From Clostridium sp. 28_12 (GTDB lineage: Bacteria > Bacillota > Clostridia > TANB77 > CAG-508): a stretch of 59,827 nt of DNA. Numbering within the stretch: position 1 is the first letter of the stretch; every line of letters starts with the position of its first letter. The notes under the pieces are model-generated. The model made no database searches. It saw only the letters and a list, made by a program, of their open reading frames with translations, and had not been told where the DNA came from. Positions 1 to 59,827 of this stretch are shown here, one piece after another. Location of the stretch: contig MNRR01000035.1 in NCBI GenBank assembly GCA_001916055.1, positions 17,302 through 77,128 on the forward strand, in the 5' to 3' direction. The translations under genes were made by a program, and so were the position numbers.

Positions 1-237
1 AGATATATATTCTTTAATAGCCTTTTCTACAACAGCATAATTTCTTTCTGTTTTTATATTGAAATCAATGTTTTCTTTTGTTATATCTGATTGTAATATT
101 TTATTAGTTTCTTCTGTTAATATATTCGTCTGCTTATTATTAAATTCACTAAAAGCAAAATTAAAACCTACTATTGCGATTATCAATATTATTAAAATTA
201 TTATTGCTATTGTCATTTTTTTATTTTCCATTTTCAT
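1..237 (-). CDS. hypothetical membrane-anchored protein, N-terminal part only (gene runs off the window start)
   Basis: Minus-strand frame is open from the window edge up to ATG at 235-237 (alternative 229-231), preceded by AAGGA. It translates MKMENKKMTIAIIILIILIIAIVGFNF..., a short N-terminus plus one hydrophobic helix. Confidence 0.4.
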   Translation of the reverse strand, partial: MKMENKKMTIAIIILIILIIAIVGFNFAFSEFNNKQTNILTEETNKILQSDITKENIDFNIKTERNYAVVEKAIKEYIS

Positions 238-263
238 TTTTCCTTTCGTATACATTTATTTCC

Positions 264-398
264 GCACCGAAAAAAAGCGGAATAATCCGTGCAGTTTTGC
301 ACGGAGAAAAAGCGAGATAATCTGTGCAATTTTGCACCGAAAAAAAGCGAGATAATCTGTGCAATTTTGCACCGAAAAAAAGCGATCTCAAATGTGCA
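264..398 (+). repeat. tandem array of 4 units (period 35 bp) of the TTGCAC..GAAAAAAAGCG..GTGCAA intergenic repeat family
   Basis: Units start at about 264, 299, 334 and 369 (gcaccgaaaaaaagcgg/agataatc(c/t)gtgca). The array ends exactly at the glyQS stop codon (399-401). Confidence 0.9.
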
Positions 399-1781
399 TT
401 AAAATTCGATTTTTTCTCTTATCCAATTTTCAAGCTCGTCTATATTGATTCTAACTTGTTCCATTGTATCTCTGTCTCTAATTGTTACTGCATTATCTTC
501 TAATGTATCAAAATCTACTGTTACGCAATATGGTGTTCCAATTTCATCTTCTCTTCTATAACGTTTTCCTATTGAACCTGTTTCGTCATATTCACACATA
601 AATTTCTTTGATAATTTTGTGTATACTTCTTCTGCTTTTTCTGATAATTTTTTAGATAGTGGAAGTACTGCTACTTTGTATGGTGCTAATGCTGGATGTA
701 AATGTAATACCGTTCTTGTATCTCCCTCTGCAATTTCTTCTTCATCATAAGCATTACATAAAAATGCTAATGCAACTCTATCTGCTCCTAATGATGGTTC
801 TATACAATATGGAACATATCTTTCATTTGTTTCTGGATCTAAATATGTAAAATCTTCTTTTGACATGTTCATATGATTTGTTAAATCATAATCTGTTCTA
901 TCTGCAATTCCCCATAATTCACCCCATCCAAATGGAAAGGCATATTCGATATCTGTTGTTGCTTTGCTATAAAATACTAATTCTTCTGGGCTGTGGTCTC
1001 TTAAACGAATATCTTCTTTTTTCATTCCTAGTCCTAATAACCAATCTTCACAGAATTTTTTCCAGTATTCATGCCATTCTAAGTCTGTCCCTGGTTTGCA
1101 GAAAAATTCAAGTTCCATTTGTTCAAATTCTCTTGTTCTAAATGTGAAGTTTCCTGGTGTTATTTCGTTTCTAAATGCTTTTCCTACTTGTGCAATTCCC
1201 ATTGGTAGTTTTTTTCTTGTTGTCCTCATTACATTTTTGAAGTTTACAAAAATTCCTTGTGCAGTTTCTGGTCTTAAATAAATTTCTGCTTTTGCATCTT
1301 CTGTTACACCTTGGAATGTTTTGAACATTAAATTGAATTTACGAATTGACGTGAAATTGTGTTTTCCACATGTTGGACATGGAATATTGTTGTCATCTAG
1401 AAATTTTATCATTTCTTCATCTGACATTCCATCTGCTATCATGTCTTTTCCTTGTTCATGTGCCCATTCTTCTATTAATTTATCTGCTCTATGCCTTGTT
1501 TTACATTCTTTACAATCTATTAATGGATCTGAGAATCCACCAACATGTCCTGATGCAACCCAAGTTTGTGGATTCATTAAGATTGCTGCATCTAGTCCAA
1601 CATTATATTTACTTTCTTGAATAAATTTTTTTCTCCATAACTTTTTTACATTGTTTTTTAATTCTACTCCTAGTGGTCCATAATCCCATGTATTTGCTAA
1701 ACCTCCATAGATTTCTGAACCAGGATAAATATATCCCCTTGCTTTGCATAGATTAACTATTGTTTCCATTGACTTTACCAT
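399..1781 (-). CDS. glyQS: glycine--tRNA ligase (single-chain GlyQS type)
   Basis: 460-aa [47 protein letters not shown]..., a class II GlyRS signature. AGGAGG RBS; T-box leader upstream. Confidence 0.95.
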
Positions 1782-1811
1782 TTGAAATCCTCCTTCTAAT
1801 GCGCTAGAAAA

Positions 1812-2040
1812 TCAAAAAACTTCCATTCCTAGCAATAAAAAATATATTGCTAGGGACGAAAGTTCATATTCCGCGGTTCCACCCTATTTCTTAAAAACTT
1901 TTATTACTAGTTTTTAAGCACCTTAATTTTTTTTACTCCAAAGCTCCCCTTATGCTTATCATTACTAGTATTCCACCATCACTAGCTCTCTATTCATGAA
2001 TCTACATAATTTTTCTTTTTCTCCGTAACTTTTTTTAATT
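1812..2040 (-). promoter_or_regulatory. T-box riboswitch leader with intrinsic terminator, controlling glyQS
   Basis: The minus strand carries the conserved T-box sequence AGGGTGGAACCGCGG (1871-1885). It is followed by a terminator stem (cctagcaat/attgctagg, extended by aactt/aagtt) and a T-run at 1814-1819. AGAGA-type stem I elements lie upstream. Confidence 0.8.
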
Positions 2041-2046
2041 GTTCAT

Positions 2047-2075
2047 ATTATATTCCTTTATTTTTCGGTTGTCAA
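2047..2075 (-). promoter_or_regulatory. sigma-A type promoter for the T-box/glyQS transcript
   Basis: Minus strand reads TTGACA (2075-2070), a 17-nt spacer, then TATAAT (2052-2047). Both hexamers match consensus exactly. Confidence 0.7.
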
Positions 2076-2207
2076 TAAAATTTATGCAAAAAGCTGGAAA
2101 TTTATCAAAATATATGTTATAATATCATTTGTAATTTTTACTGCCTTTGGTAAAACAAAGGCATTGCAACTCTTTAACTTTTTCAATAAAATGCAGGAGG
2201 TATTGCA

Positions 2208-2543
2208 ATGAAAGGAAAAGATATTATTAAACTGGAGTATGTAGAAAAAGGCGTCGTCTATCAAGGCGAAATTGACAAAAGTAATTTTGTTAATCAGATG
2301 GAACACATGGTAAAATGGTATTCGGACTGCAATGAAAATGCATCCAGGCTCTGCACCCTGCTTCCGTCAATCGAATATATTCGGATAAACCAGGATATCA
2401 TCGACACCCAAACTAACCCGTTCATTGAGTATCACACAATCGGAGATGATACTCCAAAATGTTTGAAATTCAAACACCGTTATACAATCATCTGGAGTTT
2501 CTTTGTACATCAGTGTGAAGAAGCAAAGCAGAACTCAAAGTAA
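2208..2543 (+). CDS. hypothetical protein (111 aa) in a locally higher-GC segment
   Basis: ATG preceded by GGAGG. One of the few plus-strand genes. GC is visibly higher (about 40%) than the flanks. No motif recognised. Confidence 0.55.
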   Translation: MKGKDIIKLEYVEKGVVYQGEIDKSNFVNQMEHMVKWYSDCNENASRLCTLLPSIEYIRINQDIIDTQTNPFIEYHTIGDDTPKCLKFKHRYTIIWSFFVHQCEEAKQNSK

Positions 2544-2562
2544 TATCGAATTTCCGCCCAAA

Positions 2563-2592
2563 AACGGATGGTGTCTATTGGCACCATCCGTT
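2563..2592. terminator. GC-rich hairpin terminator between the convergent 2208 ORF and rqcH
   Basis: aacggatggtg / caccatccgtt 11-bp stem. On the minus strand it is followed by TTTTT. The right arm overlaps the rqcH stop codon. Confidence 0.6.
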
Positions 2593-4267
2593 AAGCTTTT
2601 AGTGGATTAACATTTAATGTTTTATTATTTGTAAAAATAACCATACCTGGCTTTGAACCATTTGGCTTTTTTACATATTGAACTTTACAATAATCTACTG
2701 GCACATTTGAAGATTCTTTTGCTTGACTATGCTTTGCGGCAATTTCCGCCGCTTTTACTAAAATATCATCACTTATTGGCTTATCAGCTTTTAAAATCAC
2801 ATGGCTCCCGTGTATATCTTTTGTATGAAACCATATATCAGTTTTCTGCGCAAAAGAAAGTGTTAGCCAATCATTTTCTTTATTATTTCTGCCTACATAT
2901 ATTTTAAAACCATCAATTTCATATTCGATAGGTGAAAATTTATATTTTTGAGCTTTTTTAGTATTCTTATTTTTCTTTCCTTTTTTGATTTTTTCTTTAA
3001 ATATTGCATTTTCTTTAATTTCTTCTGAAATTTCTTTTAATTCATCAAGTGTTATTGCACTTTCCAATTCATATTTTATACTTTCTATATAATCAATTTC
3101 TTTTTCTGTTTCTAACTTTTGCTCTGAGACAATTTTAAATGCATTTTTCAATTTTGAATATTTCTTAAAATATCTTCTTGCATTCATATTTGGCGCATAT
3201 TTTACATCTAATGGTATAGTAATCAAATTATTGTTATCATAGTAATTTTCTAATTGTATACTATTAGAGTGTTCATTTGACAACCTATACAAATTGGCAG
3301 TTATAAGTTCACCATATATCTTATATTTGTCCATGTCTTTACATTCCAAAAGCTTTGAATTCATATTTTCTAAACGTTTAGTATATTTCTTAGCGGTTTC
3401 ATTTACTATTCTTGAAATATTGTTTTTGTAATTATTAAAATTTTCTCTAGTTTCTCTTTCAAAATAAAAGTCATCTATAAAGAAGTTTAATTCAAAGTCA
3501 TTGTGCTTCTGTTCTGCATATTGTAATACATAATCTGAAATTTTGTCATTTTTATAGATTGGCATAAATTTTGAGTTAGAACTATTTTGAATAAGATTTT
3601 TCATATAATTATATATTTGCTCTTTGGTTCTATTTTTTACTGCACTTTCTGCAAATGAAAAGCTAATTCCTGTGAATGTTGAAGAAATAGCTTTAGCCAA
3701 ATCTTGTTCTTCTGTATTTGATATTTTTTCATTAAACACATTAAAATCTTTTATTTGCTCAAAATCCAACTTATCAGATTTTGGAAAAACATATATTCTT
3801 GATGGTAGAATTTCTCTATATGAATTTCTAGAATCTATATGCCTCATAGAATCTATTATTTTTTCTTCTTGATTTGTTAATATCACATTACTGTGTTTTC
3901 CCATTAGTTCTATTATAAGTGTTTTGGTTTCAATTTCGTTGAATTCATTTATTGTTTCTATTGAAATTTTTACTACTCTTTCTAGTCCTTGCATTGTTAT
4001 TTCAGAGATTTTTCCCCCTAGTAAGTGTTTTCTTAATAACATACAAAAATTAGGTGCAACTAATGGATTTTCTTTCTGATGTGTTGTCAAATTTATTCTG
4101 CAATTGTGTGAATCTATACAAATATTTAATGCATAATTTTTTCCGTTTAAATACAATCCTAATATTATTGTATTTTTATCTGGTTCATGTATTTTATCAA
4201 TTTTACTTCCTATTATATTTTGTAATTCATCTACTATTGCTTTTGTTGTAATACCGTCAAATGCCAT
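2591..4267 (-). CDS. rqcH: ribosome quality control protein RqcH / fibronectin-binding protein A family (NFACT)
   Basis: N-terminus MAFDGITTKAIVDELQN and C-terminal ...WFHTKDIHGSHVILK... are typical NFACT-N and NFACT-R regions. Start moved to ATG 4267, which has GGAGGA 7 nt upstream. Confidence 0.85.
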   Translation of the reverse strand: MAFDGITTKAIVDELQNIIGSKIDKIHEPDKNTIILGLYLNGKNYALNICIDSHNCRINLTTHQKENPLVAPNFCMLLRKHLLGGKISEITMQGLERVVKISIETINEFNEIETKTLIIELMGKHSNVILTNQEEKIIDSMRHIDSRNSYREILPSRIYVFPKSDKLDFEQIKDFNVFNEKISNTEEQDLAKAISSTFTGISFSFAESAVKNRTKEQIYNYMKNLIQNSSNSKFMPIYKNDKISDYVLQYAEQKHNDFELNFFIDDFYFERETRENFNNYKNNISRIVNETAKKYTKRLENMNSKLLECKDMDKYKIYGELITANLYRLSNEHSNSIQLENYYDNNNLITIPLDVKYAPNMNARRYFKKYSKLKNAFKIVSEQKLETEKEIDYIESIKYELESAITLDELKEISEEIKENAIFKEKIKKGKKNKNTKKAQKYKFSPIEYEIDGFKIYVGRNNKENDWLTLSFAQKTDIWFHTKDIHGSHVILKADKPISDDILVKAAEIAAKHSQAKESSNVPVDYCKVQYVKKPNGSKPGMVIFTNNKTLNVNPLKA

Positions 4268-4347
4268 TTCATTTTCCTCCATTTCTTTTTATATAATAGC
4301 ATATTTCACAAATACTGTAAACTATTATTTTAGATAACCCATTGGAT

Positions 4348-4854
4348 TTACATATTCATTATTGCTCCATTTGTAGGCTTTCCGGTTGCATCTTTATAAT
4401 TGTTTCCTGCTACTCCATAAACATATTTTGGTCCTACATTTCCTATCACTTGTCCCTGTTTGATTTGCTGTCCAACATACACTATATAATTTGGAGAGAC
4501 ATGGCAATATGAAATTTTTAATTGATTATCGGTAGTTAGTGTTATTGTATATCCTCCACCTCCTAAAAAGCCTATAAATGTGATTTCTCCGTCACATGTT
4601 GCTATTAGTTTTGTTCCTTCTGGTGCAGGAATATCTGTCCCTTTGTGATATGTAGATGCTCCAGAAGTTGGTGCAGTTCTTTTTCCAAATGGCGAAGATA
4701 TTGCAGTATATCCAGGTATTGGCCAAATATAATCTCCATCTTCTGTTGTTATCTGCTCTGGTGGCTGAATTCCAGGAGTTACTGCCATTGCAGGGATAAA
4801 TAAACAAGAAATTATTATCACAAATATTATTATTTTTAAGATGATTTTATTCAT
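4348..4854 (-). CDS. secreted M23 family metallopeptidase (LytM-like)
   Basis: Signal-anchor N-terminus. Contains the M23 core SSPFGKRTAPTSGASTYHKGTDIPAPEGTKLIATCDGEI...CHVSP. Confidence 0.85.
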   Translation of the reverse strand: MNKIILKIIIFVIIISCLFIPAMAVTPGIQPPEQITTEDGDYIWPIPGYTAISSPFGKRTAPTSGASTYHKGTDIPAPEGTKLIATCDGEITFIGFLGGGGYTITLTTDNQLKISYCHVSPNYIVYVGQQIKQGQVIGNVGPKYVYGVAGNNYKDATGKPTNGAIMNM

Positions 4855-4977
4855 TTTCTGTCCTTTCTTGTTTTCAAGAACAAATAAGAAAAATTTTCAA
4901 TTTTTCTTTGATTTGTTCTCGCCCGATTTGAGTTTTCGACTAAAAGGAGAAAATCTCAAAGGGTTAGCGATTGTAGC

Positions 4978-5020
4978 TTTTTATATAATAGGAAAGTATC
5001 ACTTTCCTATTATATAAAAA
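4978..5020. terminator. perfect 20-bp-stem palindrome, bidirectional terminator downstream of tRNA-Trp
   Basis: tttttatataataggaaagt-atc-actttcctattatataaaaa. The stem carries A/T runs at both ends. Confidence 0.7.
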
Positions 5021-5095
5021 AGAAAAAGCTTAGTTTTATACAAACTAAACTTCTTCAATATTTATAATTAGTGCATCCCTAAAAGATAAATACTA

Positions 5096-5170
5096 TGGCA
5101 GGGGTAGTAGGATTCGAACCCACACAGGCGGTTTTGGAGACCGATGTGCTACCATTGACACTATACCCCT
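5096..5170 (-). tRNA. trnW: tRNA-Trp (anticodon CCA), encoded CCA 3' end
   Basis: Reverse complement folds as a cloverleaf: acceptor AGGGGTA/TACCCCT, anticodon loop CTCCAAA, T-loop GGGTTCGAATCC, discriminator G plus CCA. Confidence 0.93.
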
Positions 5171-5234
5171 AAATCATTACTATAATATAGTACCACAATA
5201 CTTTTGTTTTGGCAATAGCTTTTTTGAATTTTTT

Positions 5235-5897
5235 TTACAGTTTTTTGGCAATCAATGCTTTTATTTTTATTCCTTGCTCACTAAACATTTTTTCATGTTC
5301 AGTTTCAATATTATTGTCCCAAATTGGTTCTGCATGTAAGTCATATGTCTTATCTAAAATTTTAAAACCAGATTCTTCAAAATACCCTAAACTTCCGTTA
5401 AATAAGTCATCATCATCTGTTTTAAAATATATTTCTCCATCTTCTGCTAAAAAAGTTTTGTATTTTTCAAGTTGTCTTGTATGTGTCAATCTCTTTTTTC
5501 TGTGCTTTCCCTTTGGCCAAGGGTTGCAAAAATTGATATATATTCTTTTTATATTGTCTTGCTTACCTAAAATCATTGTAATTCTTTCTATGTCAAAACG
5601 TGTTAATATCAAATTTTCTACTTCTTTATTTTGTTCTCTATATACCTGTTCTACATTTCTTTTTGCAAGACCTAACATTGCATCAACTAAATCTATTGCT
5701 ATATAATTAATATCTGGATTTTGTACGGCAAGCTGTGCTATAAATTGACCCTTTCCACATCCTAATTCTAAATTTATTGGATTATTTTGATTCTTAAATT
5801 CTTTAATCCATTTGTCTTTTAGCTCCTCTGGATTATCTCTGTAAAAATCGCTTGCTTCTAATTCTGGCCTTGCCCATGGCTTAAATCTTATTCTCAT
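5235..5897 (-). CDS. trmB: tRNA (guanine46-N7)-methyltransferase
   Basis: [13 protein letters not shown]...[10 protein letters not shown]...[16 protein letters not shown] are typical TrmB motifs. Confidence 0.9.
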
Positions 5898-6447
5898 CTA
5901 ATTTCTCCATTCTAACACAATATTTTTCATATAATTTTTTCATACTTTCTTTTGTTAGTGTTCCATCAATCCCTCTTTGACTTACTTCTATAAAAGTTGC
6001 CATCAAAAAATTATCTATATGCGGATTAATTAAGTTTTTTCTTTCTTTGTTAATATAATACTCCAATTGAGTGTCTTTTGTCCAGTTTTTTCCGTTATAA
6101 GTTATTCCGGCTGCTAATTCATCACATACCATTTCAACAGCATATTTATATGGCATTACCACAGTCTTTTCTGGTAATGATAAATCAGTCCAATATTGGT
6201 AGTGGTGCTTGTTTCGCCCTTTATGATGTAACCATGCTTCTGAATAACCTTTATCTTTTTTACAAACTGTTATCGGGCTTTTATGACCATCAAAATATTT
6301 TACACTTTCCCAAAATTCAGTTGGCGAAAACTTTGACCAATCATGCATAAATCCTCTCCATGGTAATCCTACTTTACAACACAATTTAAAAACTAACCAT
6401 TTATGGTGCATTACTAAATTTATATGTTTGATACATTTTATTAACAT
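5881..6447 (-). CDS. DUF5662-like conserved hypothetical protein
   Basis: [24 protein letters not shown]...[11 protein letters not shown]...[15 protein letters not shown] resembles the DUF5662 family as I recall it. Start trimmed to ATG 6447 (AAGGAGG RBS), because the ORF-track N-terminal 28 aa translate the repeat array. Confidence 0.6.
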
Positions 6448-6459
6448 TTTTTTCCTCCT

Positions 6460-6530
6460 TGCACACCTGAGATCGCTTTTTTTCCGTGCATTGCACACCT
6501 GAGATCGCTTTTTTTCCGTGCAATTTTGCA
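6460..6530 (-). repeat. 2 units plus a partial unit (period about 32 bp) of the intergenic repeat family, opposite orientation
   Basis: tgcacacctgagatcgctttttttccgtgca occurs twice, followed by ttttgca. Lies between the cohesin-protein gene stop and the DUF5662 start. Confidence 0.9.
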
Positions 6531-6566
6531 TATAAAAGCATGGGACAAGATGCCCATGCTATACTT

Positions 6567-7616
6567 TTATTTTATGTCTTTGAAGTTTTGATTTTTCTTG
6601 TAAATTACAATTGCTGATATGATTGCTGCTGCTATTACTACAAAAAATGTAATGCTTAAACCTGCTTTTGGTAAATCTGTATTTGCTACTGTTGCATCTT
6701 TTTTGTCTCCATTTACGTTATCATTTTTTACTTCGTCTTGTTTATTCTTGTCATCTTCAATTACTAATTCATCCTTTTTTTGGCCATCATCTTTGTTAAC
6801 ATTATTGTTATCATTATTGCTATCATCTTTATTGTCTTTATTATCACCTGCTGTTTCATCCTTTTTCTCTATTGTTATTTTTAGAGTTGCTGTTTTATTT
6901 CCATCTTCTGTTGTAGCTGTTATTGTTGCTTCTCCTTCTTTTATTCCTTTTACTTGTCCATTGCTGTCTATGGTAGCTACTTTATCATCACTTGATGACC
7001 ATGTTACTTTTTTATTTGTTGCAGTTGTTGGTTCAACTACTGCTTGAAGGATTGTTGTTTCTCCAACTTTTAGTGTTGTTTTCGTTGCCTCTATTTTTAC
7101 GTTTGTTACTGCAACTGTTGGTGGTGGAGTTACTGTCTTGGCTATATTGAAACTTATAGGGTTTGTTGAAGCTTCTGCAGCTCCTTCTGCTTTATCCATA
7201 TCACCGTCTGATGCCATTAATTCAGTAAATTTAACATCTCCTGTTCCGCTAGCATTCTCTTTTACTTTTAATACTAATTTTGCGTATACTTCTCCTTCTT
7301 TTCCAACCTTTGTCACATTAAACTTTTCTCCTGATTGACCTCCTGTTGAAAATGTAGTACTTACAAATTCAAAAAAGTCTGTATTATATTCAACCTTTCC
7401 TTCGATTGCTGCAATAGAATCATCTTTTGCATTTTTTAAATCTTTTATTGTAAATGTAAATTCAACTTCATCACCTTCTACTACTGAAGTTTTATTTGCT
7501 GTAATTTCAATTGTAGCCTCTAATTTGACTAATGTGACTGCCTTTGCAAAAACTGTTCCCATCATAAATACTGTCATTAATAAGACTGTAACAATACTAA
7601 ATAATAATTTTTTCAT
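6567..7616 (-). CDS. cell-wall anchored surface protein: signal peptide, cohesin-like domain, Big_2 domain, D/K/N-rich linker, LPKAG sorting signal
   Basis: Cohesin-like segment: VKLEATIEITANKTSVVEGDEVEFTFTIKDL...IEGKVEYNTDFFEFVS. Big_2 segment: VTWSSSDDKVATIDSNGQVKGIKEGEATITATTEDG. C-terminus: LPKAG, hydrophobic helix, then KKNQNFKDIK. Confidence 0.7.
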   Translation of the reverse strand: MKKLLFSIVTVLLMTVFMMGTVFAKAVTLVKLEATIEITANKTSVVEGDEVEFTFTIKDLKNAKDDSIAAIEGKVEYNTDFFEFVSTTFSTGGQSGEKFNVTKVGKEGEVYAKLVLKVKENASGTGDVKFTELMASDGDMDKAEGAAEASTNPISFNIAKTVTPPPTVAVTNVKIEATKTTLKVGETTILQAVVEPTTATNKKVTWSSSDDKVATIDSNGQVKGIKEGEATITATTEDGNKTATLKITIEKKDETAGDNKDNKDDSNNDNNNVNKDDGQKKDELVIEDDKNKQDEVKNDNVNGDKKDATVANTDLPKAGLSITFFVVIAAAIISAIVIYKKNQNFKDIK

Positions 7617-7647
7617 TTTTTTATTTTCCTTTCTCTTGTATATTTTT

Positions 7648-10600
7648 TTATTTTAACTGTAGTCTTGCTATAGCTGCCAATTCAACTAAATCTAACTTTC
7701 CATTCATATTGATGTCTATTGCTGATTTTTCTAAATCTGTTGATGTAGACTGCTCTGCAAATATCTTAGATATTCTTGCTAATTCGGTAAGTGATATCTT
7801 TCCGTTTCCAGTCAAGTCTCCCCAAACAATTACAGTATAGACTTTATCGTTTTTCATCTTTACTTGGCAACCTGTTCCTATGTATGAACTATCTGAAAGC
7901 TCTGTCCCACTTTTATTTAAGATTGTATATTCCATTTCTGAATTTATACTCTTTTTAAAGTTTAAAACTGTTGTTTTTGGATAAACCTTTTTTATATTAA
8001 GGTCTGTTTCAGAAATTTTTAATGTATTTGATGTTAATACATCAGATATTCTTTTAATCTGAACTTTAACATTTATTGTCGTAACATTTCCTGCTTCATC
8101 TTCCAGTTTTACATCTTCTGTTGTATCTTGTGAATAAACCTTGGTTAAAGTCATTGAGCCATTTGTAAGTTGTTGTGAAGTCCATCCTTCAACATCTGCG
8201 ACTTTTTCATTTACTGTTATTGTAACTTCAACTTGTTCGTTTTTCTGAACTTGAGACACTTGTGCCACTGGTGCTTTTTTATCAATATTTTGAACAATTG
8301 CTGTTGCAGAACCTTCAACTCTGTATTGGTCAACATATGTAAATGTAAATTCTCCATTTTGCTCAAATGTGTATGTATCTTTTCCGTCATTGTTTGTAAT
8401 TTTTATTTCTCTTCTACTTTGATTAAATGATATTCTAGCAATAACATTTTGATTTGTTTTTTCAGTGTTTGATGGCTCATATGTAATTATAGCATTTAAT
8501 GGTGCTGATATAGTTAACACTGTTCCTTTTGCTTTTCCACTAACTATTTCTACTTGAGCAACCTCTCCATTTAGCTTATCTGCGTCTACAATAACATTTT
8601 GTCCTGTTGAATCTAATTCACAATTTGTTAATGATAATTCATTGCTTGAATATATCTTATTTCCACTTTGTTGTGATGCCAAAAATATTTGTGGTAACAC
8701 TATATTAACTTTTCCTGATGATGATTTATCTAATAGTCTTACAATCTTTTGTCCATTAACTGAAAGATTTTGCTCATTAGACATTGAAATTCTTGAAAGT
8801 ACTGATACGTCTTCAATTTGATTGTTGTCCATCTTCAGATTATTTATTGTACGATGTGAAGACAATGCAGATATATTTTTTATGTTATTTCCTGTAAATT
8901 CCAACTCGTAGAATGTTTTGCCTTTCAATGGTTCTAAACTTTCAATCTTATTATTATTAAAATAGAAATATTTTAATAACTTTAAATTTGAAACAATATC
9001 TATATTTTTAATTTGATTTCCGTTTATGTTTAATGTTGTTAAATTGGTTAATACATTTAATTTAGATGTCTTATTATCATCCAAATTAGTATTTGATAAT
9101 CCTAGACTTTGTAATGTTGTTATTTTTTCAATACCTTCTATATTATTTAATTTTGGATTATCTGATATATCTAAAACAACCAATTCACAATATCCTGTTT
9201 CATATAATTCATTTAAGAAATCAATATTAGTTAAGCCTGTATTAGATAAATTTAATGTTTCTAAATTTCTTAAATTTACAATTGATTTATTGTTATTATT
9301 AATATTAGAGTTACTAGCTAAATTTAATATCCTTAAACTTTCACATGCATAAAATTGTTCAATTGTGCTTACATCATTATTTTGCAAATATAATGTTTGC
9401 AAGTTTCCAAAGTTCTCCAATCCTGTTAAATCTTTTATCTTTGTATCACTTGAAGAATCTGTATGTTGTAAATTTAATTCATCGATTGAAGAAATTGCAT
9501 CCCTATCAACATTGATTATCAATGGAACAGTTATGTGATATTTTAAGTTTCGTTCTGCTACCTTCGCTGTCACTACTCCTTCTATTTTCGAATACAATTG
9601 TGAATCTTTAAAGTATACAGATTCAATATAACAATTAGTGTCCCCATATTCTCCTATTTTAAAATGCAATGTACTACCATCTGTAATTCCGCCTCTTATT
9701 GTTACAGTCAAATCATCTTCCCTAGTTTTTTCATGATTAACGATTACATTATATTCCTCTGGTTCAGTATAATCTGTATTTTTTCTAACTCCATCAGAAT
9801 ATTCAAACTCTGTACCTGAAAAATATGCAAATTTACTTGAATCCATACTATATCTAAATATTGTTGGCATTATGATATAATGATCAATATCTATGCTTTT
9901 ATCATATAAACCAAATGTAATATTTTCATTTTCTAGAAATAATTCTTTTCCATTATTATTGCTACTAGAAAATCCGTATTTACTTAATGGTTCTATGTCA
10001 TAAATTGAATTATTTGATAAATCTAACCAATATAAATCTCCAGGATATTCACTAAATACACTAATATCTACAATTTTATTTCCATTCAAGTCGATTTTTC
10101 CTGCTCTTAATGAATTTTCCACATCAATTTCGTTTCCGTTTTTATTAACTAAATATTCGATATCAGAAATATTATTATCTTTTAAATCAAGTACATCTAA
10201 TCCCGTTAAATCAGCTACTCCATATATACTATTTATTTCATTTGATGCTAAGTGCAATTCTTTTAGAGATTTTAATTCTTTAAAAGAATAAAAGCTTATA
10301 TTGGGTCTATTTCCTAATGTTCCTATACTGCTTAAATTCAAAAATTTCAAATTACTTAAATATGGTATATTCTCATATCCATTATCTGTATATTCTGAAT
10401 GTGTTTCAAATATTGCATCTATTCCACTAGAACTTACAATTCCTTTATTGTCTGAGGCATATAATTTTTCTAATTTTGATAATCTTCCAATTCCTGTTCC
10501 TTCTTCTGATCCTGAAAAGGTTGTAATTCCTGTCCCTGAAACATTTAATTCAGTAAGATTTGTAAAAGAAACTAGTTGTAAAAAATCTGTAAAACTTGTA

Positions 10601-11202
10601 TTAACAGAAATGTCTAATTTAGTAATTCCATTTAAATTACTAATCTTTTCTATTGCACTAATATTATTACCTGCTAATATAAGTGTTTTTAAATTTGTAA
10701 GAGTCTTTAAATATTCTAATTGGTCTGAATTCATTTTTGTATTTGTCATATCTAATTGAGTCAAACTTGACAAATTAGATATCGCAGATAATAAATTAGT
10801 ATTTATTTGATTTTCTGCTACATTTAATGAAGTGATTTTGCTTAATTGATCCAAAGAATCTGCAGATGTTACCGAATTTTTAGATAAATTCAATGTTGAT
10901 ATATCCTGAAAATTCTCTAATCCTGATAAATCTGCAATTGCTGATGATGATAAATCTAATTCTGTAATTTTCGAAATGTCATTTTTTGAAATTTCAATAG
11001 TTTTTTCTACATCATTTGCATTATAATTTAGTTTTTTGGCACTCAATTGTTTTTTCATAGAATCATATAAATTAGAATCTTTGAAAGTAATGCTAGTAGG
11101 GTTAACGATGTTGTTTGTACCATAAATTACTACTGAAAAACTAACTAAGATAATAATAGCTATTGCTATAAAAAATACTTTTTTTCCTTTTGTTTTTCTC
11201 AT
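7648..11202 (-). CDS. large secreted leucine-rich-repeat (internalin-like) protein with Ig-like region and C-terminal type I dockerin
   Basis: Two blocks of about 22-aa LRRs (LxxLxLxxNxIxDIxxL). C-terminus GDLTGNGKISLTELARISKI...IDINMNGKLDLVELAAIARL matches the duplicated dockerin Ca-binding repeat. Confidence 0.8.
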   Translation of the reverse strand: MRKTKGKKVFFIAIAIIILVSFSVVIYGTNNIVNPTSITFKDSNLYDSMKKQLSAKKLNYNANDVEKTIEISKNDISKITELDLSSSAIADLSGLENFQDISTLNLSKNSVTSADSLDQLSKITSLNVAENQINTNLLSAISNLSSLTQLDMTNTKMNSDQLEYLKTLTNLKTLILAGNNISAIEKISNLNGITKLDISVNTSFTDFLQLVSFTNLTELNVSGTGITTFSGSEEGTGIGRLSKLEKLYASDNKGIVSSSGIDAIFETHSEYTDNGYENIPYLSNLKFLNLSSIGTLGNRPNISFYSFKELKSLKELHLASNEINSIYGVADLTGLDVLDLKDNNISDIEYLVNKNGNEIDVENSLRAGKIDLNGNKIVDISVFSEYPGDLYWLDLSNNSIYDIEPLSKYGFSSSNNNGKELFLENENITFGLYDKSIDIDHYIIMPTIFRYSMDSSKFAYFSGTEFEYSDGVRKNTDYTEPEEYNVIVNHEKTREDDLTVTIRGGITDGSTLHFKIGEYGDTNCYIESVYFKDSQLYSKIEGVVTAKVAERNLKYHITVPLIINVDRDAISSIDELNLQHTDSSSDTKIKDLTGLENFGNLQTLYLQNNDVSTIEQFYACESLRILNLASNSNINNNNKSIVNLRNLETLNLSNTGLTNIDFLNELYETGYCELVVLDISDNPKLNNIEGIEKITTLQSLGLSNTNLDDNKTSKLNVLTNLTTLNINGNQIKNIDIVSNLKLLKYFYFNNNKIESLEPLKGKTFYELEFTGNNIKNISALSSHRTINNLKMDNNQIEDVSVLSRISMSNEQNLSVNGQKIVRLLDKSSSGKVNIVLPQIFLASQQSGNKIYSSNELSLTNCELDSTGQNVIVDADKLNGEVAQVEIVSGKAKGTVLTISAPLNAIITYEPSNTEKTNQNVIARISFNQSRREIKITNNDGKDTYTFEQNGEFTFTYVDQYRVEGSATAIVQNIDKKAPVAQVSQVQKNEQVEVTITVNEKVADVEGWTSQQLTNGSMTLTKVYSQDTTEDVKLEDEAGNVTTINVKVQIKRISDVLTSNTLKISETDLNIKKVYPKTTVLNFKKSINSEMEYTILNKSGTELSDSSYIGTGCQVKMKNDKVYTVIVWGDLTGNGKISLTELARISKIFAEQSTSTDLEKSAIDINMNGKLDLVELAAIARLQLK

Positions 11203-11278
11203 TTTCTTATCCCCCTGTATACTACTATTTTAATTATATATAAACTTAATTTTTTTGTCAATAAAAATCGAAAAAAAA

Positions 11279-11346
11279 TTGCACGGAAAAAAAGCGGAAT
11301 AATCCGTGCAATTTTGCACCGAAAAAAAGCGATCTCAGGTGTGCAA
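11279..11346 (+). repeat. 2 units of the intergenic repeat family
   Basis: ttgcacggaaaaaaagcggaataatccgtgcaa (perfect 9-bp terminal inverted repeat) followed by ttttgcaccgaaaaaaagcgatctcaggtgtgcaa. The second unit overlaps the last 4 codons of spoIVB. Confidence 0.9.
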
Positions 11347-12393
11347 TTCGCTTATCATTCTATCTGCAAAAACAGCATAACCAAGTGTTGGATCTTTTAC
11401 AAATACATGGGTTATAGCGCCAATAAATTTGCCGTTTTGAATAATTGGTGAACCACTCATTCCTTGGACTATTCCTCCTGTTTTATTTATTAGATTTTCA
11501 TCTTTAATTTTTATAACCATACTTTTATTGTCATAATTATTATTCAAATATATTCTTTGTATTTCTACACTATATTCTTTAAGTTTTCCATCAATGTTTG
11601 ATAATATTATTGCATCTCCTAAATTTATTTCTTGCCTTGGAGCAACATATATTTTTTTGTTATAATCAATGTTTATATTATCTGGATTTTTTATAACTCC
11701 ATACACGCCATAGGCTGTATTTTTGTATATATTTCCTATTACACTATTTTGATTTATTGCCCCTTGAATTTTTCCTGGTTCTTCTTCTTTTCCTTTGATA
11801 ACAGATACAATGCTAACATTATCTATTTCTCCTGATGATGTTTGTAAAATTTCGCCTGTGTCTATATCTGTTATTGCATGTCCTAATGCTGCAAATGTTT
11901 TTAATTGTTCGCAGTAAAATGTTAATGTCCCTACACCTGCTGCACTGTCTCTTACCCATAAGCCAATTTTGTATTTTCCTTGTTTATCTTTAACTGGTTT
12001 TATTGTACAATTCTTTTCGTCATTTTCTCTTTGATATTTAATATTTACAGATTCACCTTCATATAAATTTATTGCATCTATTAATTCTTCTGTATTATTT
12101 ACTATAATATCATTTACTGAGATTATAGAATCTCCTTCTTGAATGCCTGTATTTTCATACGGTTTGTACTTTTGACCATCTATTCCTTCTATTTCAGAAG
12201 TCCCAACAACTAAAACTCCACTTGTATATAGCTTTATTCCTATAACTTCTCCTACTGGTATAACCTGAATGTCTGATATTTTTATTTCTTCACCTTTTAC
12301 TGCAATCGTTTCAGGATAATAACCTCTTGTAAGTACAAACATATATAAAAAAATTAATACAAATAAAATAAATATTTTTTTGAGTGTTTTCAT
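11335..12393 (-). CDS. spoIVB: SpoIVB peptidase (S55), stage IV sporulation signalling protease
   Basis: N-terminal TM, PDZ-like region, and catalytic-domain motif GGIVQGMSGSPIIQNGKFIGAITHVF. Confidence 0.9.
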   Translation of the reverse strand: MKTLKKIFILFVLIFLYMFVLTRGYYPETIAVKGEEIKISDIQVIPVGEVIGIKLYTSGVLVVGTSEIEGIDGQKYKPYENTGIQEGDSIISVNDIIVNNTEELIDAINLYEGESVNIKYQRENDEKNCTIKPVKDKQGKYKIGLWVRDSAAGVGTLTFYCEQLKTFAALGHAITDIDTGEILQTSSGEIDNVSIVSVIKGKEEEPGKIQGAINQNSVIGNIYKNTAYGVYGVIKNPDNINIDYNKKIYVAPRQEINLGDAIILSNIDGKLKEYSVEIQRIYLNNNYDNKSMVIKIKDENLINKTGGIVQGMSGSPIIQNGKFIGAITHVFVKDPTLGYAVFADRMISELHT

Positions 12394-12529
12394 TTTATTT
12401 TCACTCCTTTAAATTTATTATTAGTACTAATTTCTTTTTTATTCAAATTCTTTTTTGTAAGTTATGGCGTTATAAAAAAGCACAAAAAACAACTATTTTC
12501 AAAATTTTTCAAAATTTAAAATAGTCGTT

Positions 12530-13090
12530 TTATGTTGTTCCTGTTGCTCCATTTATTGATACAGTCCCTGATGATGCAGCTGATATGATACTTGAGTCAT
12601 CTCCTGCTATATTATAATATATATTTCTTAAAGCTTGTGATAATGTTCTACTATTATTTCTTACTGTAACTGATATTTGGTCTCCCTGCTTTAATATGAT
12701 TTTTCCAACCCTATTATTATTAGAACTTTTAGCTGAGTTTCGAATTTTTTCTTCAACTTGGCTTGTATATAATGAATAATATGTGTTATTTCCTATCTTT
12801 TGAGGATCATTATCAGTTATCATTTTTGATGGAGTTGCATCTAATATTTTGACTTCAATATCTACATCATAAGTATTACCAGCTGAAAACAATGTTGATG
12901 TAAATTCTTGATAAGTATCTGATGCTATTTGACCTGATTTTATCACTTCATTTACAAATTCTGAAGTAGCAGTTTGTGCTACTAATTGTGAAACATCATC
13001 TGCTCTATCTGCTAGTAAAAATAATGGAACTATAAACATTAATATTGAACCGATTAGTATTCCTACTACGTCCATTGCTGTATCTTCCAT
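12530..13090 (-). CDS. pilin/pseudopilin-like protein 5 of the Tad-like operon (divergent N-terminus MEDTAMDVVGILIGSILMFIVPL)
   Basis: 186 aa, AGGAG RBS, N-terminal hydrophobic helix followed by a soluble domain. Last gene of the operon. Confidence 0.5.
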   Translation of the reverse strand: MEDTAMDVVGILIGSILMFIVPLFLLADRADDVSQLVAQTATSEFVNEVIKSGQIASDTYQEFTSTLFSAGNTYDVDIEVKILDATPSKMITDNDPQKIGNNTYYSLYTSQVEEKIRNSAKSSNNNRVGKIILKQGDQISVTVRNNSRTLSQALRNIYYNIAGDDSSIISAASSGTVSINGATGTT

Positions 13091-13102
13091 ATTGTTACTC
13101 CT

Positions 13103-13774
13103 TTATTTCATTTGATATGTTATTACTCTTTTCTTTATTTTTGTTGAATCACTTCCTTGGTAATATTCACCTAAGTTTTCAACAAAAGTCTTATCTTTTA
13201 AATAGTCATAAAGCCCATTTGGATAAACAGATTCCATAAGTTGATTTCCATATTTTGTATCACTTAGCATATCTAGCATTTGAGTATCTCCTGAATATTG
13301 TCTTTTCCAGTTATTTTTTCCTGCTAAAATCATACTTAAATGATCAGCAGCGACTTGTTTTGCTGATTTACCTTTGTCATTACCTATTTGTTCTTTTTCA
13401 AGATTTATATAGTTTATGGTTACAGCTCTTGTTGAACTATTATCAACAGTATTTCCTTCTGAATCTACTCTTTTTCCATATTGATTAGTTTTATAATACA
13501 ATGGTAATGGATTTCCATTTTTGTCTTTAAAATAAATTTCCGTATTTTCTTCATATGCTTGATACATTGCTGGTATTATTGATTCTATACCAACTGTTCT
13601 TGTAAAATCACTTGCAGGTTTTACATATCGATATTCTCTTTCTCTAGAATACATACTTGCTATATTTAATGCAGAAGAATTTGCGCTAGACAAACAAGAT
13701 ATACTTAAGGATAGCGCCAATATGAACATTAATACTGCTCCTGCAATTTTTAAAGCTTCTACCGCGTTTTCCAT
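13103..13774 (-). CDS. pilin-like protein 4 (N-terminus MENAVEALKIAGAVLMFILALSL)
   Basis: 223 aa, AAGGAG RBS. Shares the MENxxxAL plus hydrophobic helix N-terminus with its neighbours. Confidence 0.55.
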   Translation of the reverse strand: MENAVEALKIAGAVLMFILALSLSISCLSSANSSALNIASMYSREREYRYVKPASDFTRTVGIESIIPAMYQAYEENTEIYFKDKNGNPLPLYYKTNQYGKRVDSEGNTVDNSSTRAVTINYINLEKEQIGNDKGKSAKQVAADHLSMILAGKNNWKRQYSGDTQMLDMLSDTKYGNQLMESVYPNGLYDYLKDKTFVENLGEYYQGSDSTKIKKRVITYQMK

Positions 13775-13797
13775 AAGTATATCTCCTTTCTCATTTA

Positions 13798-14211
13798 TTA
13801 GTTACTTGTTTTAATAACTTTAATTGTTTTTACAAGTCCACCTGGACCATCATAATTTACTTGTATTGTGTATAATGCACTTGTATCAGCTTGGCTTTTG
13901 ATACTTGTTGCATTTCCTGCTAAAGTAACAGCTCCTGAAACAGCTACTTGTCTACCAGTCTCACCAGCAGCAGCAGCATCTACATTTGCATTTAATACTG
14001 TATTTAGCATTGCATTAACTTCTGAACCTCTTTTATTAGTTCCATTATATCTAGCAAATTTTTCATTTGCAGCTTGAACTTCTTGTTGTGATAAGTTAGC
14101 TTGGTTAACTGTTTCAGCAGATGAATTGTAAACAACTAATCCTAAAGATATAATTAAGATAGCTATTAAAACTGCTGCAGCAATTAACAATGCTTTTGTT
14201 GCGTTCTCCAT
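13798..14211 (-). CDS. pilin-like protein 3, candidate major subunit (N-terminus MENATKALLIAAAVLIAILIISL)
   Basis: 137 aa, the smallest paralog. Strong GGGGGGAG RBS and preceded by the longest intergenic gap (71 nt) in the operon. Confidence 0.55.
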   Translation of the reverse strand: MENATKALLIAAAVLIAILIISLGLVVYNSSAETVNQANLSQQEVQAANEKFARYNGTNKRGSEVNAMLNTVLNANVDAAAAGETGRQVAVSGAVTLAGNATSIKSQADTSALYTIQVNYDGPGGLVKTIKVIKTSN

Positions 14212-14282
14212 AGTTTCTCCCCCCTTTTTGTTAACTTTTGTTTATTTTAATCTCGACAATATGTATTGCATGCCGAACTTTA

Positions 14283-14717
14283 TTAACTATTTTTCTCTTG
14301 TTCGAAAAGCATATATTTTATTTTACCATTTTTATGGTATTCTACTTTTGAACACTTAAAGTTGATATTCGCATAGTATTGAACAAATTGTTCTGTACCA
14401 GCATTATAAAATGATTCCATTTTATATGTTGTTTCATTATCTGTCATATATACTTCTATTTCGATAGAAGTATTGTCATTTGCTATGAAATTTCCTTGAT
14501 CATCTTTTTCAACTTTGTTTTTTGTATTTCTATCTATTGCCTTATTTATTAATGAAGCCACATCAATACCATTTACATCTTGGTCTTTGTATTTATCAAA
14601 TTCAAGATTTTCTTTTTGAATCTGATTTTGCTCATTTTTATAAGAAATAAATTTGTATCCAACTAGCGCTACAATAATAACTACAAGAGCTAAAAATATA
14701 AATATTTTTTTCATCAT
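14283..14717 (-). CDS. small N-terminally membrane-anchored protein of the Tad-like operon
   Basis: 144 aa, MMKKIFIFLALVVIIVALVGYKF followed by a soluble domain. Lacks the MEN motif. Confidence 0.5.
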   Translation of the reverse strand: MMKKIFIFLALVVIIVALVGYKFISYKNEQNQIQKENLEFDKYKDQDVNGIDVASLINKAIDRNTKNKVEKDDQGNFIANDNTSIEIEVYMTDNETTYKMESFYNAGTEQFVQYYANINFKCSKVEYHKNGKIKYMLFEQEKNS

Positions 14718-14762
14718 TTAACCTCATTATATCATTTGATTTTTTATTTTGCAACATTTTTT

Positions 14763-15230
14763 TTAATGTATTTCTGTAAAATTTATGCTGTAAACTTGAC
14801 CAGTAGAATCTCCTATTAAAACATCACTTGCTTTACAAGAAAACTTTGTATCTTTATTTCTTTCAAGTAAGCTTACCATGTTTTCATTAATTGTTTGGTC
14901 AATACGTCTTCCATTTAAAAGAACTTGAACATATAAAGTACTAGGTCCTGCTTTCCACTGACTTGTATCAGGATTTTTGTTGTAATTATTTTCGTATGCA
15001 CTACTAGCTGCAGAAATAACGTCTTGAATTGTTAACACTTTTCCATCATTAGAATTTACATAGTTAAGATACTCTGTGTTAAAACTATCAACTTGTGTAT
15101 ATTGTATTTGTTTATTTGTATCTTCTACATAGCTTTGTAAACTTGAATATAAAACAGCGGCTAGTGATAAAACCATTACTGCCATCAATACCCCAGCAGC
15201 TATATATAACGCTTTAACTGCATTTTCCAT
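14763..15230 (-). CDS. pilin-like protein 2 (N-terminus MENAVKALYIAAGVLMAVMVLSL)
   Basis: 155 aa, AAAGGA RBS, shared N-terminal motif. Confidence 0.55.
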   Translation of the reverse strand: MENAVKALYIAAGVLMAVMVLSLAAVLYSSLQSYVEDTNKQIQYTQVDSFNTEYLNYVNSNDGKVLTIQDVISAASSAYENNYNKNPDTSQWKAGPSTLYVQVLLNGRRIDQTINENMVSLLERNKDTKFSCKASDVLIGDSTGQVYSINFTEIH

Positions 15231-15247
15231 ATATGTTTTCCTTTCGT

Positions 15248-16060
15248 TTAATCAAATTTTGCCTTTCCATTTTCTTCTACAATTACAAATGTCATTCCAA
15301 TAACTCTTCCATTTTGGGAAGTGTTATGTTGTACTCCTGTACATTTAAACATTGCTCTTTTAAATTGTGTATATTGATAATATCTTTTTGTTATATTTAC
15401 CAATGTATTCATCTGTGAAACAGATAAATCATTTGCCTTTTTCTTTCCTAAAATATTTTGTAATTTTTCAGTTCTAGTCGTTTTCAAACTTTCTTTCTCT
15501 TGTGTAGATATTCTATTAGACGATAATTGTGAGTCAATTGCAATATTTTGAATATCTGCAGACAATGCTTGTAATTGAGCATCAGATATATTTGATATTC
15601 CAGCACTAGCTAACTCATTAATTAGGTCTGCTGAAATATTTGCTACATCTCGAATGTTTACATCACTCGTAGCAGTATTTTTTAAAATATTGGCTGACAT
15701 TTTTCCTTGAAAGATGCTGGTATCAGAATCACTATATTTAAAGTTGTCATTAGCTCTATTCTGATACCCTTTTAGATCAATAGATAATATTACTTTATCA
15801 TACTTTTCCATATCTGCTATTGAAGTATTATAATTTACAACTTTATTCATAATAGAAATTATTTCATTTCCTCTTATTGTTTGTCCATTATAATTTTCAA
15901 ATTGTGCATTAAATTTTGCATCTTGTTCTATAATTTTTGAATTATGCTGTTCTGCATAATAACCAGATAATTGTCCACCAAACATTGCCAATAGGGATAG
16001 TATCAATACTGCAAATAATATTCCTGCTGCAATAAGTAATGCTTTTGTTACATTTTCCAT
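15248..16060 (-). CDS. pilin-like protein 1 (N-terminus MENVTKALLIAAGILFAVLILSL)
   Basis: 270 aa, GGAGG RBS, shared N-terminal motif. Also shares the post-helix motif FNAQFENYNGQTIRGNEIISIMNKV. Confidence 0.55.
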   Translation of the reverse strand: MENVTKALLIAAGILFAVLILSLLAMFGGQLSGYYAEQHNSKIIEQDAKFNAQFENYNGQTIRGNEIISIMNKVVNYNTSIADMEKYDKVILSIDLKGYQNRANDNFKYSDSDTSIFQGKMSANILKNTATSDVNIRDVANISADLINELASAGISNISDAQLQALSADIQNIAIDSQLSSNRISTQEKESLKTTRTEKLQNILGKKKANDLSVSQMNTLVNITKRYYQYTQFKRAMFKCTGVQHNTSQNGRVIGMTFVIVEENGKAKFD

Positions 16061-16073
16061 TTAAACCTCCATA

Positions 16074-24223: not shown

Positions 24224-24393
24224 TTGCACACGTGAGATCGCTTTTTTTCCGTGCAAAACTGCACACGTGAGATCGCTTTTTTTTCGTGCAAAACTGCACA
24301 CGTGAGATCGCTTTTTTTCGGTGCAATGCACACGTGAGATCGCTTTTTTTCCGTGCAAAATTGCACAGAAAAAAAGCGGAATAAAATGTGCAA
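24224..24393. repeat. 4 tandem units plus 1 inverted unit of the intergenic repeat family
   Basis: Units start at about 24224, 24259, 24294 and 24327 in the T-rich orientation, with an inverted unit at 24361-24393. The head-to-head junction at 24341-24378 forms an 11+6-bp palindrome. Confidence 0.9.
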
Positions 24394-24433
24394 AAATTTC
24401 CTGTTTATTTTTCTTTCAAATTGTACATCATAA

Positions 24434-24463
24434 GTTTAGAAAAAGCAATAGTTTTTTCTAAAC
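24434..24463. promoter_or_regulatory. perfect 11-bp inverted repeat upstream of the SASP gene
   Basis: gtttagaaaaa-gcaatagt-tttttctaaac, located 36 nt upstream of the SASP start codon. Confidence 0.5.
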
Positions 24464-24498
24464 AATAATAATGTTATATATAGCAGGAGGTGAATAAC

Positions 24499-24720
24499 AT
24501 GTCAAACACAAACAATAGTAACAAAAAATTAGTCAAAAAATTAGTTCCAGAAGCTATGAGCGCTTTAGATAAATTCAAATATGAAGTAGCTTCAGAAGTT
24601 GGTGTTACTTTAAAAGATGGATATAATGGTGATATATCAGCTAAAGATGCTGGTAAAATAGGTGGAAATATGGTTAGAAAAATGATTCAACAAGTTGAAA
24701 ACAATATGGCTAATAAGTAA
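24499..24720 (+). CDS. alpha/beta-type small acid-soluble spore protein
   Basis: MSNTNNSNKKLV..EAMSALDKFKYEVASEVGV...GGNMVRKMIQQVE matches conserved SASP motifs. AGGAGG lies 8 nt upstream of ATG 24499. Confidence 0.9.
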   Translation: MSNTNNSNKKLVKKLVPEAMSALDKFKYEVASEVGVTLKDGYNGDISAKDAGKIGGNMVRKMIQQVENNMANK

Positions 24721-24745
24721 TTTTACTAGTTAGGTCTAGTATTTA

Positions 24746-25042
24746 CTAATCGTATTTTAAGTATGTATAATAATTAATTTTATTATCGTCAATAAGCTTT
24801 TTAGAAATCATTTTACTCCATGGACCTATTTCCATCTTGCTATTTAACATTTCGCAGGCTGCTTTTTCTCCACTCCATACTTTGCAAAAATTACTTTTAT
24901 GCTTTTCACTATAGATTTTTTGCTTTTCACTAGCATAAATAACATTAGGAACTACAGAAATTTCAGCATTATTTTTTATTATTAAATTTAGTAAGTATGA
25001 GACATAATCATTTTCAATGTAGTCATCTCTATATAAATTCAT
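24746..25042 (-). pseudogene. internal fragment of a family 2 glycosyltransferase (N- and C-terminally truncated)
   Basis: RDDYIENDYVSYLLNLIIKNNAEISVV resembles the GT2 DxDD-to-ADI segment. Only 98 aa remain, the expected first 80 or so aa are missing, and it overlaps the cpsB-like start. Confidence 0.45.
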
Positions 25043-25748
25043 TATTTAAAACTTTTTGTGCATTTAAAATTGTTAATTCTTCAAGTTTTTCTGACGAAAT
25101 CCACTTACCTAATTTTTTTATAATTCTAGGAATCTCCGGGTAAACTTGTCCTGCTCTATGGACATCTGAACCCAAAAAGCTTATCCAATCATTTTTTAAT
25201 AGTTTTTTTAATGTTCTCTTTGCTTCTATTCCATACATTCCTATAGCACTTCCATAATTTGATTGAAAAAGTGCTCCCATATCTTTTAGTTCTTTTACAA
25301 ATGTAATATCTTCTTTTACATAGCTATAACGTTCTGGATGAGCAATTATTGGTCTATATCCTCTTTCCATTAAATTATAGACTATTGATTTAGCAAATAA
25401 TGGTTTTGAGTTCATAGGAAGTTCAAATAATAGGTAATCGGTTCCATTTATTGTTGACGCTTTTTGTTGTTCTATTAGGTCTATCATTTCTTCTGTTACA
25501 TAAATTTCGCTTCCTAAATATAAATTCATATTTGTTAAATTATTGCTTTGTATTTGTTTTTTTAATTGCTCTACTAAAGAGCTTCTACTACTTTCATCAC
25601 ATTCGTAATATCCTTGTAAATAATGTGATGTTGAAATAATTCCCGTAAAGCCAACTTGCTGTGCTTCTTTTATTAATTTTATTGATTCCTCAATATTTCT
25701 TGAGCCGTCATCTATATTTGGCAATATATGTGAATGAAAATCTATCAT
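25029..25748 (-). CDS. CpsB/CapC-type PHP-family protein-tyrosine phosphatase
   Basis: MIDFHSHILPNIDDGS...SHY...AHPERY...GSDVH are typical metal-binding motifs. Confidence 0.9.
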   Translation of the reverse strand: MIDFHSHILPNIDDGSRNIEESIKLIKEAQQVGFTGIISTSHYLQGYYECDESSRSSLVEQLKKQIQSNNLTNMNLYLGSEIYVTEEMIDLIEQQKASTINGTDYLLFELPMNSKPLFAKSIVYNLMERGYRPIIAHPERYSYVKEDITFVKELKDMGALFQSNYGSAIGMYGIEAKRTLKKLLKNDWISFLGSDVHRAGQVYPEIPRIIKKLGKWISSEKLEELTILNAQKVLNNEFI

Positions 25749-26857
25749 TAAAAATTCCTCTTATCTCTATTCTCTTTTTCTTTTTGCAAATAATCATTAA
25801 ATTGTTTTAACATCTCAGCAGCTCTATCTTCAGGCGATTTGGCTTGTTGTTGTGGTTGTGTATGTTGTTGTGATATATTTGGTTGTTTTTGACCTTGATT
25901 TTGATTCATATTTTGATTTGTATTTGAGTTTGCATTAGTATTTATATTTGAATTTTGAGTTCTTTGTTGTGGACGCTGCTGTTGATTTTGCTGAGGTATT
26001 TGATTATGTGGACGTTGATTTCCTTGGTTTCCTTGATGTTGCTGTGCAGCATTCCTAGATTCATTTGAGTTTCTATCTCTTTTAATCATGTCATTTGCCC
26101 TATTTCGTTGAGCTTGTCTTCTTTGTTCAAATTCCATTTCTTGTTTTTTTCTAGAATCCACTTTCATAGCATCAAAAGAATAATAATAAGTTTCATTTAT
26201 TTTCTTTCCTGAAACAGGTTTTTTATTATAAACTATTCCTGCAATTCTTCCGCCAACATTTTGAATATCTCTAATAACTTTTGACAAGTCATCTTTTTTT
26301 ACCATATTATGTCCTGTTACTATAATAGTTGAATCAACTATTCTTGATAATACTACAGCATCAGTTACTAGTTTTGATGGTGTACCATCTATAATTATCA
26401 AATCAAACTCTCTCTTTAATTCATTTAATAATGCTGTCATACGTGATGAAGCTAATAATTCTGACGGATTTGGTGGTATATTTCCAGCAGGTAACAAATA
26501 CAAGTTTGGCACCTCTGTTTCCTTTACATATTTGCCTAGGTTGTTTCCGTCATTATTCTCATTCATTCCTGCTAAATAATTAGATAATCCTGGGCAAGCT
26601 TCTACTCTAAATATTTTATATAGCGAACATTTTCTCATATCCGCATCAATTAAAAGTACTCTTTTATTGGCTTGTGCAAATGTTATAGCCAAGTTTGATG
26701 ATATCCAAGACTTTCCTTCATTTGGTATTGTTGATGTTACTAGTAATGTTCTAAGTTTTTTATTAGAGTTTATGAATTGTACATTAGTTCTTAAAGTTCT
26801 AAATAATTCAGAAACATGAGATTTTGGGTCTTCATATGCTATTAGTTCTCTTCTCAT
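25748..26857 (-). CDS. CpsD/CapB-type BY-kinase (tyrosine autokinase) with a long Q/N-rich C-terminal extension
   Basis: Walker A' and A motifs (TSTIPNEGKSW, LLIDADMRK) and Y-cluster ETYYYSF, followed by about 140 aa of Q/N-rich low complexity. Confidence 0.85.
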   Translation of the reverse strand: MRRELIAYEDPKSHVSELFRTLRTNVQFINSNKKLRTLLVTSTIPNEGKSWISSNLAITFAQANKRVLLIDADMRKCSLYKIFRVEACPGLSNYLAGMNENNDGNNLGKYVKETEVPNLYLLPAGNIPPNPSELLASSRMTALLNELKREFDLIIIDGTPSKLVTDAVVLSRIVDSTIIVTGHNMVKKDDLSKVIRDIQNVGGRIAGIVYNKKPVSGKKINETYYYSFDAMKVDSRKKQEMEFEQRRQAQRNRANDMIKRDRNSNESRNAAQQHQGNQGNQRPHNQIPQQNQQQRPQQRTQNSNINTNANSNTNQNMNQNQGQKQPNISQQHTQPQQQAKSPEDRAAEMLKQFNDYLQKEKENRDKRNF

Positions 26858-27567
26858 TTGTTATTTCTCCTCCTTTTTTTGTTATCATTGTTTTCATAAA
26901 GTGGCATTGTTGCTAATACTGTTTGTTTGAAAATCTTTTCTATGTCATCTTCTGATTTTATTGTTGTATCTAACATATTAGATATTAAAACATACATTAC
27001 AGATATTACAATTCCGATGAATGCAAAAATAATAATATCTTTTAAATGATTAACATTATATGGTGATTGTGGAACTTCTGCTGCATCTACAACATGAACG
27101 TTTTCAACTTTATAAAATTCTTTTACATTTTCTATGAACACTTTAGACATCTCATTAGCAATCTTAGTTGCTAAAACTGGATCTTCATTTTTTACTGAAA
27201 TTTCAATAAACTCAGTATCTTCTGTTGCAGTTACACTTACGCTATTTTTTAATACATCTTCATCCATATTTAAAGATAAATTAGATATTACATTTCTTAT
27301 AACTTTATCACTTTTTACAAGTTTACTATATGTAGAAACTAACTTTGAGTTTAATGTAACATCTGTAGTTGTTATTGATGTTGAACCTGCATTAACAGAT
27401 GAAGAGTTCGTTGCAAGTAACAAACTTGTTTTTGCCACATATTTAGGCTTTACGCATGTTGACGTATATATTATGCCTATAACTGCAGAAATTGCTACGA
27501 CTAATATTATTTGTATTTTCTTTTCCCAAAACATTTGTAATAATTCTTTTAAATCTAGTTCTTCCAT
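26854..27567 (-). CDS. Wzz/CpsC chain-length determinant (kinase modulator)
   Basis: MEELDLKELLQMFWEKKIQIILVV..., with two TM helices flanking an extracytoplasmic loop. Overlaps the kinase gene by 4 nt. Confidence 0.8.
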   Translation of the reverse strand: MEELDLKELLQMFWEKKIQIILVVAISAVIGIIYTSTCVKPKYVAKTSLLLATNSSSVNAGSTSITTTDVTLNSKLVSTYSKLVKSDKVIRNVISNLSLNMDEDVLKNSVSVTATEDTEFIEISVKNEDPVLATKIANEMSKVFIENVKEFYKVENVHVVDAAEVPQSPYNVNHLKDIIIFAFIGIVISVMYVLISNMLDTTIKSEDDIEKIFKQTVLATMPLYENNDNKKRRRNNK

Positions 27568-27599
27568 TATATTCTTTTCCCTTTCCGAGTATAATTATT

Positions 27600-28451
27600 T
27601 TATTCAGCCTCATTTTGTTCAGGCTCATCTTTTGTTTTTTTATTAACTTTTATTGATACATATATTCCAAGTATAATTACGGCAAATATGCATGTTCCTA
27701 ATGCCAACGAATTAATTTTATTTAATACATCTTGAATAATTGTTACCAAACAATTTGAAAATACATCATTAAAAATTTTTATATTTTTTACATCTACATT
27801 TGATGTTATTATTTGGCAAGCTACAATTTGAAACATTGATGCTGACATTAATGCAATTCCCAAAGCTTGAATATCTTTCGAAATTTTCTTTTTATTTATT
27901 ATAATTATTAAAATTAAATCTATAAAAAATACTATTAATAATGTATTATACACCTTATTTAACAAGGTATTTATTTTGTTATACATTTTATTAATTTCTG
28001 TCTCGTATTTGCTATGAACTAAAGTATCTGTATATTCTTGGCAGATGTGTTTTACAAATTCATTTATTGCACTTTCGTTTTGCTTATTTTTTATTCCAGA
28101 TTTGTCAATATTTGCATTTAACTTTTCTGAAATTTCAGTTGTATCTATACTTTGATTGGTTCCACTATATATATTGTTTAACATGATATTAATATCTTTT
28201 TTTACTTTGTCTTGTGAACATATTTCTTTTAACACTTCTTCATCTAACCCTGATTGATATATATAATTTTCAAAATTTGATTCTACCAATTTGTATGTTC
28301 CAGAATAAAAATCTGTTTCTTCTAATTTTTGTACAACATAATCTTTATTTAAAACAGTTGAAAATGCAATTGCAAATAATCCAAGTCCTATTATAGCTAC
28401 TGTTAGTATCATTATAAATATAAATTTTAGAAGATTTACTAATACTTTCAT
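27600..28451 (-). CDS. hypothetical integral membrane protein
   Basis: 283 aa. N-terminal TM, a soluble segment of about 150 aa, then several C-terminal TM helices. No motif recognised. Confidence 0.5.
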   Translation of the reverse strand: MKVLVNLLKFIFIMILTVAIIGLGLFAIAFSTVLNKDYVVQKLEETDFYSGTYKLVESNFENYIYQSGLDEEVLKEICSQDKVKKDINIMLNNIYSGTNQSIDTTEISEKLNANIDKSGIKNKQNESAINEFVKHICQEYTDTLVHSKYETEINKMYNKINTLLNKVYNTLLIVFFIDLILIIIINKKKISKDIQALGIALMSASMFQIVACQIITSNVDVKNIKIFNDVFSNCLVTIIQDVLNKINSLALGTCIFAVIILGIYVSIKVNKKTKDEPEQNEAE

Positions 28452-28475
28452 TTTTATTTTCCTTTCCTATTATGC

Positions 28476-29111
28476 TTATTTTTCTAATTCTGCATATACA
28501 ACATATCTTTGAGTTGCATATCCAACATTGTTAAATGGATAACATGTATATACCATCAAAATTTCTTTATCTCTTTGAATTGGTAGTTTATCTACTTCTG
28601 TTTCTTTTATTAATTGCATATCATAAATTTTATATACATATTCTCCATATGATGTTGTAACTTTTATTTCGTTTCCTATTTGTAATTCTGAAAATCTTCT
28701 AAACATTTTTTTTGAATTGTGCCCCATATATATTATTGAACCACCTTCGCCTGGAAAGTAGCTTCCACTAGAATGTCCCACTCCTTTTTTTAGGATATCT
28801 AATGTGTCTCCATAATATACAGGTAAATTAACTCCTATCTTGTCTATTTCTATTGTTGCATATTGTGTTCCATATTCTGGATAGTTTTTTATTGTTGTTT
28901 TTTCGTTTTCATTGTCAGTACTAATTACTGGTGCTGCTTGCTCACCTTGATTGTTTGTTGCTATTGATACTTTATTTGCTAAAGTAAAAATATTATCTAT
29001 TTCTCGCCCTAAAAATAGTTTTATTGCTAGTAATAATAGCACAGTAATTAATAAAGCAACTATTATGCTACTAATAGTTGCTTTTACTGATTGTACTAGT
29101 TTATTTTTCAT
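28476..29111 (-). CDS. sortase family transpeptidase
   Basis: N-terminal TM. Catalytic His in IIYMGHN, TLxTC-like MVYTCYP, and C-terminal Arg in ATQRYVVYA. Start set to ATG 29111, overlapping the upstream gene by 11 nt. Confidence 0.8.
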   Translation of the reverse strand: MKNKLVQSVKATISSIIVALLITVLLLLAIKLFLGREIDNIFTLANKVSIATNNQGEQAAPVISTDNENEKTTIKNYPEYGTQYATIEIDKIGVNLPVYYGDTLDILKKGVGHSSGSYFPGEGGSIIYMGHNSKKMFRRFSELQIGNEIKVTTSYGEYVYKIYDMQLIKETEVDKLPIQRDKEILMVYTCYPFNNVGYATQRYVVYAELEK

Positions 29112-29625
29112 TTGAAATTCTCTTTGTTGCAACAGTGATAGCAAGGGCAATTACTGCTATTACAGAAGTTGTTAAAACAACATTAACATTATTTCCTGTA
29201 TATGCTAATTTTCCATTATTGTTTCCAATTGTTTCAATTAGTTTTCCAGCATTGTTGTAAATTTCAACTGTATTCTTTTTGAATACTAATTTAACGTCTA
29301 TTATATCTGCTGCTGAGTTAGCTATTGATTTTACTTGGTCTTTTTGAGCATCTGTTAATTTTCTGTAGTCTGTTGTTCCAGCTGCTTCCATTACAGCTAT
29401 TGCTTCGTCTGCTTTTGCAACGATTGCATTTGCTTGTTCATCAGTTATAGTATTTTCTGATAAATATCTTTCTACTTTTACTTTATCAGCTGATGTCATT
29501 CCATATTTTTTTCCTTTTGCATATAATTCGTCTGCTAATGTTGCTGTTGTTGCAGCATTTACCAATGTTGCACATGCCATTACTATTACGGCTGTTAAAA
29601 TTGATATCAATAAACTCTTTTTCAT
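29101..29625 (-). CDS. small secreted protein with a LAYTG cell-wall sorting signal (likely substrate of the adjacent sortase)
   Basis: Signal peptide MKKSLLISILTAVIVMACATLVNA. C-terminus LAYTG, hydrophobic helix, then KRISNEK. Confidence 0.7.
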   Translation of the reverse strand: MKKSLLISILTAVIVMACATLVNAATTATLADELYAKGKKYGMTSADKVKVERYLSENTITDEQANAIVAKADEAIAVMEAAGTTDYRKLTDAQKDQVKSIANSAADIIDVKLVFKKNTVEIYNNAGKLIETIGNNNGKLAYTGNNVNVVLTTSVIAVIALAITVATKRISNEK

Positions 29626-29714
29626 AATTATCTCCCTCTCTTTTTTTATTTTACTATTTGATTATAACATTTTATATTTTATTGTGCAATAGTTTTTTGA
29701 AATTTTTTGTTGTT

Positions 29715-30086
29715 TTATAAATTGCAATAAAATCTTCTGATTAATCTATTATCAAATGTTATTGTTTTAAATTTATCTTTAAATTCTGCTTTATATTTTT
29801 TCTCTGATACATCTGCACTATATACATATTTTATTTCTAACTGTGTTGTTAGATTTTCTACCATTCCTCTTTTTATTTTTCTTTGTATTGTTCTCACACT
29901 TTTATTTAATAATTTTGCTATCTCTGAACATGCCTTCTTTTCTATGTTATACCATCTTTCTATTTGTGTTTTTTCAACATAATTTAAATGTTGGTATTTC
30001 TTTTTTTCTATTTTTTTGTTATAATCTTTTTGACACATATTTTTACAAATCATTTCAATGTTTTCTTGACAATCACATTGTATCAT
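29715..30086 (-). mobile_element. remnant of an IS30-family transposase (N-terminal HTH region only, no DDE domain)
   Basis: LNYVEKTQIERWYNIEKKACSEIAKLLNKSVRTIQRKIKRG...YSADVSEKKY resembles the IS30 N-terminal HTH. The ORF ends after 123 aa. Confidence 0.55.
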
Positions 30087-30123
30087 TTGTAATCTTATGT
30101 GTCTATTTTTATTTCAAAGTGCG

Positions 30124-30705
30124 TCACTTAATTTTACCATTTATAAATTTTTTGTTGTTTTTTAAGTTTAATATTATTTTTAAAATTATTATATAAAAAA
30201 CACATCCTATTATTGCACCCGCAGTATCTATCAAAACATCTGTAAATCGGCTTGTTCTGCCTATTACGAACAGTTGGTGAAATTCATCTGTACATGCATA
30301 TATAAATGATATTATTATTGCAATTATTATTGATTTTGACTTTTTTATATTATATTTTTGCATACAATTCAATATTAAAATACTTAATATGCAATATTCA
30401 CTAGCATGCATACATTTTCGTAATGGCGTATTTAATTTTTCTACAAGTCGTTCTTTTGGTGCCTCTTCATTGTTTTTAGGCTTTTCTGCAACATCTTTAT
30501 TAGGTTCTGTTGTTGTCTTCTCCTCTGACTCCACACTTTCTTTTGAGTCTAAATTTTTTATTGTATTTACAGTTTCTTTTATTGCTTCTTTACTTTTTTG
30601 ATTCGATTCTTCCCCTGACATTGCAGAAAAAGTAAATATTACTGCCATCCAAATTATTATTGATATTATATTTATAACTTTTTTCATTTTTTTACTTATT
30701 TCCAT
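30124..30705 (-). CDS. VanZ family membrane protein
   Basis: DEFHQLFVIGRTSRFTDVLIDTAGAIIG VanZ motif with 4 TM helices. Confidence 0.8.
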   Translation of the reverse strand: MEISKKMKKVINIISIIIWMAVIFTFSAMSGEESNQKSKEAIKETVNTIKNLDSKESVESEEKTTTEPNKDVAEKPKNNEEAPKERLVEKLNTPLRKCMHASEYCILSILILNCMQKYNIKKSKSIIIAIIISFIYACTDEFHQLFVIGRTSRFTDVLIDTAGAIIGCVFYIIILKIILNLKNNKKFINGKIK

Positions 30706-31186
30706 CTACATTCTCTATATTTATTTCCCATATATAGCCATATTCATTATAAGAAAATCTTACATTATATTTTTGATAAATTGATATACAATCTGCTATC
30801 TGGTATATGTTGCTAGGATATCTTACACCATAACTTCTTGAACCATTTAGCCCTGCTTTCATCTGCCCATCATTTGCAAATTCTTTTAAAATGCTATCTA
30901 CATTTGTACGTATACATACACAACTTTTTATTGTATCTTGACTTTTATATAATTCTTGATTGTTATCAGCAGCAAGTTTTAACAAACGTTTTACTTCTCC
31001 GCCACTTCTAATTCCACTATATAATTCATATTGTTTATTACGTGTCATTGCTTCCATATCAGCTATTGTTGATTCTGCATTTTCGCTCTCACTTGATTGT
31101 GAATATATATACTCTCCTAATGAAATTACTAATAGTGCAAAAAGAACACTTGCAGCTATGATTAAAGCTTTATTAGTATTTCCCAT
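30692..31186 (-). CDS. orphan sixth member of the MxNxxKAL pilin-like family
   Basis: MGNTNKALIIAASVLFALLVISL, followed by the shared post-helix motif YELYSGIRSGGEVKRLLKL. GAGGGGGA RBS. Overlaps the VanZ gene by 14 nt. Confidence 0.55.
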   Translation of the reverse strand: MGNTNKALIIAASVLFALLVISLGEYIYSQSSESENAESTIADMEAMTRNKQYELYSGIRSGGEVKRLLKLAADNNQELYKSQDTIKSCVCIRTNVDSILKEFANDGQMKAGLNGSRSYGVRYPSNIYQIADCISIYQKYNVRFSYNEYGYIWEINIENVDGNK

Positions 31187-31215
31187 ATACTAATCCCCCT
31201 CTTAGTTTTTTCTTA

Positions 31216-32175
31216 TTACCTTTTGGCTATTCTTTTCACTTTCCAATAGATTCTTTTTATTATACTTGGTGTATATGTATATTTTTTTACCAATTTATCA
31301 AATGGCATTTTGTCTAAATTTTCGAAGAATTTTTTTCTATTATAATCTGGTTTTACAGATTTTGTCATACTTGGATTATATCGTATTGCTTCTTCAAAAT
31401 CAACCTCTTTATACATTATTTTGTCTTTTATTTGTTCAAATATCTGCTTTCCTTTTTCTGAATTTACTATTACTAAAGATGTTCCTTTGTCATCATCCAT
31501 TTCTGGAGCAACATTCTCTATTCCCCAAAAGTCTGCTAATGTTATGTCTGATGCTCTATTCTTTTTCTTGAATTGACAGTTGTAACATGATTCTCTTAAG
31601 CTTGTGTTTCTCAAGAATGCTTGCATATATGGGTCTTGATCCAAATTATTTATATAATTCTGACCATCTTTATATTCAAACTTCATGCTGAATTTTCTCC
31701 AGCCTTCATCTTTATTTCTAAATGATATATTTTCTGGATTCTGACCTGATTGTTCTTTTCTAAATTTCAAATACCTTTCCCATACTTTATGTGGTGGAAC
31801 TCCATGACAAATTATGTCTTGTGTATACAATTTTTCATATTCTTTATTCAAATATTTTTTTAGCCCTTCAATTTGACATGGCGTTCCTGTAAATAGCACA
31901 TATCTTCCATCTTCTAAAAATTCTTTTACTTTTTTTAAACTGTCTCCAATTTGACTTTGTGCATATTTGGATCCTCTGAATTTTTCACAGTCTTTTTTGT
32001 TTTCTGCATATGTATGAATTATGCTATAGTTCTTATCAAATGCTACTCCAAATACGACGCCTCCATTTTGTAATATATTTTCTGCCAATAATGTGAACAT
32101 TCCTCCGGATGAACTACTATTTCTTATTTTATTATCTTTATTAATACAAGCAAAAGCTTTAGGCATCTCATCCAT
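31216..32175 (-). CDS. coenzyme F420 hydrogenase/dehydrogenase beta-subunit-like protein (FrhB family, no ferredoxin domain)
   Basis: SSSGGMFTLLAE...FRGSKYAQS...FTGTPCQIEGLKKYL...ICHGVP are FrhB-like motifs, of the kind commonly partnered with pyruvyltransferases in EPS loci. Confidence 0.7.
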   Translation of the reverse strand: MDEMPKAFACINKDNKIRNSSSSGGMFTLLAENILQNGGVVFGVAFDKNYSIIHTYAENKKDCEKFRGSKYAQSQIGDSLKKVKEFLEDGRYVLFTGTPCQIEGLKKYLNKEYEKLYTQDIICHGVPPHKVWERYLKFRKEQSGQNPENISFRNKDEGWRKFSMKFEYKDGQNYINNLDQDPYMQAFLRNTSLRESCYNCQFKKKNRASDITLADFWGIENVAPEMDDDKGTSLVIVNSEKGKQIFEQIKDKIMYKEVDFEEAIRYNPSMTKSVKPDYNRKKFFENLDKMPFDKLVKKYTYTPSIIKRIYWKVKRIAKR

Positions 32176-32191
32176 ATAATTACCTACCTTT

Positions 32192-33712
32192 CTACTTTTT
32201 AAATAGCTTATTTAAAGGTTTAGTTACTAATTCTTTTTCATATTGATTTGTTCCAAATTTCCACATTATTCCTAAATACAAAACTGTATAAATTAATATT
32301 TGGATTACTAATTTCAAATTATTATCTATTGGCCAAACCTTTTTTATTGTAACTCCAAAAAAAGCAACTACTAATACAGGTATACTCATCTTAAGAATAT
32401 TTTTCCAAAATTCAGGTATATTTATATGTGTTTTTTTATAATAGAAAATATTCATAAATATTATTTGACCGCAAATTATTGATAATGATGTTCCTATTGC
32501 AGCACCAATTCCGCCGTATAATTTTGCTAAAAATACAGTGACTATCAAGTTAAATATTGCAAAAACAAATAATACTATAACTCTAAGCTTATACTGGTTT
32601 TTAGCTTGTATTATGTTTAAACCAACATTCTGTATTAATGGTATTGTTATCGGTAACATTAATATGCAAGCAATCATGTATGATTGGCTATATTCTGGTC
32701 CAACCCATAAAAGATTTATAAATTCTTGTCCATATAATACAAATCCTGACATTATTAATGCCATTACTATGTATTGAATTCTCCCTGTTTGTATAAATAC
32801 CTGTGAAAATTCTTCATCAGTAGCTTTTTGTTCTTCCATCTTAGCTACTTTAGGTAACATTACTCCTGTGATAGCGGTTGAAAAATTTAAATACATTTGG
32901 TTTAACTGGCTTGCTACTGAATATATAGCTACTACAGCTGTACCTGATATTGTCCCTAAAATAAATTGATCCACATTCCAATTTATTTTGTCCATAATAC
33001 TATTTAAAAATATCCATACCGAATATGCCATTATTTCTTTTAGTAACTTTATATCTATCTTACCAAATTTAAGTTTAATATGTAATTTTTGTTTACAATA
33101 TACATAGTTTAATATCAGTGTTACCAAATTAAGTACTGTATTTAAAATAACTAAAGCTATTGATTTATATCCAAAGTTTAGCAAAACTAACATTACTATA
33201 GGTGTAGCTATAATTCTTATTAAATTAAGTAACTTAGAAAATATAAATTTTTCATATGCTGTTATTATTGAGCTAAATACACTTAATGGAAATGTTAACA
33301 CCAAATTTAATGTTAATATTCCCATCAAAACTTTTGCTTTTTGCAATTCCTCATGTGTCATGGAATTTCCAAATAATTTATCGACATTTATCCATAAAAT
33401 AGCTCCTATAATTCCTGCTATGATACCAATTATCGTATAAATTATAAGAAACATTCCATGTAGTTTTTCTTCTTTTTCTTTTTGCTTGCTTACCCTATAT
33501 TTTGTTGTATAAATTATTATTGCATTTCCAAAGCCAAAATCTAATATTGTTAAATAGGAAATAACCGATGTGACTAATGAATATAATCCATATTCTGATT
33601 GCCCTAGCTTTGCTGTTAATATTGGTGTATATAATATTCCAACTAGCATGTTTACTACAATTATGGCATATGATAATATAGCTCCCATTTTTACTTGACT
33701 TTTTTCTTTCAA
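32192..33712 (-). CDS. Wzx-type oligosaccharide flippase (MOP superfamily), copy 1
   Basis: 506 aa with about 12-14 TM helices. Typical polysaccharide biosynthesis protein N-terminus. Confidence 0.75.
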   Translation of the reverse strand: MKEKSQVKMGAILSYAIIVVNMLVGILYTPILTAKLGQSEYGLYSLVTSVISYLTILDFGFGNAIIIYTTKYRVSKQKEKEEKLHGMFLIIYTIIGIIAGIIGAILWINVDKLFGNSMTHEELQKAKVLMGILTLNLVLTFPLSVFSSIITAYEKFIFSKLLNLIRIIATPIVMLVLLNFGYKSIALVILNTVLNLVTLILNYVYCKQKLHIKLKFGKIDIKLLKEIMAYSVWIFLNSIMDKINWNVDQFILGTISGTAVVAIYSVASQLNQMYLNFSTAITGVMLPKVAKMEEQKATDEEFSQVFIQTGRIQYIVMALIMSGFVLYGQEFINLLWVGPEYSQSYMIACILMLPITIPLIQNVGLNIIQAKNQYKLRVIVLFVFAIFNLIVTVFLAKLYGGIGAAIGTSLSIICGQIIFMNIFYYKKTHINIPEFWKNILKMSIPVLVVAFFGVTIKKVWPIDNNLKLVIQILIYTVLYLGIMWKFGTNQYEKELVTKPLNKLFKK

Positions 33713-34812
33713 TTGATGCTTCCTTCCTTATTTTTCTCATCATTGCTGTTATTTAAGATTTTTTCTATATACTCATTTGTTTTTTCTTTTTCTAATTCGA
33801 GTATTTTATAACATTCTGTATAATCACATTGTAACAGTTCTTCTGGTATTTTTCCGTCTTTACTATATCTTTCTTGTAATTGAAATTTTGATAATAAAGT
33901 TTCTAATCTTGAATTCATATTTACAATATTATCTTCTCTATCAAAAACAACAAATGGTTTATTGTAAATTATAGAAAATATTGAACCATGATAAGAATCA
34001 GTACATATCATAAAGGCATTTTTTACTAAGTATAAAAATTCACTTGGTCCTGATGCATATAATGGGTCATTTTTATCCATTAAGTTAATTATTGTACAAC
34101 CATTTTGAGTTGCTATATTTTCTATTTCTTTTCTTCTTTTTTCTGATAAATTACCTAGAAAATAATTTAATATGTATTTGTCCGTTGTTAATTTTCTAGG
34201 TTTTTTAGAAACCTTATCCCATTCTTCTGCTGTTAACATCATCGTTGGATCTATTAGTACTTCTGCATCTTTTCTTCCTGTTAGTTCTTCTATTATTTCT
34301 TTGCCTCTATCTTCTCTTACAGAAAGATTTTGCATTTCTAATAAGTTGTTTTTATAATACTCTTTTAATTCTTCTGGTATTTCGCTAATTCCAAAACTTG
34401 CACTAAAAGAACTTCTTTTTTCTTTTGGTGCAAATTTTAGAAAGTCTATGTCTGACATTCTATTGAAGTTTGGATTCCAAACTTGGTCACTTCCTGTTAT
34501 ATATTGATTGTACTCTGTTGCTAATTTATTAGGAATATGGTTCATGTCTATATAATATTTTGAGTATTTTATATTTTTGTTAAATTTCATAAAGTTGTTG
34601 TATCTCTTGTATTTGGGCTTTATGATTAATATTCTTTTTATTAGCTCTTTTAGTTTCTTTTTAATATATCCTTTTCCTACTATTCCTTTTTGATTTTGTA
34701 TTGTTTCTACTTTTATGTTGTATTTTTTTAGTGTCTCTTGTGTGGCATAGTTTTGGAGTCTGTTTCCTAAATTACAATCATCATTGATTGTCAAAATTGC
34801 TAATTTTTTCAT
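33709..34812 (-). CDS. polysaccharide pyruvyl transferase family protein, copy 1
   Basis: MKKLAILTINDDCNLGNRLQNYATQ...TGSDQVWNP...TDSYHGSIFSIIYNKPF are pyruvyl transferase motifs. Confidence 0.8.
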   Translation of the reverse strand: MKKLAILTINDDCNLGNRLQNYATQETLKKYNIKVETIQNQKGIVGKGYIKKKLKELIKRILIIKPKYKRYNNFMKFNKNIKYSKYYIDMNHIPNKLATEYNQYITGSDQVWNPNFNRMSDIDFLKFAPKEKRSSFSASFGISEIPEELKEYYKNNLLEMQNLSVREDRGKEIIEELTGRKDAEVLIDPTMMLTAEEWDKVSKKPRKLTTDKYILNYFLGNLSEKRRKEIENIATQNGCTIINLMDKNDPLYASGPSEFLYLVKNAFMICTDSYHGSIFSIIYNKPFVVFDREDNIVNMNSRLETLLSKFQLQERYSKDGKIPEELLQCDYTECYKILELEKEKTNEYIEKILNNSNDEKNKEGSIN

Positions 34813-36335
34813 TCTTTTTTTCCTTTTTGTACCATGTTAATTATCATACCTTTCACATACTCAAATTCTTCTCTTTTCCTAAAAATTAAATATTGTAATA
34901 AATTTGGAACAATTACAACTATAATACCATTTAAAATTAGTTGTATGAAATTATTATTTAATTTAATATTTTTCGTTATGACAACAGTTATAATCCCACA
35001 TATTGCTGAAATCATTAAATATTTAGAATGTTCTTTTAAAAATTGCCAATATGTTCTATTAAACAGTTTTTTATATACATATACTGGATAACTATATAAA
35101 AATAATATTAATGAACTGGTAACTGTACCTAAAAATACACCTGCTAATCCCCATATTTTTAAGAAAGCTATTGAAGCAACTATATTTATTATTGATTCCA
35201 TTATAGGTACAAATCTATCCTCGTGAAAAATTCCAGCAGCTTCTTTAAACGTATTTGATGTTTTTCTCATTCCTTGCACATAGAAATTAATTGATAATAT
35301 TATTAAAACTCCATAGCTTAACAAATATTGATCGCCAATCCATATTTTTATAAATGGTTCCATCAAGCATAATATAGCAATTGCAGAAAAATTATACATC
35401 CAAGAGTTGATAAATAACATATTTTTATATATTTTATATGTTTTTTCTTTTTCTTTTTCGACAAGTAGATTTCCAACACTTGCTGTTATAGATGAAAACA
35501 CTTGTGAAAACAGATTATTTACAGCTTGTAAGATAGTATTATAATTAGAATATAGTCCTACTGTCGCAACTCCTAAAAAAGTTGATATTATAATATTATC
35601 TGAACCTAGTACTACAAAAGTTGCAATCTTATGGAATATCAACCCCTTAACTTTTAATATAATACTATTTCTAGTTTGTTTATCTATCTCTTTTACATTT
35701 TTTTCTTTTATATACGGATACATTTTATTAGCAATTATTGTTATAACTATATTTTCTATTATTCTAAATATAATCTTTATAACTAAATATGCTATGTAAT
35801 TTTGGGTTAATACAAGTATAACTATTTGTAAAGTATTCATTAATACTAAATATAAAATATGAACAATGTTTATTATATATGTTTTCTGACTAGCATATAA
35901 TATTGATCTTTTATATGTTAGTAAATATGATGCTACTGTATCAAACAAAAATAATAAATACAAAAATGTAATACTTTCCTGTATATCTGTTTTTCCTACT
36001 ATCTTTCCTAAAAACGGAATTACACATATTCCTATTATCGTAACTATTAGAGCAATGATTCTATAACTTTTTTTATAAAATCCTATCAATGATTTTATCT
36101 TTTCTTTGTTATTTTCTGCTATTGGTTTATATAAACTATATATAATTGCTGAACCTATTCCAAGTTCTGCAATTGCTAGCATTGATAATATATTTGTAAA
36201 TAATCCATTTATCCCTAAATATTCTGTTCCTAATATCTTTATGAATATTTTCTGAGTCACTAACCCTATTAATATTGTTATAATACTCATTGCCATTGAT
36301 ACTACTGTATTTTTTATTGAATTTTGTGAACGCAT
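34809..36335 (-). CDS. Wzx-type oligosaccharide flippase (MOP superfamily), copy 2
   Basis: 508 aa polytopic protein beginning MRSQNSIKNTVVSMAMSIITILIGLVTQKIFIKILGTEYLGINGLF. Confidence 0.75.
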   Translation of the reverse strand: MRSQNSIKNTVVSMAMSIITILIGLVTQKIFIKILGTEYLGINGLFTNILSMLAIAELGIGSAIIYSLYKPIAENNKEKIKSLIGFYKKSYRIIALIVTIIGICVIPFLGKIVGKTDIQESITFLYLLFLFDTVASYLLTYKRSILYASQKTYIINIVHILYLVLMNTLQIVILVLTQNYIAYLVIKIIFRIIENIVITIIANKMYPYIKEKNVKEIDKQTRNSIILKVKGLIFHKIATFVVLGSDNIIISTFLGVATVGLYSNYNTILQAVNNLFSQVFSSITASVGNLLVEKEKEKTYKIYKNMLFINSWMYNFSAIAILCLMEPFIKIWIGDQYLLSYGVLIILSINFYVQGMRKTSNTFKEAAGIFHEDRFVPIMESIINIVASIAFLKIWGLAGVFLGTVTSSLILFLYSYPVYVYKKLFNRTYWQFLKEHSKYLMISAICGIITVVITKNIKLNNNFIQLILNGIIVVIVPNLLQYLIFRKREEFEYVKGMIINMVQKGKKE

Positions 36336-36390
36336 TTTTTTCCTTTCTTAAATTATAATAATTTCATTTTTTCTCTCAGTATTTTTTATT

Positions 36391-37335
36391 TTATATATTT
36401 CGGTATATATTTCGATTTATTCTAAACAAAATCATCTTGATTTTGTATTTGGCATCAACCTTAAAAAATATTTTTAAAGTTTTTCCCTTCAATATTTTCT
36501 CATATATCTCTTCCATTTTACTATCTCTAATATAGTTATAATCAAAAATATTGCATTTTCTATATACTCCTAATATTCTTAAAATCATATTTATATCATT
36601 TTCTAATAAAAAAGGATATCTCTTTTTTATAGTTTTAAATCTTTCAAAAGATAATTCATATAAGTCTTTATAAAAATTCTCACTTATTGTGTGCATAATA
36701 CTTTCTTCTCTTTGAATATAAAAATATTTTTTTTCGGTTCCATATCCAATCTTTACAGCTTCCAAAAATAATTTATACATAATTCCCAAATCTTCCATTT
36801 TTCTTCCAACTGGGTACTTTATGTTTTTAAACAATTCCATTTTATACAATTTCGCCCATGCATAATTATGTATTTCTTTATCTTTTAATAACCTAATTAA
36901 GGCTTCTTTTTGTTCAAATATACTAATCTTATTTGTGCAATTATAGTTTCTTATTTTTCTATTATTTTTTTCATCCAATATTATATAGTCACATATTGCA
37001 ATATCTACACCTTTTAAAATAATTTCATATAAGTATTGTATCATGTCATTTTGAATATAATCATCACTATCTATAAACGTCACATATTTTCCATTTGCAA
37101 TTTTTAATCCTTCATTTCTTGCAATGGATACTCCCTCATTTTTTTTATTTATTATTTTTATTCTTTTATCTGATTTCTCAATTTTTTGGCAAATATTCAA
37201 AGAATTATCTGTCGAACCATCATTCACTAAGATTATTTCTAAATTTTTATATGTCTGTTTTGTTATAGAATTTATACATTTTTCCAAATATCTTTCTACA
37301 TTGTATATGGGAACTATAACACTTATCAAATCCAT
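36391..37335 (-). CDS. family 2 glycosyltransferase
   Basis: ISVIVPIYNVERYLEKCINS...ILVNDGSTDNS...TFIDSDDY are canonical GT2 motifs. Confidence 0.85.
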   Translation of the reverse strand: MDLISVIVPIYNVERYLEKCINSITKQTYKNLEIILVNDGSTDNSLNICQKIEKSDKRIKIINKKNEGVSIARNEGLKIANGKYVTFIDSDDYIQNDMIQYLYEIILKGVDIAICDYIILDEKNNRKIRNYNCTNKISIFEQKEALIRLLKDKEIHNYAWAKLYKMELFKNIKYPVGRKMEDLGIMYKLFLEAVKIGYGTEKKYFYIQREESIMHTISENFYKDLYELSFERFKTIKKRYPFLLENDINMILRILGVYRKCNIFDYNYIRDSKMEEIYEKILKGKTLKIFFKVDAKYKIKMILFRINRNIYRNI

Positions 37336-37353
37336 TTTCTATTTTCTCCTATA

Positions 37354-38496
37354 CTATTTTAATATTTTTTTTATAGTATCTTTTAATTTTCTAGGGAAAT
37401 ACGCTTTTATTATAGTTATTGCTGAAATTTTAAATTTCATATTTTCTTTAACTATTTGTTCGTAATTTTTTTCCTTTATTTCATTATAAATATTATCTCT
37501 TATATTTTTTCTTACTGTTGGTTGTTTTAAGTTTTTATTATACTTACTAATTTTCTCAAAAGAGCTCTTCTCGAAATTTATGTCATTCTTTATTTTTTCG
37601 AATAACTCTTTTCCTTTTTTTGTATTTACAATAATAGCAGAATTACCATATTTATTATAATTATTAGGATGCTCATTTTGAATTCCCCAAAAGTCTCCAA
37701 TTGTAATATCTGATATTCTATCTTTTTTAGCATATTTGCATTCATAACAACACTCCCTATATGTAGTTCCATCAATAAAGTTAGAATAATAGGAATCCAT
37801 TGAACAAACATTACTTTTATGTTTTCCATTATTTCTAAACTCATACTTTATTAATTTAGCATTGTTTTCTTGTTCTAAATATTCTTTATATTTTTTAAAT
37901 AATAATGGGCTAGGAACTCCATGACAAATTATATCTATAGTATATAAATTATCATAATTTTTATTTTCCAAAAATTTTCTAAGCCCCGCTATCTGACAAG
38001 GAGTACCTGTAAATAAAACAACTTTTCCTTCTTCTAATTGTTCTTTTACTTTTTGAAAAATATTTTGAGTATCACTTTGTATATATTTTGACCCTTTAAA
38101 TTTATCCAAGTCTTTTATATCATTTACATATCCATGTTTCGCCACCATTTTTTCATCAAAAAAACATCCAAAAATAGCATATTCATTAGCTTGTGCTATA
38201 GCATTTGCAAGAATTGTAAACATTCCTCCTGACGTACTTTTTAAAATAACTTCTTCACTCTTGGAATGTGCTGCATAATATTCAGTATTAAAATTTTCTT
38301 TTTTTATCTCATTTAACTGTGGACACTTTTTTATACACAATCCACAATTTATACATTTTTCCTTATCTATTTTGTATTCCAAAAAGCCCTCTTTATTACT
38401 TTCAAATTTTATAGCCTTTTTAGGGCAAATTTCTTTACAACAGTTACACCCTGTACATTTAAATTTAAAATTATCTAAATTATTCACTATACTCAT
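37354..38496 (-). CDS. FrhB-like protein with N-terminal 2x[4Fe-4S] ferredoxin domain
   Basis: CTGCNCCKEICP and CINCGLCIKKCP clusters, followed by TSGGMFTILA...FKGSKYIQS...FTGTPCQIAGLRKFL...ICHGVP. Confidence 0.75.
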   Translation of the reverse strand: MSIVNNLDNFKFKCTGCNCCKEICPKKAIKFESNKEGFLEYKIDKEKCINCGLCIKKCPQLNEIKKENFNTEYYAAHSKSEEVILKSTSGGMFTILANAIAQANEYAIFGCFFDEKMVAKHGYVNDIKDLDKFKGSKYIQSDTQNIFQKVKEQLEEGKVVLFTGTPCQIAGLRKFLENKNYDNLYTIDIICHGVPSPLLFKKYKEYLEQENNAKLIKYEFRNNGKHKSNVCSMDSYYSNFIDGTTYRECCYECKYAKKDRISDITIGDFWGIQNEHPNNYNKYGNSAIIVNTKKGKELFEKIKNDINFEKSSFEKISKYNKNLKQPTVRKNIRDNIYNEIKEKNYEQIVKENMKFKISAITIIKAYFPRKLKDTIKKILK

Positions 38497-39851
38497 TCCT
38501 TTATAACTTCTTTTTTCTTAAAAGGTGTGCATATATAATATACAACAATATATACTATTATGAGGCACAAATACATCGACATAGTCGGAAGAAACGCTCC
38601 TCGCATAAAAATAAACATCATACCCAATGTTATTGTATATATTCCTTTAAATAATATATTATTGTTCATCATTTTATTTTCTATTATTTTATTAATTAAA
38701 GAAAATAATATTGTTCCAAATATTATAGCTATTACTCCTCCTGCTATATAAAACTCTGCAAATAGTGGGCATGAAATATTTAAAAACTTAAAATTAAAAT
38801 ATTCTGCAACGATTTGTCCTGAGGGATACAATTTTTTAGTAAATATACTTCTAGGTACAATACATAAAATCCCAGAAAGAATATTAGCACCATATAGAAC
38901 ACCATGACTCTTTGCATATCTAACTGAAAGCATCAAGACTTGATATGCATCATAATCGATATAATTAGTAGAAAAACCTCCTAACCTGAATTCAGACAAT
39001 TCAAATATTGTATGATTTTTAAAAAAATTAAACGCAGGAAATATAACATAAAATCCTATACTTGCAACAACTAAAATTAATGATTTATACTTTAACTTAT
39101 TTGATAACGCAAAAAATATCATTATATATGTTCCAAAAAGTAAATATCTACTAACAGTACCATTTAAAGGAAAATATATTATTAAATTTATTAAAGCAAT
39201 TACTACTATAAATATTTTTTTATTAATTTTTCTCGCATTTACTAATTTCTCTTTGTTAGCAAAAATATATATTAGTAAACTAGCAACTGGAAAAAATCTA
39301 GCCATTCTTACCATAGTTATATAGATTCCATCTGAATTTTCTATATTTTCATTTGTAGAAAATAGTAATTTAGATTTATATAATATTATTAAACATACTA
39401 TACTTATAATGGTTAGTATACTTAGACTTAATTCATTAATACTTATTCTTTCATCATATTTTATCTTTTTTACTTGTACTTTTTTTAATATAAGTCTTTT
39501 AGAAAAAGTATATAAAAATAGAAAAATTAATATAATTATATTAGCAAATAAAAACTCACTTTCAGAAAATGGACTATTAGGATGTATTATATAATTATCC
39601 AGGTATTGGTGATACGGTGCATAATAACAAAACAAATACATAAAAATATATATAATTTTATCTACCGTAACTCCTCCTCTATCCGTAATAAAAAAGATTA
39701 TACTTGAAATTCCTATTATTATGAAAGTGATACACACAAATATATCTTTATCCTGATTTATAGAAAATATAAAATCTATTAATGTTAAACCTATAAATAT
39801 AGTATATATTACAATATCTATAGGATTAAGCTTTAATCTTTCGTTTTTCAT
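38493..39851 (-). CDS. Wzy-like polysaccharide polymerase (polytopic membrane protein)
   Basis: 452 aa with at least 10 TM helices. Its position between glycosyltransferases in the EPS operon supports the call; no strict motif. Confidence 0.5.
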   Translation of the reverse strand: MKNERLKLNPIDIVIYTIFIGLTLIDFIFSINQDKDIFVCITFIIIGISSIIFFITDRGGVTVDKIIYIFMYLFCYYAPYHQYLDNYIIHPNSPFSESEFLFANIIILIFLFLYTFSKRLILKKVQVKKIKYDERISINELSLSILTIISIVCLIILYKSKLLFSTNENIENSDGIYITMVRMARFFPVASLLIYIFANKEKLVNARKINKKIFIVVIALINLIIYFPLNGTVSRYLLFGTYIMIFFALSNKLKYKSLILVVASIGFYVIFPAFNFFKNHTIFELSEFRLGGFSTNYIDYDAYQVLMLSVRYAKSHGVLYGANILSGILCIVPRSIFTKKLYPSGQIVAEYFNFKFLNISCPLFAEFYIAGGVIAIIFGTILFSLINKIIENKMMNNNILFKGIYTITLGMMFIFMRGAFLPTMSMYLCLIIVYIVVYYICTPFKKKEVIKE

Positions 39852-40804
39852 TATTCCTCCTCAAATTTATAATCAAATTCTTCAAGTAAACATTTCTTTA
39901 TATAATCATTTTCATATTTAGCAATACCATTTCCATAATCTACCCATACCTCGTGTCCTTCGTATCCTTGCCACCAATGTAAATAATATTCTTTTCTTTT
40001 TTTAAAATCTGGAAGTGGATCTATAAATTCATATCCTAGCTTAATTATTTTATCAAACCAGTATGTACCAACATCTCCTCCTCCTTCGTAATTTCCAAAA
40101 TAAATTCCATATTCATTTACAAGACGTTTCGCTATATCTAAATTTATCAAACAACACCATTCATTAATTCTACAATTTCTTTTATATCTTCCTAATATCG
40201 TATGCATTAAGCTTTGTTTTCCTGTTATTGGCCAATTTGCACAAGGATATTCTTTTTGCATAATTTTTTGGGGTGAACATTTCTTTCCACAAGGACCAAA
40301 CGGACATCTTTTTGATCCTCCTAAATCTCCTACAATAGCAATATTCTTATTTTTTTCAATTTCTCTAATATACATTCCTAATATATCATTAAAGAACTTG
40401 ATATCATCATGTATTAAAAACAAATATTTTTTATCTGAATTATTTATTGCCCATTGATATCTAATATCATTAGAGGTACTATAATATTTTAATCTTTTTA
40501 TAGCCAAATGCCCTATTAATCTAATTTTTTCTTTACATTTTTTTGCATTCCACATTTCTTTTGTTAATAGTGTATGTGTATATCCACTTGGTTTAATATT
40601 TACTCTTACTCGTAACTTTATAGGAGCTAATCTCTTTTTTAATTCTTCACTTTCATAATATTTTGTAATATTATTTCCAGAACAATCATCATTAATATAT
40701 ATTGTATCAATATGCTCTCCACAATATTTTTTTAAAGAAAATAATGTATATACCAATGATTCTGGCTTTTTATACGATTGAATTGCAACATCTACCTTAT
40801 TCAT
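39851..40804 (-). CDS. GT-A-like glycosyltransferase, Cys-rich (putative)
   Basis: VDVAIQSYKKPESLVYTLFSL...IYINDDCSGN...LFLIHDDI resembles a GT-A fold DxD arrangement. Start set to ATG 40804. Confidence 0.45.
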   Translation of the reverse strand: MNKVDVAIQSYKKPESLVYTLFSLKKYCGEHIDTIYINDDCSGNNITKYYESEELKKRLAPIKLRVRVNIKPSGYTHTLLTKEMWNAKKCKEKIRLIGHLAIKRLKYYSTSNDIRYQWAINNSDKKYLFLIHDDIKFFNDILGMYIREIEKNKNIAIVGDLGGSKRCPFGPCGKKCSPQKIMQKEYPCANWPITGKQSLMHTILGRYKRNCRINEWCCLINLDIAKRLVNEYGIYFGNYEGGGDVGTYWFDKIIKLGYEFIDPLPDFKKRKEYYLHWWQGYEGHEVWVDYGNGIAKYENDYIKKCLLEEFDYKFEEE

Positions 40805-41921
40805 CGTTTCCCCTTTCAATAGCCTTTCTTAAATATTCAATTGATTTTTTTCTTTCTTTATCTAATATGTCATTTACTTTTTTATAATCAATTTCTTTAT
40901 TTATGATAGACATATCATTATAGTCATTTACTATTCTATCTTCCATACCAAATAATTTTAATATACTTTCTATTCTTGTTCTAGTTTTTCCAGGCAAAAT
41001 GTCAATTACTTGTTTGTTAAAAATTATAGAAAATACAGTTCCATGAAAAGAATCTGTTACAACATATTTAGCATTTTTAAAATATGTCAAAAACTGTTCT
41101 AAATCAGGTAAATATACAAATTTTCCATACTTAAATTTATAGTATATTGATGAGCTAAGCCTTACCACCTTTAGATTAGTTGCTTTCGCCAATTTTTTCA
41201 AATACTTGTCAAATTCCTTATTGTGGTGTAATTGGTACGTTAAAATATATTGCTCTTTTTCATTATTTTTAATTTTTAAATTTTCTTCCCATTCTTCTTT
41301 AGATAATAATAATGTAGGATCCAAAACTAACTTTACATTATCAATTCCACTTGCATTTAGTATTTTAACAGCTGACAATTCTCTTACCATAATATCAGAA
41401 TATTTCTCCATTAGTTTTGGTAATTTAATCTTTAAATTTTCTGATAATTTATTTTTTCCAAAGCTTGCAGAATATGCAATACATCTTTTATCATTTGGCA
41501 CAAATTCCAAAAAATAATTTTCGTCATAATCATCATTAGCAATTTGCCCCCATACTTGGTCACTACCTGTACAATATATATCGGCTTGTGGTAAATCTTC
41601 CATTAACTCATTTTTATTTTTATATTGTTTAGAAGTCAATTTCAAGTATTTTTTTCTATATTTAGCAAACTTGTTATTCATTATATCTAAATTAGGTTTT
41701 TGTATAATTTTATAAATAAATCTAGTAATAAAATTCCTATTCCATTTTTTTGAATTTTTCATATATGTTTTTACTAAATTTTTACTATTTTCTTCTACTC
41801 TAACATAATCAATTATTTCATTTTCTATATTTAACTTATCAAGCATTTTTTCCGTTGCATATGCTTGTAATATAGAACCATAATTAGCTATTGCATGTCT
41901 AGTTATAATATCAATTTTCAT
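40797..41921 (-). CDS. polysaccharide pyruvyl transferase family protein, copy 2
   Basis: MKIDIITRHAIANYGSILQAYATE...TGSDQVWGQ...TDSFHGTVFSIIFNKQ. Start set to ATG 41921 (GGGGAAAAG RBS). Confidence 0.8.
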   Translation of the reverse strand: MKIDIITRHAIANYGSILQAYATEKMLDKLNIENEIIDYVRVEENSKNLVKTYMKNSKKWNRNFITRFIYKIIQKPNLDIMNNKFAKYRKKYLKLTSKQYKNKNELMEDLPQADIYCTGSDQVWGQIANDDYDENYFLEFVPNDKRCIAYSASFGKNKLSENLKIKLPKLMEKYSDIMVRELSAVKILNASGIDNVKLVLDPTLLLSKEEWEENLKIKNNEKEQYILTYQLHHNKEFDKYLKKLAKATNLKVVRLSSSIYYKFKYGKFVYLPDLEQFLTYFKNAKYVVTDSFHGTVFSIIFNKQVIDILPGKTRTRIESILKLFGMEDRIVNDYNDMSIINKEIDYKKVNDILDKERKKSIEYLRKAIERGNDE

Positions 41922-42308
41922 CTTTTCCCCTTCTTCTAAATTATATTCAAATATTGACAAATATCAAAATATTTTTTATAGTTGTTTTCTTTAGTATCTC
42001 TTGGAACATATTCATTATAAAAAAAATATTCTAACAGTATTCTATGAATGTTTTCAGCTATAAAACATATTTCATTTTTCGCCTTAATTCTCCTAACTTT
42101 TTCTCTGTCAATAGGTTTTAATTATTATAATTTATATATAATCCTATCTTCATCAATTCTTAATGCTCTTATTTTCCATTTCTCGTTAATTTCATTTATT
42201 ATACTATAATATCATTTCTAATAATTGTAATTTTTTATCTTTTTTGTTCTAATATTCCTGTACATTTAAAACAACAATCTTCTATTTTTCTATTATATTT
42301 TCTTTCAA

Positions 42309-43511
42309 TTATATAATCTTCTTAAAATAATTTGTTATTTCATTCCCATAATCAATATTTATTCTGCTTTTTACAAATTCAAAACTTTCCTTACTATATT
42401 TATCTATATTTTTCTCATAACAAACAATTTTCTTTTTCAATTCATCTTTATTTAATTCAAATATCAAAATATTATCTATACTATAATCAACAGCCGCCGA
42501 AACATTTGAACAAATACAAGGAACACCATATTGCATAGCTTCTAATGGTGTAAGTGGTGCCCCTTCATACCACTTACTCGGAAAAATTAAAGCTTTAGCT
42601 CCTTTCATGTACTGTTTTACCTCATCTTTATTTTTCCAACCTGTAAACTCTATATTAGGAAATTCTGTTTCAAGTTTTTGTCTTTCATCTCCATCCCCCA
42701 CAACTATACCTTTATAATCCAATTCGGAAATAGCTTGGCAAAATAAATCTACACCTTTTTCTTTTGAAACTCTTCCAACGTACAAATAATATTCATTTTT
42801 ACTAGGGTCTACCTTTTCCAAATTTTTTTCAATATCTATTGGATTATAAATTCTTGTTACTCTTGTATTTTTTCCTAGAGTCGTTTTTAATATTTTTTCA
42901 CTAAATTCTGATATTGTAATTACATTTTCTAACTTATCATTTAATTTTACTATTTTATTTTGTACGAATTGTCTAATTAATCTATATAGTTTAAATCCAT
43001 AATTTCTTGAATCACAGTTGCATTTTATGCATTTCCAAGATAATGGTTTAAACTTGCATATCTCATTTTTCTTATAATTAAAATATCCGCCATTTGGGCA
43101 TGCTGTAAAATAGTCATGTAATGTCAATACAACTTTAAATCTCATTTTAAATGCTATATCAAAAACACTACTTGATAATGCTTTAGTCCATCCATGCACA
43201 TGTATAATTGTGTTATCTCTGTCTAAAGTTTTTAGTAACTTTTTTAGTTCTTTTTTTGCCTTTAAATTATATATTCCATTAATAGCGCCTTTGATTTTAT
43301 TTTTTTCCTTTAAAGCTTCTTGCTGATTAGTTGAAATATATTTTACTCCGTTTATTTTTTCATTCTCTTTATTAACAGCTGAAAAAAAGAAAACTTTTAT
43401 TCCTTGTTCTTTCAATATTTTTGCAGTATCAATCGCAACTTTACTAGCTCCCCCTTGAACATAATTAAAGTCATTTACAATCACTACATTTTTAATTTTT
43501 CTATCATCCAT
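42309..43511 (-). CDS. family 4 (GT-B) glycosyltransferase
   Basis: VVIVNDFNYVQGGASKVA...HVHGW...FPSKWYEGAPLTPLEAMQYGVPCI carries the E-x7-E GT4 motif. Confidence 0.8.
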   Translation of the reverse strand: MDDRKIKNVVIVNDFNYVQGGASKVAIDTAKILKEQGIKVFFFSAVNKENEKINGVKYISTNQQEALKEKNKIKGAINGIYNLKAKKELKKLLKTLDRDNTIIHVHGWTKALSSSVFDIAFKMRFKVVLTLHDYFTACPNGGYFNYKKNEICKFKPLSWKCIKCNCDSRNYGFKLYRLIRQFVQNKIVKLNDKLENVITISEFSEKILKTTLGKNTRVTRIYNPIDIEKNLEKVDPSKNEYYLYVGRVSKEKGVDLFCQAISELDYKGIVVGDGDERQKLETEFPNIEFTGWKNKDEVKQYMKGAKALIFPSKWYEGAPLTPLEAMQYGVPCICSNVSAAVDYSIDNILIFELNKDELKKKIVCYEKNIDKYSKESFEFVKSRINIDYGNEITNYFKKII

Positions 43512-44352
43512 TTATTTTCCCCATTTTCATCCCAATAAATCTAACAGCCATATTAGGAACAAACTTAATTAGTACACTCCAATTCTTATCTTGTATAGCT
43601 CTTTTTAAAACATACTTTGCCATACTTCCACCTGCTTGATTTACTTTATAATTATTTAAATAATCATTTTGTTTAAAAAACTTTCCTGTATCTTTATATC
43701 TATTATAATACTGTTTTAATGTAAATTTGTGTGAATGTACCACCTCTGAATCCGCACAATATTTTATTTTATATCCATTTGTTATTAATTTATATGCAAT
43801 ATACATGTCTTCACTAATAACTAAGTTTTTATTATCATAGCCATTTAATTTTGCAAATATTTTTCTATTAATTGCAGAAGAAGCATCAGAAAAGAAAAAT
43901 GCTCTTAATCCCATTTTTTCTATATCATCTTTGCTAACAACTTTTGATTCTTTAGGGTAATTACATTCTCTAGTATATTTTTCAATTGTATTATTATTAC
44001 ATAATTGTCTACTATAACAAGCAGCAACACTTCCATTAGCAATATCCTTAGTTAAAAAATATAACCAATCATCTCTTTTTATTTTAATATCCTGTGTAAT
44101 AAAAACAACAATATCTGCCTCACTTTTTAAAGCTGCATTTTCTCTTGTCAAACTATGAGAAAATTCTTCCTTTTTTATTTTCTCATATGGTATATGTAAA
44201 TCATTTAATATCTTTTCTGTATTATCTTTACACTCAGTTAATATATATATTATTTTATTTATTAAAACGTTTTTTTGCATTAATAATGACTTGTGTAAAT
44301 TTTCTATATCATTCTCAGCATTATACAAAGGGCATATTATATCAATTGTCAT
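43504..44352 (-). CDS. family 2 glycosyltransferase
   Basis: MTIDIICPLYNAENDIENL...VVFITQDI... shows GT2 architecture. Confidence 0.7.
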   Translation of the reverse strand: MTIDIICPLYNAENDIENLHKSLLMQKNVLINKIIYILTECKDNTEKILNDLHIPYEKIKKEEFSHSLTRENAALKSEADIVVFITQDIKIKRDDWLYFLTKDIANGSVAACYSRQLCNNNTIEKYTRECNYPKESKVVSKDDIEKMGLRAFFFSDASSAINRKIFAKLNGYDNKNLVISEDMYIAYKLITNGYKIKYCADSEVVHSHKFTLKQYYNRYKDTGKFFKQNDYLNNYKVNQAGGSMAKYVLKRAIQDKNWSVLIKFVPNMAVRFIGMKMGKING

Positions 44353-45087
44353 TTATCTAGCTCCTTCCTTAAATGCAACTTTTTTAACCGTCTTTCCTAA
44401 TAATTTCATATCTGATTTTATTCCTTTTTGTTTATAATATTGTATATCTAAATCAAGTCTTTCCTCAAATGTAACATCATTTCTTCCACTAACCTGCCAC
44501 AATCCTGTAACACCAGGTTTAACTGCAGTAATATAAGGATAAGCCTTTCCCATATCATCAATTTCTCTAGGAAGATATGGTCTAGGTCCAACCAAACTCA
44601 TATCACCTTTAAGAACATTAACAAATTGAGGAAATTCATCAATCGAAGTTTTTCTAATAAATTTTCCTATCTTTGTTACTCTTGGATCATCTTTCAATTT
44701 TTTATTTATTTTATACTCTTTTCTTGCTTCTTCATTCTCTTCTAAATATTTTTCTAATTTCTCATCTGCTCCCATGACCATTGATCTAAATTTATACATT
44801 TTGAAGATTTTACCATCTTTTCCGATCCTATTTTGAGAATAGAAAATTGGTCCATTATCCCCAACTATTAAATTTGCTATGTATATTCCTATTGTCATTG
44901 GCACTAGCATTATAATTCCAAATAACGCTCCTATTATGTCCACAATTCTTTTTAATATCTTGTAGCCAAGCGCTTCACCTTGACGGAATCTAGTTGTTTC
45001 TTTTGTGACTGTTGGTAATGCATGTATATTTGGTATTACATTATCAACAACGTCAACGACTTCTTCACGTGCTAAATTTGTATTCAC
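44353..45087 (-). CDS. initiating undecaprenyl-phosphate sugar phosphotransferase (bacterial sugar transferase family)
   Basis: FYSQNRIGKDGKIFKMYKFRSMV...DEFPQFVNVLKGDMSLVGPRP...PGVTGLWQVSGRN. GTG start with GGGGGAAG RBS. Confidence 0.88.
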   Translation of the reverse strand: MNTNLAREEVVDVVDNVIPNIHALPTVTKETTRFRQGEALGYKILKRIVDIIGALFGIIMLVPMTIGIYIANLIVGDNGPIFYSQNRIGKDGKIFKMYKFRSMVMGADEKLEKYLEENEEARKEYKINKKLKDDPRVTKIGKFIRKTSIDEFPQFVNVLKGDMSLVGPRPYLPREIDDMGKAYPYITAVKPGVTGLWQVSGRNDVTFEERLDLDIQYYKQKGIKSDMKLLGKTVKKVAFKEGAR

Positions 45088-45127
45088 TTTAGCTTCCCCC
45101 TTTTAAACATCCCTAAATCAATTCATT

Positions 45128-45625
45128 TTAATTTAAACCATCTACTTGCTTTCTGGATAGCTTGTTAATTAAAACCATACTTCCTAAATGTATATATATT
45201 CCAGTAAGCACTCCTAATGTGTCTAACCCAACATCAAATAATCTTGCACTTCTTCCAGGTACAAAATATTGATGCAGTTCATCTGTAGTCGCGTAAAATG
45301 CGCCAAAAAGTAAACTTACTAATATCTTTTGCTTTTTGTTTTTCTCCATTGAATATGTATAGTTCATTATTAAGAATCCTCCGACTGTATAGATGGTGTA
45401 ATGTGCTCCTTTTCGTACAACTTTTTCTATACATTCCTCTGTTTGTTTATTGGGTTCTTCTTTATCTTTTGTTATTACATTTATTATTATTTTGGTCACT
45501 TTTGAGCTTGTTCCACTTGATTCGGTTCCACCTTGATTTGAGAAATTAAATATTACTATCATCCATATTACTATTAATATTGCTTTTATTATTTTTATTT
45601 GTTCTTTTTTGTCGAATTTTTTCAT
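45128..45625 (-). CDS. VanZ family membrane protein (second paralog)
   Basis: TDELHQYFVPGRSARLFDVGLDTLGVLTG. First gene on the upstream side of the EPS genes. Confidence 0.8.
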   Translation of the reverse strand: MKKFDKKEQIKIIKAILIVIWMIVIFNFSNQGGTESSGTSSKVTKIIINVITKDKEEPNKQTEECIEKVVRKGAHYTIYTVGGFLIMNYTYSMEKNKKQKILVSLLFGAFYATTDELHQYFVPGRSARLFDVGLDTLGVLTGIYIHLGSMVLINKLSRKQVDGLN

Positions 45626-45889
45626 ATCATATTTACTATATCATTTCTCAACTTTTTTTTCAATACTTTTTGTTTATTTTTGTTTACAAAAAACAAAAAA
45701 AATTAAGAAACCATTGTTTTTTCAAATAATTTCTTGTTTTTGACATTTGTTTTATTAAAAATATAGTATACTTTTTTGTGCTTTTTAGAATTGGCAATTA
45801 TATAACTATAATAAGCATGTCATATAAATCAGTAAAAATACTATATCTTCTTCCACCTTTAAATCATCTATATGTAACATATATCCTGT

Positions 45890-46520
45890 TTACAAATATT
45901 CTTTATATTTGTTTCTAAACTTGTTTAAAGAAGAAAAAGTATAATTTTTTCCTGTTGCAGTAAGCATTTGTGCAACAATGTTTTCCATAATCATCCCTTC
46001 ATTAAATGCAAGCTTATTAAATAAAATCTTCTTATATACTTCTTCATCAACCAATCCTTTTTCATCAAATGCTAAAGAAATTAATAATCCAGTACCTCCC
46101 ATGTAGCATTTCAATGCACTTGATTCCCCATTTAATCTAAGTCCTATATTAGGTTCAGTTGTATTATATGCAATATTTACAATCATAGATTCTTGAAGCC
46201 AAAAAAATGCATCTTTATAATCTCTATATCTTGCATCTTTTTGAATTGCATTAAAAGAAAATCTTTTTTCATATTTTTGTAATTGAGATGATATTTCTTC
46301 AAAAATACTTTGTACTTTAACCGAATCATCTCCACTATATTTTACTATATCATTTTTATATAGATTTAATATGTCGCTCTTCTGATGGTATTAATATGTT
46401 TTCAACATTCTTTTTTATCGAAATCAAAGAACCTGTTTCAATATAATCATATTCTAGTATAGTGTCAATTTCTGGATTTTCTTTGATTTCTTTTTTGCTT
46501 AAATCTAAAATTTTCAAGTA
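45890..46520 (-). pseudogene. N-terminally truncated AAA ATPase (DUF4143-type) remnant
   Basis: Continuous minus-strand frame: ...ETGSLISIKKNVENILIPSEERHIKS...FFWLQESMIVNIAYN...NEGMIMENIVAQML. It lacks the Walker A region and has no start codon at the frame origin. Confidence 0.5.
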
Positions 46521-46630
46521 ATTAATAAAAAAGTTACTTTAAATAAAAAATATTTAAGGCAACTTTTTTTGGTTATATCATATCCCATCCAATTTTTCAT
46601 ATCATCTCCCCATTACTTTTTATTAATTGA

Positions 46631-46671
46631 TTTTAAAAAATAGCAGAATGCTGTAATACATTTCTGCTATT
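46631..46671 (-). terminator. rho-independent terminator of hpf
   Basis: aatagcagaa / ttctgctatt 10-bp stem, followed on the minus strand by TTTTTTAAAA. Confidence 0.65.
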
Positions 46672-46696
46672 TCTCTTCAATCTATTCTATTATTCA

Positions 46697-47221
46697 TTAA
46701 GCTTCTGGTTCGATTAAACCATAATTTTTACCATCTTTTAATTTATGGATAACATTAACTTTAGAAGTTTCAACATTAACAAATGCTAAGAACATTTGAG
46801 TTGGTCTTTCTTGCAATTTTAGTTTTGCATCTTCTGGTGTCATTGGTTTAATATCATAATATTCTGTTTTTAATATTTCATCTGTAACTTCATGTACTGG
46901 ACCTTCAACATCTAATGATTTTAAACTTGCCTCTTTCATTATTTTATCTTTTTTTGTTTTTGATTTTCTAATTTGTCCTTCTAATATATCTATATCTTTA
47001 TCTATTGAAGCATATAAGTCTTTATCCTCTGTTACTGCTCTGAACATTTCACCATTTGCTGATACTTTTATTTCTGCAATTTGTACATTTTTTTCTACTC
47101 TTATTGTTACATCTGCTTCTGCATTATCAAAGTATTTTGCTATTCTGTCCATCTTTCTTTCTACATAATCGTTTATTGCTTCTGTTACCTTTAGTTCCTT
47201 TCCTGTTATTTTTATTTGCAT
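46697..47221 (-). CDS. hpf: ribosome hibernation promoting factor (long HPF)
   Basis: MQIKITGKELKVTEAINDYVERK...EIKV...AVTEDKDLYASID, plus the C-terminal dimerisation domain ...MFLAFVNVETSKVNVIHKLKDGKNYGLIEP. Confidence 0.9.
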   Translation of the reverse strand: MQIKITGKELKVTEAINDYVERKMDRIAKYFDNAEADVTIRVEKNVQIAEIKVSANGEMFRAVTEDKDLYASIDKDIDILEGQIRKSKTKKDKIMKEASLKSLDVEGPVHEVTDEILKTEYYDIKPMTPEDAKLKLQERPTQMFLAFVNVETSKVNVIHKLKDGKNYGLIEPEA

Positions 47222-47452
47222 AAAAATCGCTCCTCTCTTTTCGTTATATTTTTTAGTATATTTTTATTATACCTTTTATTTCCGTTTTTGGCAAGGCTTT
47301 ATGGAAAGATTTTTCGCTTCATAACCAATGAATAATCCATCTTCTTTTAAAATTCTTTTTATTTCTAGCATTAACTTTCTAGTATCTTCATCAGAAATAA
47401 TCATTTGTACTCATCTTACTACCTCTTTTCCTTTATTTATTTTATTTTTTCT

Positions 47453-48277
47453 TTAAGCTTTTTTATTTTCTTTCTCTAATTGTTTTAAACTTTTCTTAGG
47501 TGTTGGTAAGTCTTCTGGCATAGTTCCTCCTAGTTCTTTTATCGTTTTTCTTATTTTTGATCCAACTTCATAATGAGCTTTATTAGCTTCTTTTTCACTT
47601 TGAATATTATCTTTTTTTAATTTTTGTTCTGTTTGAGATATTCTAAATAAATTTGCTATAAGTTCATCACTTCCCATATTATCCAAAATATCTTCTCTGT
47701 ATCTCAATCCTTTTCTTTTAGCAATATCATCTGCCGTTTCTCCATTGTATAAACCTTTATATCCGCTATTGTGAAATTTATCAAAATTTTTAACTCCTGT
47801 TTTTTTCGCTATTTGATTAAGTGAATAATTTCCTTTCTTTGTTAAGTTTCTTTGATAAAATCTCTTTTCATCTTCTGTTAATGAACTATATTCTTTTTCG
47901 CTAATCTCTTGTTTCCTAGTTTGAATTGCAAAATATGTTTGTGCAAGAGCAATTACTTTTTTTCTAGTATCTCCATTTTGTGCTATTAAATAGCATGCAT
48001 AACGAGTTAATTTATAATCTCTAATATTTTTTGTTGCACCTTTAGGCATTTTTATCGTTTTGTCAATGTCGACAAAATGTTCAAGAACAGTAATATCACT
48101 GTTCCTACAAGATTCTTTTGCTTTGTTTATTACATTTTCAAATTTTCGCCATTCTTTATAATTTAAAACTAATTGTAATTCTCTTGCATACCAATATTCA
48201 ACTCCATTTTCATCAATATGTTTTATATCTTCAAAGGTTTTGTTAGTATAATTTTCTTTTTTATCTAGTTCATTCAT
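47453..48277 (-). CDS. dinD: DNA damage-inducible protein D (DinD) family protein
   Basis: ...LTRYACYLIAQNGDTRKKVIALAQTYFAIQTRKQE...GSDELIANLFRISQTEQKLK...ELGGTMPEDLPTP is colinear with E. coli DinD as I recall it. Confidence 0.8.
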   Translation of the reverse strand: MNELDKKENYTNKTFEDIKHIDENGVEYWYARELQLVLNYKEWRKFENVINKAKESCRNSDITVLEHFVDIDKTIKMPKGATKNIRDYKLTRYACYLIAQNGDTRKKVIALAQTYFAIQTRKQEISEKEYSSLTEDEKRFYQRNLTKKGNYSLNQIAKKTGVKNFDKFHNSGYKGLYNGETADDIAKRKGLRYREDILDNMGSDELIANLFRISQTEQKLKKDNIQSEKEANKAHYEVGSKIRKTIKELGGTMPEDLPTPKKSLKQLEKENKKA

Positions 48278-48701
48278 TTTTAATCATCTCCATTTCTTAC
48301 TATTTGACATTTTATTACAATTTCAAGTAAATTGCAATATATTTGCGAAAATCTGTTTTTGAATTAGCAAGATTTTTTCAATTGATTTTTTAGCTCCTAT
48401 TTGTAATATTTTTTCTTGATTTTCAATCCTGTTTTATTTGGAACAACTAGCTGATGTTGTGGAGATATAACAAAACTAGTAATTTTTTTATACTCATTAT
48501 TATCATATCTAATTATCTGTCCATTACTAATTTTATACTTGCTGTTGTAAAATATAACAAAATATGATAATATGATTACAATCAATTGAAAGGATATGAA
48601 TTTTATGAATTGACAGAGTTACAAAGTAAAAAAGTACAATTATTAAGATGGTTAGCAATAATTGCAGGAGTATTTATACATAATACTCCTAATGGATTGG
48701 C

Positions 48702-49019
48702 TCAAGTTTTTTGCAGACCTTTATTAAATTTTTCATAAAGCACACGAGTTACATAGTACGAATTTCTGGTAGAAACGATAAATACGTTACCTGCCAGATT
48801 TTTGACATCCTGCACAGTTGTGGTTTCAGTGCTACGAAAAATGAGCTCACCTTTCGAATTTTTCTCAAGTCTCTTACACTTATAGTGTTCACCAACCTTA
48901 GGAATAGAATCTCCGATTGCCATATAAGACTTGCTAGGCTTAGAGACCTGTGCCTGACCATTACCTACAAATGCTCCCATGATTGCGTTCATCACGCTTT
49001 CTTCAACTGTTCTTGCCAT
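48702..49019 (-). CDS. hypothetical protein (106 aa) in a higher-GC cassette
   Basis: GGAGG RBS and ATG 49019 (MARTVEESVMNAIMGAFVGNGQ...). GC is clearly above the flanks. No motif recognised. Confidence 0.5.
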   Translation of the reverse strand: MARTVEESVMNAIMGAFVGNGQAQVSKPSKSYMAIGDSIPKVGEHYKCKRLEKNSKGELIFRSTETTTVQDVKNLAGNVFIVSTRNSYYVTRVLYEKFNKGLQKT

Positions 49020-49172
49020 TGAATTACCTCCAAAATTTTTTAATATAGTTAAACGGCTAGCTGCAAACACGAGGTGTTTACTACAAAAGTACTTGCCTTC
49101 AGAGATTGCAGAAGAAAATTGAATTTAATCAGGTAATACTTCATGCATTTCGCTATCCAATCCATAATATAC

Positions 49173-50009
49173 TTAATTTATACTATCTAAAAATTCTTTT
49201 AAAATTTTAACTATTTCTTTAAATTCTATATTCTCAGCATATTTGTTTTTCTTCTTATAAGTATTCCAATAATTAATAATTCTATCATCTTCAGCAATCA
49301 AATCTAAAATTTGCTTATAATCATTATAATAATCAAAAGCCTCTCTTTTTCTTAAAGTATTATTTAATGCTTGCTTAAATATCTCTAAGTCAATATCATT
49401 TCTTAATTTCATCAAAAAGAAATAAACATCATAATAATCTTTCATTCTAGTATTGTATTTTCCCCTGCGAAGAATTGTTTCGATCTTCTCTGCCAATATT
49501 GTTTCAATATTATATGTATCAATATATATCTTTTTATTTTCAAATATAGATATATATTCAAAATTTAATTCATTTGGAGTGATTTCATCTCCTGTAGAAA
49601 TATCAATTTCTAATGCTACTTTTAAATTTTCTAATTTTCCTACTATATGATATTTATTTCCACCATATTCGTCATCTGCACGTATATCTGTAATATTAAC
49701 AACATCAAATTTAACTTTATCATTAATATCTATTGATAAAATTTCATTTAAAATTTCTAACATATTCTCTTGAGATACATCAATGCCTTTTATAGAAATA
49801 TCCATGTCTCTTGTACTTCGACTATTTATTCCTAACATTGCAGAAGGTAATAGACCACCTTTTAATATAAAATTTTCATTGTATTTTGATACAGATATTC
49901 TCTCTAAAATTCTTTCAAACATAAATCTTTGATATAATTCTAATTGAGTTAGTCCAGACTCTTTTGCAAATTGTTTCGACTTTTCAAATAATTCACTATA
50001 ATCAATCAC
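49173..50009 (-). CDS. abiEii: AbiEii/AbiGii-family nucleotidyltransferase toxin (type IV TA)
   Basis: ...FILKGGLLPSAMLGINSRSTRDMDI... is the NTase motif. Gene is translationally coupled to the AbiEi-like gene (1-nt overlap). Confidence 0.8.
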   Translation of the reverse strand: MIDYSELFEKSKQFAKESGLTQLELYQRFMFERILERISVSKYNENFILKGGLLPSAMLGINSRSTRDMDISIKGIDVSQENMLEILNEILSIDINDKVKFDVVNITDIRADDEYGGNKYHIVGKLENLKVALEIDISTGDEITPNELNFEYISIFENKKIYIDTYNIETILAEKIETILRRGKYNTRMKDYYDVYFFLMKLRNDIDLEIFKQALNNTLRKREAFDYYNDYKQILDLIAEDDRIINYWNTYKKKNKYAENIEFKEIVKILKEFLDSIN

Positions 50010-50587
50010 TATATTAATACCTCCATAATATTTTCAAATTTTTCTTGTATATTAAATATTTTTGCATATTCTTCCAAAGTTATTAAATTTCTTTTCGATT
50101 GCTTAAAATAATTTTTTATAATTTTATTATAAAGTTCTATGTCGACTTCATTTTTATTCCTTAATAGATCACATATGCACCTTTCAGCATTATATATTTT
50201 TATAGGATTTCCATAAGGACTTTCTATTTCTATAATTCCTATGTCAAATTTATCTTTTGCAACATAATGTATCTGTAAATCTTCACTTATATTATTATGG
50301 TTTAAAGTTGTTACATCTATTTTGTATGGAACTCTATCACTTAGATTAAGTAAATAACAAGCAGTATTATAAGAAAATACAATATTTGAAAATTTTTGTT
50401 GTAATATATAAAATTCATCTTCTATTAGTGTATTATCTATATATAATCCTCGAGATACTTTTCTAATAATCTTTTTATCAATATATCCTTGAATAGACGG
50501 TCTGGAAATACCTAATTTTTCAAAATCTCTGGTTTTTATATAACCATTGTTTTTATTTAAAAAATCTATTAATTTATTTTCATTCAT
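50009..50587 (-). CDS. abiEi: AbiEi-family antitoxin / transcriptional regulator
   Basis: N-terminal wHTH-like NNGYIKTRDFEKLGISRPSIQGYIDKKIIRKVSRGLY, in the position upstream of AbiEii. Confidence 0.75.
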   Translation of the reverse strand: MNENKLIDFLNKNNGYIKTRDFEKLGISRPSIQGYIDKKIIRKVSRGLYIDNTLIEDEFYILQQKFSNIVFSYNTACYLLNLSDRVPYKIDVTTLNHNNISEDLQIHYVAKDKFDIGIIEIESPYGNPIKIYNAERCICDLLRNKNEVDIELYNKIIKNYFKQSKRNLITLEEYAKIFNIQEKFENIMEVLI

Positions 50588-50870
50588 ATCTCTTCACCTT
50601 TCTTAACAAACACTCGTTAATTTTATCATTTTTACGAATGGTTGTAAATGTTTTTATTAAATATTATATGTTTTTTTCTAAAATTTATACAAAATATTAA
50701 AAAAAATACCATATTTTTTATATTTGGTAGATTATTTGAACTTTATTGATTATAAAACTTGCAGACATAAAGACTTATTGCTTTTATTATTAAGCACAGG
50801 CATGAGCAAAATTGATATATGAAGAAAAATAAAATTTGAGGTGTTACCTCGCCTCGACCAGAAATGTCAA

Positions 50871-51222
50871 TGGTGGAGATGAGGGGAGTCGAACCCCTGT
50901 CCATAACACTATCCACACAAACTTCTCCGAGTGCAGTTTGTTATTGAAATTCATTTATTAATCATTAACAAACAAACAATTAATAAATATATCTGCTAAA
51001 TACCCACTATTTCCGCAGAAAAAATAGCTTTGTTTCCCGCTAAATGACACCAAATTAAAATATGCGGGGATATCTTAACTGGCGTTGCCGCAAACTAAGC
51101 AGCAAATGCTAATTCTGTATTATCAGCGTTTATATTTAGTTTTCTCGTTTTTTAAGTGGCAAACGAGAATCCACTACTCGCTATCTGTGATTCCAATGCA
51201 ATGTCGAAACCATTACATCCCC
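50871..51222 (-). ncRNA. ssrA: transfer-messenger RNA (tmRNA)
   Basis: Minus strand starts GGGGATGTAATGGTTTCGACA and ends GGACAGGGGTTCGACTCCCCTCATCTCCACCA. Internal tag reading frame GCT GAT AAT ACA GAA TTA GCA TTT GCT GCT TAG encodes ADNTELAFAA. Confidence 0.92.
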
Positions 51223-51338
51223 AAATACACATCTATTATAATATATTTTTTTAACAAATTCAAGAAAAATTTTTATGTATATTTTTTTCCTTTTTTGTCA
51301 TAATAAGAATATACTTAAAAACAAAAAGGAGGAAGATT

Positions 51339-51871
51339 ATGAAAGCAACAGGTGTTGTAAGAAGAATAGATGATTTAGGTAGAGTTGTAATTCCAAAAGA
51401 AATTAGAAAAACATTACGTATAAAAGAAGGCGAACCTCTTGAAATATTTACAGATAGGGAAGGTCAAGTAATTTTGAAAAAATATTCTCCTATTGGTGAG
51501 TTATCAGAGTTTGCAACAGGTTACGCCGAAACATTATCAAAAACAACTGGTCATATAGCTTGCATAACTGACAAAGATACTGTAATAGCAATTTCTGGCG
51601 GACCTAAAAAAGAATTTTTAGAGCAAAATGTTAGTGACGAATTAGAACAATTAATGGAAGATAAAGAAGTTTATACAAGTAAAGAAAATAGTGATGTAGC
51701 AGTCCCTATAACAAAAAATGACAATAATGAAAGAAAATATAATTCACAAGTAGTTTATCCTATAATTTCTAATGGAGATAATCAAAAGAGTCTAATACAA
51801 AAATGAATGAAGTTGAAAAGAAAGTTGCTCAATCAGCTGCAAGTTTTTTAGGAAGTCAAATGGAAATTTAG
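51339..51871 (+). pseudogene. spoVT: stage V sporulation protein T (AbrB-family regulator), disrupted by an apparent ~22-nt deletion and frameshift near 51780
   Basis: N-terminus MKATGVVRRIDDLGRVVIPKEIRKTLRIKEGEPLEIF. The frame stops at 51806. The expected C-terminus SKESNTKMNEVEKKVAQSAASFLGSQMEI continues in another frame to 51871. Confidence 0.7.
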
Positions 51872-51881
51872 AACATTTCAG

Positions 51882-51920
51882 AACGTGTTTTTTCTGTGCA
51901 ATGCACCGAAAAAACACGTT
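51882..51920. terminator. near-perfect 39-nt palindrome between convergent spoVT and mutS2, related to the repeat-family core
   Basis: aacgtgttttttc-t-gtgca-a-tgcac-c-gaaaaaacacgtt, followed by TTTT on the plus strand. Confidence 0.7.
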
Positions 51921-51930
51921 TTTATCTGTT

Positions 51931-59827: not shown

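Follow-up and report, generated by a model that had tools for sequence, protein, structure and literature searches.

Among monoderm bacteria, Tad/Flp (type IVc) pili are exemplified by the Tad system of Bifidobacterium breve. Archaeal class III pilins carry leaders that vary in both length and sequence and are cut by PibD, EppA or FlaK and, to our knowledge, a cleavable leader is present in every known type IV pilin. Tad systems derived from Epd-like archaeal systems, and some type IV filament loci without a peptidase of their own, such as MSH, borrow one (Denise et al. 2019, PMC6668835). As for the plasmid relatives of the locus described here, only the ATPase is mentioned in the literature, as a 'pilus assembly ATPase' (PMC4363355). 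We analysed a 59,827-nucleotide stretch of DNA (the window) from Clostridium sp. 28_12, in which an original prediction had pointed out a family of pilin-like proteins with a short common N-terminal head. The six open reading frames concerned were all found on the minus strand, with coordinates, lengths and N-termini exactly as predicted.

In this gut Clostridia genome, the genes of this family, called MEN here from the Met-Glu-Asn start of their products, close an unannotated 11-gene operon (Table 1). The hairpin that follows the last gene (RNA fold of -15.5 kcal/mol, z=-4.65; none of 200 shuffles folds equally well) is probably the intrinsic terminator of the operon.

Table 1. Operon features and orphan family member, in window coordinates.
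Feature	Position	Strand	Description
445-aa protein	21761..23098	-	operon gene 1; SAF-domain protein (CpaB/RcpC-like), N-terminal TM helix
236-aa protein	20988..21698	-	degenerate ParA/MinD-like protein (second TadZ-like)
288-aa protein	20102..20968	-	ParA/TadZ-like protein
641-aa protein	18172..20097	-	CpaF/TadA-like secretion ATPase, N-terminal TM anchor (helix 6-24)
689-aa protein	16074..18143	-	polytopic membrane protein, ~8 TM helices
270-aa protein	15248..16060	-	putative MEN-type subunit (MENVTKALL...), minor pilin-like, long C-terminal extension
155-aa protein	14763..15230	-	putative MEN-type subunit (MENAVKALY...)
144-aa protein	14283..14717	-	paralogue with classical MMKK + TM signal-anchor in place of MEN head
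137-aa protein	13798..14211	-	MEN-type protein, putative major subunit
223-aa protein	13103..13774	-	putative MEN-type subunit (MENAVEALK...), acidic residue at position 6
186-aa protein	12530..13090	-	MEDT... protein, N-terminally anchored, outside MEN family
Hairpin + U-tract	12481..12532	-	directly 3' of last gene
164-aa protein	30692..31186	-	orphan family member (MGNTNKALIIAAS..., MGNTNKAL...), within exopolysaccharide locus

The upstream genes point to a secretion machine. The first gene product matches Pfam SAF exactly at the cut-off (E=5e-4, 21.0 bits), has a TM helix at residues 16-34 and aligns with the product of the first gene of the Ruminococcus albus Tad locus (hhalign E=5e-5); its plasmid homologues are annotated 'SAF domain-containing protein'. 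The 288-aa protein carries an NCBIfam eps_fam/tyrosine-autokinase P-loop (E=3e-5) and matches the TadZ-position protein of a Streptomyces Tad locus (hhalign E=4e-5), its homologue on pTHECO01 being annotated ParA, and the 236-aa protein, whose gene keeps its position in all loci, matches AAA_31 weakly (E=7e-4) and the 288-aa family by hhalign (E=2e-5). For the 641-aa ATPase, which has an extra N-terminal region of ~250 aa and plasmid homologues annotated TadA/CpaF, CpaF gave the only PDB sequence matches (E=4e-8 with the single sequence, 1.8e-8 with a profile; residues 274-540); the matches to TIGR03819, the NCBIfam TadA family (E=2e-9), and to Pfam T2SSE (E=8e-4) are both under the curated cut-offs. 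Pfam and PDB sequence searches with the 689-aa protein returned no match, and its AF2 model was too poor for use (pLDDT 58). Using hhalign, it aligned with canonical TadB+TadC over residues 122-327 (E=5.6e-5) and 518-675 (E=1e-3), and its N and C halves aligned, collinearly, with the two platform-position proteins of Clostridium botulinum pCB111 (E=1.4e-6 and 2.8e-6). We infer that it is a fused TadB-TadC-type platform, an assignment with pairwise hhalign probabilities of 22-90%. The MEN genes lie directly downstream of the ATPase and this platform, and the order agrees with monoderm Tad loci, where pilin genes come after the platform. As judged from sequence, the operon encodes a type IV filament system that is Tad-like but very divergent.

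The original prediction assigned a common N-terminus to five proteins. Sequence comparisons identify this module in the 270-, 155-, 137- and 223-aa proteins of the operon and in the orphan; the fifth, the 186-aa MEDT protein, proposed as a divergent member, has no detectable relation to the family (hhalign E>0.002). It is an operon component conserved in its own right, with 169-184-aa homologues (E down to 1.5e-15) encoded in the equivalent slot of the plasmid operons. The orphan, which matches the 137-aa protein over 105 aa (BLASTP E=3e-10) and neighbours VanZ, flippases and glycosyltransferases, sits beyond the predicted range (12530-16060). The predicted post-helix motif was borne out: it marks a homologous ectodomain in the 270-, 155-, 144- and 137-aa families (profile-profile E of 1e-8 to 1e-16 with the TM helix removed). 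In the 270-aa protein the homologous part is the start of the ectodomain; the 155- and 137-aa families are homologous over their full length (E=5e-32; 5e-13 without the TM helix). Through this ectodomain the 144-aa MMKK protein is identified as a true paralogue, although it has no MEN head. The 223-aa protein has only residues 1-32/45 in common with the other MEN families (E of 1e-10 to 1e-12), and its orthologues keep D/E at position 6.

The similarity of the MEN N-termini goes far beyond chance. In 308 open reading frames from 80 loci, M1 and E2 are conserved at 100%, N3 at 93%, A7 at 94% and L8 at 92%, and among the 150 best representatives 149 begin with MEN (148) or MED (1), with a head of constant length. 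No variation occurs at M1, E2, N3, K6, A7 and L8 among 117 homologues of the 137-aa protein (representatives of 50%-identity clusters, 32-56% identical to it), in which the information per residue is 4.19 of 4.32 bits at residues 1-8, 3.35 at residues 9-28 and 1.32 in the hypervariable stretch at residues 82-112. Across the 80 loci, the N-terminal 28 aa of MEN proteins are 54-68% identical versus 32-37% for the remainder; their non-MEN neighbours show the opposite pattern, with an N-terminus less conserved than the remainder (37% versus 46% for the 144-aa protein). Over their whole length, MEN proteins are only 33-41% identical across these loci, compared with 74-93% for the ATPase and 56-77% for the platform. 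The Met-Glu-Asn start codon is solid: in the 80 related loci, a Shine-Dalgarno tetramer precedes 276 of 283 MEN-type starts, with a spacing peak at 6-8 nt, and in 261 of the 283 an in-frame stop lies no more than 15 codons upstream. This rules out a polar head of more than 7 residues.

Four or five paralogues with a near-invariant head, a hydrophobic helix of ~20 residues and fast-evolving ectodomains are best explained, with a probability of about 0.6, as putative filament subunits (pilin/pseudopilin-like) of the divergent Tad-type machine encoded in the same operon. The subunits would insert into the membrane N-in/C-out, from which the platform and ATPase would pull them to polymerise through their N-terminal helices. 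The shaft would consist of the 137-aa protein, whose profile is that of a major subunit and which, we infer, behaves like a major pilin: it is the shortest MEN member, its gene comes with a strong RBS and an intergenic region of its own and is duplicated in some relatives, and searches with it yield 1085 close homologues and, at E<=1e-3, 3940 clusters at 50% identity. The 270-, 155- and 223-aa proteins would be minor, priming or tip subunits, and the 144- and 186-aa proteins would remain membrane-anchored. What speaks for the pilin-like reading is the genomic context, the conservation pattern and the AF2 model; homology or a fold match to a known pilin is missing. MEN proteins have no sequence similarity to the pilin families of Pfam, NCBIfam and PDB, and no hhalign match to the Flp and TadE pilins of four canonical loci; a match to DUF515 (best 6e-5, in 14 of the 117 representatives) is sub-threshold.

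Within this reading, we favour a subunit that keeps its head, M-E-N-A-S/T-K-A, although filament subunits with a retained head, taken as one proposition, are tentative and fall somewhat short of an even chance. The head probably stays on the protein because its length is fixed and Gly/Ala is not conserved at -1. If it is not removed, the subunits would be synthesised in mature form and need no prepilin peptidase. Glu2 and Lys6 are separated by one turn of the helix (i, i+4) and could offset each other's charge or that of the N-terminus, a role that belongs to Glu5 in classical pilins. The prediction had singled out Glu2; although this lineage conserves it, it is not a universal equivalent of Glu5, because it is missing from the Thermobacillus homologue (MSTNASKAL) and the orphan (MGNTNKAL).

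The prediction's leading proposal was to read K-A/L as a class III cleavage site of the archaeal type. The machine and the filament subunits would be the same, and the head would be a signal peptide cut at Ala7/Leu8 by a prepilin peptidase, A24-family or novel, whose gene is not linked to the operon. The K-A-L of the 270-, 155- and 137-aa proteins does fit the archaeal pattern [KR][GA][hydrophobic], a permissive one, archaeal UpsA and Pilin_N give weak sub-threshold profile matches (E=0.006 and 0.14), and the archaeal origin of Tad systems and the peptidase borrowing cited above are in keeping with it. Known leaders, however, are the opposite of a most conserved segment of fixed length: the processed-type pilins of pCB111 vary in leader length and keep KGG/LS invariant. 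Moreover, the 223-aa family carries D/E where the -2 residue would be, K or S occupies -1 in plasmid homologues (MDSPVVKK/IF, MRNVTS/MI) in place of a small residue, and cleavage would leave a helix without any acidic residue. The R. albus Tad operon carries an A24 peptidase gene, whereas none was detected in the window, the 80 loci (~1.7 Mb) or the plasmid operons by an insensitive one-query search, in which the query matched only itself in the plasmid collection. A peptidase gene may be located elsewhere in the genome. We consider a cleaved head quite unlikely; the alternative raised in the same prediction, unprocessed subunits, is the better-supported branch.

The confident AF2 model of the 137-aa protein (pLDDT 88) starts with a long helix and continues as a small alpha/beta domain (helices 2-38, 42-53 and 62-81, a strand at 57-61, then three further strands), with a dip in confidence at residues 31-40; Foldseek found no pilin with it, the best matches being insignificant NTF2/cystatin-like folds (E>0.7). 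This is the fold class of VirB8/TcpC, and these matches suit proteins that do not polymerise and are anchored, N-in and C-out, as bitopic envelope-assembly parts or wall-zone binding or scaffold proteins, perhaps serviced by the ATPase and platform like the archaeal bindosome or VirB8-like components. So do the lack of pilin homology, the ordinary signal-anchor of the 144-aa paralogue and the heads of the wider family, which look like a short, generic cytoplasmic tail whose last residue is K. We regard this as rather unlikely: an ordinary anchor is not expected to be invariant over 25 residues with an ectodomain at ~33% identity, and the genuinely anchor-like 144- and 186-aa neighbours show the reverse conservation pattern. 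Several paralogues with one helix, together with a short abundant-type member with a hypervariable loop, form a pilin/pseudopilin signature, and the locus, chromosomal and syntenic, has no VirB4, VirD4 or relaxase. Ordinary Sec export, in which the segment would be a long type I signal peptide that signal peptidase I removes at about residue 31-33, agrees with the succession of n-region, hydrophobic region and small residues near 31 (Ala in 80 of 117). It is highly improbable, given that (i) signal peptides are not near-invariant, (ii) the n-region has no net positive charge beyond Lys6, (iii) Tyr/Phe at -3 relative to Ala31 in 98 of 117 breaks the -3,-1 rule, and (iv) the AF2 helix runs across the putative cut site.

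Filament subunits of a Tad-like machine remain the preferred reading, and the system is widespread: it occurs in at least 554 genomes of uncultured Clostridia species, as well as on megaplasmids of Bacillales and Clostridium, with nearly all of its components annotated 'hypothetical'. Like the monoderm Tad/Flp systems used for comparison (the R. albus pRUMAL01 and Streptomyces plasmid Tad loci), the window operon has a CpaF/TadA-type ATPase, a TadB/TadC-related platform, a SAF/CpaB-like first gene, a ParA/TadZ-like protein and pilin-type genes straight after the platform, and no secretin. Unlike them, it has a membrane-anchored ATPase ~200 aa longer, TadB and TadC apparently fused into one protein missed by Pfam T2SSF, two TadZ-like genes, and subunits with globular ectodomains and a fixed MEN head; an Flp (G/xxxxEY), a TadE-type pilin and an A24 peptidase are absent. 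With archaeal class III pilins (Epd-like, Ups, Aap) the MEN proteins have in common a short polar head, [KR][GA] before the hydrophobic helix in three proteins and no Glu at +5; they differ in the invariance of the head, the absence of a linked peptidase and profile matches that stay sub-threshold. The C. botulinum pCB111 locus, a small and canonical Tad-like one whose annotations stop at SAF protein, ATPase and hypotheticals, resembles the window in its ATPase (24% identity across 60% of the query), in platform-position proteins matching the two halves of the 689-aa protein (E ~1e-6) and in several small N-terminally hydrophobic proteins downstream. However, its platform comprises two genes, its ATPase is short and has no TM helix, and its prepilin leaders are classical, of varied length and ending in K-G-G/L-S.

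Unannotated operons homologous to that of the window lie on the megaplasmids of Thermobacillus composti (pTHECO01), Lysinibacillus sphaericus (pBsph), Paenibacillus polymyxa (pPPM1a), Alkalihalophilus pseudofirmus (pBpOF4-01) and C. argentinense (pRSJ17_1). Judged by full-length ATPase identities of 37-57%, an unchanged gene order and homologues of the pilin-like and 186-aa proteins, these are true orthologous systems. They differ in being plasmid-borne, in the number of pilin-like genes (one or two only), after which come SLH/cell-wall-binding and giant DUF5704 proteins, and in their subunit heads (MSTNASKAL, MESPVVKA or MDSPVVKK). In the lineage of the window, by comparison, the pilin gene has expanded to four or five MEN paralogues and the operon is part of the core chromosome.

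The proteins under study are four paralogues of 270, 155, 137 and 223 aa, hereafter the MEN proteins, which start with a MENASKAL-like head of seven residues (M-E-N-A-S/T-K-A) followed by a hydrophobic helix. Their genes lie, together with those of a 144-aa (MMKK start) and a 186-aa (MEDT start) protein, in a window of ~28% G+C that is Clostridia-like in gene content, with SpoIVB, sortase and an exopolysaccharide (EPS) locus of the CpsB type. The six open reading frames (ORFs) of the original prediction were all recovered with exactly the quoted lengths and N-termini; they are the last genes of an 11-gene operon closed by a hairpin and U-tract (z=-4.65). Upstream of them are the genes of a transmembrane (TM) and SAF protein, two ParA-like proteins, a 641-aa ATPase and a 689-aa membrane protein. 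The gap of 62 nt that separates the SAF gene from the following one contains an inverted repeat, CTTTTAGCAAGAG GATT CTCTTGCTAAAAG, a possible internal attenuator, terminator or operator.

Coordinates of the features (window positions, or positions in the related loci)
Locus	Feature	Positions	Strand	Remark
Window	1184-aa and 349-aa protein genes	6567-11202	-	downstream of spoIVB
Window	six small-protein ORFs	12530-16060	-	
Window	137-aa MEN protein	13798-14211	-	putative major subunit
Window	CpaF-like ATPase, 641 aa	18172-20097	-	predicted N-terminal TM helix 6-24
Window	inverted repeat	21729-21758		13-bp stem
Window	orphan seventh family member	30692-31186	-	164 aa, 15 kb from operon
L010	extra gene	17609-19423		
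L014	extra gene	17784-19397		
L014	platform ORF, 427 aa	12046-13329		
L014	platform ORF, 251 aa	13340-14095		
L021	extra gene	18271-20001		
L043	extra gene	18516-20765		
L061	extra gene	17454-19058		
L084 (pCB111)	Tad-like locus	12274-14452		

Pfam and NCBIfam scans of all the operon proteins returned sub-threshold matches (DUF7186, UpsA, Pilin_N, T2SSE); beyond weak matches, below or at the cut-off, of the ATPase and the SAF protein, they assigned none of the operon proteins to a family. The sole PDB relatives of the 641-aa ATPase are CpaF structures (E=4e-8 with the single sequence and 1.8e-8 with a profile, over 270 aligned residues), and its match to TIGR03819 (E=2e-9) is far below the curated cut-off: by sequence, this protein is a divergent CpaF/TadA relative and no equivalog. 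It carries an additional conserved region of ~250 aa before the CpaF-homologous part, and its predicted N-terminal TM helix is unusual, as a type IV filament system normally has a soluble secretion ATPase. The first-gene protein matches Pfam SAF exactly at the cut-off and the first gene of the Ruminococcus albus Tad locus (hhalign, E ~5e-5), and hhalign links the 288-aa protein to the protein in the TadZ position of a Streptomyces Tad locus (E ~5e-5). These matches, with ParA-like profile signals, weakly suggest that CpaB/RcpC (SAF) and TadZ/CpaE (ParA-like) accessory proteins are present.

The 689-aa protein has eight predicted TM helices, no Pfam T2SSF match at E<=1 and no PDB sequence match, profile search included. 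Its AlphaFold2 (AF2) model, built from a shallow alignment, is poor (pLDDT 58) and its Foldseek output meaningless, and profile-profile comparison was therefore used instead, against the canonical TadB/TadC proteins of the Rhizobium, Streptomyces and R. albus plasmid loci and the two platform-position proteins of the Clostridium botulinum pCB111 Tad-like locus. Residues 122-327 (E=5.6e-5) and 518-675 (E=1e-3) of the family are collinear with the T2SSF region of TadB/TadC, and its N-terminal and C-terminal halves match the first (E=1.4e-6) and second (E=2.8e-6) pCB111 platform proteins, respectively; these are exclusively profile-profile matches, with hhalign probabilities of 22-90%. Tad systems have two platform proteins, TadB and TadC, with one T2SSF domain apiece. 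Internal duplication was not detectable in this protein of 689 aa. Pfam T2SSF also misses both pCB111 platform proteins. In one related locus (L014) the platform is split into two ORFs, possibly by natural fission or by an assembly frameshift, an observation that bears on the reading of a fused TadB-TadC. The MEN genes thus appear to lie next to those of an ATPase of the T2SSE family and a platform of the T2SSF family. We conclude that the operon encodes a predicted Tad-type machine for type IV filaments, strongly diverged and with its platform fused into one protein; the link is solid for the ATPase and moderate for the platform and accessory proteins.

Alignments of each paralogue were built from 80 related loci and compared pairwise by hhalign. 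The post-helix motif that had been noticed among the small proteins proved to mark a shared ectodomain, as the 270-, 155-, 144- and 137-aa families match each other with E values of 1e-8 to 1e-16 without their first 30 residues; the 144-aa protein is therefore a paralogue despite its MMKK, not MEN, start. The 223-aa protein has only residues 1-32/45 in common with the other MEN families (hhalign E 1e-10 to 1e-12). The family proposed in the original prediction is real, with an amended membership: the MEDT 186-aa protein is not detectably related (hhalign E>0.002) and is homologous to the same-position protein of distant plasmid operons (E=1.5e-15). An orphan seventh member, MGNTNKALIIAAS..., is encoded inside the capsule/EPS locus, flanked by a VanZ gene on one side and an FrhB-like gene on the other; it has Gly instead of Glu at position 2 and retains the motif that follows the helix (YELYSGIRSGGEVKRLL). 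Homologues of the 137-aa protein number 1085 after clustering at 90% and form 3940 clusters at 50% identity (E<=1e-3); all of them lack a name and a Pfam domain.

The ATG of each of the six ORFs lies 6-9 nt 3' of a GGAGG-like site. In the 80 related loci, a Shine-Dalgarno tetramer precedes 276 of 283 MEN-type starts, with a spacing peak at 6-8 nt, and an in-frame stop is found at most 15 codons upstream in 261 of them. These data establish Met-Glu-Asn as the true start and limit the polar head to seven residues at most. Across 308 MEN-type ORFs of these loci, M1 and E2 are conserved in 100%, N3 in 93%, A7 in 94% and L8 in 92%; K6 is present in 69% and is replaced by D/E in orthologues of the 223-aa protein. 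All but one of the 150 best representatives have MEN (148) or MED (1) from residue 1 on. Among 117 representatives, only 32-56% identical to the 137-aa protein of the window, the information content is 4.19 of 4.32 bits at residues 1-8, 3.35 bits at residues 9-28, 1.32 bits in the loop 82-112 of the 137-aa family and 1.3-2.3 bits over the ectodomain.

Are these proteins pilins? Their genes stand where monoderm Tad operons have their pilin genes, and several paralogues share a single N-terminal helix. The identity across the 80 loci is 74-93% for the ATPase, 56-77% for the platform and 33-41% for the MEN proteins, in which the N-terminal 28 aa are 54-68% and the remainder 32-37% identical. The combination of a helix for polymerisation that stays conserved and an exposed domain that diversifies is the mark of a major pilin. 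The alternative that the MEN proteins are anchored, non-filament components is rather unlikely given this concentration of conservation in the N-terminal 28 aa, since the 144- and 186-aa proteins show the reverse pattern, their N-termini being less conserved than the rest. The confident AF2 model of the 137-aa protein (pLDDT 88) comprises helix 2-38, a break, helix 42-53, a strand, helix 62-81 and three strands; the hydrophobic segment (residues 8-28) provides the highly conserved, ~20-residue hydrophobic N-terminal half of a long alpha-1, as in pilins. In the pilin lollipop fold the C-terminal half of alpha-1 packs on an antiparallel beta-sheet; the order of secondary-structure elements in the model is compatible with such a fold.

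Homology searches did not connect these families to known pilins. Foldseek with the 137-aa model against the PDB gave no pilin and nothing below E=0.7; a PDB sequence search with the pilin-family profile gave no match; Pfam/NCBIfam pilin profiles (N_methyl, Flp_Fap, TadE, Pilin_N, Class_IIIsignal, ComGC and others) detected none of the window proteins or 117 representatives at threshold; and hhalign found no relation between the MEN families and Flp or TadE proteins from the loci of Rhizobium, Streptomyces, R. albus and pCB111. Tad systems have a Flp pilin with a G|xxxxEY motif and TadE/TadF pseudopilins; the operon has no Flp-like ORF and no TadE-type pilin. The Pfam scan of the representatives otherwise yielded TM-type noise. 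DUF515, an uncharacterised archaeal family, was weakly matched by 14 of the 117 (best E=6e-5; residues 6-73 in the one representative inspected, P0174), either as noise from the TM helix or as a faint trace of an archaeal relationship. Literature searches on DUF7186, DUF515, DUF5704 and 'leaderless' type IV pilins found nothing relevant. The pilin-like reading is supported by genomic context and evolutionary pattern and not by homology or fold, and we consider that the MEN proteins are probably filament subunits of this machine. Three other assignments were rejected: a conjugative type IV secretion component, as VirB4, VirD4 and a relaxase are all missing and the locus shows chromosomal synteny; lipoproteins, as there is no Cys; and sortase substrates, as there is no C-terminal sorting signal.

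We then asked whether the head is cleaved or retained. The class III site proposed at the K-A/L junction is not supported, the head being of fixed length and the most conserved segment of the protein. The would-be -1 residue is Ala in the MEN proteins; the plasmid homologues read MSTNASKA/L, MESPVVKA/I, MDSPVVKK/I and MRNVTS/M, with no conserved small residue at -1 (K or S in some). The would-be -2 residue is D/E in the 223-aa family. As originally noted, the Glu is at position 2 of the precursor and not, as in bacterial pilins, at +5 of a mature protein; a cut at A7/L8 would leave no acidic residue in the helix, and because Glu2 is missing in the MSTNASKAL and MGNTNKAL relatives, it is no strict counterpart of Glu5. 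Low-sensitivity searches (a GxGD[..][KR] regular expression, and phmmer with the R. albus A24 protein) found no A24-like gene (TadV/CpaA) anywhere in the 59.8-kb window, the operon included, nor in the 80 loci (~1.7 Mb) or the plasmid operons; the R. albus query matched only itself in 72,556 plasmids, which makes this negative weak. Cleavage of filament subunits by a peptidase encoded elsewhere is nevertheless unlikely in view of the fixed, invariant head, the D/E at -2 in the 223-aa family and the K/S at -1 in plasmid homologues. That the MEN proteins carry a Sec (type I) signal peptide is highly improbable: such peptides vary in sequence and have small residues at -3 and -1, and here the N-terminus is invariant and Tyr/Phe occupies -3 of the only conserved small residue, Ala31. 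Of the two options left by the original prediction, archaeal-type cleavage is thus the weaker: the invariant head, the residues at -2 and -1 and the lack of a detected A24-like gene favour unprocessed, 'born-mature' subunits, and we give a probability of roughly 0.4 to retention of the head on filament subunits. Methionine aminopeptidase does not remove Met before Glu, and Met1 should be kept; Glu2 and Lys6 would lie one helical turn apart.

ATPase homologues are present in at least 554 species-level genomes, the best 80 of which are all MAGs of uncultured Clostridia from gut, rumen or caecum. The genes keep their order, and the inspected loci are flanked chromosomally by a HAD hydrolase gene upstream and SpoIVB downstream. 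In six of the seven MAG loci whose gene maps were read, an extra gene for a 534-749-aa protein (MKLQxLxVIF...) lies 3' of the 186-aa gene; its product has no Pfam match and is related to 321-342-aa proteins of plasmid operons. The gene is absent from the window and its closest relative, L001, where SpoIVB is directly adjacent. Downstream of spoIVB the window encodes two candidate surface adhesins adjoining the pilus-like operon: a leucine-rich-repeat protein of 1184 aa, whose C-terminal segment is dockerin/EF-hand-like, and a Big_2 protein of 349 aa.

The same operon is carried by 34 plasmid records with full-length ATPase homologues (37-57% identity), from megaplasmids of Thermobacillus, Cohnella, Paenibacillus, Alkalihalophilus, Sporosarcina, Cytobacillus, Lysinibacillus and Clostridium argentinense/botulinum; in these records the ATPase bears the name TadA or CpaF, and almost every other product is called 'hypothetical'. 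Cultured carriers of orthologous operons include Lysinibacillus sphaericus C3-41, Paenibacillus polymyxa M1 and Alkalihalophilus pseudofirmus OF4. In six plasmids with orthologous operons, pTHECO01 (L081), pRSJ17_1 (L082), pBsph (L083), pBpOF4-01 (L088), pPPM1a (L089) and pST0210E1 (L090), the operon is followed in five by an SLH, stalk-domain or cell-wall-binding protein, and a giant DUF5704 protein (~1000 aa or more) follows it in the four Bacillales plasmids among them; both kinds of protein are possible partners or cargo of the machine. Plasmids of the pBsph type are reported to be conjugative (PMC13239906).

The system is essentially unannotated, large and widespread in gut Clostridia, with ~3,900 clusters at 50% identity in the subunit family and at least 554 species-level genomes, from uncultured Clostridia of gut and rumen, that carry the operon. 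The putative major subunit evolves fast and is probably surface-exposed; it is a candidate structure for adhesion or aggregation, or a candidate phage receptor, in a part of the gut microbiota that is poorly known. To our knowledge, leader cleavage by A24 peptidases is held to be a defining and universal step of type IV filament biogenesis, and PilFind, FlaFind and TXSScan depend on it for detection. If the head is retained, a Tad-derived machine would use uncleaved subunits, leader cleavage would be dispensable, and the missing cleavable leader would account for the invisibility of the system to annotation. Since orthologous operons occur in cultured bacteria, the question is open to direct experiment.

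We tentatively propose, as a possibility we hold with less confidence than retention of the head itself, a first class of type IV filaments without prepilin peptidase, which would be widespread in uncultured gut Clostridia and on megaplasmids of Bacillales and Clostridium. MEN subunits would be translated without a leader, retain Met1-Glu2 and be assembled directly; the translation start would stand in for proteolytic maturation, and the Glu2-Lys6 pair for the Phe1/Glu5 chemistry. Whereas the R. albus Tad operon carries an A24 gene, none was found in the MEN operons. The leaders of type IV pilins are short, usually basic, variable in length and sequence, and removed by A24 peptidases after a Gly (rarely Ala/Ser) at -1; the MEN head, in contrast, has a fixed length of seven residues, is net neutral and is invariant. 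The compact Tad-like locus of pCB111 encodes five unannotated 'hypothetical' proteins that are clear prepilins with leaders ending in K-G-G/L-S, and its subunits, unlike the MEN proteins, have textbook leaders: MKILNNKRGG/LS, MLKKFKNSLKNKKGG/LS and MYMKILKNKKGG/LS, where the slash marks the predicted cleavage site.
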